Below are positions 1-64,000 of a stretch of DNA of 64,000 bases, piece by piece. Numbering within the stretch: the first letter of the stretch is position 1; every line of letters begins with the position of its first letter. This DNA is from an uncultured Bacteroidales bacterium. GTDB lineage: Bacteria > Bacteroidota > Bacteroidia > Bacteroidales > JBBRXJ01. The translations under genes and the position numbers were made by a program. The stretch spans positions 1,040 to 65,039 of the forward strand of contig CAZJWE010000002.1 in assembly GCA_964549265.1 (NCBI GenBank). Direction: 5' to 3'. The notes beneath the pieces are model-generated. The model was not told the origin of the DNA. It worked only from the letters and a program-made list of their open reading frames with translations, and searched no databases.

Positions 1-2
1 AA

Positions 3-3000
3 CCCAATATTTTAATCATTGGAACACACACCAACCTTTTTTGGTTTTTTGACCTTGCTAAACGAAAGTTTGTCGAAAAGCAGGAAATAACATTTATTCT
101 TAATAAAACAAATGGTTCTGTAAAAACATATTGCATGCATAAAGATGAAACAGGTAATTTATGGATTGGAACACCCAATACACTGAATATATACAATCCA
201 AAAAAGCCTGAACTTCTGTATTCAACAAAAGCTTTTAAGAATGGCTCACTCGCTAATGAACCTTACAGGGATCAAGCCTATACAATATTTGAAGACAGAG
301 ACAACATTATATGGGTTTCATTTATGACCATGGGCATTGAGAAATATGTTCCGAAAAAATCTGTTTTTTTCAGATATAAAACAACGATTAAAAAACCAGG
401 TAAACAGCGTGATTATATAAAAAAAATCATTGAAACCAATCATTTACTTTATATAGCTACTTATGGAGATGGATTACTGATAACAGATAAAGACGGCAAA
501 TTGATTAAAAGAGTTAATTTGGCATACTATACAAAATCAGAAATGTCCAATGCGACTAGGGACATCTCTTTTGATAAAAAGGGCAGACTTTGGATTGCTA
601 CAGATAATGGACTGCATTACTACAATCCATTAACAGATCGTATTGAACAATCATTCTTTATGTCTTCAAACGATGATAACATTTTACCCAAACACTTAAT
701 TACCAAATTAGTGAAAGAAAACGATAGCACCATCTGGGTGTTATCTGATGCATGGTTTAAAAAATTAAACCCGTTACAATTAACATTTCATGAAACCGAA
801 TTAACCCGAATTGCCAAATCCGACAATCCAATTATATTATGGTACCAGGACAGGGATGGAAACTATTGGATAAGATATCCGAAAAGCATTCTTTTTTATA
901 ATCCTGCAAAAGATACAACAATACATTATACTCCAAAAACATTCCCTCCTATTGTTGTTGCTTCTTCTATGTGCATGTTGCATGCACGTTCCGGAAATTA
1001 TTGGTTTGGGACATCAAATGCACTGTATATGTATGATAAAGAAAACAATATTTTCAAGCATTTTTCCGGGAATGATAAATTTAAATCAAATTTTGTATTG
1101 GATATAGAAGAAGACAGCAAGGGGAGAATCTGGATCCTCACAGATAAGGGGCTTACAATTTATGCTCCAGAAAAAAATGAATTCATACAATATGGAAAAC
1201 AAAATGGATTATCTGAACGAGCCGATTACATTAATCACGGCAAAAACAATTTCTTTTTTATTACTGACGAAAGCAGCTTCTATCATTTTCATCCGGATAG
1301 CATAAAGATGGAAAGCTTACAGGCTCCGCTTTTGTTAAATCAATTTTCTGTTTCAGGAAAACCAGTCGAAATATCGTCAACTCCCCTTTCCGGGGTTAGT
1401 ATACAATATAAAAAACAGATTGAATTGCCGTATTCCAAAAATTCAATTGGCTTTAAATTTAGTTTACTGGACTATTCATCCCCTAAAAATCACACCTATT
1501 CTTACAGGTTGTTGGGAAGTGATTCATCCTGGATTTACATTGGAAATAACAATTCAGTGAATTTCACAGGCTTATCACCTGGCAGATACAATCTTGAGAT
1601 AAAAGGGAAGGCCATGAATAAAACGGGGGAAAGCATGTCACCCAAATTATCCATTGTCATCCGTCCACCATTCTGGACAAGCATATGGGGATATAGTTTA
1701 TATGGCTTTTTAGGTTTGCTGGCATTCCTGATTTACAGGTTTCTTACTATAAAAAAGATGAAAAATGAACATGCCTTATTAATGGAAAAAATAAACATCG
1801 AAAAAGCCCGGGAACTCGATCAATTAAAACTCAATTTTTTCTTTAACATATCACATGAAATTCGTACTCCTCTCACACTTATTTCAGGCCCGTTATCACA
1901 ATTAACAAAACAAAAAATAAATGCCGAAGGAACCCAATCATTAAATCTAATACAAAGAAATGTCTCGCGCCTGAAAGAAATAGTAAACCAACTCCTTGAT
2001 ATTGGAAAACTTGAGATGGGAAAATACAAACCGGCAATCATTAAAGGAAATCCCCGCGATTTATTTGTTGAAATCATACATTCATTTGAACCGTTTTGCC
2101 AAAAAATGGATTTAACCTTTCACTATAAACTGGATGAATTCACTTCTGATTGTTGGTATAGTCCTGATGCCTGTGAAAAAATCATTTCCAACCTGCTTAG
2201 CAACGCTATTAAGCATACCGGTAGAGGAGGCCAAATTGAATTTGGCTGTACCCTGCTGGAGTCTATTCCTAAAGATGATACTACGGATGCTATGATGAAT
2301 ATTGTAAATAATCAGTATGTAAGCAATAGCAGGTATTTATTCCTTGAGGTATCTGATACCGGAGAAGGCATTGACGCATCAGAACTATCAGCTATATTTA
2401 ACCGTTTTCATCAATCCATAAAAAAGGGAACTAAACCTTCTTTTGGATCGGGATTAGGATTATCGCTTACAAAAGACCTTGTTAAACAAATGGGTGGGAG
2501 GTTATACATTCAAAGTGCACTTAAAAAAGGTACAAAAATAAAGGTGTATTTGCCATTGGACAGAAATGCCTTTCCAAAAAACTATATCGAAAAAAAGAGG
2601 ATGGATCATCATCATGAAATGAATAAAGAACATGTAAACATGTTGGCCAATACCAACGATTTAATATTCGAAGAAGATACATCCGGTACCAATAAAAAAA
2701 GGCGAATGAATATTTTATTGGTTGATGATAATGAAGACCTGTTAATGTTTTTGAAGGGATTAATAAAAAAACATTATCATGTGATAATGGCAAAAAACGG
2801 GAACGAAGCCATTCATAAGATCCGGAACACAAGTGTTGATATGGTTATTTCCGATATCATGATGCCCGAGATGGATGGGTTAGAGTTATGTAAAACCATA
2901 AAAAGTGATGTATCCACAAGCCATATCCCAATTATCCTGCTCACTGCAAAAAGTTCAGAAGAAGATGAGATTAAAGGATTGAAAATCGGTGTTGAAGATT

Positions 3001-3458
3001 ATATTTCTAAACCTTTTAGTCCGGAAGCATTGCTTCTTAGAGTGTCAAATATCATAGAAAGCCGCAAAAAGATACAGGAAAAAATTGACTATGGTCTGGA
3101 GTTAATTCCTGTGGAAGACAAATTGACGGATTATGATAATTACCTGTTGAATAAAATATTAGAGACGATCCGTGAAAACATATCCGATTCTGATTTAGGC
3201 CCCGAAAAAATTTGCAATGCCGTTGGAATAAGCCAGTCACATTTATACCGTAAGGTCAATGCATTGGCCAATCAATCTGTCAAAGAACTTATCAGAAACA
3301 TAAGATTAAATAAAGCATCCGAAATCCTCAGGGAAGGCAAAAATGTTAGTATTAACAATTTAGCTTATTCGCTTGGTTTCAGTACACCCGGATATTTCAT
3401 AAAGATGTTCAGGAAGAAATTTGGGGTGACGCCTAAGGCATATAATAACAAGCCTTAA
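3..3458 (+). CDS. hybrid two-component sensor histidine kinase/response regulator with AraC-type HTH (HTCS); 5' end cut by window edge
   Basis: Frame is open from nt 3 to the listed ATG at 135, so the gene starts upstream of the window. Propeller-like repeats (NLWIGT, RLWIAT, RIWILT). One TM segment (FWTSIWGYSLYGFLGLLAFLIY). H-box FNISHEIRTPLTLI. ATPase boxes LSNAIKHT, DTGEGI, GSGLGLS. Receiver LLVDDNEDLL...ISDIMMPEMDG. C-terminal AraC HTH LAYSLGFSTPGYFIKMFRKKFGVTP. Confidence 0.9.
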   Translation, partial: PNILIIGTHTNLFWFFDLAKRKFVEKQEITFILNKTNGSVKTYCMHKDETGNLWIGTPNTLNIYNPKKPELLYSTKAFKNGSLANEPYRDQAYTIFEDRDNIIWVSFMTMGIEKYVPKKSVFFRYKTTIKKPGKQRDYIKKIIETNHLLYIATYGDGLLITDKDGKLIKRVNLAYYTKSEMSNATRDISFDKKGRLWIATDNGLHYYNPLTDRIEQSFFMSSNDDNILPKHLITKLVKENDSTIWVLSDAWFKKLNPLQLTFHETELTRIAKSDNPIILWYQDRDGNYWIRYPKSILFYNPAKDTTIHYTPKTFPPIVVASSMCMLHARSGNYWFGTSNALYMYDKENNIFKHFSGNDKFKSNFVLDIEEDSKGRIWILTDKGLTIYAPEKNEFIQYGKQNGLSERADYINHGKNNFFFITDESSFYHFHPDSIKMESLQAPLLLNQFSVSGKPVEISSTPLSGVSIQYKKQIELPYSKNSIGFKFSLLDYSSPKNHTYSYRLLGSDSSWIYIGNNNSVNFTGLSPGRYNLEIKGKAMNKTGESMSPKLSIVIRPPFWTSIWGYSLYGFLGLLAFLIYRFLTIKKMKNEHALLMEKINIEKARELDQLKLNFFFNISHEIRTPLTLISGPLSQLTKQKINAEGTQSLNLIQRNVSRLKEIVNQLLDIGKLEMGKYKPAIIKGNPRDLFVEIIHSFEPFCQKMDLTFHYKLDEFTSDCWYSPDACEKIISNLLSNAIKHTGRGGQIEFGCTLLESIPKDDTTDAMMNIVNNQYVSNSRYLFLEVSDTGEGIDASELSAIFNRFHQSIKKGTKPSFGSGLGLSLTKDLVKQMGGRLYIQSALKKGTKIKVYLPLDRNAFPKNYIEKKRMDHHHEMNKEHVNMLANTNDLIFEEDTSGTNKKRRMNILLVDDNEDLLMFLKGLIKKHYHVIMAKNGNEAIHKIRNTSVDMVISDIMMPEMDGLELCKTIKSDVSTSHIPIILLTAKSSEEDEIKGLKIGVEDYISKPFSPEALLLRVSNIIESRKKIQEKIDYGLELIPVEDKLTDYDNYLLNKILETIRENISDSDLGPEKICNAVGISQSHLYRKVNALANQSVKELIRNIRLNKASEILREGKNVSINNLAYSLGFSTPGYFIKMFRKKFGVTPKAYNNKP

Positions 3459-3465
3459 CAAAAAA

Positions 3466-3496
3466 AGCCCCAATCCTTAATGATGAGATTGGGGCT
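3466..3496. terminator. hairpin terminator between convergent genes
   Basis: agccccaatc (3466-3475) pairs perfectly with gattggggct (3487-3496). An A-run lies before it and ttt after, between the HTCS stop and the minus-strand ORF end. Confidence 0.6.
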
Positions 3497-3553
3497 TTAA
3501 ATTAATAGTTTACTAAACTAAAACTAAGCTCAAATATTATCAGTATGAAATGA

Positions 3554-3871
3554 CTATTCCTTTATAAAAATCTTTTTCACTATTCCTTGTTCTATATTGC
3601 ATGTAATTACATACATACCTGGCATAAGGTCAGAAACATCTATCTGCTGAATGTTATTATTTTGTATTTCAATGAGTGTGTTTCCGGTTAAATCACTTAC
3701 TTTAATACTTGAGATCCCTTCTATTCCGGAAATTTTTAATATTTTTTTAATAACTTTGTATAACGTAATAAGGTTCAAATTCGAGGCGTGTAAGAAACCT
3801 AAACCTGAGAATACTGGAGTATTTGAAGATTTAGATTTTGGATAACTATTTATAAAAACTATGTTACACAT
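3554..3871 (-). pseudogene. orphan T9SS type-A C-terminal sorting domain fragment (no passenger domain)
   Basis: C-terminal ~55 aa (IKVSDLTGNTLIEIQNNNIQQIDVSDLMPGMYVITCNIEQGIVKKIFIKE) matches the Por secretion tail pattern. The ORF is only 105 aa and its 5' end overlaps the next gene. Confidence 0.4.
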
Positions 3872-4427
3872 TCGGTTTCGTTATGCATCGCGGCCTAAAA
3901 AAAAATTTCCCGAAGAAAACAAGGCTTTCGGAGGGATGCTGGGCGGACATATTTACATTCAAATCAATGAAACATTATATGGTTTCCAACCTGCTGACTA
4001 TAACCAGTATCATTTTTTCCCGCACAAACCTTATAATGCTGTTTACACCAAACAACACATAAAGGATTGGTGGGTTTCAGAACAACACAACAAGCTATTA
4101 ACCATTGATATTCCTATTTCTTCTCAGCACCTCCACAGGTTAAGAGAGCTTCTTGAGCAATATCATCAGAGTGCACCATATGATTATGCTGTATTAGGTA
4201 TGAGGTGTGCTTCTTCCACGCATCATGTTCTCTCCAAAACAGATATTTTTTGTCCATCATCTATGATGAAAAGCTGTATATTGAATCCTATTCCCCGGTG
4301 TTTGCGGCGAAAACTGGTGAAAAAGGCTGTACATAATCATTGGAACATGAAGATTCATCAAGGAAGCTCTAAAAGAATATGGGAACAATCATTTAAAATG
4401 ACAAAACTATATATGAAACACCCGTGA
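3861..4427 (+). CDS. hypothetical protein (His-then-Cys order, GGHIYIQ ... MRCASS, faintly like permuted papain-fold enzymes)
   Basis: Intact 188-aa ORF. No confident family recognised. Confidence 0.45.
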   Translation: MLHIRFRYASRPKKKFPEENKAFGGMLGGHIYIQINETLYGFQPADYNQYHFFPHKPYNAVYTKQHIKDWWVSEQHNKLLTIDIPISSQHLHRLRELLEQYHQSAPYDYAVLGMRCASSTHHVLSKTDIFCPSSMMKSCILNPIPRCLRRKLVKKAVHNHWNMKIHQGSSKRIWEQSFKMTKLYMKHP

Positions 4428-4559
4428 TAAACAAGTTTAACACACACGAACATGATTATTTTATCATGATAAGTTCCATCTGACCATTAAAAATTAAAAA
4501 ATAAACAGTTGAAATATCCATGATTTTTTTACATAGAGCAGAATATTATATATAAAGCA

Positions 4560-5081
4560 ATGCTATTCGCTGTTTTATTCGCCTTAATCATCGCTCTTCT
4601 TCTTTTCAGTTGTGAAGATGACCAACAACATGCTTCTTCATCAAAAAAAGATCTAATGGGGGAAATAATAAGTCATTCTGATTGTAAGACATTTAAAGCA
4701 GATTCTTCCGGAGATACCATATCCGATTCAATGAGTTGTGTAAAGTATACATTTATTAGTTCAACCAATACATTAAATTTAAAACACATTAACGCCGGAT
4801 TCAATTGTTGTCCTGACAGCTTATACTGCACCATTTCTTTAAGTGGAGATACCATTATTATTGAAGAACATGAATTGCATGCATTATGCAATTGTAATTG
4901 TCTGTTTGACTTAGACATAGAATTAAACAACTGCAATGCGAAGGGATATACAATTAAAGTAATAGAGCCCTATTCTCATGGCCAGAAACCATTGTGTTTT
5001 ACTATTGATTTAAGCACTGAACCGTCCGGGAGTCATTGTGTAAAGCGGTCAGAATATCCGTGGGGAATGTATAGAAAATAA
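4560..5081 (+). CDS. Cys-rich lipoprotein, unknown function
   Basis: Lipobox-like signal (ALLLFSCEDD). Multiple Cys pairs (NCCP, CNCNC). Confidence 0.55.
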   Translation: MLFAVLFALIIALLLFSCEDDQQHASSSKKDLMGEIISHSDCKTFKADSSGDTISDSMSCVKYTFISSTNTLNLKHINAGFNCCPDSLYCTISLSGDTIIIEEHELHALCNCNCLFDLDIELNNCNAKGYTIKVIEPYSHGQKPLCFTIDLSTEPSGSHCVKRSEYPWGMYRK

Positions 5082-5132
5082 CCTATTTCATGTCTTTTGC
5101 TCTTTTGATAATAATATGGTTAAAGAAATTCG

Positions 5133-6341
5133 TCAGAAACTCACTCTCAATCCGGCTGCATATATATACAATTCCGGACCGTTTCCTTTTTCAAACAGGC
5201 TCACGGGATAATAATTTATATATATTCCTAATTTTTCATACCCAATTCGTGTTGTAACTCCATAGCGGAGGGGCAGTAAATTAAAATCACCGTGGTCTTT
5301 GTCTTTGTCCTGATTTCCATCGTCGCGATGAACGATCTTTGTGTGTGACCCCAATTTTAGGGCACCAATGACACCTACCTGAAAATAGGCTTTTTGTGGA
5401 TCAGGAAATTGCACTTCCAATAATAGTGGTGCGGTAAGGTACAAAGTTGTTAGTTTTGATTTTTCGATGTTTGGAGGTGCGGTGGTATCAAGAGCAATAT
5501 CTCCATGATCGTTCACTGTTATGGTTGTCAGATTTTCAAACCTGAAATTCATCCATTCCAGTCCTATACCGGTCACCAAGCCAAATTGTCTGCCAATAAT
5601 ACCAATACTCAGGCTCGGAAAATTAAGGTTGAAATTTATTGATTTTCCGGTATGTATATCAAAGTAATTGGCATCATCCGGTACACCAAATGTATGATCT
5701 TTATTTAAAAACCCGTTCATTCCTAATTCAAAGCCTCCCCAGTTGCCTTTGAATTTCTTCTCATTTTTTTCATCTTCTTCAATATTTTTTCCTCTGTGGA
5801 TATCTACATGGGTACTTCCTTTTTTATCTTCTATAACGTTAATTTGTAAATCACCAATTCTTACTTTTGTGGAATCTTTCAAAGTACCTGTTGTATCGTT
5901 CATATCCAGTGCAGACGAATCTGGTTTTCTTTCTTTCATATTCATACTTGCAGTAATCCCACTCATCTGTTCATCAATTCGTTTCTCTAATTTTTTCATT
6001 GATATATTCATCATGGCATCTACATTTTCTTTGGTAATATTTGCAGACCGGCTTTTTACAGAATCGTAGATAACACTGCCGGAAGATTGGATTTTTAACC
6101 CATTTTCGCTATCAATAACCTTAAAAAAAGTTTTCTCATTTATTTTGATCTCCACACCACTTTCCTGCTCTTGTACCTGAAAAAGGCTTTTGTCCCCCAT
6201 TTTTAACTGCACCCCATCATCCGTTTCTATGACTTCAAATAAATTATATATTGAAGTATCTGTAAGGCTGGTATCATTTTGTTGACTCACGACCATTTGA
6301 AAAGTATAAAAGCTTGCTAAGATTATGATTATTGTTTTCAT
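5133..6341 (-). CDS. secreted/outer-membrane protein with C-terminal beta-barrel-like half
   Basis: Signal peptide MKTIIIILASFYTFQMVVSQ. The C-terminal half has alternating hydrophobic strands ending ...YAAGLRVSF (terminal Phe). Confidence 0.55.
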   Translation of the reverse strand: MKTIIIILASFYTFQMVVSQQNDTSLTDTSIYNLFEVIETDDGVQLKMGDKSLFQVQEQESGVEIKINEKTFFKVIDSENGLKIQSSGSVIYDSVKSRSANITKENVDAMMNISMKKLEKRIDEQMSGITASMNMKERKPDSSALDMNDTTGTLKDSTKVRIGDLQINVIEDKKGSTHVDIHRGKNIEEDEKNEKKFKGNWGGFELGMNGFLNKDHTFGVPDDANYFDIHTGKSINFNLNFPSLSIGIIGRQFGLVTGIGLEWMNFRFENLTTITVNDHGDIALDTTAPPNIEKSKLTTLYLTAPLLLEVQFPDPQKAYFQVGVIGALKLGSHTKIVHRDDGNQDKDKDHGDFNLLPLRYGVTTRIGYEKLGIYINYYPVSLFEKGNGPELYIYAAGLRVSF

Positions 6342-6570
6342 CTGTTTATTTTTGATTATATAATTGCAGCCCTTTGTATAAGGCTGACCAAAAAGTTCAT
6401 CATTTAAGAAATGTCACTAAAATAAAAAAACTCCAAATCCTACAAAAAAAGATAATTAAACAATTATATTTTGAGGATCTTTGTGCTTTAGTAATTTTGT
6501 AGCGAAAAATTAACTTTCTGTACAGCCTCAGCTGCTTTGAGATTAATGTTTAAAGGTAGGATAGCAAAAA

Positions 6571-6783
6571 TTAGTCCAATGTAATATCTTTACATAGCTC
6601 CTCTAACATTTCGCAAGGTTTAACATTAATGGCCAGGGCAATTTTATACATTCCCTCCACACTTAACCGGGTTGATGTGCTATTGCATAGCTGTCCGATG
6701 CGCTGACGCCCCAGTTTTGTTTTTCTTCCAATCTCTGCTTTATTTACTGATCTTTGTGCAAGGTACAATCCTAATCTGGTCAT
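6571..6783 (-). CDS. small XRE/Cro-like HTH protein
   Basis: 70 aa. The segment KAEIGRKTKLGRQRIGQLCN resembles a helix-turn-helix. Confidence 0.5.
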   Translation of the reverse strand: MTRLGLYLAQRSVNKAEIGRKTKLGRQRIGQLCNSTSTRLSVEGMYKIALAINVKPCEMLEELCKDITLD

Positions 6784-6874
6784 TTTGGTATATTTTTCTT
6801 GCTACAAAGTTAGAGTTTTAACACGGATGTTAATTTTTTCAGAGATATATTGCAGCATTTAGCAAAAAATTGGA

Positions 6875-6882
6875 TACATTTG
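6875..6882 (+). promoter_or_regulatory. Bacteroidota -7 box (TAnnTTTG): TACATTTG
   Basis: Matches the published Bacteroidetes sigma-A -7 consensus. Lies 73 nt upstream of the ATG at 6955. Confidence 0.35.
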
Positions 6883-6954
6883 TAATAATATTTATGACAA
6901 TTGACAATAATATTTTGCTCATTTTAATTTAATCATGTAATATCCCCGTTAATC

Positions 6955-7344
6955 ATGAATTATAAAGGGATTTTTAATCATTGCAAAATACTCATTGCAG
7001 AAGACAATTCTTCTTGCCGGATGCTCATCAAAGAATTATTGGAAATAACCGGTGCTGAATTGATATTTGTAGATAATGGTTATAAAGCCATTCACTTATG
7101 CATTAAAAATCCGGCGATTAATATTGTGATAATGGACATAATCATGCCGGGGATGAATGGCCTGATTGCAGCAAAACATATAAAGAAATACAGGAAAAAT
7201 ATCCCGGTCATTGCTCTGAGTGCAGCAGTGTATAATCAAAACATTGATAACAGTTATGAAACAGTCTGTGATGCATTTTTAGAAAAACCAATCACCAAAC
7301 AACAACTTATAGATGTTTTAATAGATTGTCTTGTTTCAAATTAG
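6955..7344 (+). CDS. stand-alone response-regulator receiver (CheY-like)
   Basis: KILIAEDNSSCRMLIKELLE ... NIVIMDIIMPGMNG ... IPVIALSA. No output domain. Confidence 0.8.
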   Translation: MNYKGIFNHCKILIAEDNSSCRMLIKELLEITGAELIFVDNGYKAIHLCIKNPAINIVIMDIIMPGMNGLIAAKHIKKYRKNIPVIALSAAVYNQNIDNSYETVCDAFLEKPITKQQLIDVLIDCLVSN

Positions 7345-7411
7345 GTGGTTGTCTTTTAAGGTAACTACTTTCCCAAAGTTCAATTTTATTATGCAGTTAA
7401 GATAAATGAGT

Positions 7412-7870
7412 TTATATCTCTTTAACAATTGTTTTCACATTCCCCATGCACACATAATTAAAATGAAACCGGCATTTGAGGAAGTATGTTGATTTTATTT
7501 TTTTGGAACAAACCATTTCAACCTCTCCAATAATCTCTTTTGATACATCAATGGGGTTTTTATATTTCACGAATTGCTCTGTAATAAATGTTTTACTATT
7601 CTGGAATTCCATCACTCCCTGAAACATTCCATCATTTTTCAAAAAGTTAAAAATACCTATGTGGGCATAATAGACATATAGCAATTGGTTCAGGCATATT
7701 TGCAGTTCTACAGCTGTAAAATGTCGGGCTGTAATGAATGTGCTGTAAAAATTATTGAATATCTGAAATTTCCCAACCCCTTTATTCCCCGATAATTCAA
7801 ATGATTTTAAATAGCGTACAGCTTCATTATAAGGCTGTAAAAATGTATCTATCAATTCATTTGTGTTCAT
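7412..7870 (-). CDS. hypothetical protein (possibly hot-dog/FcoT-like thioesterase fold)
   Basis: Intact 152-aa ORF. HFTAVELQICLNQLLYVYY is weakly reminiscent of hot-dog fold helices. The function call is low confidence. Confidence 0.4.
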   Translation of the reverse strand: MNTNELIDTFLQPYNEAVRYLKSFELSGNKGVGKFQIFNNFYSTFITARHFTAVELQICLNQLLYVYYAHIGIFNFLKNDGMFQGVMEFQNSKTFITEQFVKYKNPIDVSKEIIGEVEMVCSKKIKSTYFLKCRFHFNYVCMGNVKTIVKEI

Positions 7871-7918
7871 GACTGTGTATCATCTATTTATTTACAAAAA
7901 TAGTGATATTTTTTGATA

Positions 7919-8035
7919 TGGAGTCCAAACGTTCCCAAAGTCAAACAACTTCATTATACAAAAGAAATATTTTTTATGTAAATGAGCCATTTTGGTGCAA
8001 GCGAAACCAAGTTAGCAGACATGATGGAACAAACA
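7919..8035. repeat. R2 intergenic repeat, compact copy A
   Basis: ggagtccaaacgttcccaaagtcaaacaacttcattat ... ttttggtgcaagcgaaaccaagttagcagacatgatggaacaaac. Both halves recur at 36716-36952 and the right half at 45171-45227. Confidence 0.7.
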
Positions 8036-9079
8036 CTATTTAAATCCATTTTTTTGCGGAGTATATCCATATTGGTCTAACAATTGATAAATTTTGACCA
8101 TTTTGTCTGTTTCCTGTACCAGGTCTTCAAAAAACTGAAGGTATAATGTGGTATTGTCCTGCATATTTTCTAACAGATAATGAACCACGTCATATTCTGA
8201 GTTTAAGTTTTTGTTTAAGCTTACAATTCCTTCTTCTAAATGCATGTTTGAATGGATATGTGGGGCTAAAATAGTGGTCCCGGAGAAGTTACGGATAATC
8301 TCTGCCGGGTCACTGCTTACAATCATGCTCCAGTTTTTGGCTTTTGCATTGTGAATATTTTTAATGTTGTCGAAGTATTGAGGGAGCCATGTACAAGAAT
8401 GATAATGAACAGGCCCTGTTTCTTTGGTGATACGGTTGATATAATCCACTGAAAACTCTCGATGCATCTCGGGAGACACCATGGAGTTGGTATCGTCTGC
8501 TATATAAAAGCCAGGAGGCTGACTCCAAATTTGCGGGAAACATGAAGGGTTATACTGGTCACCCATTACATTTTGTAATGCTTTAATATACAATATAGTA
8601 AATTCGGTTATTTTGTTTAATAATTCATGTACTTCTTGCGGATTGGTTAATAATGAAGTATAAAATGTATCTCCCCACATTAACTCTGCTACACCCAATG
8701 GTGACTGAATATCGGGGAACCTGATATGAATCTGGGGATCATTTATTAACATGGACTTAATCAAATCAAGTATTTCACCTGTTCTTCCTTTATCAACAGC
8801 AGGGATTTTGATTTGTTTTATATCTTCCGGCTCATGTATGCAAGGTGAAACCCATTCTTTCCCTTCGGATGTGAATTTTTTTTGGCAGCCCATAGCCAAA
8901 GGGATGGTATGTGTCAGCCCATAAAACGGTTCGGGGTTTACCGGAACATTCGGGGTCCAATCCCATTGATTCACTTTTAATTTTTCAGAAATTCCCTGGT
9001 CTGCACCTCCCGTATAAATGCAGAACTTTTGATCAGGTTGCTCATACAAATCATTCAAAAATTTTCCCATGGTATTCAT
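8036..9079 (-). CDS. uroporphyrinogen-decarboxylase (URO-D)-like family protein
   Basis: 347 aa. IADDTNSMVSPEMHREFSVDYINRI...VHYHSC resembles the URO-D/MtaA-type TIM-barrel core. The family call was not verified. Confidence 0.45.
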   Translation of the reverse strand: MNTMGKFLNDLYEQPDQKFCIYTGGADQGISEKLKVNQWDWTPNVPVNPEPFYGLTHTIPLAMGCQKKFTSEGKEWVSPCIHEPEDIKQIKIPAVDKGRTGEILDLIKSMLINDPQIHIRFPDIQSPLGVAELMWGDTFYTSLLTNPQEVHELLNKITEFTILYIKALQNVMGDQYNPSCFPQIWSQPPGFYIADDTNSMVSPEMHREFSVDYINRITKETGPVHYHSCTWLPQYFDNIKNIHNAKAKNWSMIVSSDPAEIIRNFSGTTILAPHIHSNMHLEEGIVSLNKNLNSEYDVVHYLLENMQDNTTLYLQFFEDLVQETDKMVKIYQLLDQYGYTPQKNGFK

Positions 9080-9209
9080 TGTATTGATAATTTTTTATAT
9101 CTTTACATTTCGGTCATTGATTTATTAATCAAATATTCCACAAATATATGCATTTATTTAAAATATACCTTCATTATTTAGACAAGAAATAGCATAATAA
9201 CGACATTAC

Positions 9210-10115
9210 ATGGTTTATCAAACAAAATTAAAAAATATTGTCTCAGATAATTCATTTCCTTTCAGGATTGATTATGGAATATTGAATGAGGATTATGAAG
9301 CACATTCGCATGACTTTCATGAGTTGTTTATTATAACAAAGGGCACTGCAATCCATACGGTCAATAATAACAAACAACAAATTACTGCCGGAGATGTTTT
9401 TGTATTTAACAATTCTACAATTCAACATAGTTTTACAGATACCGGGCAATTGGAATTGTATAATTTCATTTTTAGCCCGGAATACTTTTTTGATCAACAA
9501 GATGACCTGTTCCAAATGGAAGGGTATCAATCTTTATTTGTATTGGACCCATTTTTTTCATCTAAAAAAGGATATGAGAATTTTGTGCACCTTCCTTACC
9601 AAGAATTAATGGAAATGATGATGATTTCGGAAACCATCCTGAATGAATTCAAGGTGAAACCATCAGGGTATAAAACCATCATCAAATCCAAATTTTTAGA
9701 GCTTGTTGTGAAATTATCAAGATCATATTTTTGCCATGTCCCCAATAAGAAAACACCTCATTTCCAGGGCATAAGCAAAGCAATCACGTACATAGAAAAA
9801 AATTATACTAAACCGATCTATAATGAAGACCTGGCGAACATGGCCTCTCTGTCTACAAGGCAATTTTTAAGAATCTTTAAAGAATGCTATCAATCCTCAC
9901 CTGTCAATTACATCATTCAACTCAGGCTGAAGCATGCGTGCAATCTTTTGAAAACTATAGACTTAAGTTTAAAAGACATTGCTTATGACTGTGGATTTAG
10001 TGATGCAAATTACTTTTCAAGGCTTTTTTCTACTCACATCGGGGAAAGCCCCAGTGAATACAGAAAAAAATATCTTTGCAGAAGCAATGGTGGGAGGCAA
10101 TGGGGTTTGGTTTAA
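9210..10115 (+). CDS. AraC family transcriptional regulator (cupin N-terminus plus HTH)
   Basis: C-terminal dual HTH: LANMASLSTRQFLRIFKECYQSSPVNYIIQLRLKHACNLL ... IAYDCGFSDANYFSRLFSTHIGESPSEYR. Confidence 0.85.
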   Translation: MVYQTKLKNIVSDNSFPFRIDYGILNEDYEAHSHDFHELFIITKGTAIHTVNNNKQQITAGDVFVFNNSTIQHSFTDTGQLELYNFIFSPEYFFDQQDDLFQMEGYQSLFVLDPFFSSKKGYENFVHLPYQELMEMMMISETILNEFKVKPSGYKTIIKSKFLELVVKLSRSYFCHVPNKKTPHFQGISKAITYIEKNYTKPIYNEDLANMASLSTRQFLRIFKECYQSSPVNYIIQLRLKHACNLLKTIDLSLKDIAYDCGFSDANYFSRLFSTHIGESPSEYRKKYLCRSNGGRQWGLV

Positions 10116-10233
10116 TAGTTTATTATTTATATAAAATGAATATCCAAATTTATTAACCTCTGCGAAATCTCATGGAATACAGATACATGTAGATATTTGT
10201 GTTGTTGACTTTCGTGGTAAAAATATACATTAA

Positions 10234-12234
10234 ATGAATAAAACAATTAATTATCGCGGATTTATGATGATTTTATTAATGTGTTGCATTACGTTTTCGC
10301 ATGCAACAGATTATTATTTAGCAAATAATGGAAATGATAATGCGGCTGGAACTTCACAGGAGACATGCTGGAAAAGCATGTCCCAACTTCAAAAAGTCAC
10401 TTTAAAACCAGGCGACAGGGTGTTGTTTCGCGCCGGTGACCAGTTTAAAGGGACATTGAATGTGACGGTATCCGGGAAACCCGGTAAGCCCATCATATTT
10501 TCTTCATATGGGGAAGGCGATAAACCCGTTATTTCCGGAGCTGAGGTACTTGAACATGTTCAACATTCATCCGGATTTGAAACCTACAAGGCCAGCCATG
10601 ACATCAAACATTTATTTATAAATAACTGTATACAAACCATTGCCCGCTATCCCAATACCGGCTATATGACCATGGATGGAGGCGGGAAAGATTATTTAGT
10701 GGATGATGAACTCAGCCTTCAACCTGACGTAGCACGTGGCGCTACTGCACGCATGCGCATCTATAACTGGGATTACGAACATCGCGAGATCATTAGGGCA
10801 AATGGGAACGCCCTTACGTTTGATTCTGTCTTGTTTCATAACAGCCGAAGTCAATACAAATGCCGTCCCGGATGGGGCTATTATCTCGATAACAAAGCCG
10901 CTTTTCTTGACACTGCCGGTGAATGGCACTACAATAAAGCAGAAAGCATGGTGCACATCATTCCTGACAAACCTTTATCCCAAGATGATTTAATAGAAGG
11001 TAGTTACATCAAAAACGGGATGATCATTTCATCAAATACTTCATATATCAATATTAAAAATCTGCATTTCAGCAAGTTTTATAATAAAGGAATTATTATC
11101 CAAGGGATGAATCGTTCCATTCATATTGACTCATGCACGTTTTCCAATATTTATAGAACAGCGATACAAATTAAGGAAGGAGCATCTCATGGCACCATTC
11201 AAAACAATTGTATACACGACATTTATGGAGCTGCCATCATGTTGCTTGAGGTAACCAATTTTGAAGTAGCCCATAATGTTATTAAACGAATAGGGATGAT
11301 CCCGGGGTATGGTATTGACGGTGTGAATGGCGGCCTGGGCATTTGCATTTGCAACAACGAATACAGGCCCAAAGGATATACCCGGTTATCCCATCATAAT
11401 ATGATCCGTCATAACCGCATTGACAGTGTTGGGTGGATTGGAATCAGAATGGACGGGCATGATAATGTATGCGAGTTTAATGTGGCAAAACATACCAGCT
11501 GTACCTATAATGACGGGGGCATTTTTCATTGCTGGGGAATTGACTCAATGTATACCTACAACAACATCATCCGGAACAATATTTTCAGATATAACCATGG
11601 GTATACAAAAGGTGCGCCCAATAACCATTTAATGATCAATGGGATTTATATTGACAACAATTCAAATGGCATTCAAATACTAAACAACACAGTGACTGAT
11701 GCCGGCTCCGGAATTCACTTAAATGATGGCGCATTTAATAACACAATAAAAGGAAATACCTTGTATGGAAACAAAAAGGAATTGTCATTTGCAGAATGGA
11801 ATGAACAAAGATTGAAGGCCGTTTGTGAAAACAATTATGCTACCAATAACATTTTATTTAATATTTTTAATTTACACCACACCCTTTCAATAAAGCACAC
11901 CTATAAACCTGATTACAACCCGGGCTATATTGATAGTAACATATATGCAAGTCCAAATGAAAAATACCACATTAAAAAAGAAACGATGGAAGAGGGATGC
12001 AAAATAACCCGCAATTATACATTTGAAGCATGGCAGGAAAATAGTGACAATGATGCGCATTCGGAATTTATCCCTTTTGATCATAACACCAATTCTCTTA
12101 TCCTGGTGAATGAAGAGGTGAATGAAAAAATATTTAAGCTTAAAAAAAATATTAAATATAAAACAATACACGGTGAAACAGTCCAGGGAGAGGTTACCAT
12201 TCCGGGATTTGGGGCTATGATTTTGGTTTATTAG
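10234..12234 (+). CDS. secreted right-handed parallel beta-helix repeat protein
   Basis: Signal peptide. Repeated beta-helix turns (NNCIHDIYGAAI, HNVIKRIG, RHNRIDSVGWIGIRMDG, GIYIDNNSNGIQILNNTVTDAGSGIHLNDGAFNNTIKGNTLYGN). Confidence 0.8.
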   Translation: MNKTINYRGFMMILLMCCITFSHATDYYLANNGNDNAAGTSQETCWKSMSQLQKVTLKPGDRVLFRAGDQFKGTLNVTVSGKPGKPIIFSSYGEGDKPVISGAEVLEHVQHSSGFETYKASHDIKHLFINNCIQTIARYPNTGYMTMDGGGKDYLVDDELSLQPDVARGATARMRIYNWDYEHREIIRANGNALTFDSVLFHNSRSQYKCRPGWGYYLDNKAAFLDTAGEWHYNKAESMVHIIPDKPLSQDDLIEGSYIKNGMIISSNTSYINIKNLHFSKFYNKGIIIQGMNRSIHIDSCTFSNIYRTAIQIKEGASHGTIQNNCIHDIYGAAIMLLEVTNFEVAHNVIKRIGMIPGYGIDGVNGGLGICICNNEYRPKGYTRLSHHNMIRHNRIDSVGWIGIRMDGHDNVCEFNVAKHTSCTYNDGGIFHCWGIDSMYTYNNIIRNNIFRYNHGYTKGAPNNHLMINGIYIDNNSNGIQILNNTVTDAGSGIHLNDGAFNNTIKGNTLYGNKKELSFAEWNEQRLKAVCENNYATNNILFNIFNLHHTLSIKHTYKPDYNPGYIDSNIYASPNEKYHIKKETMEEGCKITRNYTFEAWQENSDNDAHSEFIPFDHNTNSLILVNEEVNEKIFKLKKNIKYKTIHGETVQGEVTIPGFGAMILVY

Positions 12235-12349
12235 TACTGTCCAAGTGCTTAACAGGTAAAATTAAAAAAAGCAATCCTAAGAGGTAATTGCTTAACCCGA
12301 AAAATTCATCGCAAACCGATAGGAATCAATAAAAATACCGGTTATATAT

Positions 12350-12439
12350 TATGGGCCAAAATCAATCCGGTTTGCCCCGGTCCTGAAGGGAGCCGGATTA
12401 TTTTTGGCGGTTACATCTAAAACTCTCGGAAATATGTAA
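12350..12439 (+). repeat. R1 hairpin element, L-type solo copy E1 (stem partly degraded)
   Basis: gggccaaaatcaatccggtttgccccggtcctgaagggagccggattatttttggcggttacatctaaaactctcggaaatatgtaa. Homologous to 13413-13502, 14851-14941 and 22314-22404. Confidence 0.85.
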
Positions 12440-12450
12440 ATTTGATTTAA

Positions 12451-13472
12451 TTTTCTTTTTGTATTTTTATTCTACATAAACAAATTGTCACAATATTAAA
12501 TTATTGACCAGTATGAATGAACAAAAAATTGAAAAGATAAGCACAACCGACAATCAAAAGAAAGAAATCCATAAAGCAATTCAATCCGGTAACTACGCCC
12601 ACAACGAAAAAGTCTGGACATACTTTGTTGCACATTTAATCTTAAACAGTAAGAATAAAAAACAACTTTTGGAAAAATTCCTGGGTGGAAATAGTATAAA
12701 GGAACCCTGTGTAAAGGAAATGGAGATATGGTATGAGGCCCAACCCATTTCACCACGAAAAGGGGTGAGCGGAAATAGTGAAGGGAACACATGTTTGGAC
12801 ATGTCCTTTGGTGCCATAAAAAAAAGAGAAGAAACAGACGGTGGCATTGAATTCTCTCCCAAAAAAGGCTGCACATGGGCCTGTTTTATAGAAGCAAAAG
12901 TACTCTCCGACTGCAGCACAGATGTGAGTTACGACCCATTCCGCAACCAAATTACCCGTGTAATAGAAAATCTGGTGACATTTCAAAACGCTAAAGAAAA
13001 AAGCAGTTACCCCAACCCCTGCTATTTTACATTGCTGACACCACGGGCATTTAAAGAAAGGCCCTATTCAAAATTATACGGATATAAATATTTTGAATAC
13101 CATGACTGGCAAAGAATAGAACAAGATTTTGAATTATGCTGCATTGACAAACGAAAGGAAAGCCGGTGGGAATATCCAAAATACATTTCCAAACGCCTCT
13201 CCACCCTCAAACTAAACTGGGTAACCTATGAAGAGATCATTGAACAAGAGCTGGGCATAACTAATTTTGATCTGCTGGAGTTTATTAAGGTGAAGAACCG
13301 GAAAGAACAGAAAGAAATAATGGATGAAGGGATGAAAAAAGAGAAGAGGTATTTTGATAAAATAAAAGAAGAGCTGTTTAAATATCTAAAAGAAAATGAA
13401 TTGGCTTAACATATTGGGCCAAAATCAATCCGGTTTGCCCCGGCCCTGAAGGGAGCCGGATTGATTTTGACG
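12451..13472 (+). repeat. direct repeat DR-A (~1.02 kb; promoter region, nuclease-like gene and hairpin)
   Basis: Near-identical to 21353-22374. It begins at ttttctttttgtatttttattctacataaacaaattgtcaca and runs through the gene into the hairpin. Confidence 0.9.
12513..13409 (+). CDS. PD-(D/E)xK nuclease-motif protein, copy 1 (family unknown)
   Basis: The ORF track starts at TTG 12504; ATG 12513 is more likely. Motif NTCLD(12798-12800)MSF ...x26... WACFIE-A-K(12891-12899)VLSD then FRNQITR, i.e. D...ExK followed by a conserved Q. Second copy at 21414-22310. Confidence 0.7.
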   Translation: MNEQKIEKISTTDNQKKEIHKAIQSGNYAHNEKVWTYFVAHLILNSKNKKQLLEKFLGGNSIKEPCVKEMEIWYEAQPISPRKGVSGNSEGNTCLDMSFGAIKKREETDGGIEFSPKKGCTWACFIEAKVLSDCSTDVSYDPFRNQITRVIENLVTFQNAKEKSSYPNPCYFTLLTPRAFKERPYSKLYGYKYFEYHDWQRIEQDFELCCIDKRKESRWEYPKYISKRLSTLKLNWVTYEEIIEQELGITNFDLLEFIKVKNRKEQKEIMDEGMKKEKRYFDKIKEELFKYLKENELA

Positions 13473-13502
13473 GTTACATCTAACACTCTCGGAAATATGT
13501 AA
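13413..13502 (+). repeat. R1 hairpin element, L-type solo copy E2
   Basis: The conserved element starts 3 nt after the stop at 13407-13409 and the hairpin 6 nt after it. The 14-bp stem caaaatcaatccgg/ccggattgattttg encloses tttgccccggccctgaagggag, followed by the shared tail cggttacatctaacactctcggaaatatgtaa. Confidence 0.85.
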
Positions 13503-13564
13503 TTTTATGGGTTAATGAAATAAATATTTTTACAATAATGTATAATATATTTCACAATAATACA

Positions 13565-13572
13565 TATCTTTG
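13565..13572 (+). promoter_or_regulatory. Bacteroidota -7 box TATCTTTG upstream of the HipB-like gene
   Basis: Exact TAnnTTTG match, immediately before the open frame that begins at 13576. Confidence 0.4.
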
Positions 13573-13686
13573 TAAATAATACATTACATTATAAAATCGA
13601 AGTATATTATTTATCCCAAAGGCCAGGAACTACTTGAAACACTTGGAGAGCAAATAAAACTTGCAAGACTCCGGCGAAAACTTTCA

Positions 13687-13902
13687 ATGGAAATGGTATG
13701 TGAAAGGGCTATGATAAGCCGAATTACACTTACTAAAATTGAAAAAGGCGATCCTTCTGTAAGTTTGGGTGCTTATTTTAAGGTGTTGTCCATTTACAAT
13801 CTTGAAAAAGACATAACCGTATTGGCCAAAGATGATGTATTTGGTAAGAAACTGCAAGATATAGGATTAATCACAAAAAAACGTGCACCCAAAAAACAAT
13901 GA
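13687..13902 (+). CDS. XRE/HipB-like HTH antitoxin (N-terminus uncertain)
   Basis: MEMVCERAMISRITLTKIEKGDPSVSLGAYFKVL is an HTH. The frame is open upstream to 13576 and encodes helix-1-like LGEQIKLARLRRKLS, but has no ATG/GTG/TTG there. 4-nt ATGA overlap with the HipA-like gene. Confidence 0.65.
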   Translation: MEMVCERAMISRITLTKIEKGDPSVSLGAYFKVLSIYNLEKDITVLAKDDVFGKKLQDIGLITKKRAPKKQ

Positions 13903-14687
13903 CACAACAAAACAAAATATATGTATTCGAGCAATTTGGAGACGCTCCAAAATTGATGGGTATCCTAAATGTTGACAAGGTAAGAGGAAAAGAAACATTC
14001 TCCTTTGAATACAATAAAAACTGGCTTAAAACAAATTCCTACCCTTTACTTGACCCCGACATACAACACTACAATGGCATTCAGTATCTTCAAGATGAAA
14101 ACAAGCCAAACTTTGGGATATTCCTTGATTCCTCTCCAGACAGATGGGGCAGGGAACTTATGCAGCGCAGGGAAGCAATTTATGCCAGAAACGAAAACAG
14201 AAAAAGAATTCACGTAGCCTCTGCTATGACAATGTTGGGCTACTATGACGGGTATAACGAAAATGTAAGCTATCTTGAAATAGCTGATTTTTTAACCCGG
14301 CATTCTGTTAATCCGCACAAAAATCTACAGGAACTATTTCGTAGGATTGCATTTAACATCAGCGTGTCAAATTGTGATGACCATCTCAGAAATCACAGTT
14401 TTATATTTGACAAAAAAGGTATTTCACTTTCCCCGGCTTATGATATTAACCCAGATGAAATAGGACATGGGTTAAGCCTGAATATTTCCCTGCATGATAA
14501 CAGCCTTGACCTGGAAATTCTAATGGATACCCATGAATATTACGCGCTTCAAAAAGACGAAGCCTTGCAGATAATTGAACAAGTAAAAGGTGCAGTATCA
14601 GGATTTGATGTTGTGGCAAAAAAGACCGGGTTATCAAAAACAGAAATTGACAAAAAAGCTGTCGCATTTAAACAAGCAATGAGATAA
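13899..14687 (+). CDS. HipA-family kinase toxin with large in-frame internal deletion (probably inactive remnant)
   Basis: N-terminal HipA coupling region (FLDSSPDRWGRELMQRREAIYAR) joins directly to the C-terminal lobe (HVASAMTMLGYYDG ... ISVSNCDDHLRNHSFIF ... LSPAYDINP). The product is 262 aa versus roughly 400+ aa for typical HipA. No P-loop/ATP-binding segment is visible. Confidence 0.7.
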   Translation: MTQQNKIYVFEQFGDAPKLMGILNVDKVRGKETFSFEYNKNWLKTNSYPLLDPDIQHYNGIQYLQDENKPNFGIFLDSSPDRWGRELMQRREAIYARNENRKRIHVASAMTMLGYYDGYNENVSYLEIADFLTRHSVNPHKNLQELFRRIAFNISVSNCDDHLRNHSFIFDKKGISLSPAYDINPDEIGHGLSLNISLHDNSLDLEILMDTHEYYALQKDEALQIIEQVKGAVSGFDVVAKKTGLSKTEIDKKAVAFKQAMR

Positions 14688-14850
14688 AGAATAAACCTGC
14701 TTTATTTTTGAGCCCGGGTATAAATGTAAAACAAGATAGATAATTGTTAACAGAATTAGCATGTATTTGTTGCCAAAAAACAATATCGTTTGAATATTTT
14801 GAAATCTAAAAATCATAAGGTACTTGACAAATAATGTGAAAGATTATATT

Positions 14851-15048
14851 ATTGGGCCAAAATCAATCCGGTTTGCCCCGGCCCTGAAGGGAGCCGAATT
14901 GATTTTGCCGGTTATCACATAAACAACCGGAAATATATAATGTTGATTTTTTAAATATATACACCTGAAATAAATAGCGTTTTCGCTGAAAATCCGGGCT
15001 CCCTTCAGGGTCGGGGCAAAACCTGATTTTCAGCCCGTATTGGTAGTA
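14851..15048. mobile_element. R1 doublet E3: REPIN/MITE-like element (L hairpin 14854-14911, spacer, inverted R hairpin 14985-15034)
   Basis: The L and R hairpins carry the same loop core in opposite orientation (ccctgaagggagcc vs ggctcccttcaggg) with different self-complementary stems. The spacer and ends are about 90% identical by eye to 22314-22510. Confidence 0.8.
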
Positions 15049-15097
15049 ATTGTTAAAATTTTTTACACGAATCTATCTTGTAAAAAAAAATATACTA

Positions 15098-15237
15098 CCT
15101 GACGAGAATATAAAATGCAGAATTTTGGAATTACGGTAATCCGATTTGATAACCATGAAGTTTTTGAGAAATTGGAAAATGTGGTGAATAAAATCAAAAG
15201 GTATTTGGATAATAATGGAAGAAAATTTATTGTATAG
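15098..15237 (+). pseudogene. DUF559 (Vsr-like endonuclease) C-terminal remnant
   Basis: DENIKMQNFGITVIRFDNHEVFEKLENVVNKIKRYL matches the typical DUF559 C-terminus (G..V.RF.N.EV). An in-frame TGA lies just upstream and no N-terminal part is present. It sits 50 nt after E3. Confidence 0.55.
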
Positions 15238-18200
15238 ATAGTTTCTTAAGCTTGTTATTTGCTTGAAATGTTGGGAAATACATTAATTCAACCTGTGCTG
15301 GGTTCATCGTGTAAGTTCCTGTATATCTAGGAGTCAAGATTATTTCAAAAGAATATTCCCCCGCTTTTAATCGTTCGCAAAAAATTGTTGTTTTGTGTTT
15401 AAAATATTCCCGATGTGTTTCATTACAATAATTATTTTTCTTTTCAGCATATGAGCATCCACCTGGTATTGGAATATTGATCATTAAATATTCAGCATCT
15501 TTTTTAATTTTTACATTTGCGATAAGTTTTACTTTTTCTCCGGATTTAAGAAATCCATCTGTTTTATTGTCAAAATATGTTGTAATTTCAAAATCATTCT
15601 TCCTTTCTTCTGGTTGAGGGTTAAAATATTCCTGGTAGTGTATCAGATATACGGGAAAATCACCTTTTTTTTCAATTTGAATCTCCTGGTCTGGTTTCAA
15701 TTTCATATCAAACGGAAATTCGGTTATATTTTTTGATATGTCTCCACGTATATGCAATACCGTCTCATCCAGTTTCTCCTTTCCTCCTATCAGGTCAGGA
15801 AGAATGGTTTCAATGATCTGAGCCGACTCATATGTATTCCGCCAATGTCCATTATTACGTTTTTCAAAAAAGTAATTCATGATTTTCAATAACAAATTTT
15901 CATGATCATTGGTATCGAGTTTATAAATGGAATATGCCAGCAACGTATTTTGTATAGTATTATCTGATAAGCTCCAATTTCTTGTAGTGTCTGAAAAATA
16001 AACATTCCCAAATAAAGTAGTATCTGTATAATATTGCAATGTATCAATATTGTATGAAATTTGTCTAAACTGTTTTAATTGAATGAATTTCAACAAGTCA
16101 TTCAATCCTAAATTCATTTTCCCAATTCTCGTAACATATTTTTCATAATCTGCTGAAGCATTGAGTAGGTGCAGGGCTTTCAAAAGCCTTAACTGCAAAC
16201 CAACATTATGATTGTTTTCAAGTTTCCATACCAGTTCCGATGCCAATACCTCTTTATTAATATCAATTTCATAGCCCATTTTCTCAGCTTTTAACAGTGC
16301 TTCTAATACGTGCATCGTAATCCAGTAATTATCTTTTGAATTTTTCCACCATCCCCATAAACCCGATTCTTTTCGGTTTTTGATCAATAGCCTGATTAAT
16401 TTTTTAGCTTTTTGATCTGACCTGAATGGTTTTTCGTTATATGATGCAATGGTTTTTTCAGCTAAAAGAGCTTTTAATTTAGATGCAATTTGTTCATTGC
16501 AACCATAAACATAATTGATCACATAGCTTATTTCATCTGCAATGACATCCAGCACATCTGATCTTGCATAAATATTCACAGTCCCGAGTGTTGTATCGAA
16601 TACCGGATGAATGATTGTATCATGGTTTAAAACATAAAATTCTCCGTTGGCTTCTTTCAGTCCTACGGGGAATACAGGGATATCTCTTAATTCACCATCG
16701 AAATAACCGTCTTCCTTTTCCAGTTTATACAATATTTTTAATGAATCTGCTTTTGCAATAACTGGCAACGTATCCAATACAGCATCTTTGCAAAATATGT
16801 TCCGGGTAAATAATACCGTATCATTTAATTCAAACGTTGTCTTCACCCAAATGGAATCAGTGGTATAATTAAGCGTTTTCCCAATAGCATACGTGGAGTC
16901 TGACATGATCAAAAACCGGGGTGCTGCCAATTGAGCCATAAAGGGCTTGTATGATTTTATGTACCCTTGTTCCTGTCCCGATTGCCTCTTCCCATTCATA
17001 GCAAGGTAATAGGTTTCCCAGCTGGTGACATCATCTGGGAATATTACATCAAATACTACCTTACCGTCTTGGTCTGTTCTCAGGGTAGGTTTCCAAAATG
17101 CAGCATCAGAAAAATTTTGCCGTATTGAGCTCGCACCTGTCGATTCCGTGAGAAGTGCAGGACTAAAATCAGCGCCTTTTGCTCCCATATTCCGGAATTG
17201 CAAGAAATTGACAATATTATGTAATCCTTTCTTTGTTTCAATGATCACTACCCCATTGGCACCTCTTATTCCATATATAGCTGTAGCTTCATTTCCTTTT
17301 AGCACCTTAATGCTTTTTATATCCTGAGTCTTTAATTCAGTCACTATTGATTCTTCAGTACATACCAGCCCGTCAATAACAAAAAGAAGACTCTCCATAT
17401 TTGGAGAACCTACGCCCCTGATCCTTATTCCATGGGGGGCTCCTGGCGCACCGGAATTTGCTGCTATAAACACGCCCGCAGCTTCCCCTTGTAACACTTC
17501 TGATCTTAGTATAGGTATACTTTCAATGTCTCTTGACTCTACCACTTCAATAGAAGATGTTAAATCATGTTTTTTTACTGTTCCATAACCAACCACTATA
17601 ATTTCATCCAATTGTTGTGTTGATGGTTCAAGAGTAATATCATAATTAAATCGTTGACTCACTTTAAAGGTTTTTTCTTCATATCCTACAAAACTCACTT
17701 GTATTTCTGCATTCCGTGAAAGTAAATGAAGTACATAATGGCCGTCTATATCTGTAGTAGTTCCATTTGTAGTTCCTTTTTCAATAATATTAGCTCCTAT
17801 CATGGGTTCTCCATTCTCATCGAAGACATCTCCCTCTATCGTTCCGACAAAATCTGTAAAAAGATGATCCAGATGATATTTAGTATATATTTTGTTAATC
17901 TTACATCGTTCATAATTAAATGATGTCCTCGCCCCTGAATTAGCGATAATATCATCAATAATACCATCCAATTCAACACTAAAACTATCTTTCTTAAAAT
18001 CTTTTGGTTGAGTAATGACTTGGTACGTTTGCCCATCAGGCTGAATATATATAGAATCTTGCATATAATATTCTGCCCCAAGATACAGGAAAGCCAATCT
18101 ATAATTTCCTTTTTTTAAATGATGAAAGACATTGACATTGCCGGGATATATCCTTAAATAGTGAGGGTCTTCATGTTTAAAAACCAGTATACTCAATGGA

Positions 18201-21200
18201 GTTTGATGACCCTTTTCATTTTCGGTTCGAAAACTAAGATTAAGTTTACCAGCATCTTCATGAGTATACTCTGGATTTTGATAATCAATATATTTAAATT
18301 TTTTAAGATAATTATAAAAGTTCCATTGTTTATGCAATAATTCTTTGGTAAGAACAACATCTTGTAGTCCGGGTATTGAATTGTATTGATACAAATAGTC
18401 GGGATAATAACGTGATGCATCTATGCTTTTCATTTTCAGCAACTCCGGAGAAAATATATATTCATAATAAGGGTCGTGCTTAAAAACAATTGAGAATTCA
18501 TCAATGAGCGTAAATCGTGCATTCCCGCTAACCGGCCCGGCAAGATTTTTCATATAATACCTCCTATCTGTAGGATTCAATAATTGTATGCTCTCCCCCT
18601 GTTCAAGATATGCATACTTGTCTTTGAATGTATTCTTGTAAGGGAATATATATTTATACAATAACCTCTGTTCCCAAAAAGATAATTTAGGTTTTACTTC
18701 ATAAATTTTTACCTGTGGATGAACGAGGTCTTCATTTAAACTCAGTATTGTTTTTTTCCCTTTTTCAATGTAAATATCCTTGATCTTAATGGTACTGGTG
18801 CTTGTTCTGAGCTTTAATTCATGATATCCTTCACGTATTCTGAATGAATAAGGCTGGTTTGTTGTTGACCAACTAAAATAAACAGGCTTGTCATCGACAT
18901 ATATAACATGAACAGGTTGGATGACTCCTTCTGAGATCACAAACGGAGCAAACTGCGTGATCGAATCATTTGCATTATCGCGGTACGAGTAAATGGAGTC
19001 GCCAGGGTAAATAAAATTATAATACTCAATTGAATCAAGTCTTTTTGTTGCTTTCCATGCAGAATAGTCCAACGCTAAAGATCCTTCTTTTGATGATTTT
19101 TTATGTTCAAAATAATTGATCATTCTTTTGCTTTTTCTTTTTTTCTCAATATAAGGGACAACAGGGGCCCTATAATCAAATTTACTTGTTATGGAATAAG
19201 CTGTGATGTCAACACCGGGAACCGGCTTGCCTTTATTGTCAGTAACCAATAATTCGATCTTCGTTTTCTTTCCTGGATATACAATATGCGGTTCAATGGC
19301 CTGAATATTAAGCTTACGATCCAATAACGGAATGCTGTATGTTGCTTCCTTTACTTCTCCTCCCCAAAGATAACTTATTGTTATATAATAGTTTTTTTTT
19401 GTTCTGGTTTTGCATTCAATATGCAATGAATCGGAATAACCTCTTAATTTTTCATTATTCCCTTTATATATGTTGTAGACAAAAGGAATATTCCGTGGAT
19501 TGTCTACTGTTAGATGAATTGAATCATAATCGCGCTCTGAAATGACCCGGATTAAAGATGGCTGTTCTGAAATGTTAAATGTTTTGGAAAGGCTGTCGGA
19601 GGTTACGGTGTATGTTGCATAATAAGGTTCCAATAAAAAGGTATGTGGTATTTCTCCTTTGTGTATTGCTGTAGTGTTTCCAAAATGGTCAATGGCAAAA
19701 ACAAAAGCTTGTCTTGTTTCTGGCTTTCCATTATTGAAATAAGTAAAATGTAATGAATCATTTTTCAATTGTATATCAAATTCATCATGTGAATGATAAT
19801 AATTTACTTTTTTTCTCTCGGTAATAATCTCATTATCTGAAGTTAATAATTTTACTTTTATTTCATATTCAATATTCACCTTTGGAAAAAGCGTATCAGG
19901 GATGGTGATCTCGGTCTCATTAGTGGGTTCAAGCTGTTGTTCATGTTTCAATATTGTATCAGGTATATACACGTGCTTAGCATGGCATTTATAAATCTGA
20001 ACAGGGCTTATCATAATATGTATTCTTGCATCCAATAAATTCAGGTCATTATCATCTGTTCCTTTTACAAACAGCTTAAATGGTTTATTTCGGTAATGCA
20101 CTTCATCAGAAGTTCGTATTGAAAGTTTTGTTTTTGACAATTCATAATCTTCATATACAAATGTCTCTTTAATAAATTTCTTACGCGGCTTTAATTCCAA
20201 TGCAATTGAATATTCCCTGTCTAATTGCATATTCAAAGAATCATGGATATAAAATTGGTATTCATATCCGCCTTTCCGGTAGGGTGTAAGTTCGGTTAAT
20301 TTTACTTTTTTATTATATTCTCTGAATCCATCCAATATCACATTCACTTTTCTTTTTACAGGTTTGCCTTTTTTAGTAAGGATAAAAGCCTTGAATTTAA
20401 CAGTATCTCCGGGTTTGTATTTGGGTTTATTGAATACCAGATAGCCGGTATGTTTCCTTCTAAATTTATGATAACCACAACGTTTTGTGTCAAATAAACA
20501 AGCTATTTTCCTTAAAAAACGTTTAACTCTATAAAATCCACTGAAATATCGGCCTTCAATTAATGACCTGGCCCCATCAACAGGCAGAGATACAACAGAC
20601 CAGACCGGACGCCATACATATTTCAGAGGGGTTCCGTACATTACTTTCCGATAATTTCTCTTAAATAATGAATTATTATACTTCCTTGTAAGATCAAAAT
20701 ATGCAGTGGTCCCATTATATGTAACACTTAATAATCCTTTTTGGTTCGATTTTTTATCTATATAGCAGTGGGTTAAGTCATCATAATGCAATTTTTTCCA
20801 TCTTACTTTCACCTTTGCATCATCAATTATATTTCCTCTTAAATCATATACCCGGATGCACAAATCGGTGTTATTATTAAAAATATAAACATCAAAATCA
20901 TGTATTGATGTAATAAAATATTCTTGCTTGTTTTTGTTGGCAAATGTCTTTAAATAATGGCCGGGCTCAAATTTCTCTTTATATTCTTTGTCTGTAGGGA
21001 ATGAATCAATTAATGTATGAAAATAAGATGTATCAACAATTCTTTTATTTTTTTTATAAATTTCTTTCGCTTCTTTGTCTTTTAGTTTGTAAATATAAGT
21101 AAGGTAACTTGTTTTTCTGCTTTTAATTAAATCCTGACAATTAATATAATGTAATTGGGATAAACCAATAATAATTATAAGTAGAAGCAGTCTGACTTGT

Positions 21201-21205
21201 CTCAT
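15227..21205 (-). CDS. alpha-2-macroglobulin family protein (1992 aa) with embedded CarboxypepD_reg and TonB-dependent-receptor plug-like module
   Basis: Signal peptide. Long N-terminal beta-sandwich region. 17224-17839 encodes IEGDVFDENGEPMIGANI...VSFVGYEEK...IVVGYGTVKK...LQGEAAGV...IRIRGVGS...FVIDG...IKSIKVLKGNEATAIYGIRGANGVVIIETKKG. A2M signature FSDAAFWKPTLRTDQDGKVVFDVIFPDDVTSWETYYLA. Thioester-type motif YGCNEQ at 16490-16504. Confidence 0.85.
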   Translation of the reverse strand: MRQVRLLLLIIIIGLSQLHYINCQDLIKSRKTSYLTYIYKLKDKEAKEIYKKNKRIVDTSYFHTLIDSFPTDKEYKEKFEPGHYLKTFANKNKQEYFITSIHDFDVYIFNNNTDLCIRVYDLRGNIIDDAKVKVRWKKLHYDDLTHCYIDKKSNQKGLLSVTYNGTTAYFDLTRKYNNSLFKRNYRKVMYGTPLKYVWRPVWSVVSLPVDGARSLIEGRYFSGFYRVKRFLRKIACLFDTKRCGYHKFRRKHTGYLVFNKPKYKPGDTVKFKAFILTKKGKPVKRKVNVILDGFREYNKKVKLTELTPYRKGGYEYQFYIHDSLNMQLDREYSIALELKPRKKFIKETFVYEDYELSKTKLSIRTSDEVHYRNKPFKLFVKGTDDNDLNLLDARIHIMISPVQIYKCHAKHVYIPDTILKHEQQLEPTNETEITIPDTLFPKVNIEYEIKVKLLTSDNEIITERKKVNYYHSHDEFDIQLKNDSLHFTYFNNGKPETRQAFVFAIDHFGNTTAIHKGEIPHTFLLEPYYATYTVTSDSLSKTFNISEQPSLIRVISERDYDSIHLTVDNPRNIPFVYNIYKGNNEKLRGYSDSLHIECKTRTKKNYYITISYLWGGEVKEATYSIPLLDRKLNIQAIEPHIVYPGKKTKIELLVTDNKGKPVPGVDITAYSITSKFDYRAPVVPYIEKKRKSKRMINYFEHKKSSKEGSLALDYSAWKATKRLDSIEYYNFIYPGDSIYSYRDNANDSITQFAPFVISEGVIQPVHVIYVDDKPVYFSWSTTNQPYSFRIREGYHELKLRTSTSTIKIKDIYIEKGKKTILSLNEDLVHPQVKIYEVKPKLSFWEQRLLYKYIFPYKNTFKDKYAYLEQGESIQLLNPTDRRYYMKNLAGPVSGNARFTLIDEFSIVFKHDPYYEYIFSPELLKMKSIDASRYYPDYLYQYNSIPGLQDVVLTKELLHKQWNFYNYLKKFKYIDYQNPEYTHEDAGKLNLSFRTENEKGHQTPLSILVFKHEDPHYLRIYPGNVNVFHHLKKGNYRLAFLYLGAEYYMQDSIYIQPDGQTYQVITQPKDFKKDSFSVELDGIIDDIIANSGARTSFNYERCKINKIYTKYHLDHLFTDFVGTIEGDVFDENGEPMIGANIIEKGTTNGTTTDIDGHYVLHLLSRNAEIQVSFVGYEEKTFKVSQRFNYDITLEPSTQQLDEIIVVGYGTVKKHDLTSSIEVVESRDIESIPILRSEVLQGEAAGVFIAANSGAPGAPHGIRIRGVGSPNMESLLFVIDGLVCTEESIVTELKTQDIKSIKVLKGNEATAIYGIRGANGVVIIETKKGLHNIVNFLQFRNMGAKGADFSPALLTESTGASSIRQNFSDAAFWKPTLRTDQDGKVVFDVIFPDDVTSWETYYLAMNGKRQSGQEQGYIKSYKPFMAQLAAPRFLIMSDSTYAIGKTLNYTTDSIWVKTTFELNDTVLFTRNIFCKDAVLDTLPVIAKADSLKILYKLEKEDGYFDGELRDIPVFPVGLKEANGEFYVLNHDTIIHPVFDTTLGTVNIYARSDVLDVIADEISYVINYVYGCNEQIASKLKALLAEKTIASYNEKPFRSDQKAKKLIRLLIKNRKESGLWGWWKNSKDNYWITMHVLEALLKAEKMGYEIDINKEVLASELVWKLENNHNVGLQLRLLKALHLLNASADYEKYVTRIGKMNLGLNDLLKFIQLKQFRQISYNIDTLQYYTDTTLFGNVYFSDTTRNWSLSDNTIQNTLLAYSIYKLDTNDHENLLLKIMNYFFEKRNNGHWRNTYESAQIIETILPDLIGGKEKLDETVLHIRGDISKNITEFPFDMKLKPDQEIQIEKKGDFPVYLIHYQEYFNPQPEERKNDFEITTYFDNKTDGFLKSGEKVKLIANVKIKKDAEYLMINIPIPGGCSYAEKKNNYCNETHREYFKHKTTIFCERLKAGEYSFEIILTPRYTGTYTMNPAQVELMYFPTFQANNKLKKLSIQ

Positions 21206-21352
21206 TGGTTGATATTTAAAGTTATATTTTTTAACCCAGCATTTTAAAAATGATAATGAATAACAAAAGCTAATGTAGCAAAAAAAAATAAGTTAAAAAA
21301 ATGCCTCTTAAATACGATCCTTTAGAATTTGTTAATCTTCCATTAAATTTAT

Positions 21353-22374
21353 TTTTCTTTTTGTATTTTTATTCTACATAAACAAATTGTCACAACATTA
21401 AATATTGACCAGTATGAATGAACAAAAAATTGAAAAGATAAGCACAACCGACAATCAAAAGAAAGAAATCCATAAAGCAATTCAATCCGGTAACTACGCC
21501 CACAACGAAAAAGTCTGGACATACTTTGTTGCACATTTAATCTTAAACAGTAAGAATAAAAAACAACTTTTGGAAAAATTCCTGGGTGGAAATAGTATAA
21601 AGGAACCCTGTGTAAAGGAAATGGAGATATGGTATGAGGCCCAACCCATTTCACCACGAAAAGGGGTGAGCGGAAATAGTGAAGGGAACACATGTTTGGA
21701 CATGTCCTTTGGTGCCATAAAAAAAAGAGAAGAAACAGACGGTGGCATTGAATTCTCTCCCAAAAAAGGCTGCACATGGGCCTGTTTTATAGAAGCAAAA
21801 GTACTCTCCGACTGCAGCACAGATGTGAGTTACGACCCATTCCGCAACCAAATTACCCGTGTAATAGAAAATCTGGTGACATTTCAAAACGCTAAAGAAA
21901 AAAGCAGTTACCCCAACCCCTGCTATTTTACATTGCTGACACCACGGGCATTTAAAGAAAGGCCCTATTCAAAATTATACGGATATAAATATTTTGAATA
22001 CCATGACTGGCAAAGAATAGAACAAGATTTTGAATTATGCTGCATTGACAAACGAAAGGAAAGCCGGTGGGAATATCCAAAATACATTTCCAAACGCCTC
22101 TCCACCCTCAAACTAAACTGGGTAACCTATGAAGAGATCATTGAACAAGAGCTGGGCATAACTAATTTTGATCTGCTGGAGTTTATTAAGGTGAAGAACC
22201 GGAAAGAACAGACAGAAATAAAGGATGAAGGGATGAAAAAGGTGAAGGCGTATTTTGATAAAATAAAAGAAGAGCTGTTTAAATATCTAAAAGAAAAAGA
22301 ATTGGCTTAACATATTGGGCCAAAATCAATCCGGTCTGCCCCGGCCCTGAAGGGAGCCGGATTGATTTTGCCGG
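21353..22374 (+). repeat. direct repeat DR-B (partner of 12451-13472)
   Basis: Same sequence as DR-A. Differences are one substitution plus a 1-nt indel upstream of the ATG, a cluster of substitutions in the last ~100 nt of the gene, and two in the hairpin. Confidence 0.9.
21414..22310 (+). CDS. PD-(D/E)xK nuclease-motif protein, copy 2
   Basis: Identical to copy 1 for the first 269 of 301 listed residues. 5 substitutions fall in the last 32 (QTEIKDEGMKKVKAY...KEKELA vs QKEIMDEGMKKEKRY...KENELA). Confidence 0.7.
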   Translation: MNEQKIEKISTTDNQKKEIHKAIQSGNYAHNEKVWTYFVAHLILNSKNKKQLLEKFLGGNSIKEPCVKEMEIWYEAQPISPRKGVSGNSEGNTCLDMSFGAIKKREETDGGIEFSPKKGCTWACFIEAKVLSDCSTDVSYDPFRNQITRVIENLVTFQNAKEKSSYPNPCYFTLLTPRAFKERPYSKLYGYKYFEYHDWQRIEQDFELCCIDKRKESRWEYPKYISKRLSTLKLNWVTYEEIIEQELGITNFDLLEFIKVKNRKEQTEIKDEGMKKVKAYFDKIKEELFKYLKEKELA

Positions 22375-22510
22375 TTACCACATAAACAACAAGAAATATG
22401 TAATGATGATTTTTTAAATATATACCTGAAATAAATAGCGTTTCCGCTGAAAATCAGGGCTCCCTTCAGGGGCCAGGGCAAAACCTGATTTTCAGCCTAT
22501 ATTGGTAGTA
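22314..22510. mobile_element. R1 doublet E4: REPIN/MITE-like element (L hairpin 22317-22374, inverted R hairpin 22446-22496)
   Basis: The conserved element starts 3 nt after the copy-2 stop and the hairpin 6 nt after it. Same architecture and terminal attggtagta as E3. Confidence 0.8.
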
Positions 22511-22541
22511 GCTTCTATAAATTAGTAAATGAATTCATTAT

Positions 22542-22748
22542 ATGACAAATAAAAACTTTATACTCAAAATCATTGCATTGTATGCAATTGGTTTTATATG
22601 CCTTTTAATATATTTTAGCACCGGCAATACCGGCATTTTTGCCATCTCTTCCTGGAATATTCTGCGTTTTGCTCTGCTCATTGCCGGAATTGCAATCCCG
22701 GTTATTGTTACTTTTATGGTGATTAAGAAGTATGTTTGGGGTGAGTGA
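22542..22748 (+). CDS. small two-TM membrane protein, unknown function
   Basis: 68 aa with two hydrophobic helices (IIALYAIGFICLLIYF; FALLIAGIAIPVIVTFMVI). Confidence 0.4.
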   Translation: MTNKNFILKIIALYAIGFICLLIYFSTGNTGIFAISSWNILRFALLIAGIAIPVIVTFMVIKKYVWGE

Positions 22749-23033
22749 GGGAAATGATTAAATGGACAGTATATATTACAAAGCAATTTTAATGAACTAA
22801 ATTATAATAAAACTTATCAAAAAAGCTAATTGCCTCATTTTCAAGTGTGGAATTCTATTAAAATTCATTTCATTATCTTTATATTCTAAATAAATATGAT
22901 TATTTTAAAAAAGACTGCTCTATGGATTATATAGAAGAAAAAACATATCATAATTGGAGCGAACATGTTAAAAGATTTCTTTACAGCAACTTCCTTCTAT
23001 GGAAATATATTATTAATTAAAAATGTTTTTTAA

Positions 23034-23696
23034 ATGAAAATAATAATAATTACAAGTTACGAATTCTGGGAAAATAAGGATTTACAAAAAGAATTTGAAA
23101 TGATTGATTTTAATAATTACAAATTAGTTTTAAAAGTAAATAAAGGGCATATTGATTTGAATCACATTACAAGAAATAATGAGCTGAAATATATGCCTTT
23201 AAAACATACCGATTGGGAAGTCTTTGATTTTAGAAGTCTATTTACATATTTTGACCCAAAACAAAAACCATGTAAGATAGAATTTTATTTGGTTAAAAAT
23301 GAAATAATCAGCAAATATCAAATTCAACAAGAATTAAAATATAAGTTAAACACAAAATTCTCTCATTTAATTGATACGGTACGAAAAATTAAAAACGATG
23401 AAATAGATGAAATATATAATTTCATCCACGGAATATTATATAAGAAACTGCTCCAAGAGTTCTGCAAATTACATTATAATTCAGATAGAATGTCATTAGC
23501 AAAGCACAGTCCATTAAAACCTCATTTTTTTAAATATGATTATCTGAATGAAAGAAAAAGAGATTATACAGATAAATTCACTGGCCTTAAAATAGATGAA
23601 AGGAATAAACAATTTTCTTTGGATAATGATGAATATTTTAAATGGGCCTTTCATTGGATAACTCATGATTATCTTGAGAAATATTACTTCGCATAA
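23034..23696 (+). CDS. hypothetical protein (no recognisable family)
   Basis: Intact 220-aa ORF in a very AT-rich stretch. Confidence 0.45.
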   Translation: MKIIIITSYEFWENKDLQKEFEMIDFNNYKLVLKVNKGHIDLNHITRNNELKYMPLKHTDWEVFDFRSLFTYFDPKQKPCKIEFYLVKNEIISKYQIQQELKYKLNTKFSHLIDTVRKIKNDEIDEIYNFIHGILYKKLLQEFCKLHYNSDRMSLAKHSPLKPHFFKYDYLNERKRDYTDKFTGLKIDERNKQFSLDNDEYFKWAFHWITHDYLEKYYFA

Positions 23697-23732
23697 TCAT
23701 TAAAATCTCATTTTCCGGGTATTGATAATAGC

Positions 23733-23793
23733 GTTGAAATTTCAACCCGAGGCCTTGCCATCGGGCTGAAATATTATAGGCTTTCAGCCCGGG
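23733..23793. repeat. R3 double-hairpin repeat, copy A
   Basis: gttgaaatttcaacccgaggccttgccatcgggctgaaatattataggctttcagcccggg contains cccga...tcggg and gggctgaaa...tttcagccc stems. A related copy is at 36821-36864. Confidence 0.65.
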
Positions 23794-24008
23794 TATTATT
23801 AAAGAAAGCAGGAGTATTTTGTTCTAAGTTAGATGAACTAATACTAAACATATACTTAAAAACAAATCCCCCCTACTCCTCAATAAACTTCTCTTCTTGT
23901 TCGATATGGTCTGCGGGTTTTACATGCAGAAATTAGGCAATGAGGGTTGTTTGTAATATGAAGACATATAATGATTTTTTGTTACATTTTACTATAAATA
24001 ATCAGACA

Positions 24009-24215
24009 ATGAATAACGTCTCATTATTTACAAAAATTAATTCTTTGCTAGAGCCTTTGAAAACAGAGGCAAACGATTATATTGATTTTTTGATTAATAA
24101 GAAAAAAATCAAAAAGGTACAAAAAACACGGAAAGCCGGATTTCTAAAAGGCAACATTAAAATGTCTCCTGATTTTGATGAGCCATTAGACGACTTTAAC
24201 GAATATATGCAATGA
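24009..24215 (+). CDS. DUF2281-type antitoxin (orphan)
   Basis: From internal Met 24: MNNVSLFTKINSLLEPLKTEANDYIDFLINKKK...RKAGFLKGNIKMSPDFDEPLDDFNEYMQ, typical of DUF2281 antitoxins paired with PIN toxins. The stop overlaps an ATG (ATGA), but only MNLLL follows before homology is lost. Confidence 0.55.
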   Translation: MNNVSLFTKINSLLEPLKTEANDYIDFLINKKKIKKVQKTRKAGFLKGNIKMSPDFDEPLDDFNEYMQ

Positions 24216-24417
24216 ATTTATTACTTTTCCTCCCCATAACACTTAAATCCCTTACATCAACATCCAGGATATCTGCTATTTTGTTAAGGACTTAGAGGCT
24301 GGGTTTCGATTTGTTGTTTCAATAATTGGTTACCACCACATAACTGTTCCCGATTTGTTCGGCAAGCAATGTTTGAGTTCGTCCCTGTTCTTTTAACACT
24401 TCTTTTATTCTGTTCAT
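24196..24417 (-). pseudogene. XRE-family HTH gene with two in-frame nonsense codons
   Basis: The reverse strand reads MNRIKEVLKEQGRTQTLLAEQIGNSYVVVTNY*NNKSKPSL*VLNKIADILDVDVRDLSVM. The stops are TGA at 24319-24321 and TAA at 24292-24294, and the frame is otherwise intact. Confidence 0.6.
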
Positions 24418-24962
24418 AATCTATTTATCAACATTTAATAAAACTATATTGTTGATTTGTAGTTAAATATATTGTATAATTTATAAAAATGTGTGATTTC
24501 AAAAATAATATAAATGCAGGGAAATGCCAAAAGTGCTGCTGGGAGAAAATTTGTATGGTTTGGCTGAGAGGTGTTATAAGAAGTTGAAAGAGTACCCGGG
24601 TAATTTTTAAGCTCCCTGCAGTATGTCTTTCTCATAGAGAGGGATCATTGAAAACCTGGGTGACTTGATATATTTTTTGGCGATATATATTCTACATTCA
24701 TCTATTATCTTAAAACTTTCAATTCCTAAATTCATCTTTATACTTTGAAATTTCAAATGAAAATTCCGGCATAATTAATGAATCCAATTCTAACTATGAC
24801 TTTTTTACGCCTCTACACGTCTTTTGTGGAGACAATACCTGATAAAAAAATTACTGAATTTGTAACCAAAAAATTTTTTCCCCGTAATAAGTTAAACTTG
24901 TTTTGACAAAATAACAAGTATATAAAAAACTGAATATTAACCAAAAAAGAAGGAGGACTAAC

Positions 24963-25523
24963 ATGAGAAAAAAACACAGAGTAAAAAATGGGAAACGATA
25001 CGCTGTGCTTGTCAAAGTGTTGAAAGTAATAAACTTAACCGTGGCATTCCTTTTAACATTTACCTTTTCACTTTCTACCGTAACAGCACAAGAAAGCATC
25101 AACGCCTCAGGCGATAATGCTTCGGGCAGCGGAGGCTCGGTAAGCTATTCCGTTGGGCAGGTTGTGTATCAAAGCCATACCGGATCAACAGGATCGATAA
25201 CGGAAGGCGTTCAGCAACCTTATGAAATATCGGTAATAACAACCCTTGAAGAAGCCGAAGGCATAGCCCTTTTGGCTACGGCTTTCCCAAACCCGACCGA
25301 CAATTATCTTACATTAAGTATAGATGATAATGTACAGACAAGGAATGCCCTGTCTCAACTATCTTTTCAACTGTACGACATGAACGGAAACCTTTTACAA
25401 AGCGAAAAGATTACAGGCAACCAAACAAGCATTGTTATGAGCAATCTTGTGCCGGCAACTTATTTTGTAAAAGTAATACAAGATCAAAAAGAAATAAAAA
25501 CATTTAAAATTTTTAAAAATTAA
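24963..25523 (+). CDS. secreted protein with T9SS type-A C-terminal sorting domain
   Basis: Signal/anchor (VINLTVAFLLTFTFSLSTVTAQ). CTD AFPNPTDNYLTLSIDD...LYDMNGNLLQSEKITGNQTSIVMSNLVPATYFVKVIQDQKEIKTFKIFKN. AGGAGG lies 6 nt upstream of the ATG. Confidence 0.8.
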   Translation: MRKKHRVKNGKRYAVLVKVLKVINLTVAFLLTFTFSLSTVTAQESINASGDNASGSGGSVSYSVGQVVYQSHTGSTGSITEGVQQPYEISVITTLEEAEGIALLATAFPNPTDNYLTLSIDDNVQTRNALSQLSFQLYDMNGNLLQSEKITGNQTSIVMSNLVPATYFVKVIQDQKEIKTFKIFKN

Positions 25524-25536
25524 GGAGGACTAAACA

Positions 25537-26610
25537 ATGAAAAAATTATTTACAATTTTAGCAATTATTACATTAGCAGCAACTGCCTTCGCGCAATCAC
25601 CCGAAAAAATGAGTTATCAGGCAATAATAAGGGATGTTAGTAATAATATAATCACAAATCAATCGGTAGGAATGCAAATCAGCATTCTGCAAGGCTCTGA
25701 AAGTGGAAGCGCAGTTTATGTTGAAACACAAAGCCCCACCACCAATGACAACGGATTAATAAGCATTGAAGTTGGTGCAGGTAGTGTTGTAAGCGGTGAT
25801 TTCGGGACAATTGACTGGGGCAGTGGGCCATATTACATAAAAACCGAAACCGACCCTACAGGTGGAACCACATACACCATCACCGGAACAAGCCAGCTAT
25901 TGAGCGTGCCTTATGCTTTACATGCCAAAACAGCCAATGAAACAGACCCGGTTTTTGATACGTCAGTGGCAGCAGGAATTACCTCATCAGACATAACTAA
26001 CTGGAATAACAAGCTATCGGATTATACAGAAACACAAACATTAGCTGATGTTATATCATTAGGCAATTCAGCAAATGGACAGATCAAAAACGTAACAGAC
26101 CCAACAGACAATCAAGATGCTGCTACCAAAGCGTATGTTGATGGTTTAATTCCCAGTGGAGCTACAGAGTATGTATTCAGCCCTTTCACATATACAAATG
26201 TAGATGGGAATCTAATTATTGATGAAGAATTTGCTGGTTCTATAAAGGCTACAACAAGCAATTCCGGTGTTCCTTATTATCTATACATCCCACTACCTTT
26301 ACCAGCATCGGTAAAGGGGAATACACAAAAAATAACCAGTATTAAAATAACTTATCGGGTGGGGACAGCAAGCAATTATATAGATGAAACGGTCGTTCTT
26401 ATTCGTCAACATAGCTCTAATACGACGACAACAGCTATATCAAGTACAATGAATAAAACATCTACATCATGGATGTCCAGCACGACAACTCCAGGTACAG
26501 AAACAGATGTAACAGGAAATGTAGTAGTAAGATTCTTACTGAATTTTGCAGGTACAACATCAAGTGACTGGATTAGAATAGGAAGCATATCCATATATAT
26601 GACCGAATAA
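25537..26610 (+). CDS. secreted protein with tail-fibre-like motif
   Basis: Signal peptide MKKLFTILAIITLAATAFAQ. N-terminal SPEKMSYQAIIRD module. Central NVTDPTDNQDAATKAYVDGL, a motif common in phage tail fibres. AGGAGG lies 8 nt upstream. Confidence 0.6.
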   Translation: MKKLFTILAIITLAATAFAQSPEKMSYQAIIRDVSNNIITNQSVGMQISILQGSESGSAVYVETQSPTTNDNGLISIEVGAGSVVSGDFGTIDWGSGPYYIKTETDPTGGTTYTITGTSQLLSVPYALHAKTANETDPVFDTSVAAGITSSDITNWNNKLSDYTETQTLADVISLGNSANGQIKNVTDPTDNQDAATKAYVDGLIPSGATEYVFSPFTYTNVDGNLIIDEEFAGSIKATTSNSGVPYYLYIPLPLPASVKGNTQKITSIKITYRVGTASNYIDETVVLIRQHSSNTTTTAISSTMNKTSTSWMSSTTTPGTETDVTGNVVVRFLLNFAGTTSSDWIRIGSISIYMTE

Positions 26611-26643
26611 TAATGTTCGCCTATTCATAGCTATTATATTTGA

Positions 26644-26679
26644 ATGGAAGATGATTCAAAAAGGATCATCTTCCATTTT
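26644..26679 (+). terminator. rho-independent terminator
   Basis: 12-bp stem aatggaagatga(t)/(a)tcatcttccatt (26644-26655 / 26665-26676), 9-nt loop, then tttt. Confidence 0.7.
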
Positions 26680-26920
26680 CATACTTATCCTCACTACACC
26701 TCTACCTTCCTTTATTGCAGTCTTATCTATTTCAATTAACCGTATACTAATTTAGTACCCACTAGCATTTCCTTTTTGTCTCTGCTTCGTTTTGAACAAT
26801 AATATAATTCTTCACGAATTATTTGATGGTTCTATTTTTGATTATCTCTTTTAAAAATTATCTGCTTTATCCTGGTCCACATATAAATCAGACAAAAGTT
26901 CACTATTTTAGATATATCCT

Positions 26921-27316
26921 ATGCAATCAATTAAAAAAATATTCTATATCACGTTGTTCATTCTTTTCATACATGCATGTGAAGAAGATAAAAAGCAACT
27001 TGAGGTTACTGCTACTGCTTACAACTCTTATCAGTATCAAACATCTGGGAATCCGGCAATAACAGCTTGGGGAGATACATTAAAACCGGGGATGAAGTCG
27101 CTTGCCGTTTCCAGAGATTTAATTGACTCCGGACTGACATACGGAACCACGATTAAAATTGAAGGACTACCGGGTGAGTATGTTGTCCGGGATAAAATGA
27201 ACATACGATGGACCAAAAAAATTGACATTTATATGGGCCGGGATATTCACAAAGCAAGGCAATGGGGAAAACGGAAAGTAACCATTTTTTGGAAAGAAGA
27301 TGATGAGAATGAATGA
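26921..27316 (+). CDS. 3D-domain lipoprotein (MltA/RlpA-like cell-wall-binding fold)
   Basis: Lipobox-like FIHACEED. VTATAYNSYQYQTSGNPAITAWGDTLKPGMKSLAVSRDL...IKIEGLPGEYVVRDKM...IDIYMG. Confidence 0.7.
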   Translation: MQSIKKIFYITLFILFIHACEEDKKQLEVTATAYNSYQYQTSGNPAITAWGDTLKPGMKSLAVSRDLIDSGLTYGTTIKIEGLPGEYVVRDKMNIRWTKKIDIYMGRDIHKARQWGKRKVTIFWKEDDENE

Positions 27317-27358
27317 TTTCAAATTACTGTTATCTGTTCAATACAACCAAAAATTTTA

Positions 27359-27366
27359 TATCTTTG
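27359..27366 (+). promoter_or_regulatory. Bacteroidota -7 box TATCTTTG
   Basis: Exact TAnnTTTG match, 79 nt upstream of ATG 27445. Confidence 0.35.
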
Positions 27367-27444
27367 TTTTGTACTATAAAAATAATATTTTTACATTATT
27401 TTAAAAAAGTTAACATCATCTAAACTTAAATATTGTTATTAAAA

Positions 27445-28308
27445 ATGAGCTGGCTTAGGTATATTATAATTTACATTTGCAGTATGCATTTACTTTCATT
27501 ACATGCCCAAAATGCACCGGATACTGTTATCTCCAATACAATCAATGAAATACAACATACTCAAACCATTCAACATCCTGGACATCTAGCTTTTCATAAA
27601 ATATACTCGCGGGTAGATTATACTCGTACATTTTTACAACCTTTTCAACTATCTCGCCATGACCAAAATTATTATAATGCTGAATTCGGTTATTCTCTGA
27701 AAGCTTTTAATGCCGGTTTTATATACAATTATACCTCGAAATTCAATTCCTATACAAACCGGTATAGTGGCCTTGTTTCTGCAAAAATTTTATCCGGTAA
27801 ATTGACATGGTTGGTTTCAGGCGGGTTTCATTATGCTACCAAGGCCCTCAGGTTAGATCATATACTCTTTATATTTGATGAACCGGCTTTGTTCAAAGTA
27901 AAAGATATTTTTTATCATGTTTCTTTTTCTAACCTTTTTATTTACCAAAAATTATTTTTCTCAGCCACCTTTTCGGATGTTAATGACTACAATAACGGGT
28001 ACGTTCATAATTTACTAGGTTATCATTTTACCATTCATAATCTTCAATTAACGCCCGGTATTCATTATAGCCAATTGATATATGATAAATACCCTGAAGA
28101 AGATATTTATTATGATACACAGCCTCTTGCAATAAATCTTTCTGCAATCTATAAAGAATATATTGCCGGATTAAGCTTTAATGGAAATAAATATACGTTT
28201 TCAGCAGGATATCATGCATTTAAAAACATTCTATTTAACATTAATTATACAAAAACAATCTATGATTATGTGGACTTTTTTAAAATATCCCTTATATATC
28301 ATCATTAG
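27445..28308 (+). CDS. outer-membrane beta-barrel-like protein, possible PorP/SprF-type partner of the adjacent type-B CTD protein
   Basis: The track starts at TTG 27433; ATG 27445 gives signal MSWLRYIIIYICSMHLLSLHAQ. Tyr/Phe-rich strands. Adjacent to a type-B CTD gene. The canonical PorP/SprF N-terminal motif was not seen. Confidence 0.35.
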   Translation: MSWLRYIIIYICSMHLLSLHAQNAPDTVISNTINEIQHTQTIQHPGHLAFHKIYSRVDYTRTFLQPFQLSRHDQNYYNAEFGYSLKAFNAGFIYNYTSKFNSYTNRYSGLVSAKILSGKLTWLVSGGFHYATKALRLDHILFIFDEPALFKVKDIFYHVSFSNLFIYQKLFFSATFSDVNDYNNGYVHNLLGYHFTIHNLQLTPGIHYSQLIYDKYPEEDIYYDTQPLAINLSAIYKEYIAGLSFNGNKYTFSAGYHAFKNILFNINYTKTIYDYVDFFKISLIYHH

Positions 28309-28972
28309 TCTTTTGTTTGGGACAATAATTTCGTGTGAAAAAGAAATTATTAATAATAATAATGAAAAACTTAGTTATTATAATTCCGGTGATTCATCAT
28401 ATAGTCACGAAAAACCTCATTATGAGTTCGATATGAAAATAACGTATCACGGGTTAAATGATTCATTAGATGTTAGCATTTATGATCTGGCATGCTCAAC
28501 TTCTGATATTCTGAAAATAACCATATCACCACAAAACAATCCTGCCTCCTCATATCATTATGAATGGAGTCATACAGATAACTCTGTAAATCAACTAGTA
28601 GTTCGTGATAACAGGGATTATACTATAGTGGTTTCTGAAGATTCAAACAATTATGCAGTTGTATCTTTAGAATTAACAGACTATTATTCTAGTAGTCGTT
28701 GCTATGTAATCCCCACTGCTTTTTCTCCCAATAATGATGGTGTAAACGATGTTTGGGAAATTCCAGGTTTAAATGATTTATATCCTTCCTGTCAAATAGA
28801 CGTTTTTACAGAGAGTGGTGTAAGAGTCTTTAAGTCTACTGGCTACAACAAGCCATGGGATGGCACATATAAAGGGAAAAAACTGGCAGCTGGTGACTAT
28901 TATTTCAAAATTGACCTGTCACAGGGTTCGGAAGATTATTTCCTTACAGGTTCGGTTACCATTATATATTAG
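28262..28972 (+). CDS. lipoprotein-signal protein with T9SS type-B (gliding-motility-associated) C-terminal domain
   Basis: Likely start MIMWTFLKYPLYIIISLLFGTIISC (the track ORF begins at 28181). C-terminus VIPTAFSPNNDGVNDVWEIPGL...IDVFTESGVRVFKSTGYNKPWDGTYKGKKLAAGDYYFKIDL...GSVTIIY. Confidence 0.75.
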   Translation: MIMWTFLKYPLYIIISLLFGTIISCEKEIINNNNEKLSYYNSGDSSYSHEKPHYEFDMKITYHGLNDSLDVSIYDLACSTSDILKITISPQNNPASSYHYEWSHTDNSVNQLVVRDNRDYTIVVSEDSNNYAVVSLELTDYYSSSRCYVIPTAFSPNNDGVNDVWEIPGLNDLYPSCQIDVFTESGVRVFKSTGYNKPWDGTYKGKKLAAGDYYFKIDLSQGSEDYFLTGSVTIIY

Positions 28973-29199
28973 ATCAATACAGAATATATATCATAAAGAA
29001 AAAGTTATCACTCTCATAATCGTCATATCAGATTTCATGAGTCTATTTTATGATATCATAACAGGTATAGCAATGGTTGATATATTTAACAAAATTGTGT
29101 TTTTAGGTATCACTGGAGAAAATCCCAAATTCAAAGCTCAACACTGGTGATATTGCAAGATTAACCTTTTTTCCATCATTTTAAATGTTAATTTTTAAG

Positions 29200-29207
29200 T
29201 ATCTTTG
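29200..29207 (+). promoter_or_regulatory. Bacteroidota -7 box TATCTTTG
   Basis: Exact TAnnTTTG match, 20 nt upstream of ATG 29227. Confidence 0.45.
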
Positions 29208-29226
29208 AAATAAATTGCATCATCCA

Positions 29227-29826
29227 ATGCGTAAATTATATCTTTCAGTTGTTTTTATATTCATCTGTTTTCAAACATCTTCTGATTATTTAATGCCTGT
29301 GGATAGTCCCGACAGAGCTTCTGTAAATACATTGGAATTAACCGAAATCGGCCGGTTTGGTGTGCTCAGGAAGGCGCGCCCGGGAGTTCCTGCACATTAC
29401 CATACCGGTATTGATATCAAAAGGCCTTCCGGGAACTATAGCGACGAACCCATCTTCCCTATTGCCGAAGGAGTGGTAATAAGTAAACGCTGCGACGGCC
29501 CGTATGCCCAATTGATCATTGAACATGAACACAATAAAAGATTCTGGACAGTATACGAACACATTGCCGGAATATGCGTGAATGTAAATGAACCTGTTAA
29601 TCCACATACTCCCATTGCCAGGTTTATGAACAAAAACGAACTGGATCAACACGGTTGGCAATTCGATCATTTTCATTTTGAAATCCTAAAATCGCAACCC
29701 ATCCGTTTAAATGATGATGATACACATCCTGACAGGCACTATGCTTCATATACACTGGCCTGCTATACGAAAGAAAAACTCGAAAAACATTTTCATGATC
29801 CGTTTATTTTCCTTTCAAAAGAATAA
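29227..29826 (+). CDS. M23 family metallopeptidase (catalytic motifs intact)
   Basis: HYHTGIDIK (HxxxD) and FDHFHFEI (HxH). Signal peptide MRKLYLSVVFIFICFQTSS. The track start at 29215 is TTG. Confidence 0.75.
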   Translation: MRKLYLSVVFIFICFQTSSDYLMPVDSPDRASVNTLELTEIGRFGVLRKARPGVPAHYHTGIDIKRPSGNYSDEPIFPIAEGVVISKRCDGPYAQLIIEHEHNKRFWTVYEHIAGICVNVNEPVNPHTPIARFMNKNELDQHGWQFDHFHFEILKSQPIRLNDDDTHPDRHYASYTLACYTKEKLEKHFHDPFIFLSKE

Positions 29827-29841
29827 TTTTTTTTATATTTT

Positions 29842-29849
29842 TATCTTTG
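29842..29849 (+). promoter_or_regulatory. Bacteroidota -7 box TATCTTTG
   Basis: Exact TAnnTTTG match, 120 nt upstream of ATG 29969, implying a long leader if used. Confidence 0.3.
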
Positions 29850-29968
29850 TATTTAATATAGAATACAGGAATCAGAAGAAGTGTATGTTGAGTGCTCTTC
29901 TAACTTCTAAAACAAATCATCCCCCTAAACTCACACTCTATTTATGAACTTTAAAATAATATATACAT

Positions 29969-30661
29969 ATGAACCGGGCCATCAAAAAATTCATAATCGT
30001 CTTACAATTACTCTTCATGTTCTTCTTGTCGTCGTATGCCCAAAAATACACGTTATTCACCGGGTTGTCAGGTAGCCTTGGAGGAAATGTGTATCACTTT
30101 AACCCCTCCTCTATTTTTACTTATGCAGATTTTAAACCTACGGCAGCTTATTCGGTAAGCCCGGAAATTGGATATTATTTTGAAGACAATTTATTTTTTA
30201 AATCAGGGCTGATGTATGCGGTAGAGGGTTATTCCATTGCTTATAATTATATTATTCAGGATGATAATGATCCAAGCATACCTGATGAAACAACCATAAC
30301 AATATCATCATTAAGAGTGCCTATATATGTTGGCATAGACATATATAACGGACGAAACCTCCGTTTCAACCCTTCATTGGGTATTGAACCCCAATTTGTG
30401 CTCAACACAAATGAATCCACTCGTTTTATAAATGGTTCAACAAAATCCTCCAACATCATTCAAGATAATTTAAACAATTTTCTAATTGATATCATGCTGG
30501 ATATAAGCATGGAATATAAATTCAATGAAATATTTAGTTTAAGTCTTATTCCTTTCATTGGCAAAGGCATACTTAAATTAGACAATGAATACATGAGTTC
30601 CGGTAAATTTAGATATGGCTTGCAATTGGGACTGGTTTATAATGTTAAAAAATTACATTGA
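29969..30661 (+). CDS. outer-membrane beta-barrel (porin-family) protein
   Basis: Signal peptide ending SSYAQ. Alternating beta-strand pattern. C-terminal GLQLGLVYNV. Confidence 0.6.
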   Translation: MNRAIKKFIIVLQLLFMFFLSSYAQKYTLFTGLSGSLGGNVYHFNPSSIFTYADFKPTAAYSVSPEIGYYFEDNLFFKSGLMYAVEGYSIAYNYIIQDDNDPSIPDETTITISSLRVPIYVGIDIYNGRNLRFNPSLGIEPQFVLNTNESTRFINGSTKSSNIIQDNLNNFLIDIMLDISMEYKFNEIFSLSLIPFIGKGILKLDNEYMSSGKFRYGLQLGLVYNVKKLH

Positions 30662-30682
30662 TAAACCGGTCCTTTGAAATCA

Positions 30683-30880
30683 TTAACCATACGGATCATC
30701 ATCAAATTCTTCGAGTCCGGAAACGTCCCTCCAGCTTTTTTTTGAATGAGTCACATCTTTGTAATAAGGACACGGGGGTATTATTTGATGCGCTTTAATG
30801 ATAATGACTTCGCCACAATCATTGCACCTGAATTTGCCTCCCGGAACAGTTGAGCCATATTTTATGTTGTTATTATCCAT
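30683..30880 (-). CDS. small zinc-ribbon-like protein
   Basis: 65 aa with FRCNDCGEV...IIPPCPYY. Confidence 0.45.
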   Translation of the reverse strand: MDNNNIKYGSTVPGGKFRCNDCGEVIIIKAHQIIPPCPYYKDVTHSKKSWRDVSGLEEFDDDPYG

Positions 30881-30966
30881 AATGACGTTATTCTAAAAGG
30901 AAACTTCTATACATTTTATACAAGTTTTATACCTTTATTCCGTTTTCAATCAAAGAAAAAACAGCA

Positions 30967-31680
30967 ATGACAGAAAATAAAAACAACTGCCTGGTTTGTA
31001 ATGAAGAGTTGGTATATGAAAAGGAAACCAAAGAATATACATGTATGCTATGCCATGCCGTTCACCATTCTATGGTTTCATGCAAAAACGGGCATTTTAT
31101 TTGCGATGAGTGTCACTCTGCTTCGGCATATGATATCATTACACTGTCTTGCACCAGGTCAGAATCAACCAATCCTTTTGAAATCATTGAACCATTGTTT
31201 TATCATCCGGCCATTAAACTCCACGGCCCTGAACACCATTATCTTGTCCCCGCCGCTTTAATCACTGCATATTATAATGCCACAGGGCAAAAAGAACTGT
31301 TGCCCAAAAAACTAAATGAGGCATATAAGCGGTCTAAAAAAATCCTCGGCGGGTTTTGCGGATTTTATGGTACTTGTGGCGCCGGGGTAGGCACAGGCAT
31401 CTTCATCAGCTTGATCACAGAAGCCACTCCACTATCTTCAACCGAATGGCAGAAAAGCAATATGATTACTTCTAAAGCATTGTATGACATTGCAATAAAT
31501 GGCGGCCCGCGTTGTTGCAAACGTAACACAATCCTGGCTGTTTACAAAGCAGTAGAATTTGTTGAAGAACATTTTCATGTCCAGCTGACTCTTCCTGACC
31601 ATTACCAATGTAATTTTCACGAACTCAATGGGCAATGCCGAAAAGAAGATTGCCTGTATTTCCCTAAAAATACAACGTAA
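30967..31680 (+). CDS. Cys-rich putative metal-binding protein (DUF5714-like)
   Basis: N-terminal CxxC/CxxC/CxxC cluster (CLVCNEE, CMLCHAV, CDECHS) and GGFCGFYGTCGAGVGTG. The family name is from memory and was not verified. Confidence 0.45.
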   Translation: MTENKNNCLVCNEELVYEKETKEYTCMLCHAVHHSMVSCKNGHFICDECHSASAYDIITLSCTRSESTNPFEIIEPLFYHPAIKLHGPEHHYLVPAALITAYYNATGQKELLPKKLNEAYKRSKKILGGFCGFYGTCGAGVGTGIFISLITEATPLSSTEWQKSNMITSKALYDIAINGGPRCCKRNTILAVYKAVEFVEEHFHVQLTLPDHYQCNFHELNGQCRKEDCLYFPKNTT

Positions 31681-31687
31681 ACAGGGG

Positions 31688-33085
31688 TTATTTTTTTATC
31701 ACTTTCACTGTGTATGTAGAATTATCCGTTTGTATTTGCAAAAAATAAATCCCGCTTGTGAAATCACTAAAATCAATAGTCCTTTTTCCCTGTACGTCTG
31801 TAAAGCGTTGAATACATTTCCCACTTATGTCAATTATTTGCATGGATAAAATCGTATTAAAGTCATGCTTCAAGTTTAGTTCATTAACAACCGGAACAGG
31901 ATAAATATTGAATGGAATTTCTTTACTTATATTGATATTAAATGGGATAAGTCCCAAATTTTTATACCATACAACTTTGTTGTCTCCCGATGATGCAGAA
32001 ACCACATCTGTTTCACCATCATTATTAATATCTGCTGCAAAAACGGCACTTGCCCCAAAAACGTCATCATTAATAATGGTTTGATTTACAAACATTCCTG
32101 TGCCGCCTAAATTTTCATAATAAGCAATTTTTTCATCCCCGGAAGATGCTGAAAGGATATCAATATCACCATCATTATCCATATCATGTGCATCAATAGA
32201 TTTAACTTTATCAACTTCTGCTGATACAATATGAACAGAATCAAACGTGCCTTGTCCATCATTCTCATACCAAAAAAGTGAGTCTCCTCCTGAAGTCACA
32301 GAAGCGCTGCCTGAAATGACATCCTGATCGCCGTCACCATCAACATCAGCAGAATGGATTGCTAATACATCTATTAAACTACTTGAAATAATATGAGGGG
32401 GTCCAAATGTGCCTGCACTGTCGGTATTTTCATACCATTCAATTTGGTCATGGCCTGCTAAAGCGGAAAGCACATCCAAATCACCGTCGGAATCAATATC
32501 TGATGCAAACACACAACTTGCACCATACGCTGTATCATTAATAACGTTTTTGGTGCTAAAATTTCCTGCACCATCTGTATTTTCGAACCATACTATTTCA
32601 TCATCAGTGAATATAGCTGCAATGATATCATTGTCACCATCATTGTCTACATCACATGCATAAATTGAATATGTTTTGCCGCTGCTGTGAATAATTTGTT
32701 CCGTTCCAAATGACCCGGCATCATCCATATTTTCATACCAGGCAATTTTTCCATAAGAACCTGAAATAACATCATTATCATTATCCCCATCAATATCACA
32801 TGCATATACAGCACGGCCTTCCATAATATTATTGTTCAATAATCCCGAATCAACATACGTACTATCTTTATTTTTAAGCCATCCAACCTCATCATCTAAA
32901 GTCGCTGATCTGGTGATATAAATAACATCCTGTAAATCATCCCCATTCAAATCTGTTACAAATACAGATTGCACCCCACTTGCACTATCTGTAATTATTT
33001 TTGGATTATCAAATATCAATTGAGAAAATACTAATTTACTCATTACAAAAATGATACTAAAAGTAATAAAGTGTTTAAATTTCAT
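31688..33085 (-). CDS. FG-GAP/VCBS repeat protein with T9SS type-A sorting domain
   Basis: Repeated D.DGD.D.D(V/I)...WYEN units. C-terminal IYPVPVVNELNLK...IIDISGKCIQRF...SGIYFLQIQTDNSTYTVKVIKK. AGGAGG (complement of 33092-33097) lies 6 nt upstream of the ATG. Confidence 0.85.
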   Translation of the reverse strand: MKFKHFITFSIIFVMSKLVFSQLIFDNPKIITDSASGVQSVFVTDLNGDDLQDVIYITRSATLDDEVGWLKNKDSTYVDSGLLNNNIMEGRAVYACDIDGDNDNDVISGSYGKIAWYENMDDAGSFGTEQIIHSSGKTYSIYACDVDNDGDNDIIAAIFTDDEIVWFENTDGAGNFSTKNVINDTAYGASCVFASDIDSDGDLDVLSALAGHDQIEWYENTDSAGTFGPPHIISSSLIDVLAIHSADVDGDGDQDVISGSASVTSGGDSLFWYENDGQGTFDSVHIVSAEVDKVKSIDAHDMDNDGDIDILSASSGDEKIAYYENLGGTGMFVNQTIINDDVFGASAVFAADINNDGETDVVSASSGDNKVVWYKNLGLIPFNINISKEIPFNIYPVPVVNELNLKHDFNTILSMQIIDISGKCIQRFTDVQGKRTIDFSDFTSGIYFLQIQTDNSTYTVKVIKK

Positions 33086-33230
33086 CTGTTTCCTCCTAAT
33101 AAATTTTTTATTAATACAATGGTTTTTTATTCCATCTATTCAATATATAGACATTCTTTAAAAAATATTTGGCATAATTATAAGAATATTGTACGTGTTT
33201 TAAATAAATATGTTTCTTTAAAAATAGAAT

Positions 33231-33258
33231 AAAAAAAGCCGGAATTTTCATTCCGGCT
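33231..33258 (-). terminator. rho-independent terminator of hsp20
   Basis: 9-bp stem agccggaat/attccggct with a 4-nt loop. It is followed on the minus strand by a run of seven T. Confidence 0.75.
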
Positions 33259-33282
33259 CCTCTTTGTTTACTAAAATATTCG

Positions 33283-33711
33283 TTATTTCACATCTATTTT
33301 CCGTTGTGCTTTTGCTTTTTCAATTTCCTTTTTTGGAATGGCGATTTTTAATACACCATCTTTGTAATTGGCATCAATTTTTTCTTCATTTACATTGTCC
33401 GGCAAAGCAAATGTTCTTTTGAATTGTGTGTAGCCAAACTCACGGCGCACATAATTTTCTTCTTCCTGCTTATCTTCCTGTTCCTTTTCAGCAGAAATGG
33501 TAAGCATGTTGTCGGTGACATCAATGTTAAAATCTTTTTTCTCCATACCCGGAGCAGCTACATCTACTTCATATTGTTTTTCATCCTCACTTACATTCAC
33601 TGCCGGTACAGTGTAATCATTGAATGCGCTTTTGTTTCTTACATAATTATCATTGAAAAAACGATCCAATAAATCCGGAAAATCAAAGCCTGTGTTTATT
33701 CTTGGTAGCAT
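33283..33711 (-). CDS. Hsp20/alpha-crystallin small heat-shock protein
   Basis: VNVSEDEKQYEVDVAAPGMEKKDFNIDVTDNMLTISAEKE...FKRTFALPDNVNEEKIDANYKDGVLKIAIPK. Confidence 0.9.
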   Translation of the reverse strand: MLPRINTGFDFPDLLDRFFNDNYVRNKSAFNDYTVPAVNVSEDEKQYEVDVAAPGMEKKDFNIDVTDNMLTISAEKEQEDKQEEENYVRREFGYTQFKRTFALPDNVNEEKIDANYKDGVLKIAIPKKEIEKAKAQRKIDVK

Positions 33712-34014
33712 AGTTCTACCCTCCTTTCTTTTTGATTATACAATAAATATTTATTTTTTTATTTTCAAAATTTATGCCAAAGCAGAGGGTTCGTCTATAT
33801 GATTATAATTTTTGTTTATTAGTGCTTTATTGGCAAAAATATGTTTTGCCAATATCATGGCTTAACATATCTTGCATTCTGTCATTTTGTCATGCTTCCT
33901 GTCAGTTCTTTCTATTTGCAAAATAAATACGGTTTTCAAGCGTTTTAGCTAATCATTTAAATTAATTATTTTTCATTATATGGTAAATTTTGAATGATAA
34001 TTGATAACAATTAT

Positions 34015-34022
34015 TAAATTTG
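34015..34022 (+). promoter_or_regulatory. Bacteroidota -7 box TAAATTTG
   Basis: TAnnTTTG match, 27 nt upstream of ATG 34049. Confidence 0.4.
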
Positions 34023-34048
34023 TTTTTTACATTATTAACAATTGCATC

Positions 34049-35731
34049 ATGAAACGATTAAAAAAACGCTCTTTCACGTGGTTGCTGATTATTTCCTTAT
34101 GTTTAGGATCAGCAGGTTTTATTTCTTTTAATTATACTGATGAGTTCAAGGTTATTAAAAACCTGGATATTTTTTATAATTTATTCCGTGAGTTGAATTT
34201 GTATTATGTTGATGAAACGGACCCTGAAGAGCTTATCAAAAACGGGATCAATGGAATGCTTTCAGAACTTGACCCATATACCAGTTACATTCCGCCTGAA
34301 AAGGAAAAAGACTTTCAATTCCAAACTACCGGTGATTATGGCGGAATAGGATCACTCATTCGGGGTGCAGGCAACTATGCTATCATTTCTCAACCCTACA
34401 AAGGATTCCCAGCCGACAAAGCAAATCTGATGCCCGGTGATACAATCATTAAAATCAATGATAAATCTATTGAAGGTAAATCATTGGAAGAGATAAGCAA
34501 TTTATTAAAAGGAATACCTGGAACGCATGTGAATGTTACCATCCACCGTCCTTACATAGATACGGTCATGACAAAAAAAATAACACGTGAAGAGGTGCAT
34601 ATCCCAGCTGTTCCTTATTACGGAATTGTAGATAACAATATAGGTTACATTCATCTTCAACGTTTTACACGCGATGCTACACAAGAAGTAGAAAAAGCAT
34701 TGAAAGAATTAACAAATGACAAAGGCGCTGAAAAAATCCTTTTGGATCTTCGGAACAATCCTGGAGGTTTGCTCGACGAAGCCATTAGTATTGCCGGGTT
34801 ATTTGTGGAAAAAGGATCGGTTATTGTAAAAACAAAAGGTAGCATTGAAAAATTCAACCAAACGTATGAAACAGAAAACAATCCTGTGAATACAGAAATT
34901 CCACTTGCAATACTTGTAAATAATAATTCGGCCTCTGCATCTGAAATTATTGCAGGTGCGATCCAGGACTATGACAGGGGTGTTATAGTTGGAGAAAAAA
35001 CATTCGGGAAAGGACTTGTTCAATCCACACGTCCACTTAGTTACGGTGCCCAGCTTAAAGTGACCACTGCCAAATATTATATCCCAAGTGGCAGATGTAT
35101 CCAGGCACGAAATTATAATGGCGACAGCTCCGAAGATATTGCCGATTCACTGAGCAAAAAATTCACAACAGAGAACGGACGCGTTGTTTATGACCGCAAA
35201 GGCATAATGCCAGACATTAAAATAGAAGCCGAAAACCTGAGCAAGATTGCTGCCAGTTTGTATGCCAAAAATTTTATTTTTGACTTTGCCAATTTTTATA
35301 CCGCAACAAATGACAGCATTCGATCCATTACCGGATTCAATGTGTCTGATACGCTTTATTCAAAATTCATTACCTTTTTAGAAGGGAAAGATTTTGATTA
35401 TCAAACACGCAGTGAAGACCAGCTCAATGATCTCATTGAAATCGCCAAAGCAGAAAAATATTACCAAAAAGCAGAAGTACAATTTGATTCTTTAAAAAAT
35501 ATGCTTGCCCATGACAAACAAAAAGACCTGCGCACATTCAGCGAAGAAATCAGGCAATTACTTAAAGAAGAGATCATCAGCAGGTACTATTACACTGCCG
35601 GTAAATTACAAGCAACAATAAAAGAAGATAAACAAGTGCATGAAGCGCTTGGTATTCTTAAAGACATAAATCAATACAATAATATATTAACTGTTTCTTC
35701 AGATAACAGTTCTAAAAACATTAAGAATTAA
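34049..35731 (+). CDS. ctp: S41 family C-terminal processing peptidase (PDZ-containing)
   Basis: PDZ (PADKANLMPGDTIIKINDKSIEG). S41 core (DLRNNPGGLLDEAISIAG, NNNSASASEIIAGAIQD, GEKTFGKG). The track start at 34001 is TTG; ATG 34049 gives MKRLKKRSF plus a TM anchor. Confidence 0.9.
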   Translation: MKRLKKRSFTWLLIISLCLGSAGFISFNYTDEFKVIKNLDIFYNLFRELNLYYVDETDPEELIKNGINGMLSELDPYTSYIPPEKEKDFQFQTTGDYGGIGSLIRGAGNYAIISQPYKGFPADKANLMPGDTIIKINDKSIEGKSLEEISNLLKGIPGTHVNVTIHRPYIDTVMTKKITREEVHIPAVPYYGIVDNNIGYIHLQRFTRDATQEVEKALKELTNDKGAEKILLDLRNNPGGLLDEAISIAGLFVEKGSVIVKTKGSIEKFNQTYETENNPVNTEIPLAILVNNNSASASEIIAGAIQDYDRGVIVGEKTFGKGLVQSTRPLSYGAQLKVTTAKYYIPSGRCIQARNYNGDSSEDIADSLSKKFTTENGRVVYDRKGIMPDIKIEAENLSKIAASLYAKNFIFDFANFYTATNDSIRSITGFNVSDTLYSKFITFLEGKDFDYQTRSEDQLNDLIEIAKAEKYYQKAEVQFDSLKNMLAHDKQKDLRTFSEEIRQLLKEEIISRYYYTAGKLQATIKEDKQVHEALGILKDINQYNNILTVSSDNSSKNIKN

Positions 35732-35749
35732 ATATTTATATAATTAAAT

Positions 35750-36661
35750 ATGAACTTAACCCGCACATCTCCTATCTGGCTGTTTATTGCATTCACATTT
35801 GCAATTTCCTGGGGAATGGTGGGGATTTTCTTTCTTACCGGTGGCAAATGGAATTCATTTTCAGCACAATTTATAGCTACCGGTTACATGTTTGTCCCGA
35901 TGCTAGTATCTATTGGGATAATAAAATTTATTAAAAAGGGACGCCTTGTTAAAACGCTTTCCATTTCATTTAAATTCAATTCCTGGTGGGTTATTGCATG
36001 GATTATCATGCCTGTTTTAGCATTCTTAACATTAGGAATCAGCCTTTTATTCCCAAATATTCACTATTCTCCTGATATGCAAGGCATGTTTGAGCGATTT
36101 TCATCTATGTTATCTCAAGAACAGGCACAAGAGATTAAAAATCAGATAGCATCAGCCTCCATACACCCGATATGGCTGTCATTAATAAATGGAATGGTTG
36201 CAGGAGCCACCATTAATGCCATCGCTGCCTTTGGTGAAGAAACCGGATGGCGTGGATTTCTTGTTAATGAGCTGAAAGATAAGTCATTCATTCGATGTTC
36301 CTTGATTATTGGTTTAATTTGGGGAGTGTGGCACGCACCCATTATACTGGCCGGGCATAATTATCCTGAACATCCTTATATTGGTGTTATTATGATGATT
36401 TTTTGGTGCATCCTCCTAACACCTTTATTTCTTTATATCAGGATTAAATCAAAATCCGTTATTGCTGCTGCCATTTTGCATGGCACTTTAAATGGAACGT
36501 TCGGTATTTCATTCATGCTCGTAACCGGTGGCAGTGACTTATTGACAGGCATGACAGGATTGGCGGGCTTTATTTCATTGTTAATTGCCAATGGGTTGCT
36601 TTATTTTTATGATACCAAGTTAAGTCGTGATTCGATTATATACAAAAAAATAACATTTTAA
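35750..36661 (+). CDS. CPBP family intramembrane glutamic endopeptidase
   Basis: Multi-TM protein. Motifs FGEETGWRGFL, WGVWHAP, AILHGTLNG. Confidence 0.85.
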   Translation: MNLTRTSPIWLFIAFTFAISWGMVGIFFLTGGKWNSFSAQFIATGYMFVPMLVSIGIIKFIKKGRLVKTLSISFKFNSWWVIAWIIMPVLAFLTLGISLLFPNIHYSPDMQGMFERFSSMLSQEQAQEIKNQIASASIHPIWLSLINGMVAGATINAIAAFGEETGWRGFLVNELKDKSFIRCSLIIGLIWGVWHAPIILAGHNYPEHPYIGVIMMIFWCILLTPLFLYIRIKSKSVIAAAILHGTLNGTFGISFMLVTGGSDLLTGMTGLAGFISLLIANGLLYFYDTKLSRDSIIYKKITF

Positions 36662-36715
36662 TTACCTGAACCTTAGGGAATCGTTAATCATTCAATCCGA
36701 AAAACAAAGTATAGT

Positions 36716-36952
36716 GGGAATCCAAACTTTCCCAAAGTCAAACAACTTCATTATGTGAAAGAACTATTTTGAATATTCCATTTTTCAATAGTCATATGAC
36801 ATTATTTTCTGGTTGTATTTCCCGAAGCGTTGCCATCGGGTTGAAATAATTAGGGCTTTCAGCTCATAAAATATATCATAACAACCCTAATTTTAATTTG
36901 TTCCAATTTTGGGGCAAGCGTAACGAAGTTAGCGGCTATTATGGACAAACTC
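36716..36952. repeat. R2 repeat copy B, interrupted by an R3 element (36821-36864) plus flanking insert
   Basis: The left half gggaatccaaactttcccaaagtcaaacaacttcattat and right half ttttggggcaagcgtaacgaagttagcggctattatggacaaac match copy A. They are separated here by ~125 extra nt containing cccgaagcgttgccatcgggttgaaataattagggctttcagc. Confidence 0.7.
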
Positions 36953-37072
36953 TAAATAGAGTCTGTCTATAAACTTAAGTGTTTATAAAATTTTATCACG
37001 GCTCGGTTCGTGGCAACATACATAGATTAAACTTTAGAAAAGTAGTTTCACTAAGAGACAAACTCTATAAAG

Positions 37073-38071
37073 TTAGGCCAGGATATGTTCAATTTCGTCA
37101 ATTTCTTCAGGAGTAAATTCCTGGTTATCCAATGCAGACAAATTGTCTTTAAGCTGTTTGACAGAACTTACACCAACCAATACAGACGTGATCCAATCGT
37201 TTCGTAATACCCAGCTTAATGCCATTTGTGCAAGAGATTGGTTGCGTTTTTCAGCCAGTTCGTTTAATTTTATAATGATTTCACGCTTTTCATCGGTTAT
37301 ATCCGCTTTTTTCAAGTATGTATAAGATTTTGAAGCTCTTGATCCTTTAGGAATAGAAGAAATATATTTATCTGTAAGCATTCCCTGTTCCAAAGGGGAA
37401 AAAGCGATTGCACCTATGCCTTCCAATGCCAACATTTCAAGCAACCCTTTTTCGGGTTCCCTTGAAAACATAGAGTATTTGGGTTGGTGAATAATAAAAG
37501 GCGTATTGGTTTCTCTTAATATTTTAATGGCCTTGGCTGTTAATTCTTTAGAATAATTTGAAATACCTATATACAATGCTTTGCCGTCTTTTATCAATTG
37601 GTTAAGCGCTAACATTGATTCTTCCAGTGGGGTTTCCGGGTCAGGACGATGGTGGTAAAAAATATCAACATATTCCAGTCCCATGCGTTTTAAACTCTGG
37701 TTGCAGCTTGCGATAAGATATTTTCTTGACCCCCAATTCCCATAGGGCCCCGGCCACATATCATATCCGGCTTTGGTCGAAATAATCAATTCATCTCTGT
37801 ATATTCCTAAACCCTTTTTCAATATTCTTCCAAAATTTTCTTCTGCGCTACCGTAAGGTGGCCCGTAATTATTGGCCAGGTCAAAATGCGTGATGCCATG
37901 ATCAAATGCTTCGTGCACTATTTCATTAGCTGTTCTAAAATCATCAACATGCCCAAAATTGTGCCATAATCCAAGTGAAATGGCAGGCAGTTTAAGGCCG
38001 CTTTTCCCACAGCGCCTGTAAGTCATCTGTTCGTATCGTTCAGGAGAAGGAATGTAAGACTCTTCAATCAT
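37073..38071 (-). CDS. aldo/keto reductase (YghZ/Kv-beta-like)
   Basis: GLWHNFG, HFDLANNYGPPYGSAEENFG, IISTKAG, YVDIFYHHRPD. The track start at 38077 is TTG; the ATG is two codons in. Confidence 0.9.
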   Translation of the reverse strand: MIEESYIPSPERYEQMTYRRCGKSGLKLPAISLGLWHNFGHVDDFRTANEIVHEAFDHGITHFDLANNYGPPYGSAEENFGRILKKGLGIYRDELIISTKAGYDMWPGPYGNWGSRKYLIASCNQSLKRMGLEYVDIFYHHRPDPETPLEESMLALNQLIKDGKALYIGISNYSKELTAKAIKILRETNTPFIIHQPKYSMFSREPEKGLLEMLALEGIGAIAFSPLEQGMLTDKYISSIPKGSRASKSYTYLKKADITDEKREIIIKLNELAEKRNQSLAQMALSWVLRNDWITSVLVGVSSVKQLKDNLSALDNQEFTPEEIDEIEHILA

Positions 38072-38248
38072 ATTCAATACAATTTATATTTTCACATTTG
38101 TTTCTTCTTCAATTTATCATGTAATTTTTTTTGAAATAAAAAGTTACAAAAATAAGATGATTTTAAAACATATTATCATAATTGGTAACAAAATTCATTC
38201 CGTTTTTTTCAAATCAATCATTATTTAGAATAGAGCCAGAATTGACCT

Positions 38249-41032
38249 TTAATGCGCTTCAAGCCAGTTATTCCCAGAACCGGCTTCAACAGTCAATGGC
38301 ACTTTAAGTGTTATGATGTTTTCCATGTTTTCAACAACAATTTTTTGAATAGCCTCCAACTCAGGCTTATATACATCAAACACCAATTCATCATGCACTT
38401 GTAAAATCATTTTGGATCTGTATTGTTTTTGAGCCAGTTGGTTGTCAATTTGAATCATGGCCATTTTAATAATATCAGACGCAGAACCCTGGATGGGGGC
38501 ATTAATAGCATTTCGCTCTGCCATTCCTCTAACGATTGAATTCCCGGATGCAATATCTTTCAGATATCTGCGGCGTCCCATGATGGTTTTTACATAGCCA
38601 TGCTCTCTTGCAAATTGAATAGTACGATCCATATACGCCTTTACCTTCGGATAGTTTTTAAAATATCCTTCGATCAACTCACTGGCCTCGGCCTTGGGTA
38701 TGCTCAACCGTTGAGACAACCCGTACACAGATATTCCATAAATAATCCCAAAATTAGCTGTTTTGGCTTTACGCCTCATATCACCAGTCACCTGATCTAA
38801 TGAAACATTAAAAATTTTCGATGCGGTGACTGTATGAATGTCCAACTCTTTTTTATATGCATCAATTAAATTAATATCTTCGCTCATGTGTGCCATAATC
38901 CGGAGTTCTATCTGGGAATAATCAGCAGAAAACAGAGTATATTCTTCGCTTGACGGAATAAATGCTTTTCTGATCTCCCTTCCTCGTTCTTCACGGATAG
39001 GAATGTTTTGTAAATTCGGATTATTGCTGCTCAACCGCCCTGTTGATGTGATTGTTTGGTTAAATGAGGTATGTATTTTATTGGTTTGGCTATTCAGCAG
39101 CTTTGGCAAAGATTCAACATAGCCCGACATTAATTTTTTTATCGATCTGTATTCCAATATTTTATTGATTATTTCATGGGTGTCTTTAAGTTTTTCCAAT
39201 GTTTCTTCGCTTGTTGAGTATTGTTTTGACTTTGTCATCTTGGGTGAATCGCTGATGTTCATTTTTTCAAATAATACTTCACCTAATTGTTTTGGTGAAT
39301 CAACATTGAATTCCTCACCTCCTGCCATTTCAATAATGTCCCGTTTCAATCCGGCAAGTTCTTTATTTAATTTTTCTCCAAACCGGTTGATTTGTCCAAT
39401 ATCAAGCTTAACACCACTTAATTCCATATTCTTCAAAACATTGGTCAAAGGCATTTCAATATCCTTTGCAAGATTCATCATACCGTATTTTTCGAGTTCT
39501 TTTTCAAGTATTGGTTTAAGTCTGAATGTAACATCTGCATCCTCACAAGCATATTCATAAATTTTTTCCTGACTTAATGCACCCATACTTAATTGATTTT
39601 TTCCTTTTTTTCCGATCAGATCCTCAACAGGGATAGGTGTGTATTTAAGGTATTGTTCAGATAAGAAAGTCAGGTTGTGCCGGAGTTCCGGCTGAATCAG
39701 ATAATGCGCAATCATGGTATCAAATAATTCTCCTTTTACCTTGATTCCATAAAGATTCAACATCAGAATATCATATTTCACGTTCTGTCCAATCTTTTTA
39801 ATATTTTGATTTTCAAATACCTGTTTGAATTCTATTAGAATTTCTGTTGCGTGTTCTTTTTCTTTTGGCAGGGCTACATACCATGCCTTACCAGATGCAA
39901 TAGAAAATGACATTCCGACCATATCTGCATGATATACATTCAATGATGTAGTTTCTGTATCAAAACATATCTCTTGATGTTTTAGTAGTAAATCTATTAG
40001 CTCTTGCCTATCTTGTTGATTGGTGATAAGTTTGTAGTCATGCTTTACCGTTTCAATGGTGTCAAACAAAGGTTTATCAGGTATAGAAGAAACAGGCGGT
40101 TCTTCTTCCCATAGCAATCGTTGTTGAACATGATGTTGTTTACTTTTTTCACTTTTAAATAATCGTTCATATACATTTTTAAATTCCAGTTCATCCAGAA
40201 TATTCTTTAACGCCTCGGCATTAAAATCTTTCATTGTTAAATCATCTTCATTGAATTCAACGGGAACATCCATGATAATGCTGACAAGTTCTTTAGAAAT
40301 TCGAATCATTTCTATATTGGCTTCAATTTTTTCTTTCAGTTTGCCTTTGAGTTCATGAGTATGTTCAATCAAATTCTCGACACTTTGGTATTCAGCAATT
40401 AATTTGGTTGCTGTTTTTTCGCCTATCCCGGGGACACCCGGGACATTATCGGAGGTGTCGCCCCAAAGGGCCATAATATCAATGACCTGTTTGGGATCAT
40501 TGATGCCATATTTCTCCAATATTTCTTTTCGTCCGATAATTTCAGCTTCTGTGCCGGATCCTTTGGGTTTATAAATGTATGTTTTGGCGTCAACAAGCTG
40601 GGCGTAATCTTTATCAGGTGTCATCATATACGTGGTAAATCCTTTATTTTCTGCCTGACAGCTAAGTGTTCCGATAATATCATCCGCTTCATAGCCTGGC
40701 ATTTCAATTACAGGAATATTAAATGCCTGCACTATTTTTTGAATATATGGGACTGCACGTTTGATGTCTTCCGGTGTTTCTTCCCTGTTGGCTTTATAAT
40801 CTTCATAAATATCATTCCGGAAGGTTCGTGCAGGGGTATCAAAAGCTACTCCTATATGGGTTGGGTTCCGCTTATTAATGACTTCAACCAGGCTATTGAT
40901 GAACCCAAATGCGGCTGATGTATTCATCCCTTTGGAATTATACCGCGGATTTCTGATAAATGCATAATATGATCTGTAGATTAGCGAATATGCATCAATT
41001 AAGTAAAGGCGTTTTTCCTGCTGAGTATCCAT
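38249..41032 (-). CDS. polA: DNA polymerase I
   Basis: 5'-nuclease N-terminus (LIDAYSLIYRSYYA), 3'-5' exo region, and polymerase motifs (DYSQIELRIMAH, RRKAKTANFGIIYG, QVHDELVF). Confidence 0.97.
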   Translation of the reverse strand: MDTQQEKRLYLIDAYSLIYRSYYAFIRNPRYNSKGMNTSAAFGFINSLVEVINKRNPTHIGVAFDTPARTFRNDIYEDYKANREETPEDIKRAVPYIQKIVQAFNIPVIEMPGYEADDIIGTLSCQAENKGFTTYMMTPDKDYAQLVDAKTYIYKPKGSGTEAEIIGRKEILEKYGINDPKQVIDIMALWGDTSDNVPGVPGIGEKTATKLIAEYQSVENLIEHTHELKGKLKEKIEANIEMIRISKELVSIIMDVPVEFNEDDLTMKDFNAEALKNILDELEFKNVYERLFKSEKSKQHHVQQRLLWEEEPPVSSIPDKPLFDTIETVKHDYKLITNQQDRQELIDLLLKHQEICFDTETTSLNVYHADMVGMSFSIASGKAWYVALPKEKEHATEILIEFKQVFENQNIKKIGQNVKYDILMLNLYGIKVKGELFDTMIAHYLIQPELRHNLTFLSEQYLKYTPIPVEDLIGKKGKNQLSMGALSQEKIYEYACEDADVTFRLKPILEKELEKYGMMNLAKDIEMPLTNVLKNMELSGVKLDIGQINRFGEKLNKELAGLKRDIIEMAGGEEFNVDSPKQLGEVLFEKMNISDSPKMTKSKQYSTSEETLEKLKDTHEIINKILEYRSIKKLMSGYVESLPKLLNSQTNKIHTSFNQTITSTGRLSSNNPNLQNIPIREERGREIRKAFIPSSEEYTLFSADYSQIELRIMAHMSEDINLIDAYKKELDIHTVTASKIFNVSLDQVTGDMRRKAKTANFGIIYGISVYGLSQRLSIPKAEASELIEGYFKNYPKVKAYMDRTIQFAREHGYVKTIMGRRRYLKDIASGNSIVRGMAERNAINAPIQGSASDIIKMAMIQIDNQLAQKQYRSKMILQVHDELVFDVYKPELEAIQKIVVENMENIITLKVPLTVEAGSGNNWLEAH

Positions 41033-41224
41033 TTTGTTCTATTGGTTTTGTTTTATGATTTTAAGTATAAAGAAAATGAATAAAATCATAAATAAAATAT
41101 TTTTATTCATTTTTTATTTCCCGGAGATTTTTTTTCTGAATATGAAAACGAAGTGATTGAATATAATGATCTAAACACATTAAATGACAAACAGCCTCCT
41201 AATAAACATAAACGACTGGCCTTC

Positions 41225-41683
41225 TCAGTCTTTATTATCATTCGCATACCACTCTGCAAATGATGTATCTGTTTCAGAAAGCAATAGACTAAACAGCTCA
41301 ATGTTTGGAGGTAAATGTTTTTGGAGTATTCTGACAAATTCTATTACAATGTTTTCGCACGTTGGCTGGTTATCAAAAATATGAAGCCGTTCATACATTT
41401 GTTCAATGTGCTTTAGGTGTTGTTGGGGAATATGTTTATTTACAACGAGCGAATGATCAAACTTGTCAATAATATGGTTATGAACAATCTCTTTTAAAAT
41501 TCCAAAATCAATTACCATGCCCTGTTTAGCTCCGTTGCTGTTTTTCACAGGACATCCTTTAACAGTAACCCATAATTTATAAGAATGCCCGTGAATATTC
41601 TTACATAGCCCGTCATAATTCCATAGGGCATGCGCCATTTCAAAATTAAATTTCTTCGTGATCCTAAGCAATGTCATAAACAA
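41225..41683 (-). CDS. queD: 6-carboxytetrahydropterin synthase (QueD/PTPS family)
   Basis: FNFEMAHALWNYDGLCKNIHGHSYKLWVTVKG. Confidence 0.85.
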   Translation of the reverse strand: MFMTLLRITKKFNFEMAHALWNYDGLCKNIHGHSYKLWVTVKGCPVKNSNGAKQGMVIDFGILKEIVHNHIIDKFDHSLVVNKHIPQQHLKHIEQMYERLHIFDNQPTCENIVIEFVRILQKHLPPNIELFSLLLSETDTSFAEWYANDNKD

Positions 41684-41686
41684 TAG

Positions 41687-41977
41687 TTATAGAGTACATT
41701 CTTTAATACAATCAATGATTGAGCTGATTCGTTTCTGCTTAAGATAATAGTAGCAATTTTTTCCGATCCGTTCGTAGCCTACAATCCCTTTGCTCTTTAA
41801 AATACCCAAATGATGGGATGTAGCTGCCTGTTCAATGTTTAACTTGTTATGTATCTCTGACACTGATTTTTTTTCATAATCTACTAATAAATTTATGATT
41901 TGAAGTCTAATAGGATGCGCTACTGATTTAAGCATTTCCGCCGCAAATTCTAATTTTTCTACTTCAAGATTATACAT
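41687..41977 (-). CDS. ArsR/SmtB family transcriptional regulator
   Basis: LKSVAHPIRLQIINLL...SVSEIHNKLNIEQAATSHHLGILKSKGIV. Confidence 0.85.
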   Translation of the reverse strand: MYNLEVEKLEFAAEMLKSVAHPIRLQIINLLVDYEKKSVSEIHNKLNIEQAATSHHLGILKSKGIVGYERIGKNCYYYLKQKRISSIIDCIKECTL

Positions 41978-42011
41978 TATGGTTTTTAATTTTTCTATTC
42001 GTTATTTCACA

Positions 42012-42019
42012 CAAAGATA
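42012..42019 (-). promoter_or_regulatory. Bacteroidota -7 box TATCTTTG (minus strand) for the arsR-queD unit
   Basis: The reverse complement of caaagata is TATCTTTG, 35 nt upstream of the start at 41977. Confidence 0.4.
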
Positions 42020-42146
42020 TAAAATATTTCCCATATCTTTTTTTGAATATTTTATATTCCGTATTTTTGATCTTTGAATATTTTCTTCTAACGATTTTAA
42101 CAATCATTTTGATCTCTAAATAGCCAGTCTTAAGACATATAACTCA

Positions 42147-43127
42147 ATGAAAATAAAGGCATTAAAAGATATTAGAAAGCCTGTTGCTTCAGAAATAGAA
42201 GGTTTTCAGAAGCACTTCCATGAATCAGTAAAAAGTGATATTCCTTTTTTAAAACTGATCATCAATTACATTCTCAGGTCTAAAGGCAAACAGATCAGGC
42301 CATTATACATTTTTTTGACGGCAAAGATGATGGGACAGGTAAATCATTCTACTTATGTTGCTGCTTCGTTGATTGAATTATTGCATACGGCTACACTTGT
42401 TCACGACGATGTAGTAGATGATTCATATGAACGAAGGGGGCAGTTTTCAATTTATGCCTTATGGAATTCTAAGGTAGCTGTTCTCTTAGGTGATTATTTA
42501 TTGGCAAAAGGCCTGCTATTATCTATGAATGAAAATGAAATTGACTTACTTAAAATTGCATCGAATGCTGTTCAAAAAATCAGTGAGGGTGAATTAATAC
42601 AGATAAAACAATCAAGGAAATTACAGCTCACAGAAGAACAGTATTTTAATATCATATCCAAAAAAACGGCTTCGCTTTTTTCTGCTTGCACATGTTGTGC
42701 AGGAAAGTCTGTGAATGCAAATGACGAAGAGATGGTCAAATTAGAAGAATTTGGCATGAATGCAGGGATTATTTTTCAGATAAAAGATGATATTTCAGAT
42801 TATCAAAAAAAGGGAATGTTAGGAAAACCAACCGGTAATGACATAAAAGAAAAGAAATTAACCCTGCCACTTATTTATGCGTTGAATTCTTGTAAGGATC
42901 AAGAAAAAAATAAGATCATTAAAATCATTAAATCAGGTAAAAACAAACGGATTTATTTGGATGAAATCATTCATTTTATAAATAAATATAAAGGGATTGA
43001 ATATGCAAATGAGGTGATGTTACAATACAAAGAAAAAACATTTGCACTACTGGATTCATTCCCGCCTAATGAATACAATTTAGCTTTACGAGATTTACTA
43101 GATTATTGTGCTTATAGGAAAAAATAG
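42147..43127 (+). CDS. polyprenyl diphosphate synthase (IspB-like)
   Basis: LHTATLVHDDVVDDSYERRG and GIIFQIKDDISDY (two DDxxD motifs). Confidence 0.9.
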   Translation: MKIKALKDIRKPVASEIEGFQKHFHESVKSDIPFLKLIINYILRSKGKQIRPLYIFLTAKMMGQVNHSTYVAASLIELLHTATLVHDDVVDDSYERRGQFSIYALWNSKVAVLLGDYLLAKGLLLSMNENEIDLLKIASNAVQKISEGELIQIKQSRKLQLTEEQYFNIISKKTASLFSACTCCAGKSVNANDEEMVKLEEFGMNAGIIFQIKDDISDYQKKGMLGKPTGNDIKEKKLTLPLIYALNSCKDQEKNKIIKIIKSGKNKRIYLDEIIHFINKYKGIEYANEVMLQYKEKTFALLDSFPPNEYNLALRDLLDYCAYRKK

Positions 43128-43196
43128 TTTTTATAATCAATCGTTTTTTAGATTTGATACTTTAATATTGTAGGTTTAGAGGTTAATATTTTTCAA

Positions 43197-43228
43197 AGTT
43201 TAAATGTTCCACGTGGAACATTTAAACT
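43197..43228. repeat. 32-bp perfect palindrome P1 (likely bidirectional terminator)
   Basis: agtttaaatgttccac|gtggaacatttaaact, between the convergent ispB-like and uvrC genes. Confidence 0.8.
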
Positions 43229-43241
43229 TATTCTTCAAATA

Positions 43242-45047
43242 CTAATATTTATTAAAATATTGATGTATTTTAATTGCTTTATCGCGTCCAATAATATGTT
43301 GTAATTGTTCAACAGATTGAGATTTAATTTTTTCAATATCTTTGTAATGTGTTAACAATTTTTGGATTGTTTGATAACCTATACCATTAATGTTTTGCAA
43401 TTCACTATTGATTGAATGCTTTGAACGGATGTTTCGATGAAATGAAATCCCAAATCGATGTGCTTCGTCACGAAGATGCTGAAGGAGTTTTAATGATTCA
43501 GAATTTTTATTAATATACATAGGATACGAATCACCAACTTGAAAAACTTCATCCAACCGTTTTGCAATTGCAATGAGCTTAATCTTTGTTTCTAATTGCA
43601 ATTCTTTGAGACTGAAGAAGGCTGCATTCAATTGACCTTTACCTCCATCTATTACTATTAATTGGGGAAGGTCACTCTTTTCTGAAAGTAGACGGTGGTA
43701 TCGTCTGTATACAACTTCCTTCATGCTGGCATAATCATCAGGGCCTGTTACACTTTTGATATGATATTTTCGATACTCGCCTTTTGAAGGTTTACCATTC
43801 CTAAACACAACACATGCCGCTACAGGATGTTTTCCCTGTATATTAGAATTATCAAAGCACTCAATGTGTTGTGGCATTTGATCGAGTTGAAGATTTCGTT
43901 TTAATGATTCAAGTTTATGATTTTTCTTTTTACGTTGCTTTAAATGTTCTCTTTGCTGTATTTTAATATTCTTGAAATACATAAGATTCGTTTGAGATAA
44001 TTCAACCAATTTTCGTTTATCTCCAGACTTAGGAACTGTAATTTTGATATTAGGAATTTGAATATCTATTTGATTAGGAATGATAATTTCTGTTGATTTA
44101 CTTTCCAATTGTTCTCTGATTCTAAGAATTGCTGTGGGAAATATATCGTGAATAGATTCATTTAATTTCTTTTTAACTTCTACTGTATACACCTGTACAA
44201 CCGTTCCGTTAATGATTTTTAAATAATTAACAAAAGCTTCATTTTGCTCATTTTCAATAGTAAATACATCAACATTATGTATTTTGGGATTTGCGACTTT
44301 GGATTTATTGTGATATGATTTAATGATTTGAATCTTTTCTTTAATTTGTTCAGCTTTTTCAAATTCTAATTTTGAAGCGGATTCATTCATCAAATGTTCT
44401 AAATATTGGATAACATCCTGTATATTTCCATTTAATATTTTTTTAATTTCTGCAATATTTTGCATGTATTCCTCTTCTGTTTGAAGATTTTCACATGGTG
44501 CTTTGCAATTTCCAATATGGTATTCTAAACATTTTTTATATTTTTTGTTTTTCACTGCCGATTCGGATAAATGATACTTACATGTTCTGATGGGATATAA
44601 TTTTCTTATTAATTCCAATACGGTTTTCACTGTCTTCATAGATGTATACGGGCCAAAGTAATCAGATCCATCTTTAATTATATTGCGTGTATAAAATACT
44701 CTGGGAAATCGTTCATGTTTTATGCATATCCAGGGATATGTTTTATCGTCTTTTAATTGTATATTATATTTTGGTTGGTGCTTTTTGATTAGACTATTTT
44801 CTAAGATGAATGCTTCCGTTTCATTGTCTACTATAAAATATTGAATTGTTTTGGTTTTATTTAGCAATAAATCAATTTTTCGTTTATTATAACCTTGCTG
44901 ATTAAAATATGATAAAATTCTATTCCGAATGTTTTTTGCTTTTCCTATATATAAATAATGTTCATCTTTATCCATAAACTGATAAATTCCAGGTTGAGTA
45001 GGAAATGTTTTGGCTATATTATACAATTGATTGATATGATTATTCAT
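43242..45047 (-). CDS. uvrC: excinuclease ABC subunit C
   Basis: GIY-YIG N-terminus (PGIYQFMDKDEHYLYIGKAKNIRNR), UvrBC region, endonuclease V-like domain and C-terminal HhH. Confidence 0.95.
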   Translation of the reverse strand: MNNHINQLYNIAKTFPTQPGIYQFMDKDEHYLYIGKAKNIRNRILSYFNQQGYNKRKIDLLLNKTKTIQYFIVDNETEAFILENSLIKKHQPKYNIQLKDDKTYPWICIKHERFPRVFYTRNIIKDGSDYFGPYTSMKTVKTVLELIRKLYPIRTCKYHLSESAVKNKKYKKCLEYHIGNCKAPCENLQTEEEYMQNIAEIKKILNGNIQDVIQYLEHLMNESASKLEFEKAEQIKEKIQIIKSYHNKSKVANPKIHNVDVFTIENEQNEAFVNYLKIINGTVVQVYTVEVKKKLNESIHDIFPTAILRIREQLESKSTEIIIPNQIDIQIPNIKITVPKSGDKRKLVELSQTNLMYFKNIKIQQREHLKQRKKKNHKLESLKRNLQLDQMPQHIECFDNSNIQGKHPVAACVVFRNGKPSKGEYRKYHIKSVTGPDDYASMKEVVYRRYHRLLSEKSDLPQLIVIDGGKGQLNAAFFSLKELQLETKIKLIAIAKRLDEVFQVGDSYPMYINKNSESLKLLQHLRDEAHRFGISFHRNIRSKHSINSELQNINGIGYQTIQKLLTHYKDIEKIKSQSVEQLQHIIGRDKAIKIHQYFNKY

Positions 45048-45170
45048 TGCATATTTTTTATTGATTCCTAAATTTCATTCATTCCTTTGTAATTTCAATT
45101 CTTGTTTTAATCAGGATATTCATTAATTATGGTTTTACGGACTTAAAAAGTAGATTTTACTGAAATTAAT

Positions 45171-45227
45171 TAGCTAATTGGGCTTAAATGTGACAAAGTT
45201 AGCGAACATGGCAGACTAAAATGTCCA
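45171..45227. repeat. R2 repeat, right-half fragment (copy C)
   Basis: aattgggcttaaatgtgacaaagttagcgaacatggcagac aligns with the right halves of copies A and B. Confidence 0.5.
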
Positions 45228-45229
45228 TT

Positions 45230-45261
45230 AAAGCAAATGTTCCACGTGGAACATTTGCTTT
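45230..45261. repeat. 32-bp perfect palindrome P2 (same 22-bp core as P1)
   Basis: aaagcaaatgttccac|gtggaacatttgcttt. It lies 9 nt downstream of the mnmG stop and 183 nt upstream of the uvrC start. Confidence 0.8.
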
Positions 45262-45269
45262 TTGAAAAA

Positions 45270-47141
45270 CTATCTTTTCATATGTACCAGTAATACATTG
45301 ATATCTGCTGGTGATACGCCTGGAATTCTGGAAGCTTGACCTATGGTTTTAGGTTTGATTTTATTCAATTTTTGTCTTCCTTCAAATGATATTGACTTTA
45401 AAAAACTGTAATCTTCTTGTTTCAATTCAATGTTTTCAAGGCGTTTAATTTTATCTGCTATATCACGTTCCCTTTCAATATATCCGGCATATTTCATTTC
45501 AACTTCAGCAGATTCAATTATGTCCTCACCAAATTCACCTAAATTTTTAACCAATCGGCTGAATTCTTCATGTAATTCTGCAATATCTATTATTTTAATT
45601 TCTGGTCTTGCCAAAATATCTACGATGGGAATTTTCTGTTTTATTTTGCTCGACTGAATTTGTTCTAAATATTCATTTATTTGTGCAGGTTTTATACTAT
45701 TCTTTCGACAAAATTCAATAATGGATTGTTTTTTATGCATTTTATCCTGAAATATTTTTCTCCGGTTTTCAGTTACCAATCCTATTTCTATTCCTCTCTT
45801 TGTTAAACGTTCGTCTGCATTGTCCTGTCGTAATAATATCCTGTATTCAGCTCTCGATGTAAACATTCGATATGGTTCATCTACACCTTTATTTATCAAA
45901 TCATCTATTAATACACCAATATATGCTTGATTGCGTTTTAATATAAATGGACCTTTTTGATTGATTTTATTATGTGCATTGATTGCAGCAGCCAATCCTT
46001 GCCCTGCTGCTTCTTCATAACCTGTAGTCCCATTAATTTGCCCGGCAAAATATAAATTCTTAATGATTTTTGTTTCCAATGTGTAATCCAAAATGGTTGG
46101 GTCAAAATAATCATACTCTATAGCATAACCAGGCCTGAATACTTTAACATGTTCCAATCCTTTAATCTTTGTTAGTGCTTTGTATTGAATATCCCATGAC
46201 AATGATGAAGAAAATCCGTTTAAATAATATTCAATTGTAGAATGCCCTTCAGGTTCTAAAAATAACTGATGTTTTTCTTTTTCGCTAAATGTAACAATTT
46301 TATCTTCGATGCTGGGGCAATAGCGTGGGCCAATACTTCTTATTGTTCCGTTTAATAAAGGAGAATCACTAAATCCTTCTCTTAATATATTATGTACATC
46401 TTGATTGGTATAGGTAATGTAACAATTTTTGGTTTCATTAATTTTCAATTTAGGATACAGAAACGAAAACTTCCCATTTTGTTCTCCTTCCTGTACCTGC
46501 ATTTTTTTAAAATCTATTGTCCTTCCATCCAATCGTACTGGTGTTCCTGTTTTCATCCTGCCTACTGGAAATCCTAATTGAACTAACTGATGACTTAAAA
46601 AATAGGACGGCTTTTCCGAAATCCTTCCTCCTTCTATTTTGGTTTTTCCAATGTGCATTAATCCGTTTAAAAATGTGCCATTTGTTAATATTACTGTTTT
46701 CCCATATATAGCCATTCCTATTTCAGTTTCTACTCCAATAACATAATCGTTTTCTATTATGATTTTATTAACAACATCCTGTACTATATCAATTTTATTA
46801 TTTTCTTCAATCAATTTTCTCCATTCAATTGAAAATTGTATTCTATCACATTGAGCTCGTGGACTCCACATTGCAGGGCCTTTGGATCTATTAAGCATTT
46901 TGAATTGTATCATGCTTTTATCAGTGACAATCCCGGAAAATCCACCCAATGCATCTATTTCACGTATAATCTGTCCTTTTGCAATTCCACCCATAGCTGG
47001 ATTGCATGACATTTGGCCCATTTTGGTCATATCCATGGTAATTAAACAGACTTTCGATCCCATTGTTCCAGCTACAGCAGCTGCTTCACATCCTGCATGA
47101 CCCGCTCCAACAACTATCACATCATAATCGGTATTCTTCAT
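45270..47141 (-). CDS. mnmG: tRNA uridine-5-carboxymethylaminomethyl synthesis enzyme MnmG (GidA)
   Basis: YDVIVVGAGHAGCEAA, GPRYCPSIEDK, FAGQINGTTGYEEAAGQG. Confidence 0.97.
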   Translation of the reverse strand: MKNTDYDVIVVGAGHAGCEAAAVAGTMGSKVCLITMDMTKMGQMSCNPAMGGIAKGQIIREIDALGGFSGIVTDKSMIQFKMLNRSKGPAMWSPRAQCDRIQFSIEWRKLIEENNKIDIVQDVVNKIIIENDYVIGVETEIGMAIYGKTVILTNGTFLNGLMHIGKTKIEGGRISEKPSYFLSHQLVQLGFPVGRMKTGTPVRLDGRTIDFKKMQVQEGEQNGKFSFLYPKLKINETKNCYITYTNQDVHNILREGFSDSPLLNGTIRSIGPRYCPSIEDKIVTFSEKEKHQLFLEPEGHSTIEYYLNGFSSSLSWDIQYKALTKIKGLEHVKVFRPGYAIEYDYFDPTILDYTLETKIIKNLYFAGQINGTTGYEEAAGQGLAAAINAHNKINQKGPFILKRNQAYIGVLIDDLINKGVDEPYRMFTSRAEYRILLRQDNADERLTKRGIEIGLVTENRRKIFQDKMHKKQSIIEFCRKNSIKPAQINEYLEQIQSSKIKQKIPIVDILARPEIKIIDIAELHEEFSRLVKNLGEFGEDIIESAEVEMKYAGYIERERDIADKIKRLENIELKQEDYSFLKSISFEGRQKLNKIKPKTIGQASRIPGVSPADINVLLVHMKR

Positions 47142-47242
47142 ATTTTCTATAAATAAAAATAAATCACAAATTTAATGAAGATTTTCACATTATGTCCTCT
47201 TAAACTATGCGGTTTGTATATATAATTAATCAAAGTATGGAT

Positions 47243-47674
47243 TTATTGTTTTGGAAATAACTTTAATAATTCATTTTCTTCATGGGTCATGTTTATTTTC
47301 TCATCATTTGTATAATCAGAATAATCCATTAAATGTAAAATACCATGTATAATCACACGCTTAATTTCATCTTTAAAAGAAACGTTAAAATCTTGTGCAT
47401 TTTCTTTTACCCTGTCAATACTAATGAATATATCTCCCGATAACTCAATTTTTTTGGAATAATTAAATGTTATAATATCTGTATAATAATCTTTTTGAAG
47501 GTATTGCTGATTAATCTCTAATAATTTTTGATCATTGGTAAAAATTATACTAATAATTCCTATTTTATATTCTTTCAGCTTAACACAATTTTGAATCCAT
47601 TCATGAAATAATTGAATATCTATATAATATTCAGGGGGTTGCTTTATTTTCTCAGTAAAAAAATTAATTTTCAA
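47243..47674 (-). CDS. ybeY: rRNA maturation RNase YbeY
   Basis: Zinc motif VIIHGILHLMDYSDY; size 143 aa. Confidence 0.85.
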   Translation of the reverse strand: MKINFFTEKIKQPPEYYIDIQLFHEWIQNCVKLKEYKIGIISIIFTNDQKLLEINQQYLQKDYYTDIITFNYSKKIELSGDIFISIDRVKENAQDFNVSFKDEIKRVIIHGILHLMDYSDYTNDEKINMTHEENELLKLFPKQ

Positions 47675-47676
47675 AT

Positions 47677-48078
47677 TTATAATTTAAATATAATTTCTAC
47701 CATGCTCCCATCTTCGTGAAATATGATTCCATCGGAGAGTTGTTTCATTAAAAAAATTCCTCTCCCATTAACGCTTTCAAGATTTTGTTCACTGGTTGGA
47801 TCAGGGATATTATAATAATTAAATCCTTTGCCCTGATCTTTGACATAGATCATTAATTTTCTTTCTTTATCATCATGAACTATTCTGATATTCACATCTC
47901 TTTCCTGATCTTGTTTATTTCCATGCATAATCGCATTATTAACAGCCTCGAAAACTGAAATTAACACATTCCCATAGAGTGTTTTATTTAATTTTAACTC
48001 TTCCGATATATTATCAATTAGTTTTTCAACCTCTTGTATATTCTTTATTTCAGACTTTATAGTTAGTTGCTTTTCCAT
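47677..48078 (-). CDS. RsbW/SpoIIAB-like ATP-binding protein (anti-sigma regulatory kinase fold)
   Basis: 133 aa. VFEAVNNAIMHGN (N-box), VKDQGKGF (G1), GRGIFLMKQLSD (G2). Confidence 0.6.
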   Translation of the reverse strand: MEKQLTIKSEIKNIQEVEKLIDNISEELKLNKTLYGNVLISVFEAVNNAIMHGNKQDQERDVNIRIVHDDKERKLMIYVKDQGKGFNYYNIPDPTSEQNLESVNGRGIFLMKQLSDGIIFHEDGSMVEIIFKL

Positions 48079-48155
48079 TTAGCAGAAATTTTTCTCATTT
48101 ATACTCTATTTTTCCAATAAAGTTACTAATTAATTTTATAATTATTAAAATTTTT

Positions 48156-49376
48156 TTATCTTTTTACTAACCACTCCTGAGGATTAAGCTTTTGGGTCTC
48201 CTTCCAAATCTCTAAATGAAGAATGGATTCATCATTGTTTTCTTCTTTATACACATATCCCAATGATTGTTTTACATTCACTTTTTGTCCAACCTCTACT
48301 GCTACATCATTTAAATTTTGGTATACAGTCAAATAATTTCCATGTCGTAAAATAATTGTATTATTTGCGCCTTTAATGGCTACAATTTTGCTAACGGTAC
48401 CGGAAAAAATTGCCCGTACCTCTGAACCAGCCACTGTAGATATGTCTATGCCGTTATTATTAACTGTAACGCCTTTTAATACAGGATGCTTATGCATTCC
48501 AAATTCATCAGTTATAATGCCTTGTTTTGTTGGCCATGGTAGACCTCCTTTATTTTTTTCAAATGATTCTGATACAATTTTTTCAGCAGGAGTAAGTTTA
48601 TAATAACCTTTTTCAGTACGCTGCGTTTCTTTTTCTATAAATTTTTGGATTTCTTCCTGTAGCTTCCTTGCAATAGATCGCTTTTCATTCAGGTCTCTTT
48701 TTAACTCAATCTCTCTTTGTTTTAGTTGACTGATCATTTCTTCACGTTGTTGTGATTCATTAGCAAATTTTTGCTTTTCAACTTTTTTTTCCTGTATTAA
48801 CTGAATCTTTTGCTCTTTTTTTTCTTTTAACTCATTTATTTGTTGCTCTAATTGTGACTGTACTTTCTTAATTTTTTGAACTTGCTTTTTTCTATATTCT
48901 GAATATTGTTTAATATAGATTATCCGTTTATAAGCCTGGTTAAAATTTTCAGCTGATAAAATAAACATTAATCTGTTATAAGTATTATAATGTTTATAAG
49001 TGTGATATATAATCTTTTCATATTCTTGTTTTATATCCTGAATTTCTTCTTTACTTTTCTCTATTTGTTCTTCTAATTTGGTAATTCTGTCTTCTATGTA
49101 ATTGATTTCATTATTAATTTGAGATATTAAATGCTCTCTTATTTCTAATCGCTTATTCAAAATAAGAAGCTGGTTAATAGCTATCTTTTTGTTCTTTTTG
49201 GTTGTACTAATTAATTTGCTTGTATACTGGATTTCTTTAATCTTTTGCTCTCTCTTTTGCTGTAATGTTTCTTTATCCTGAGAAAAAAGAATGATACTAT
49301 TCCATAACATTATAAGCAAAATACATATAATGTTATGTCCAAGAATATTTCGATATATTAGTTTAATATTTTTCAA
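48156..49376 (-). CDS. EnvC-like coiled-coil protein with degenerate LytM/M23 domain
   Basis: Long coiled coil. In the C-terminal M23 fold, NNGIDIS replaces HxxxD and ILHLEIW replaces HxH, as in murein-hydrolase activators. Confidence 0.75.
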   Translation of the reverse strand: MKNIKLIYRNILGHNIICILLIMLWNSIILFSQDKETLQQKREQKIKEIQYTSKLISTTKKNKKIAINQLLILNKRLEIREHLISQINNEINYIEDRITKLEEQIEKSKEEIQDIKQEYEKIIYHTYKHYNTYNRLMFILSAENFNQAYKRIIYIKQYSEYRKKQVQKIKKVQSQLEQQINELKEKKEQKIQLIQEKKVEKQKFANESQQREEMISQLKQREIELKRDLNEKRSIARKLQEEIQKFIEKETQRTEKGYYKLTPAEKIVSESFEKNKGGLPWPTKQGIITDEFGMHKHPVLKGVTVNNNGIDISTVAGSEVRAIFSGTVSKIVAIKGANNTIILRHGNYLTVYQNLNDVAVEVGQKVNVKQSLGYVYKEENNDESILHLEIWKETQKLNPQEWLVKR

Positions 49377-49416
49377 TTTTATATCTATAGTGCAAAATTC
49401 ACTATAATTATGTTTT

Positions 49417-51171
49417 TTAATTGCTTAGTTTTTTACTTTTAATTTTATTTTCTAATTTTTCTGAATGATCTTCGAATTCTAAAGCTCTCTTCCAATATTG
49501 TAATGCCTGTTCTTCCTTTCCTAATTTAAATAAAATATCCCCGTAATGTTCTAAAACCTCACCACTTTCATCTCCTCCATTATCTATAGCACTTTTGGCA
49601 TATTCTGCTGCCTTTTTGTACTTTTTCATTTTAAATAAAACCCAGGAATATGTATCTAAATAAATATAATTATCTGGTTCCTGATCTAAGCATTGTTTAA
49701 TTAATGATTCGGCTTTATCCAATTTTTCACCTCTTAAAGATAAATAATAACTATAATTATTCAAAAGATATAAATCATCTTCGCTTCTATATTTTAATGC
49801 ATTATTGAACGCACTGTCAGATTTTTCATATTTTTTCATTTCATTATATACTTCTCCTAATAATGTGTATAAACGGCTAACTAAATCTGTATTATCGAAA
49901 TTCACATATTCCAATCCATTTTTATAACTTACGATGGCACTATCATACATTTCATTTCGCTTTTCAGATAATCCTTTGAACAGATATGCAGTTGGCTTCT
50001 GAGGAAATTTTTTGACCGCTTTTTTGGCATATTTATATATAGTGTCCGTATTTTCTAATTGTGATTGCAAATAAAAAAATTGTTGCCATATATAATATTC
50101 TATTTCATAATTATTAATTATTGTTTTAATGATTTCGGATGCTTTTTTAATACTGTCATTTTGAATATAATAATCTGCTATCAATAAATTAACCTGTTTA
50201 TTTTCAGAATATAAATTTTGCATAGAATCAATTACAATTGCTTGTAAATTTTCTTTAAAAGCAGTTGTATCTATTGACGTTGTGAATTCATATAACATTT
50301 GAATTTTATAATCTAAATTAATACTGTCATCATTTATGATACTTTTAAACTCTTCTTCAGCTTCTTGTTTTTTGTCACGTTTAATATAAAAATCTGCTAG
50401 ACTACGTTTTAAATGATAATTATGCGGGTATTTATTTTTTAATTCGTTGTATCTTTCAAATACTTTATTTGTTTTATTTTGTTTTTTAAGCAGTTCCAAT
50501 AATCCTAATTGATACGCTATATCATCTCCTCTACGGTCTATTATTTTCTGGATTTCGTCTTCTGCTTTATCAAAATTACCCATTTCTTCATATACCTGAC
50601 TTTTATAATATTGAGTATTTATTGACGGTCCGTACTGTTCTTCAATTTTATCACATAATTCCAAACATTTATCATACTCACCGTTTTCAAAATACAGTTC
50701 TATTAACTCAAATTTAACTTCGACTTTTTCTTCATGTGTATTGACAATTTCTTCATACACATTGATTACACTATCTTGCAATCCAAGATATTGATATACA
50801 TTAGCTAAATTAATCTGATACCAAAAATTGTCAGGTTTTAATAATTTAGCCTGTTTAGCATAATCTTTGGCTTTATCCAGCTCATTATTAAAAAAGTATA
50901 TTCTTGATAACTGATAATTTGAAGCATGACTTGATGGATTAACTTCTATACATTTTTTATATAACATGACAGCATTACTTGTGTTGCCATATACATTTTG
51001 TTTTGTAGCTTCAAAAAAGGCATAATAATAATTCAACTTTTCTTTTTCATTTCCTAACTCTGAATCGGCATTTCCTGTAATCTCCTGAATCGTTTCTTCA
51101 ACTGAACAACCTGATAAATACATCAAAAAAGAAGATAAAATCAGGATTATATATATATTTTTTTTCATCAT
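49417..51171 (-). CDS. tetratricopeptide-repeat lipoprotein
   Basis: Lipobox LSGCS. Repeated TPR-like A/Y/L patterns throughout. Confidence 0.8.
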   Translation of the reverse strand: MMKKNIYIILILSSFLMYLSGCSVEETIQEITGNADSELGNEKEKLNYYYAFFEATKQNVYGNTSNAVMLYKKCIEVNPSSHASNYQLSRIYFFNNELDKAKDYAKQAKLLKPDNFWYQINLANVYQYLGLQDSVINVYEEIVNTHEEKVEVKFELIELYFENGEYDKCLELCDKIEEQYGPSINTQYYKSQVYEEMGNFDKAEDEIQKIIDRRGDDIAYQLGLLELLKKQNKTNKVFERYNELKNKYPHNYHLKRSLADFYIKRDKKQEAEEEFKSIINDDSINLDYKIQMLYEFTTSIDTTAFKENLQAIVIDSMQNLYSENKQVNLLIADYYIQNDSIKKASEIIKTIINNYEIEYYIWQQFFYLQSQLENTDTIYKYAKKAVKKFPQKPTAYLFKGLSEKRNEMYDSAIVSYKNGLEYVNFDNTDLVSRLYTLLGEVYNEMKKYEKSDSAFNNALKYRSEDDLYLLNNYSYYLSLRGEKLDKAESLIKQCLDQEPDNYIYLDTYSWVLFKMKKYKKAAEYAKSAIDNGGDESGEVLEHYGDILFKLGKEEQALQYWKRALEFEDHSEKLENKIKSKKLSN

Positions 51172-51291
51172 ACTCTATATTTTATTTTTCTATGCTGTAC
51201 TTAAACTTTATTTAAGCACAAACATTATTCAAAAGTTTGTCTTTATCTAAATTCACAACCTTGCTATTATATTGGTGCTGTTCTTTCATAA

Positions 51292-52284
51292 TTAATTACA
51301 TTTTGTATAATTCCCCGTGCTGAATTCTCCATTCATTTGATTCAATATATTGTTTTTTCCAATGAATGAATTATTAATAACGCTATTACTGATATATGAA
51401 TTATAATCAACAATAGAATTTTTAATAATACTATTCTCTATATTAGCATTGGCATATATCGTTACATAGGGGCCAATTACCGAATTTGTGAGAATTACAT
51501 CATTTTCTATATAACACGGTTCAATTATTTGTGAATGATTATTTTGCAATCTATTAATACTTGTTCCTTCTGTTTGTAATATTCTTTTGTTAGCATATAA
51601 TACTGCTTCTACATTTCCACAATCTAACCATTCATCTATAATATTTACTGAAAATCGCATGCCTTTAGATTTTAGGTTTTCCAATGCATCTGTTAATTGA
51701 TATTCATTATTACCCCGTATATCATTGTGAATAATATAATCAATTTCATGTTTAAGGTTTTCAGCTTGTTTAAAATAGTAAATGCCTATGATAGCTTTAT
51801 TGGATATATTATCATTAGGTTTTTCTATGAAATCAGTGATAATTTCCTGTTCATTGGTTTTAACTACACCATATTTGCTTGGGTCATCAACTTCCTTTAC
51901 CCATATATTTCCATCTGAGTGCATCTCTGGTTTCATATTACCAAAAAATAAAGTATCAGCAAATGCAATAATAATTTCTCCATTTAAAGCATCATGTGCA
52001 CAACTAATTGCATGTGCTGTTCCCAATGCTTCTTTTTGATAACATATTGTAGCTTTGCTGTTAAAATTTTTGGCGATTTCTTTCAATTGTTCTTCAACTT
52101 TTGAACCAAAATTACCTATAATAAAAATGATTTCTTCAATATTTACACTATCAATTATGTTAATGCTTTCTACAATTCTCTCAACTATAGGTTTTCCAGC
52201 AATTTTTACTAATGGTTTAGGAATATCAAGGGTATGTGGTCGGAGTCGTTTCCCCATTCCTGCCATTGGTATAATTAATTTCAT
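51292..52284 (-). CDS. sugar-phosphate nucleotidyltransferase with C-terminal left-handed beta-helix
   Basis: MKLIIPMAGMGKRLRPHTLDIPKPLV (NTP-transferase G-loop). C-terminal hexapeptide-like repeats. Confidence 0.8.
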   Translation of the reverse strand: MKLIIPMAGMGKRLRPHTLDIPKPLVKIAGKPIVERIVESINIIDSVNIEEIIFIIGNFGSKVEEQLKEIAKNFNSKATICYQKEALGTAHAISCAHDALNGEIIIAFADTLFFGNMKPEMHSDGNIWVKEVDDPSKYGVVKTNEQEIITDFIEKPNDNISNKAIIGIYYFKQAENLKHEIDYIIHNDIRGNNEYQLTDALENLKSKGMRFSVNIIDEWLDCGNVEAVLYANKRILQTEGTSINRLQNNHSQIIEPCYIENDVILTNSVIGPYVTIYANANIENSIIKNSIVDYNSYISNSVINNSFIGKNNILNQMNGEFSTGNYTKCN

Positions 52285-52364
52285 TTATTTTATTTATTTT
52301 TAGTATTAATTAAATTCTTAGTACGTACGTTAAATTGTTTTAAAGAAACATGTTTTTACACGCA

Positions 52365-52799
52365 TTAATTATGCCCGGTATGTCCAAATCCACCACCGCT
52401 TCTTACAGTTTTATTAATGGTTTCGACTTCTTCCCAGGTTATATTTTCAAATTTGTTTATAACCATTTGGCAGATTCTATCGCCACTGTTAATTTCAATT
52501 TCTTCATTGGATAAATTAACAAGTATTATTTTGACTTCTCCACGATAATCTGCATCTATAGTTCCAGGCGTATTCAATACTGTTAGCCCTTTTTTTATAG
52601 CTAATCCACTTCTGGGTCTTATCTGAGCTTCATAACCTTCCTGAAGTTCAATGAATAAACCAGTTGGTATGAGTGTTCTTTCCAATGGTTTTAAAATCAC
52701 TTTTTCACTTAAATATGCACGTACATCCATGCCTGATGAAAATTCTGTACCATACTCTGGCAAAGCATTGTTTGATTTATTGACTATTCTTACCTTCAT
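52365..52799 (-). CDS. dut: dUTP diphosphatase
   Basis: [28 protein letters not shown] ... [10 protein letters not shown]. Confidence 0.95.
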
Positions 52800-54279
52800 T
52801 CTTTGATTTTATTTGAATTAATTGTCTTATTACTTTTTCTTTAGAATCAATAACAAATATAAAAATAAACAACATGATTGTATTAAAAATATATTGTAAA
52901 GTTGATATTTCTATGTATTTCTTTGTATATGATTGAATAAAAAACAACCCTAATGCAAATGCAAAGTAGATGAAAATCTTACCCTTTTCGTATGGTATTG
53001 GATCATATTTCCTGCTCAACAGGTATGATACCGTTACCATGGTCGCATAACATGCCAGACGAGCAAAAGCACATGCTTCATATCCATATTGGGGAATGAA
53101 TATAAAATTTATGATTAATGTTACAATGGCTCCTAATATAGTGATGTATGCACCAAAACGCGTTAAATTATTCAATTTATACCATACAGATAAATTTACA
53201 TATAATCCTAAAAAAATATTTGCGATTAACAGAACTGGTATAATTTTTAAACCTTCATGATATTCTGACCCGATAAAATGCTTTATGATATCCAAATAAA
53301 AGACGATTCCTAAAAATATGAGCAAAGAAAATATAGAGAAATATTTTGTAATGGTTGCATATAATTTTTTACTGTTATGATCCTTTCCATATTTAAAAAA
53401 GAATGGTTCAAAGGCATATCGAAACATTTGTATAAAAAGCATCATTAATACTGCTATTTTAATATTAGCGCCGTAAATACCCAATTGATACATGGGTTCG
53501 GATTCCTGCGGAAGCAAATATTTTAATAAAATACGATCTAGTGCCTCATTCACTATACCCGCTAATCCGGCTATCAAGAGCGGAAATGAATATTTAATCA
53601 TTTGTTTCCATAGGTTAACTGAAAATGATATAGCTGTATTGAGTATTTCAGGCAATAACAAAAACAATGTTACAATGCTTCCAATAAGATTTGCTATAAA
53701 AACATATATGATTTTGTATTCTGGATTATAAATGTAGTGAATGAATTGATATTGATCGTGAATTTGTGGAAATACAAGATAAAATAATAAATTGAACCCG
53801 ATGATTAAGCTTACATTTATGATTTTTATCATTGCAAATCGCAATGCTTTTCGTTGTTGTCTTAAATAAGCGAACGGTATGTTACAAAATGAATCAATGG
53901 ATACAATAAGAGCAACCAAAATGATATATTCACTATGTTTTTGATATCCTAATGATTGAGATATGGGGTTAATGAATAACATGATAAGGATAATAAATAA
54001 AAAAGAGGATGTGAATAATGATATTAATGATGTACTGTATACCTTTTTTTTATCTTCTGATTTTTCGATATAACGGAAAAAACCGGTTTCCATGCCATAT
54101 GTTAAAATGATTAACAATACCATGATATAAGCATAGAACTCTGTTATAACACCATATTCATTTGGTGCAAATACTTTTCTGGTATATAAAGGAACCAATA
54201 ACCAATTTAAAAAACGGGGAACAACTGTTCCTATTCCATATAATAATGTATCACCAGCTAATTGTTTTATTTCTTTCAA
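52777..54279 (-). CDS. polysaccharide flippase (Wzx/MOP family)
   Basis: 500 aa with about 12-14 TM segments. N-terminal [25 protein letters not shown]. Overlaps dut by 23 nt. Confidence 0.8.
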
Positions 54280-54362
54280 TGTAAATCACAATTTTTTAAA
54301 AATATATATCTATTGTTATGAATATAAAATTTTCACTAAGGTAATGTTTCCATAGAATTTTA

Positions 54363-54370
54363 TACTTTTG
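54363..54370 (+). promoter_or_regulatory. Bacteroidota -7 box TACTTTTG
   Basis: TAnnTTTG match, 28 nt upstream of the pheS ATG at 54398. Confidence 0.45.
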
Positions 54371-54397
54371 TCATACTATATTTTTAATGTATTTTGT

Positions 54398-55420
54398 ATG
54401 CAAGAGCAAATTAATAATATTATTTCTGAAATTGATCATTTTTTAATTAATAATCTTGATGATCTTGAATCATTTAGATTGAAGTATCTATCAAAAAAAG
54501 GGGTTATTAATCAATTATTTTCACAATTCAAAGCACTTCCAAAAGAAGAGAAAAAAATTTATGGTCAAAAAATAAATGAACTTAAACAAAAAGCTGAGTC
54601 TATATTTTATGAAAAAAATACTGAACTTAAAAAATCTTCAGACGAATTAGATACAGAAGACCATACTTTACCACCTTATCTTGTTCATTTTGGTTCATAT
54701 CATCCTATTAGTATCATAAAAAACCACATTATAAAAATTTTTAAACGTATTGGTTTTACAATTTCCAGTGGACCTGAGATTGAAGATGATTGGCATGTTT
54801 TTTCTGCATTGAATTTTCCACCTGAGCATCCAGCAAGAGATATGCAGGATACATTTTTTATTCAACGCAACCCGGATATTTTATTAAGAACACACACTTC
54901 TTCCATTCAGGTAAGGGTTATGGATCATGAAAAGCCACCAATCAGGACATTATCTCCCGGACGGGTTTTCAGAAATGAAGCAATATCTGCAAGAGCACAT
55001 TGTATTTTTCATCAGGTTGAAGGGCTTTATATTGACACTGATGTTTCGTTTGCTGATTTAAAACAGGTTCTTATGTATTTTGCGAAAGAAATGTTTGGCC
55101 ATTCGACGAAAACGCGTTTCAGGCCATCGTTTTTTCCATTTACAGAGCCATCGGCTGAAATGGATGTACAATGCAATATTTGTGGTGGAAAGGGATGCAA
55201 TGTATGCAAATATTCAGGATGGCTTGAAATTATGGGATGTGGTATGGTAGATCCAGCTGTTCTTCGTTATTCTAATATTGATCCATCAATTTATACCGGT
55301 TATGCATTTGGAATGGGTGTAGAACGTATAGCTCAACTGATCTATAAGGTTAATGATTTAAGAAAATACTTTGAAAATGATATTCGTTTTCTGAATCAAT
55401 TCAAACATGCTGTTTTATAA
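54398..55420 (+). CDS. pheS: phenylalanine--tRNA ligase alpha subunit
   Basis: HPARDMQDTFF, RTHTSSIQVR, FRPSFFPFTEPSAEMD, GFAFGMGVERIA-type motifs. The track start at 54368 is TTG; ATG 54398 gives MQEQINN. Confidence 0.95.
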   Translation: MQEQINNIISEIDHFLINNLDDLESFRLKYLSKKGVINQLFSQFKALPKEEKKIYGQKINELKQKAESIFYEKNTELKKSSDELDTEDHTLPPYLVHFGSYHPISIIKNHIIKIFKRIGFTISSGPEIEDDWHVFSALNFPPEHPARDMQDTFFIQRNPDILLRTHTSSIQVRVMDHEKPPIRTLSPGRVFRNEAISARAHCIFHQVEGLYIDTDVSFADLKQVLMYFAKEMFGHSTKTRFRPSFFPFTEPSAEMDVQCNICGGKGCNVCKYSGWLEIMGCGMVDPAVLRYSNIDPSIYTGYAFGMGVERIAQLIYKVNDLRKYFENDIRFLNQFKHAVL

Positions 55421-55470
55421 ATTTGGTTCTACCACGAATTTAATGGTAACTTAAAATTTGTTATATTTCT

Positions 55471-55890
55471 TTATTCATTGATTTCCAATTTCGTTTTAAT
55501 ATTCATAGCCTCTTTATAAACAGCTATTACTCCACAATACTTTTCAAAAGATAAATTAATGGCCTTGTTGATTTTATTCTCATCAAGATTATTGCCTTTG
55601 AATTGGTAAATGATTGTGATCTCATTATATTTTTTAGGATGTTCTTCATTTACTTTACCGGTAATATTAATTCTAAAGTCCTCTGGTGTTATTTTCATCT
55701 TATTTAAAATAGATATTACATCCATTCCGGTGCATCCTGCCAATGCTGTAAGCATTAATTTTTTTGGCCTGGGACCTTTGTTTTCACCACCCACTGATTC
55801 ATCTGCATCAATTTGAATGTCAAATTCATCAACAGAACTGGTGAAGTTCATATTACCATTCCACTTTGTTTCTACATTATGTTCACTCAT
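55471..55890 (-). CDS. OsmC family protein
   Basis: GPRPKKLMLTALAGCTGMDVISIL ... EKYCGV. Confidence 0.85.
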   Translation of the reverse strand: MSEHNVETKWNGNMNFTSSVDEFDIQIDADESVGGENKGPRPKKLMLTALAGCTGMDVISILNKMKITPEDFRINITGKVNEEHPKKYNEITIIYQFKGNNLDENKINKAINLSFEKYCGVIAVYKEAMNIKTKLEINE

Positions 55891-55899
55891 AATTTCTAT

Positions 55900-56073
55900 T
55901 TATTTATCTATAATTTTATTAATGATGATATAATCCAATACTCCAATAAAAATTAATATTAAACTGATTAGTAGTAAGAAATTACCTTCTATTCGATTGA
56001 ATTGTTTAATACTTAAAATGATTGTTGCCAATAAAATAAAAAAAAGTCCGGAATGTTCAATTAATTTTTTCAT
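55900..56073 (-). CDS. small two-TM membrane protein (below the ORF-track length cutoff)
   Basis: The reverse strand reads MKKLIEHSGLFFILLATIILSIKQFNRIEGNFLLLISLILIFIGVLDYIIINKIIDK. It fills the gap between ruvB and osmC. Confidence 0.35.
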   Translation of the reverse strand: MKKLIEHSGLFFILLATIILSIKQFNRIEGNFLLLISLILIFIGVLDYIIINKIIDK

Positions 56074-56086
56074 AGCTATTGATATT

Positions 56087-57118
56087 TTAAAAGAGCTTAT
56101 AATTATTTTCTTTTGTAATTCCTAAATGCTGATAGGCTAATTCAGTTACTTCTCTTCCTCGTTGAGTGCGTTTGATGAATCCTTCTTTTATTAAAAAAGG
56201 CTCGTATACTTCTTCAATCGTTCCACTATCTTCTCCAACAGCAGTTGCAATGGTGCTTATTCCTACAGGACCGCCTTTAAATTTTGTAATAATAGTATCT
56301 ATAATTTTATTATCCATATCATCCAATCCGTATTCATCAATATTTAAAGCATCCAACCCGTATTTTGTGATCTTAATATCAATATGGCCGTTTCCTTTGA
56401 TTTGTGCAAAATCCCTGATTCGCCGTAATAAAGCATTGGCTATTCGAGGAGTTCCCCTGCTGCGTTTTGCTATTTCTTCTGCTGCCTGATCATTGATTTG
56501 TATATCAAGTATTTTACTGGAACGATTGATGATCTTTTTTAAAATACCGGCATCATAATATTCTAAGTTGGCCTTAATGCCAAATCGTGAGCGTAATGGG
56601 CTGGTTAAAAGACCTGAGCGTGTAGTAGCACCGATCATTGTAAAAGGATTTAATTCAATTTGAATATTTCGTGCATTGGGGCCTTTTTCTATCACAATGT
56701 CTATACATTTATCTTCCATCGCAGAATATAAATATTCTTCAATAACAGAACTTAATCTGTGAATTTCATCTATAAATAAAACATCATATTCTTCCAGATT
56801 TGTAAGAATTCCGGCCAGGTCACCTGGTTTTTCGAGAACAGGGCCTGAAGTTATCTTTATATTTACATTTAATTCATTTGCAATGATATACGCTAATGTT
56901 GTTTTACCAAGGCCGGGCGGGCCATGCAACAAAACGTGATCAAGGGCTTCATTTCTTTGTTTAGCGGCTTTCACAAAAATGTCGAGGTTTTCAATGACTT
57001 TTAGTTGTCCACTGAAGTCATTGAAAAAAATCGGGCGCAACTTTTTCTCATACTCTTCATTTTTAAGCTCACTTTGTTGTTTTATATTGATTTCTTTTTC
57101 TTTCATTAAATAATTCAA
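56087..57118 (-). CDS. ruvB: Holliday junction branch-migration helicase RuvB
   Basis: [41 protein letters not shown]. Confidence 0.97.
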
Positions 57119-57625
57119 AATTATTTTTCAAAATTAATTTACTTGGATGATAAAGCAACTTGAATCATGACTTTTTTTCAAAATAAATATTAACATATAA
57201 ATATATAATATAATATTAATAATTTAAAATAATGATGTATATGTTATCCTGTTAAAAGTGTTCATAATTTTTGACTACAAAATCCGTGCAATTTTTTAAT
57301 AAGTTATTAAGAATCATATCAACATTTTATTTTATAGTTTTTAGTTATTTACATAAATATTAATACAATGTTAATTTTGTTTTGTTCATAACTTATGCCT
57401 GTAACTTGAAACATGTTTTGTTAATAAATTGTTCAATATTTTGTTGTCATAAATAGTAAAAAAATTTTTTTATTCCGGTAAAATGTTTAATTAATGATCA
57501 AAATGGAATAATAAAACAGAAATTATTAAAAAAAATCATGAGGTTATTAACAACAATTAACAATTGGATATTAATAACATTGATTATTGTTATTTTCTAA
57601 ATATCAATTTATTAGAGAAGAACTT

Positions 57626-58012
57626 TTATTTATTATAATCAATAAAAATAAAAAATTGTACAGCTGCAAATGTTATTCCTGCTAAATTGCCTGCTAAATC
57701 ATACAAGTCGCCATTGCGGGAAAGAAAAATTTGTGATTGAGCTATTTCTATCATGATACCATATAACATACTTATTGAAAAAGCAATAAGGTAGGGTTTA
57801 TAAAAATTGGTTTTATAGTTGAATTTTAATTCATTCAATAAAAGAATGGTGAACACATAAAACATAAATGCATGGAAAATTTTGTCGGCATGCAGGGCTT
57901 TTAGAAAAATCAGATTACCTATATCCCTTGATGAGAAATTAACACTGCATAATAAAAAAATGAATGCAGCACAAATGATTGATTTTTTATATCTGTTGAT
58001 AAATCGGTTCAT
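57626..58012 (-). CDS. VanZ-like membrane protein
   Basis: 128 aa, 4 TM. ADKIFHAFMFYVFTILL ... IEIAQS pattern. Confidence 0.65.
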   Translation of the reverse strand: MNRFINRYKKSIICAAFIFLLCSVNFSSRDIGNLIFLKALHADKIFHAFMFYVFTILLLNELKFNYKTNFYKPYLIAFSISMLYGIMIEIAQSQIFLSRNGDLYDLAGNLAGITFAAVQFFIFIDYNK

Positions 58013-58024
58013 TGAATGTGTTTT

Positions 58025-60502
58025 TTATACCGGATCAATGTCTAATAAGACGATAATTGATTTGTATTTCGGTTTGGTTTGCAAAGTTTTAATGGTATTA
58101 TTGATTTGCTCCTTCGCCACATGAATCGGTTTTAAAATTTCTATTTTAACGTAAATATGAAATAAATAATATGTTTGTACTTTACTAATTAAGGGAGCCT
58201 GAGGGCCAAGAATTCGTTTTTGCCCGAAATAAGAGGACAACAGATGGTTTAATTTGTTGGAGAAATCTCCGGCCAGTTCCTGGTTTTTATGTTTAACAAT
58301 CACCTTGATCAACCGGACATACGGAGGATAATGAAATGTTTCTCTTTCCTGTATTTCGTTTTCATACATTTGTTGATAGTCATTGTTCATCACATATTGA
58401 ATAATGTGATGGTTTGGTTGGGTGGTTTGTATCATAACGTTCCCTTGTTTTTTACTTCTTCCGGCGCGGCCACTTACCTGCGTCATGAGTTGGTAACTTC
58501 GTTCATGAGCTCTGAAATTAGGGAAGTTGAGCATATTATCGGCATTCAGTATCCCGACTGTACTTACATTTTCAAAATTTAATCCTTTGGATATCATCTG
58601 GGTGCCGATAAGTATATCAATAGAGTGGTTTTCAAATTGTTCAATGATTTTTTCATAGCCTCTTTTCGAACGGGTGGTGTCCAGATCCATTCGGGCCACA
58701 CGCGCTTCCGGGAAAAATAATTTGATTTCATCTTCTATTTTCTCCGTCCCAAAGCCCCTGGTAATAAGAGAGCTATCCTGACAAGCAGGACATGTTTGAG
58801 GTATTTTAATCCTATAACCACAGTAATGACAAATGAGTGCATTTTGAAATTTATGATATGTCAGACTTACATCACAATGTTTGCATTTAGGAATCCATCC
58901 ACATACAGAACATTCAAGAAACGGTGCGAAGCCCCTTCTATTTTGAAATAAAATAACCTGTTCGTCTTTGTCTAATGCGTCTTTTATAGAGTTTAACAGG
59001 CCGGGATGAAAATGGGATTTCATTTGTTTTTTTAGCGACGCTTTTTTAATGTCCAGGAGTATGATTTCTGGTAGTTGAATTTGTTTGTAGCGTTCTGTGA
59101 TCGTTGCAATGCCGTATTTTTGATTTTGAGTGTTATAATATGTTTCTATTGAAGGGGTTGCTGTTCCTAATAACACATTGGCTTTATGAAGCCCGGCCAG
59201 GTAAATGGCTGCTTCCCTTGCATTATAACGCGGAGAAGGGTCAAATTGTTTGTATGTATTTTCATGTTCTTCGTCTACAATGATTAGTCCGAGATCGGAA
59301 AAAGGGAGAAACACAGAAGAGCGAACGCCCAATATAATTTTATAGGAGTGCTGATCCTGGGTTAATAATTTTCTCCAAACATCAGCGCGTTCTGATTCTC
59401 CGAATTTTGAATGATAAATGCCCACTTGTTCACCAAAGTGTACCTTAAGGCGCTGAATAATTTGTGTAGTCAGTGCAATTTCAGGAAGCATATAAAGCAC
59501 TTGTTTTCCGAGTTTTAATTGTTCTTCAATGAGATGTATGTAAACCTCGGTCTTACCACTCGAAGTGATTCCATGTAATAAAACAACATGTTTAGATGAA
59601 AATTGAGATTTTATGCTGTTGAATGCGTCTTGTTGTGCATTAGAAAGCGGACTTATAGGTGATGTTTGAGAGGGAGACGAAAAAAATTTGTTCGATTCAA
59701 TATAGTGTATTATAAGTATTTGTTTGTCAATGAGCGCTTTTAGTGTTCCTGGAGAAGTATTTACATGATTTAGTAAGTCTGATTTTTTTATGAACGCATC
59801 GTCAGGATTTTGAAAATACCCTGATAATTGCAAAAATGCCATCATCAATTCCGATTGTTTGGGTGCTTTTTCCAGTGCTTTGATTATATCGTTAACATGC
59901 TCTTTGGTTTGATATGATTCATGCAACCTGATAACAGCTTCTTTTTTGGGAACAAATTTGTCTTTTAATGATTCTTCGGCATAAATGTATTGTTTATCAA
60001 TTAATGATTTAATGGATTGTAATGTATTTTTCTTTTGGGTTGATGACATTAATTTTTGAACATTCATCCCTGGATTGTCAGCCAGCATTTCAAGGATTAA
60101 TTGTTCATGCTGTGTAACAGGAGTGTCCTCGTCTTCTTTACCGGTATAAAAGAGTTTTGTTTCACTTTCAATGCGTAGTCCTGAAGGCAGAGCCGCTTTT
60201 AATACTTCGCCTGTAGAACACATGTAATAACTTGATAGCCATTCCCAAAATTTAAAATGCATGTCATTGATAATCGGTTGTTGATCAAGGACTGAAATGA
60301 TTTCTTTTACATCATAATGCTGTGGCGGTGTGTTAATAATTTCACGGATGATGCAGCTGTAGTATTTTGTTTTACCAAACTGAACAATAGCCCGTTTTCC
60401 CGGAGAAGCTTCTTTGATCAACTGTTTTGGGACAGCATATGTAAAGCTTTTGTGTAATGGAAGCGGAAGTATTACATTTGCATAACATGGTGTATCTTGC
60501 AT
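58025..60502 (-). CDS. priA: primosomal protein N' (replication restart helicase PriA)
   Basis: LLHGITSSGKTEVY (Walker A), IIVDEEHE, Cys-rich zinc region CSVCGWIPKCKHCDVSLTYH...CHYCGY...CPAC. Confidence 0.95.
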   Translation of the reverse strand: MQDTPCYANVILPLPLHKSFTYAVPKQLIKEASPGKRAIVQFGKTKYYSCIIREIINTPPQHYDVKEIISVLDQQPIINDMHFKFWEWLSSYYMCSTGEVLKAALPSGLRIESETKLFYTGKEDEDTPVTQHEQLILEMLADNPGMNVQKLMSSTQKKNTLQSIKSLIDKQYIYAEESLKDKFVPKKEAVIRLHESYQTKEHVNDIIKALEKAPKQSELMMAFLQLSGYFQNPDDAFIKKSDLLNHVNTSPGTLKALIDKQILIIHYIESNKFFSSPSQTSPISPLSNAQQDAFNSIKSQFSSKHVVLLHGITSSGKTEVYIHLIEEQLKLGKQVLYMLPEIALTTQIIQRLKVHFGEQVGIYHSKFGESERADVWRKLLTQDQHSYKIILGVRSSVFLPFSDLGLIIVDEEHENTYKQFDPSPRYNAREAAIYLAGLHKANVLLGTATPSIETYYNTQNQKYGIATITERYKQIQLPEIILLDIKKASLKKQMKSHFHPGLLNSIKDALDKDEQVILFQNRRGFAPFLECSVCGWIPKCKHCDVSLTYHKFQNALICHYCGYRIKIPQTCPACQDSSLITRGFGTEKIEDEIKLFFPEARVARMDLDTTRSKRGYEKIIEQFENHSIDILIGTQMISKGLNFENVSTVGILNADNMLNFPNFRAHERSYQLMTQVSGRAGRSKKQGNVMIQTTQPNHHIIQYVMNNDYQQMYENEIQERETFHYPPYVRLIKVIVKHKNQELAGDFSNKLNHLLSSYFGQKRILGPQAPLISKVQTYYLFHIYVKIEILKPIHVAKEQINNTIKTLQTKPKYKSIIVLLDIDPV

Positions 60503-60627
60503 CTGTTTGGTTTAATTGTCGTGGTTTAAGGGAAAGGAATTAATGATGCAACACACATTTTTTTAATTCATTTTTATGTGTGCACAAAATGAGTGATTTT
60601 TTCCTGTCCGGTTTTAAAAAGATTCGA

Positions 60628-61602
60628 TTAAATTAACATATGTGCCAATTCATAAAGTTCCTGGTTGACTGATTTATGCATTTTAACACTTTGGCTGAAA
60701 TGCATTTCATTGATTTGGTTATTGACCAGTCCGATCATAATAGAGCTTTTGTTTTGCTTTAATGCGTCAACAGCAGCAAGGCCCATTCTACTGGCAGTTA
60801 CCCTGTCCATGCACGAAGGCGCCCCTCCTCGTTGAATATGGCCTAATATTGATGTACGGACATCAAGCGATGGAAATTGATTTTTTACTTTATTTGCCAG
60901 GTCAATGGCATGGCCTTCTTCATCGCCTTCTGCCACCATAAAAATGCTTGATTGCCGGGAGCCGGCATTTTCTCTTAAAAACAAAAGTATTTTTTCATGT
61001 TGGTGTTCTATTTCCGGGATTAAGATGCCTTCACAACCGCAGGCAATTCCGCTGCGCAGGGCTACAAACCCGGCTTCTTTGCCCATGACTTCGATGAAAA
61101 ATACGCGGTCGTGAGAACTTGCTGTGTCCCTGATGTTATCAACAGCATTCACAACTGTATTGAGTGCTGTGTCATACCCAATGGTATAATCGGTACCATA
61201 AATATCATTATCAATGGTCCCGGGAATCCCAATAAAAGGGATATTAAATTCTTCCGACATGGCATTGGCTCCTTTAAAACTACCATCTCCACCTATCACA
61301 ATTACACCATCAATTTTTTTGTCTTGTAATTGTTTAGCAGCCTGATTCCGGCCTTCTTTGTGCCTGAATTCTTCGCAACGGGCTGTTTTAATGATGGTTC
61401 CACCCCGTTGAATAATACCGCTTACATCCCTGGTATCAAGTTTTTGTATATCTCCATTGATCATTCCTTTATATCCCTGGAGAACCCCATAAGTTTCTAT
61501 TCCATGATGATGTGCTGAACGGACAACAGCCCTGATTGCTGCATTCATGCCCGGGGCATCGCCGCCGGATGTCAGTACACCGATTCGTTTAATATCAACC
61601 AT
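60628..61602 (-). CDS. pfkA: ATP-dependent 6-phosphofructokinase
   Basis: RIGVLTSGGDAPGMNAAIRAVVR, VIGGDGSF, GIPGTIDNDI, LGHIQRGG. Confidence 0.95.
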   Translation of the reverse strand: MVDIKRIGVLTSGGDAPGMNAAIRAVVRSAHHHGIETYGVLQGYKGMINGDIQKLDTRDVSGIIQRGGTIIKTARCEEFRHKEGRNQAAKQLQDKKIDGVIVIGGDGSFKGANAMSEEFNIPFIGIPGTIDNDIYGTDYTIGYDTALNTVVNAVDNIRDTASSHDRVFFIEVMGKEAGFVALRSGIACGCEGILIPEIEHQHEKILLFLRENAGSRQSSIFMVAEGDEEGHAIDLANKVKNQFPSLDVRTSILGHIQRGGAPSCMDRVTASRMGLAAVDALKQNKSSIMIGLVNNQINEMHFSQSVKMHKSVNQELYELAHMLI

Positions 61603-61692
61603 GATTAATCAGTTATTTAAATCGTGTAAAAATTTTTATAAAATTAGCCAATTGACAATGAATAATCAAAAATATGGAGATAATTTTATGTT

Positions 61693-62400
61693 TTAATTCC
61701 CGAACCGTTTACGAATAATCGCCATAACCTTTTCCAGTTGTTCTTCACGGGTAATGCCGGAGTTATCTATTGTCACAGCATCTTCGGGTTTTATTAACGG
61801 ACTTTCCGTTCGGGTGCTGTCAATATGATCTCTGGTTATGAGGTTTTCTTTTACCTCGTTGAAGTCAGCCTTGATACCTTTAATTTGTAATTCGTCGAAA
61901 CGGCGCTGTGCTCTTGTTTCAATATCTGCAGTTAAAAATATTTTCAGGTCAGCATTCGGGAAAACTACAGACCCGATGTCTCTTCCATCCATCACAATGT
62001 GTTTGTTTTTTCCCATCTCACGTTGTAATTCAACCAGCTTGGTTCTGACAGTTTTGATTTTGCTTACAGGGCTTACATGGTTGTTGACTTCCATACTACG
62101 GATTTCTTGTTCAACATTTTCGTTGTTCAATATGGTTTCAGATGATTCGGTCTTTGTGTTATAATGAAATTTAATGGATATTGAATTGAGCAGTGCATTG
62201 AGTTTTTGCTGATCAATCGTGTTGTCAATGATGGCATGATGTCGAATTAGATAGAGTGTTACAGCACGGTACATGGCACCACTGTCAATATAAATATATC
62301 CCATCGCTTTGGCAATGTCTTTTGCAAGGGTGCTTTTGCCGCATGAAGAATGCCCGTCAACTGTAATAATTAAATGTTTCTTTAGTTTCAACTGCTTCAT
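61693..62400 (-). CDS. cmk: (d)CMP kinase
   Basis: IITVDGHSSCGKSTLAKDIA ... YIDSGAMYRAVT ... GRDIGSVVFPNA. Confidence 0.93.
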   Translation of the reverse strand: MKQLKLKKHLIITVDGHSSCGKSTLAKDIAKAMGYIYIDSGAMYRAVTLYLIRHHAIIDNTIDQQKLNALLNSISIKFHYNTKTESSETILNNENVEQEIRSMEVNNHVSPVSKIKTVRTKLVELQREMGKNKHIVMDGRDIGSVVFPNADLKIFLTADIETRAQRRFDELQIKGIKADFNEVKENLITRDHIDSTRTESPLIKPEDAVTIDNSGITREEQLEKVMAIIRKRFGN

Positions 62401-62452
62401 CTTTTGTTAAAATACATTAAACCTGATGATAAAGATAGGTAAATTCGGGCGA

Positions 62453-63544
62453 TTAATTATTTGAAGATTTATAAAAATCGGTAAGATTCATATTAATTGA
62501 AATATGATTGGACGGGCCGGCAAGATGATATTTAGCTCTTCCATAGTTGATAAAGATTTTAGATATCCGGAGACCGAACCCCCAGGAAAAACCAACCGTA
62601 CTCATTTTTGAAGATACACCCAATTCTTGTCTGCGCTTATAATTATAGCCAAATCGTAAATAAACATTATTTTCAATAATGGGCATTTCCACTCCAATGA
62701 TCATGTGTCTTAAAAAATGATCTGCAAAATCGCCTAAAGAAGAAGTTATTTGATCAATTTTTCGTTCTGTTGTATCATGTTGTTCACTCAGGGTTGTTTG
62801 TATTTCAGACGTTTTTTCTTCTTTTTCATACGTGAGGTCCAGTGTTTGGAGTTGATGTCCTGTAAAGCATATCCTGAATGGTGCATGCCGCAGTTTAATA
62901 GACCCTCCCAACAATATTTCAAAAGGAAGTGGTTCAAAAACTTTCCTGTTATATGTTTTTAATTGAGATCCGATATTTCGTATGACCAGTGCGGCAGTGA
63001 ATAATTTTTCTTTGCTTTGGTAAGTTATGCCCAGATCTGTAGCAAAACCATACGAAGAATATTTTTCAAGAAATGACATAACCGGTTTGAAATTTACTCC
63101 AATGGAAAAAGAGCTGTCGAGGAGTTGGCGTGACCAAAACATGTTTATTGCATATTCCCCTGCTTTAAATGTTCCCGTAATTTCCCCGGTTTCATCAGCA
63201 GCAATGAATTCTCCATAATTGACAAAATGGATGCCTGCAGCTACATTACCAATGCCTTTGAATGTACGTGCATATGATGTATAGCCAAAGTTAATTCCAG
63301 CAAAATAGTTGATATAATTTAACGAAAGATGGTTGTGCATTGAAGCATTCAGTAATGAAGGATTGTAATATGGCAATGTAACATCGGAATCTTTAATAGC
63401 AATGAGCTTTCCACCTAATGAAGCAACTCGGGGGGAGTTGGTAAGACTTAAGAATTGGTATGTATGAGTGCCCCCGTTGGTAGCACAAATTTTTTGACTC
63501 GTTAGCCCTAACAAAAAGAGAATTAAGATTGCAAAATATTTCAT
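62453..63544 (-). CDS. porQ: PorQ-like T9SS outer-membrane protein
   Basis: Signal peptide. GGTHTYQFLSLTNSPRVASLGG near the N-terminus and a beta-barrel-like body. Sits next to cmk, as I recall for porQ in other Bacteroidota. Not verified. Confidence 0.55.
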   Translation of the reverse strand: MKYFAILILFLLGLTSQKICATNGGTHTYQFLSLTNSPRVASLGGKLIAIKDSDVTLPYYNPSLLNASMHNHLSLNYINYFAGINFGYTSYARTFKGIGNVAAGIHFVNYGEFIAADETGEITGTFKAGEYAINMFWSRQLLDSSFSIGVNFKPVMSFLEKYSSYGFATDLGITYQSKEKLFTAALVIRNIGSQLKTYNRKVFEPLPFEILLGGSIKLRHAPFRICFTGHQLQTLDLTYEKEEKTSEIQTTLSEQHDTTERKIDQITSSLGDFADHFLRHMIIGVEMPIIENNVYLRFGYNYKRRQELGVSSKMSTVGFSWGFGLRISKIFINYGRAKYHLAGPSNHISINMNLTDFYKSSNN

Positions 63545-63598
63545 AAAAGTTTAAATTGGCATGTAATTTACAAAACGGAAGGATCATAAAATTAGTGT

Positions 63599-64000
63599 AT
63601 GGCCAAAATTAAATTATTACTTACCGGTGCTACCAGCCAGGATTTTATAAAGCAGGGGATGAAAGAATACACCCAAAGGATGAGCCGGTATGTGAATTTA
63701 GAGATCAATGAGGTACTCTTGCCCAAAAAAAACCGGCGGTTATCCGGAAGTGCAATGAAAGAACCGGAAGCCCGGTCTGTTTTAAAATATATTGACGAAA
63801 AAGATATGGTGATTTTATTGGATGAAAAAGGAAAACAATACCGGTCTGTTGAATTTGCAGAATATATAAAAAAATGTATGTTGCAATCAATGAAAAGCAT
63901 AGCGTTTATCATTGGCGGAGCGTATGGCTTTAGTGAGGCATTATATGACAGGGCCAATGGGATAATATCTTTTTCTGATATGACGTTTTCTCATCAAATC
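63599..64000 (+). CDS. rlmH: 23S rRNA (pseudouridine1915-N3)-methyltransferase RlmH, 3' end cut by window edge
   Basis: Absent from the ORF track because there is no stop in the window. Reads MAKIKLLLTGATSQDFIKQGMKEYTQRMSRYVNLEI...VILLDEKGKQYRSVEFAEYI...IAFIIGGAYGFSEALYDRANGIISFSDMTFSHQI. The minus-strand ORFs listed here are antisense artefacts. Confidence 0.85.
   Translation, partial: MAKIKLLLTGATSQDFIKQGMKEYTQRMSRYVNLEINEVLLPKKNRRLSGSAMKEPEARSVLKYIDEKDMVILLDEKGKQYRSVEFAEYIKKCMLQSMKSIAFIIGGAYGFSEALYDRANGIISFSDMTFSHQI

Follow-up and report, generated by a model that had tools for sequence, protein, structure and literature searches.

Near-identical copies of a candidate PD-(D/E)xK nuclease gene lie beside a REP/BIME-like hairpin family in an uncultured Bacteroidales bacterium

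The window analyzed here, a 64-kb stretch of DNA from an uncultured Bacteroidales bacterium, carries a 298-aa gene in two near-identical copies, each trailed by the same GC-rich hairpin, as the initial annotation had reported. The features of the region are as follows.

12349..12439, forward strand: hairpin A1 (stem 12357-12406), with the loop TTTGCCCCGGTCCTGAAGGGAG followed by a TTACAT..ATGTAA tail; 74 nt before the nuclease ATG.
12445..12512, forward strand: leader and putative promoter of gene copy 1, inside the duplicated unit and conserved with the related locus L124.
12513..13409, forward strand: nuclease gene copy 1, 298 aa from the ATG, of an unnamed PD-(D/E)xK-like family (D96, E127, K129, D133, N145, Q146, R149).
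13412..13510, forward strand: hairpin A2 (perfect 14-bp arms 13420-13433/13456-13469), directly 3' of gene copy 1.
13687..14687, forward strand: HTH (71 aa) and HipA_C kinase (262 aa) genes, a toxin-antitoxin-like pair, between A2 and A3 and absent from the second region.
14850..14945, forward strand: hairpin A3 (arms 14858-14871/14894-14907), downstream of hipA.
14985..15034, reverse strand: hairpin B1, an A-type loop on a different stem (GCTGAAAATCCGG/CCTGATTTTCAGC), inverted relative to A3.
15117..15239, forward strand: C-terminal remnant of a DUF559 gene, about 40 codons, 80 nt from B1 (PF04480, 22.1 bits, E 1.5e-4).
21345..21413, forward strand: leader of gene copy 2, start of the duplicated unit.
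21414..22310, forward strand: nuclease gene copy 2, with five amino acid differences, all in the C-terminal tail.
22313..22405, forward strand: hairpin A4 (perfect 14-bp arms 22321-22334/22357-22370), directly 3' of gene copy 2.
22446..22496, reverse strand: hairpin B2, the inverted partner of A4, with the flank TATTGGTAGTA in common with B1.

All six hairpins fall between 12.3 and 22.5 kb, with none in the remaining 54 kb, and three of them directly flank the nuclease gene; another three, namely, A3 behind hipA and the inverted elements B1 and B2, add to the earlier account. The sequence CCTGAAGGGAGC, with at most one mismatch, occurs six times in the window versus 0.08 times expected, and a 30-nt core occurs four times versus 0 expected. 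The type A elements share the flanks ATATTGGGCC... and ...CGGTTAC, and the stems of A2 and A4 are perfect 14-bp helices that lack a conserved bulge. Folded as RNA, the individual hairpins reach -23 to -31.5 kcal/mol (z-scores of -1.5 to -3.4), and the doublets A3/B1 and A4/B2 fold as one hairpin (-83 kcal/mol, z = -8.4), which for A3 and B1 would be a REPIN-like structure of 190 nt. The hairpin had been placed 3 to 6 nt past the stop codon; this holds for the repeat unit, which begins 3 nt after the stop (13412), but not for the stem itself, which begins 9 to 11 nt after it. Gene copy 1 is indeed flanked by two hairpins in the same orientation, the upstream one at 12349-12439 and preceded by a 666-aa beta-helix gene that stops 115 nt before A1. 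Copy 2 has no hairpin on its upstream side.

In a tblastn search with the query protein, copies 1 and 2 show 100% and 98.3% identity, respectively. The central ∼800 nt are identical between the two gene copies, and the differences gather in the flanks and toward the 3' end of the coding sequence, within its final ∼90 nt. The left boundary of the duplicated unit lies just past the end of A1 and its right end is marked by A2; the shared sequence runs on beyond A4 as far as B2 (repeat families D3 and D4). A4 itself is a hybrid, with an A2-like 5' side and an A3-like 3' tail, the switch falling within the hairpin. The only other genome in which hairpins were found on both sides of a homologue of the 298-aa gene is a related MAG, whose locus (L124) preserves the hairpin-gene-hairpin layout at ∼83% nucleotide identity and, being a syntenic orthologue, does not constitute an independent case. 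The L124 orthologue of the nuclease gene contains an in-frame premature stop, while the L124 hairpins persist. Between orthologous hairpins, 86.5% of cells are paired and three pairs changed on both sides, which argues that the stem is under selection. Because all six hairpins lie within 10 kb together with the gene copies, three of the six flank the gene, and the relative keeps this layout, the gene-hairpin association in this lineage is tighter than a random distribution of REPs, as judged from the 64-kb window and one relative.

The 298-aa open reading frame is a real, conserved gene, likely one for a divergent, unnamed nuclease with a predicted PD-(D/E)xK fold. The motif coordinates given earlier are correct (D96, 12798-12800; E127, 12891-12893; K129, 12897-12899; N145-Q146, 12945-12950), and the D/E/K triad proved to be conserved, being invariant in 28 homologues and present in ≥90% of 40 representatives with 26 to 51% identity. 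The conserved residue set also takes in NQ..R, and at 50% identity the family forms about 340 clusters. No named family corresponds to it, in line with the initial annotation: searches of Pfam, NCBIfam, PADLOC and PDB sequences gave no match, including a profile search against PDB sequences, and no sequence or structure match reached an E value of 0.001 or below. In PADLOC-DB 2.0, no model matches the window protein or a homologue located next to a BREX system, and only neighbors of the latter are recognized (HerA and a weak McrB-like AAA). A search of a plasmid collection likewise returned no match to the protein. The fold was assigned from motif and topology. In the AlphaFold2 (AF2) model (pLDDT 84, pTM 0.85), D96 is predicted to lie directly ahead of strand 97-100, with E127 inside and K129 just past strand 123-128, followed by helix 146-155, which carries NQxxR, and strand 170-176, an order that conforms to the alpha-beta-beta-beta-alpha-beta core of PD-(D/E)xK enzymes. 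The top Foldseek matches, all with E > 0.001, are enriched in PD-(D/E)xK nucleases, namely, MspJI, Cap4, McrC, the R2 RLE, Can2, EcoO109I and SduA, the best PDB match being a weak one to MspJI (E 0.095); against BFVD, the top matches were UL24, DUF2800 and a restriction enzyme. The conserved D96...E127-x-K129 motif combined with the predicted order of strands and helices makes the protein a likely nuclease, in which these three residues would, by analogy with the fold, support metal-dependent phosphodiester cleavage.

The genomic contexts of homologues suggest a role in defense. Next to BREX, one homologue comes third, preceded by an AAA_5 (McrB-like) gene and one of 450 aa; others follow a PLD-HerA gene or metallo-beta-lactamase (MBL/RMMBL) genes, and one, in “Candidatus Moduliflexus flocculans,” is a cassette in an integron-type array of nine attC-like repeats. 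The relatives of the 298-aa protein are accessory or effector genes of defense-island operons, or integron cassettes. Their recurrence in operons of the McrB-like, HerA/PLD and MBL types next to BREX, as well as in a cassette array, makes the unannotated PD-(D/E)xK family now defined, with its ∼340 clusters, a candidate family of defense nucleases. The D...ExK motif and the predicted core topology are shared with type IV/McrBC-like and other PD-(D/E)xK defense nucleases (MspJI, McrC, Cap4, Can2, Shedu SduA), which provide the best, although weak, structural matches (all E > 0.001), and homologues that follow McrB-like AAA_5 ATPases next to BREX, or that follow PLD-HerA genes, add to the likeness. 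Unlike these systems, the window gene is solitary, and no recognized sensor domain was found in its product. Judged only from the neighbors of distant homologues, the solitary window copy is most likely a stand-alone defense or type IV-like restriction nuclease.

The initial annotation had proposed that the 298-aa nuclease mobilizes the hairpins, or has the cotranscribed hairpin as its RNA or DNA cofactor, in the manner of RAYT/REP or TnpB/omega RNA systems. The hairpin-gene-hairpin layout kept in two genomes, the compensatory stem changes and the concentration of hairpins around the gene copies all speak for such a model, but homologues from other lineages do not. The loop motif is present at none of ∼85 homologue loci (80 metagenomic loci searched with a regular expression and an nhmmer loop model, plus individually fetched loci searched with the loop model), and at the 80 loci and L028, the 100 nt that follow the homologue on average fold no better than shuffled sequences. 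The family as a whole is not coupled to the hairpin, which the homologue loci lack and the syntenic orthologue alone carries. Nor is the hairpin specific to the nuclease gene: in the window, A3 follows the unrelated hipA and A1 follows the beta-helix gene, and four other Bacteroidota contigs, from Salinimicrobium, Chryseobacterium, Saprospiraceae and Bacteroidales, carry hairpins with no homologue of the 298-aa protein within about 4 kb (a more distant copy being possible). The persistence of hairpins beside the prematurely stopped L124 orthologue and the partner genes that point to defense operons also weigh against the model. A TnpB/IscB-type arrangement finds no counterpart in a Pfam match for the protein, in an Rfam match or in a conserved 3' structure of homologues. 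The more general idea of a nuclease-plus-hairpin unit is not supported for the 298-aa family but survives in part, in that the hairpin recurs beside DUF559, another family with the PD-(D/E)xK fold. Since the hairpins form a separate family that accompanies DUF559 elsewhere, a nuclease-plus-hairpin machine is unsupported for the 298-aa gene; the mobilization or cofactor model appears very unlikely, and the hairpins probably do not serve this nuclease as its own specific cofactor or substrate.

The hairpin is an independent, REP/BIME-like intergenic family of Bacteroidota. The analysis used an nhmmer model of the loop combined with per-sequence folding; a single covariance model for all stem types was dropped because MAFFT failed to hold the stems in register. 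The loop of ∼22 nt (TTTGCCCCnGCCCTGAAGGGAG) is conserved, whereas the stem of 11 to 16 bp varies by genome or subtype and covaries, so that one loop is combined with seven different stems across Flavobacteriia, Saprospiria and Bacteroidia. Some copies stand alone, and others form inverted doublets or clusters of 6 to 10 in alternating orientation; the genes embedded in such clusters include DUF559, the 298-aa family, hipBA and a 23S_rRNA_IVP gene. An exact-pattern scan of a collection of species-representative genomes gave 27 single matches, about five of them real. Searched with gathering cutoffs and by E value, Rfam 15 yielded nothing beyond hairpin-shaped chance matches to miRNA and snoRNA models; no meaningful hairpin match was found in the plasmid collection, a loop-pattern scan of viral contigs returned only unrelated simple hairpins, and a literature search on the loop sequence, on REP-like repeats of Bacteroidetes and on DUF559 with hairpins found nothing relevant. 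The family is a Bacteroidota-wide structured repeat, absent from Rfam 15, with the unusual pattern of a conserved loop on a free stem.

Short GC-rich extragenic palindromes arranged singly, in inverted doublets and in alternating clusters, with subtypes that differ in the stem and sometimes flank a nuclease gene, resemble the REP/BIME/REPIN elements of Proteobacteria, which are accompanied by RAYT transposases. GTAG and CGTC tags define REP families (PMC3733652). The hairpins described here differ in that the stem base bears neither GTAG nor CGTC, with a GTAG lying 13 nt from type B only, and in that conservation falls on the 22-nt loop rather than on the stem. Furthermore, Pfam scans of the 64-kb window found no integrase, transposase or RAYT (HUH/Y1, Y1_Tnp) among 47 of the 52 window ORFs that reach 70 aa. 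The family behaves like REP/BIME elements with no RAYT in view.

A role of the hairpins as cis-acting RNA elements (3' ends, terminators, stabilizers or insulators) selected beside toxic genes, such as those for nucleases and HipA, would be compatible with an independent repeat family. Five of the six window copies are downstream of and co-oriented with a gene, a hairpin at another locus (L128) begins right past a DUF559 stop codon, the stems covary, and most stem types have an A-rich 5' arm and a T-rich 3' arm, as in bidirectional terminators. However, the stems of Salinimicrobium and of one Saprospiraceae member have the reverse A/T polarity, clusters of 6 to 10 copies in alternating orientation exceed the needs of termination, and conservation of a 22-nt loop sequence across bacterial classes is not how terminators behave. 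Identity as intrinsic (Rho-independent) terminators was not supported: a simple consensus scan calls none of the window hairpins, because of the 22-nt loop and a T run that belongs to the 3' arm of the stem. Selection for a cis-acting RNA function seems quite improbable as the explanation of the locus.

A further alternative is that the nuclease, hipBA and DUF559 genes, each with a hairpin, are hairpin-bounded mobile cassettes, in which the hairpin would serve as an attC-like site of different architecture for a recombinase encoded elsewhere. The window resembles integrons in that short genes are followed by a folded repeat and occur in repeat-gene-repeat arrays, and the Moduliflexus homologue of the 298-aa protein is a bona fide attC-flanked cassette of this kind. 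Phage-resistance genes are known from integron cassettes (bioRxiv 10.64898/2026.03.17.712381). The left edge of the duplicated unit just past A1 would suit a cassette, as would the switch inside the hybrid A4, which is expected from the gain or loss of hipBA with one hairpin, and the DUF559-hairpin unit shows tandem-copy polymorphism between samples. All of the window junctions, however, can be explained by ordinary homologous recombination between repeats of 60 to 110 nt, and unequal crossover between 120-nt direct repeats accounts for the DUF559 duplication. Moreover, sequence is shared past A4 through B2, copy 2 lacks an upstream hairpin, the duplicated unit has its own upstream leader, and no recombinase was detected among the 47 scanned window ORFs (no Phage_integrase match, as for IntI). 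Identity of the window hairpins with attC sites was rejected. With an attC site taken as R'' (RYYYAAC) and R' (GTTRRRY) core sites bounding an imperfect palindrome of 57 to 141 nt, no such site turned up in a simple scan of the window, where the hairpins also lack an unpaired spacer, extrahelical bases and bulged stems; the core-site scan recovers two attC repeats flanking the Moduliflexus homologue. Mobile cassettes are an unlikely explanation overall.

The preferred reading, to which we assign a probability of roughly 0.6, is that an unnamed PD-(D/E)xK-fold nuclease and an independent REP/BIME-like hairpin family lie side by side, their pairing being a copied ancestral arrangement. The gene-hairpin pair seen twice would represent one such arrangement, already present in the related genome and copied by an ∼1.07-kb duplication or gene conversion with its left edge just past A1. 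The setting would be a 10-kb variable island of hipBA, the DUF559 remnant and hairpin doublets, in which hipBA may have been gained or lost as a module when hairpin copies recombined with one another. The hairpins themselves are probably hot spots of recombination and may also serve as RNA elements at 3' ends. An empty site was sought in a relative through the 1,992-aa A2M gene and was not found, the closest orthologues being just 53% identical. The flanks of these A2M orthologues hold an integrase and a type I restriction-modification system and no hairpins.

The association of the hairpins with DUF559 is a more interesting lead than the pairing with the 298-aa gene. DUF559 (PF04480) is a large family of Vsr-like endonucleases with the PD-(D/E)xK fold. 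Its members at these loci are small proteins of ∼123 to 140 aa with no detected sequence similarity to the 298-aa protein. The layout is that of the window gene, a small nuclease gene within the hairpin family; the families are unrelated, and the hairpin link extends to at least four independent organisms for DUF559, compared with one lineage for the 298-aa family. A conserved structure next to DUF559 genes offers a concrete candidate-substrate hypothesis for these enzymes. It is doubtful, although conceivable, that small PD-(D/E)xK-fold nucleases, chiefly DUF559 and, in this lineage, the 298-aa family, have the loop-conserved hairpins as their partner, in DNA or RNA form. If so, the relationship would be a Bacteroidota counterpart to that of REP and RAYT on a different nuclease fold, and cutting of, or homing into, the hairpin by the nuclease would explain both the nuclease genes within clusters and the duplicating gene-plus-hairpin units. 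DUF559 genes are flanked by hairpins at loci L019, L128-135, L136 and L137, with hairpins on both sides at L019 and L136, and every DUF559 locus examined had the hairpin adjoining.

The 298-aa gene occurs in the window as two plus-strand open reading frames (ORFs; 12513-13409 and 21414-22310), and their products, 298 aa each, differ at 5 residues, every one in the C-terminal tail. Each duplicated unit (∼12445-13510 and ∼21345-22400) consists of a ∼65-nt leader followed by the gene and a single hairpin element. Over the central ∼800 nt the two units are identical, and they differ mainly in the final ∼90 nt of the coding sequence and in both flanks. A hairpin after both gene copies, reported in the initial annotation, was confirmed: the loop core CCTGAAGGGAGC is present far above expectation (6 occurrences in the window versus 0.08 expected), with all 6 hairpins located within 12.3-22.5 kb, and a loop model detected none in the other 54 kb.

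Hairpins and intervening features in the window
12357-12406, plus strand: type A hairpin A1, before gene copy 1, stem CAAAATCAATCCGG/CCGGATTGATTTTG
13420-13469, plus strand: type A hairpin A2, after gene copy 1, same stem type
13687-14687: hipBA-like toxin-antitoxin pair between A2 and A3, with a 71-aa HTH gene overlapping the short HipA_C kinase gene (262 aa) that follows it
14858-14907, plus strand: type A hairpin A3, after hipA, same stem type
14985-15034, minus strand: type B hairpin B1, stem GCTGAAAATCAGG/CCTGATTTTCAGC
15117-15239: C-terminal remnant of a DUF559 gene (PF04480, 22.1 bits), 80 nt from B1
22321-22370, plus strand: type A hairpin A4, after gene copy 2, stem as in A1
22446-22496, minus strand: type B hairpin B2, stem as in B1

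The loop TTT(T)GCCCCnGCCCTGAAGGGAG is common to both types. A3/B1 and A4/B2 form inverted doublets, and the A3-B1 stretch can fold as a single 190-nt hairpin (−83 kcal/mol, z = −8.4), in which it resembles a REPIN. A further hairpin at 23760-23800, GGGCTGAAA-(10 nt)-TTTCAGCCC followed by GGGTAT (DNA fold z = −3.5), resembles the type B stem and flank without the conserved loop, and its word AGCCCGGGTAT recurs at 14711-14721, just past the hipA stop; both may be degenerate members of the hairpin family.

The proposal that the 298-aa gene and its 3′ hairpin constitute a functional selfish module lacks support, since it fails the test suggested along with it, a search for the hairpin near the stop codons of homologues. 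The survey covered 80 metagenomic loci encoding homologues and the contigs fetched for individual homologues. The loop motif was found by regular expression beside the gene in 0 of the 80 metagenomic loci, and an nhmmer model based on 17 loops detected no family hairpin in any of the surveyed homologue loci (about 0.78 Mb in total). Across the 80 loci and a locus of “Candidatus Moduliflexus flocculans,” the first 100 nt past the stop codons fold on average no better than shuffled sequences. The association of the 298-aa gene with the hairpin is thus lineage specific and is explained by shared ancestry and local duplication.

The exception is the closest relative of the 298-aa protein (85% protein and ∼83% DNA identity), encoded on a 4.7-kb contig (CAYMKE010000222.1) of the metagenome-assembled genome (MAG) GCA_964390955.1; the same DNA was also retrieved from a different assembly. 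There, the gene lies between two same-orientation family hairpins, one about 90 nt upstream and one about 10 nt past the stop. Synteny with the window extends upstream to the end of a beta-helix gene and fcoT, and downstream to a small membrane-protein gene that in the window follows copy 2; the hairpin-gene-hairpin layout is therefore inherited rather than reinvented. In the gene of the relative, an in-frame TAA (∼1730-1735) replaces the conserved E152, and two ORFs (151 and 137 aa) are called, reflecting either a pseudogene or a read error common to two assemblies of the same data; the hairpins are retained despite this stop. In an alignment of the orthologous stems, 86.5% of cells are paired, and three pairs are altered on both sides, with the changes listed as A-U to C-G (twice), U-A to C-G and G-C to C-G; the covariation score was reached by 3 of 500 shuffles. 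The hairpin structure is under selection, independently of an intact nuclease gene.

The ancestral order seems to have been that of the relative, namely, beta-helix gene, hairpin, nuclease, hairpin and membrane-protein gene. In the window, the two flanks of this arrangement are 9 kb apart, the left one retained by copy 1 and the right one by copy 2. The intervening DNA carries hipBA, the A3/B1 doublet, the DUF559 remnant and, on the opposite strand, a 6-kb A2M-type gene. The hipBA-like pair has no counterpart in the otherwise parallel region after copy 2. A4 combines the 5′ side of A2 with the 3′ tail of A3; therefore, the region consisting of gene, A4 and B2 differs from that consisting of gene, A2, hipBA, A3 and B1 by the lack of hipBA and one hairpin. 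Such a difference is the expected product of recombination between hairpin copies, and homologous recombination between 60- to 110-nt repeats would suffice to explain the locus. Integration of a circular segment carrying a second gene copy would explain it too. Scans of 47 of the 52 ORFs of at least 70 aa in the 64 kb revealed no integrase, transposase or RAYT gene. The window beyond 25 kb is all housekeeping (polA, uvrC, mnmG, pheS, ruvB, priA and pfk). In related Bacteroidales MAGs (L115/L116, 16338-23980), an orthologue 53% identical to the 1,992-aa A2M/MG-domain protein of the window has a tyrosine integrase immediately after it, together with a type I restriction-modification system; the A2M neighborhood is therefore an island hot spot, and this flank acts as an insertion site in a relative. 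Across 26 kb surrounding the A2M orthologue in a Bacteroidales MAG, the loop model detected no hairpin. At the edge of the hairpin island, a DUF2281 (antitoxin-like) gene (91 aa, 23940-24215) has no recognizable adjoining toxin partner, and a nearby 220-aa ORF (23034-23696) has no family match.

The 298-aa protein lies outside named families, as initially suggested: single-sequence and profile searches of Pfam, NCBIfam, PADLOC and PDB sequences gave no match. The family is nonetheless real, with 32 relatives retrieved by a word-indexed search and 336 representatives by an exhaustive HMMER search of 1.84 billion representatives. D96, E127, K129, D133, D141, N145, Q146 and R149 show no variation among 28 sequences; among 40 representatives at 26 to 51% identity, D96, E127, K129, N145, Q146 and R149 are at least 90% conserved, and D133 is invariant. 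The D/ExK motif had been placed correctly in the gene. In the AlphaFold2 model (mean pLDDT 84, pTM 0.85), D96 directly precedes strand 97-100, E127 lies inside strand 123-128 with K129 just past it, and next come helix 146-155 and strand 170-176, an arrangement that matches the PD-(D/E)xK order. Foldseek returned no significant match; the best nonsignificant ones were MspJI, Cap4, McrC, the R2 restriction-like endonuclease, Can2, EcoO109I and SduA in the PDB and, in BFVD, included UL24, DUF2800, “PD-(D/E)XK nuclease” and “restriction enzyme.” Given the conserved motif, the predicted order and the kind of best matches, the protein is accepted as a putative divergent PD-(D/E)xK nuclease; the earlier assignment thus holds for motif and predicted topology, and catalysis is inferred.

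In place of the hairpin, subclades of the family have conserved protein partners: an AAA_5 (McrB-like) ATPase and a 450-aa protein upstream of the homologue, beside brxC/brxB; a PLD-HerA fusion protein, with WYL and AAA neighbors; MBL/RMMBL-fold nucleases; and a DUF2779 protein. In “Ca. Moduliflexus flocculans” (DF820456.1; L028, 195-8827), nine ∼115-nt attC-like repeats (GCCTAAC...GTTAGGC) separate small codirectional genes, including DUF6173, the 298-aa homologue, DUF4160, DUF2442 and BrnT. The two repeats flanking the homologue have RYYYAAC...GTTRRRY ends and fold at −52 to −64 kcal/mol, and therefore look like integron attC sites within what looks like a chromosomal integron cassette array; the folded repeat after this homologue is thus part of the integron rather than of a nuclease module.

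The hairpins themselves form a Bacteroidota family that resembles REP/BIME elements and has an unusual conserved loop. Single-shot searches covered genome and metagenome collections, and the exact-pattern scan, with one genome per species, gave 27 single matches, of which about five are real, all in Bacteroidota (Salinimicrobium xinjiangense, a Saprospiraceae MAG, Chryseobacterium sp. legu1 and a Bacteroidales MAG). On the contigs of these four organisms, no 298-aa homologue was found within about 4 kb of the hairpin. Across these loci, the loop hardly varies (core CyCTGAAGGGwG, with GCCCC before it), and the stems represent seven unrelated sequences, each pairing over 9 to 16 bp. The family is absent from Rfam 15, and no description was found in the searchable literature. 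In S. xinjiangense (L001, 3880-4720), a 23S_rRNA_IVP (four-helix-bundle) gene has a conserved-loop hairpin ∼100 nt before it and sits among tandem GGAGACTnGGGGAAGAGGAGAC-type repeats; a GIY-YIG gene is 1.1 kb away. In Chryseobacterium, seven hairpins of two stem types, several alternating in orientation, occupy 1 kb enclosing a DUF559 gene.

DUF559 plus hairpin is the nuclease-hairpin pairing that recurs across genomes. Among homologues of the Chryseobacterium DUF559 protein, three with retrievable contigs were fetched, and the hairpin family adjoins the DUF559 gene in 3/3 organisms, a small sample picked by homology to a gene itself found via the hairpin. Hairpins lie within ∼100 nt of DUF559 (PF04480) endonuclease genes in all DUF559 loci examined (four organisms), and also beside the window remnant; neither Rfam 15 nor the searchable literature yielded an account of this association.

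DUF559 loci with adjoining hairpins
L019, 4088-5150
L128-L135, ∼1300-2100: one organism, GC 0.32
L136, 950-2400: GC 0.48, with DUF559 flanked on both sides, at distances up to a few hundred bases, by about 12 loop-model matches in all
L137, 1366-1923: GC 0.32, inverted doublet just upstream of DUF559, the same layout as A3, B1 and the remnant in the window
Window, 14856-15239: remnant

In L128-L135, a hairpin (AAAATGA-TTTAGCCCCAACCCTAAAGGGAG-TTCATTTT) begins directly past the DUF559 stop, and a degenerate inverted copy lies upstream. Comparison of L130 and L133 with L128, L129, L131, L132, L134 and L135 (about 1265-2785) showed that the ∼700-nt unit of DUF559 and hairpin, located in an EPS cluster (epsG/glycosyltransferase), is single or a tandem pair, varying among samples of apparently one organism. 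The unit is bounded by 120-nt direct repeats, each containing a degenerate inverted hairpin, through which the tandem duplication arose. The association was observed in four organisms and one remnant. A REP-RAYT-like relationship between the hairpins and PD-(D/E)xK-fold nucleases seems unlikely.

Other repeats were observed elsewhere in the window. A 54-nt direct repeat (7920-7973 and 36717-36770; 89% identical) occupies two intergenic regions 29 kb apart, one copy adjoining fcoT. Perfect palindromes at 43196-43229 and 45230-45261 (17+17 and 16+16 nt, common core ATGTTCCAC|GTGGAACAT) flank uvrC in intergenic regions and have the appearance of operators bound by a single regulator.

Follow-up and report, generated by a model that had tools for sequence, protein, structure and literature searches.

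The window, i.e., the whole 64-kb stretch of DNA that was analysed, is ordinary Bacteroidota chromosome, with polA, uvrC, mnmG, ruvB, priA, pheS, pfk and several type IX secretion substrates, and no transposase, integrase or insertion sequence was found in its 64 kb. Between 12.3 and 22.5 kb it carries six hairpins of about 50 nt, which are laid out as two inverted doublets (E3 and E4) and two singlets (L1 and L2) among the genes in the following order: an AraC regulator, a beta-helix protein, L1, a 301-aa ORF, L2, hipB-hipA, E3, a 1,992-aa alpha-2-macroglobulin-like gene on the minus strand, a second copy of the 301-aa ORF, and E4. The doublet E3 is placed between the convergent hipA-like and alpha-2-macroglobulin-like genes, and the L2 module starts 3 nt past the stop codon of the 301-aa ORF. 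The features are given below, with the scores of a 46-position covariance model of the hairpin, R1, the E-values of which are rough.

12349..12439, plus strand: L1, singlet module; M-hairpin at 12357-12406 and a tail ending GGAAATATGTAA; 53.6 bits at 12359-12404 (R1)
12445..13504, plus strand: duplication copy 1 (local alignment); about 60 nt of upstream DNA, 301-aa ORF and L module
13412..13502, plus strand: L2, singlet module; M-hairpin at 13420-13469 with a perfect 14-bp stem; 63.4 bits (R1)
14851..15048: E3, inverted doublet; hairpin L3 at 14858-14907 (plus) and R3 at 14985-15034 (motif on minus); 60.2 and 45.3 bits (R1)
21347..22405, plus strand: duplication copy 2 (local alignment), ending at the tail of L4
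22314..22510: E4, inverted doublet; hairpin L4 at 22321-22370 (plus) and R4 at 22446-22496 (motif on minus); 60.0 and 40.7 bits (R1)

All six hairpins have a common loop, hereafter M, of the form TTTGCCCC-N2-4-CCCTGAAGGG-AG. The 13-mer CCTGAAGGGAGCC of the loop core was found six times in the window with at most one mismatch, as against 0.03 expected from shuffles, and the 21-mer GCCCCGGCCCTGAAGGGAGCC five times with at most three mismatches, as against 0.00. The unfiltered search of the whole 64 kb with R1 returned only the six known copies (40.7-63.4 bits), the next matches, of 20 bits or less, being the antisense strands of the same hairpins, so that the other 54 kb have none by this model. 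A preliminary description of the locus had presented the two doublets and two further L-only copies as REPIN/MITE-like hairpins, and the positions which it gave for all four elements are confirmed in the sequence. Its estimate of about 90% identity between E3 and E4 agrees with the 183/199 (92%) counted here, and the tail said to be shared by the L copies is indeed common to the four L modules, each a hairpin with a tail ending GAAATATGTAA, which are mutually 82-93% identical. The loops of L and R are reverse complements of each other; their stems differ, each stem staying self-complementary around the conserved loop. The hairpins form GC-rich islands, as had been remarked, with 50-56% G+C against 33% in the window, and all four L copies lie on the plus strand, downstream of plus-strand ORFs.

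The spacer of E3 is AT-rich and 77 nt long, the window doublets having spacers of 75-77 nt, and the whole of E3 folds as one long hairpin of -85 kcal/mol (z -8 to -9). The stems of the window copies have a few uncompensated mismatches (two in L1, one in L3, one in R3), and stem changes within the window are thus uncompensated decay, the covariation being seen only in the comparison of L with R and with other genomes. By inspection of the flanks, no target-site duplication was detectable at E3, E4, L1 or L2, and the window copies have no terminal inverted repeats. The closest homologue of the flanking 1,992-aa protein in the collections searched is only 53% identical, and these collections therefore hold no close relative for an empty-site comparison. 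Searches for exact protein matches gave only short Logan unitigs of the same organism. Two such unitigs (L137 and L138, from SRR15425352) end exactly inside the L hairpin (...CAAAATCAATCCGGTTTGCCCC), which shows that the repeat breaks short-read assemblies, as is expected at repeats.

Several other features of the window were recorded. At 13687-14687, between L2 and E3, a hipB-like HTH gene (71 aa) overlaps a short hipA-like gene (262 aa) with a HipA_C domain and only a weak match to the N-terminal domain, and the two look like a toxin-antitoxin pair. Two identical 22-nt palindromes AAATGTTCCACGTGGAACATTT at 43202-43223 and 45235-45256 flank uvrC (43242-45047), which with them adjoins mnmG/gidA (45270-47141); each palindrome contains what we take to be a match to the parS consensus TGTTNCACGTGNAACA, and this suggests an origin-proximal region of the chromosome. 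A 54-nt intergenic repeat GGAGTCCAAACGTTCCCAAAGTCAAACAACTTCATTAT..., without an Rfam match, occurs at 7920-7973 and 36717-36770 in copies that are 89% identical.

The local number of M-hairpins was raised in part by segmental duplication. A direct duplication of 1,060 bp, in which 12445-13504 corresponds to 21347-22405 with about 98.5% identity (counted from the mismatches displayed in the local alignment), runs from just past the tail of L1 exactly to the L2/L4 tail ...GAAATATGTAAT, with no hairpin upstream of copy 2; only the L half of E4 belongs to it. Since L2 and L4 both lie inside this unit, they stem from one event, and the four L copies of the preliminary description are all present, but not all independent. 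The two copies bracket hipBA and the conserved 1,992-aa alpha-2-macroglobulin-like gene, and each contains the 301-aa orphan ORF (12504-13409 and 21405-22310). The 301-aa protein has no Pfam, NCBIfam or PADLOC match; it looks like a PD-(D/E)xK nuclease, with an invariant D96 and E127-x-K129 in the alignment and, for an AlphaFold model (pLDDT 83), weak, non-significant Foldseek matches to Cap4, McrC, BstEII and Can2. The homologues are found elsewhere in defence-island-like contexts (WYL, AAA, PLD-DUF87, DUF2779). The 301-aa ORF was considered as a general partner enzyme of the M-hairpins and rejected, its homologues on other contigs having no M motif nearby.

The hairpins were sought beyond the window in two collections, with patterns that in both cases demanded the exact M motif, so that diverged members of the family are under-sampled in the counts which follow. 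The scan of 185,579 species genomes with the pattern TGCCC-N4-5-CCTGAAGGGAGCC gave 83 matches, most of them chance matches in G+C-rich genomes, together with a clear subset in which the motif is the loop of a hairpin with a different complementary stem. Nine such loci belong to Phaeodactylibacter (P. xiamenensis KD52 has two of them, and several MAGs have two or three apiece), and further carriers are one Saprospiraceae MAG, a Bacteroidales MAG (L082) and another Bacteroidales MAG (L073, L079) with a stem identical to the R stem of the window. This R stem, GCTGAAAATCAGG, is also found in an element of the GGCTGTCCAAAAAG type in a Bacteroidales MAG and in metagenomes. The scan of JGI metagenomes, in which the pattern was tied to an AAAATCA stem box, yielded 45 contigs with the element, 18 of them from one sample. 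The exact L stem of the window is absent from the matches of both scans, and no copies of the M-hairpin were found in viral contigs and plasmids.

The search with a covariance model, which had been proposed as a check of the preliminary description, detected 108 hairpins across 63 related loci (338 kb), but no seventh copy in the 64-kb window; four loci (L005, L012, L061 and L076) have the motif without a good stem, score below the R1 threshold and are excluded from the family counts. All elements of the family are intergenic, bar one doubtful match, with 27 in tandem, eight in convergent and seven in divergent gene contexts, according to ORFs that in the related loci are simple calls of our own. 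The elements elsewhere adjoin unrelated housekeeping genes, such as those of MFS and RhaT transporters, Usp, riboflavin synthase and a LiaF-like protein, and among the 146 ORFs within 1.5 kb of related copies no recurrent protein family or transposase was found. Single contigs carry several non-homologous sites, for example, three on L100. The hairpins are, accordingly, a dispersed multi-copy family of small palindromic repeats in intergenic regions of several Bacteroidota lineages. The family is apparently undescribed, as the full-text search of the open-access literature returned neither a publication describing the motif nor relevant REP or MITE work on Bacteroidota.

In one case the doublet occupies the same intergenic site in two syntenic loci, L107 (2315-2436) and L109 (4411-4492), the flanking genes of which are about 70% identical; the first hairpin is conserved far better than these flanks, and in L107 an extra G+C-rich hairpin is inserted between the two M-hairpins. 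The gene downstream of this doublet has a product beginning M-x-FKLEICVDSVES, presumably cutC-like.

The unit of the family, the M-hairpin, is a stem of 10-14 bp with free sequence around a near-invariant loop of about 20-22 nt, TTTGCCCC-N2-4-CCCTGAAGGG-(A/T)G. At least 11 well-paired stem types occur, and the stems vary between lineages yet stay complementary: of the positions in 72 distinct hairpins taken without selection, 85% are paired in register, as against 32-59% when the arms are slid, and in 27 representatives of the stem types 72.5% are paired, as against 41.5 +/- 3% in shuffles, none of 2,000 of which reached the observed value. The pair counts were taken from an in-register alignment (A3) of 30 sequences, selected as having 10 or more of the 12 pairs, the MAFFT alignment of the 72 hairpins (A2) being unusable because it shifted the arms by sequence similarity. 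In A3 all 12 stem pairs have changed on both sides, with a covariation score of 0.71 versus 0.19 (reached in none of 500 shuffles), and this bears out the expectation of compensatory changes once more copies were aligned. The two-sided changes number 126 cells, as against two one-sided cells of the G-U type, and G-U occupies only 2 of 360 stem cells. The stem mismatches, 14 G-U versus nine A-C, are biased by our own scoring and uninformative as a test for RNA. The reading of the covarying stems as a selected structure is, therefore, only partly sustained: the Watson-Crick compensation in the family is full, but the near absence of G-U points to a palindromy of the DNA type, which a copying mechanism can maintain with no selection acting on an RNA fold, and this weakens the argument from selection.

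About 45 doublets were recognised, all of them convergent (plus, then minus) and none divergent, and the only non-convergent pair is at L093 (512-612), where two tandem M-hairpins, both on the plus strand, have related but different stems. As the pair is inverted and always convergent, one M-hairpin can form on each DNA strand. The most frequent layout is a compact one of about 93 nt, and may be written A-M-A'-M'-A, with a middle arm common to both hairpins; through this shared arm the two hairpins, H1 and H2, exclude each other on one strand. Two flavours of hairpin are distinguished by the 5' arm: with an A-run, TGAA is found in 44 of 46 hairpins, usually followed by AG, and with a T-run, TAAA is found in 11 of 16, in most cases with TG after it. 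The six hairpins of the window all belong to the A-run flavour, and the doublets among them have the 75-77-nt spacer, so that they represent a variant layout of the family, and singlets such as L1 and L2 look like decayed or partial elements.

The core was also found inside at least two MITE backbones that have their own terminal repeats and 7-11-bp target duplications. The first, of about 181 nt and named here by the sample Ga0102953, has the ends TGAGTATCCGCAT...ATGCGGATAACCA, is bounded by 9-11-bp duplications of AT-rich targets, contains one compact M-hairpin doublet in an off-centre position, and is active-looking; its copies are at L092, L097, L102, L106, L111, L112, L115-L117, L119, L122, L123, L125, L127, L129-L131 and L135, all from sample Ga0102953 except L127 (other sample), and L125 holds two of them 2.5 kb apart. 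The second, from Phaeodactylibacter, has the ends GTAACTGTTCAGCATA and 7-8-bp duplications, and its copies (L031 at 3458-3649, L059 at 140-331, L083 at 3686-4041) have nested insertions of 40-200 nt between the M-hairpins. For a third backbone, with the ends GGCTGTCCAAAAAG, no target duplication was found. Compact copies that consist of the core only lack both terminal inverted repeats and target duplications. Since at least three backbones with unrelated termini carry the core, the core is not defined by the ends of one transposase.

Among the known systems, the closest kind to the M-hairpins is that of the REP and REPIN repeats (with their BIME arrangements and the Y1 HUH proteins RAYT or TnpA-REP). 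The likeness extends to short extragenic palindromes that occur as singlets, inverted pairs and occasional tandems, to the inverted pair which can fold either as two hairpins or as one long hairpin, to the lack of terminal inverted repeats and target duplications, to many copies per genome and to copies nested in other repeats. Extragenic multi-copy inverted doublets forming a long hairpin, such as are characteristic of REPs, are represented here by the 108 hairpins and about 45 convergent doublets, and the spacing of 71 bp in Pseudomonas REPINs is close to the approximately 77 nt of E3 and E4. The difference is that M-hairpins conserve a loop of about 20 nt across orders, and not a species-specific stem plus tag, and that the compact M doublets share a middle arm and have two fixed hairpin flavours. 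The GT[AG]G sequence of REPs was not seen at the foot of the hairpin, with GTAG or CTAC abutting the foot in 0 of 72 distinct hairpins; GGTAGTA is confined to a position 11 nt 3' of R3 and R4, which is at a single end and on the wrong side. No RAYT (Y1 HUH) gene, such as REPs usually flank, was found in the 64-kb window, and no recurrent family among the 146 adjoining ORFs. The Bacteroidetes have their own RAYT subclass, 2.6, with "atypical" REPs (PMC6006769, Table S1), and the identity of M with these repeats was rejected, as the sequences listed there have no resemblance to it. Of the integron attC sites, the terminators and the ordinary single-family MITEs, each has a defining feature that was not found in the M-hairpins.

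Accordingly, the reading that is preferred here, tentatively and with a little less than even confidence, is that of a REP/REPIN-like non-autonomous repeat acting at the DNA level and recognised through its loop. Small non-coding palindromic repeats would be copied as DNA into new intergenic sites, in the manner of REPs and REPINs, and a trans-acting protein would recognise the folded single strand by its conserved loop, the stem being required only to present that loop. Such a course would involve mobility of the core itself, a single-stranded DNA intermediate and an enzyme whose closest logic may be that of the HUH type, in which a conserved loop is read on a variable stem. The element may also spread passively when a copy sits in a conventional MITE, and the 1,060-bp segmental duplication further raised the local count in the window. 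In the origin or nick-site hairpins of HUH Rep proteins and relaxases, for example, those of CRESS-DNA viruses and rolling-circle plasmids with their conserved nonanucleotide loop, a variable stem presents the loop to a sequence-specific single-strand DNA enzyme. By analogy, the M-hairpins may be compared with these origins in having a conserved loop on a covarying stem; the origin hairpins are, however, single-copy beside the rep gene on the replicon, while M has many chromosomal copies with no rep nearby.

In favour of the REP-like reading it was counted that the core-only and window copies lack target duplications and terminal inverted repeats, as do REPs. The preliminary description was right in kind in its core idea, a hairpin element of the REPIN or MITE sort that propagates and has covarying stems, and this idea is partly supported: the family is dispersed and multi-copy and the inverted doublets are canonical, but the foot has no GT[AG]G and no transposase was found in the window or among the 146 adjoining ORFs. 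The latter results, together with the absence of a recurrent neighbour protein, count against the REP-like reading, as does the location of all window copies within 10 kb. The conservation of M across orders was also counted against it, since REPs as a rule evolve together with their RAYT and vary from genus to genus, and so was the dissimilarity of M to the REPs listed for RAYT subclass 2.6. A functional reading stays alive through the biased orientation of the elements relative to genes, the constant difference between the two hairpins and the persistence of a doublet at an orthologous site. In tandem gene contexts the TGAA hairpin (H1) lies on the coding strand in a ratio of 18:6 (two-sided binomial p ~0.02 by our own arithmetic), the copies of the Ga0102953 MITE being split 4:4, and this orientation, with the fixed hairpin asymmetry, is easier to reconcile with a function that is polar or at the RNA level than with a symmetric DNA site; the persistence of the element at one site in L107 and L109 exceeds what a pure parasite would require.

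The functional reading may take the form of a cis-acting structured RNA in the transcripts of flanking genes, i.e., a 3'- or 5'-UTR stabiliser, a processing or protein-binding site, or a bistable switch, which became multi-copy by means of MITEs and duplication; this is considered rather unlikely. It would accommodate the loop conserved across orders on covarying stems, the co-orientation of H1 with tandem genes, and the doublet retained in L107 and L109, and the mutual exclusion of H1 and H2 through the common arm is switch-like. In RNA folding the structure predicted as favoured for the compact doublet is a long M:M' helix (-31 to -52 kcal/mol, z -4.5 to -5.5), one position of which is a G-U pair in 12 of 14 sequences; DNA folding favours the arm hairpin. 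The predicted M:M' helix has, however, no covariation at all, and the stems are almost without G-U, unlike typical RNA helices. Rfam release 15 gave no window matches at the gathering score, and a search relaxed to E up to 10, which covered the window and also three related elements, gave nothing but noise far below threshold, namely matches to generic long hairpins of miRNA precursors. No intrinsic terminator with a U-tract was called at the six window hairpins by the consensus scan, the loop being of 22 nt, the stems AT-rich and a TTTT run present only within or just after the 3' arm. The occupation of tandem, convergent and divergent regions alike also speaks against an RNA, as do the singlets and the widely spaced window doublets, which have no short-range M:M' option.

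A somewhat broader proposal, also unlikely in our estimate and slightly more so, is that the A-M-A'-M'-A doublet has a conserved function as a nucleic-acid device and is not junk, being either a structured RNA or the substrate of a loop-reading single-strand DNA enzyme, which was captured by several unrelated MITEs and kept at orthologous sites over genus-level divergence. In the RNA form it would be a bistable element or a ribozyme-like motif, with the invariant 18-bp M:M' helix and its fixed G-U; in the DNA form it would be a substrate of a single-strand enzyme that reads the loop, REP/RAYT-like, with different recognition rules.

More doubtful is that E3 and E4 are ordinary MITEs, i.e., deletion derivatives of an insertion sequence with a DDE transposase, moved by cut-and-paste, in which the hairpins would be the terminal or subterminal inverted repeats. 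The folding of the entire E3 into one long hairpin agrees with this, the R stem is common to the GGCTGTCCAAAAAG-type element, and clear terminal inverted repeats and target duplications (9-11 bp and 7-8 bp in the two backbones) delimit relatives that contain this core. The MITEs forming long RNA or DNA hairpins, Correia/NEMIS, ERIC/IRU, RUP and BOX, can be co-transcribed with neighbouring genes, and the M elements are like them in the size of 100-200 bp, the intergenic position, the AT-rich spacer between inverted ends and the occurrence of relatives in MITEs with terminal repeats and duplications. They differ in that the M core is common to MITEs with unrelated termini, exists also alone, and has no known parent insertion sequence. 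The core in at least three such backbones, the compact copies free of terminal repeats and duplications, and E3 and E4 themselves, without a detectable duplication in a window without an insertion sequence, all argue against a plain MITE.

It is highly improbable that the L modules are attC-like sites bounding cassettes (L1, 301-aa gene, L2, hipBA, L3-R3), with recombination at the tail ...GAAATATGTAA. Like integron attC sites, the modules are imperfect palindromes directly past the stops of accessory-type genes (the nuclease-like orphan and hipBA), in the same orientation along the array, and the 1,060-bp unit runs from one L tail exactly to the next. An attC site, however, keeps the boxes of the stem base (R''/L'' and L'/R', GTTRRRY) and varies the loop, beside a linked intI, whereas the M-hairpins do the opposite, with a variable stem and a conserved loop; the window has no integrase (intI), copy 2 of the gene has no upstream L module, the 301-aa homologues elsewhere have no M motif nearby, and the elements of other genomes flank ordinary housekeeping genes. 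A purely local product, in which one ancestral hairpin was multiplied by segmental duplication within 10 kb without propagation, would fit the confinement of the six copies to 12.3-22.5 kb with the other 54 kb empty, the origin of L2 and L4, and the L stem that neither collection scan returned, but it has very little probability left and as a full explanation is already contradicted, because L1 and E3 are not within the duplicated flanks, the L stems differ from the R stems, and unrelated genomes have both the loop and the R stem at unrelated loci.

Small palindromic repeats have been studied thoroughly in Proteobacteria, in which REPs are paired with RAYT proteins; in Bacteroidota they are poorly charted. 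The loop conserved across orders on a free stem is the reverse of the usual REP pattern, and it implies that a protein or an RNA reads the loop sequence-specifically. The 46-position covariance model, the cultured carrier Phaeodactylibacter xiamenensis KD52 and the metagenome with 18 contigs provide the handles for finding this reader. In practice, the M-hairpin repeats break assemblies, and they mark recombination-prone spots of the chromosome, such as that of the 1,060-bp duplication in the window.
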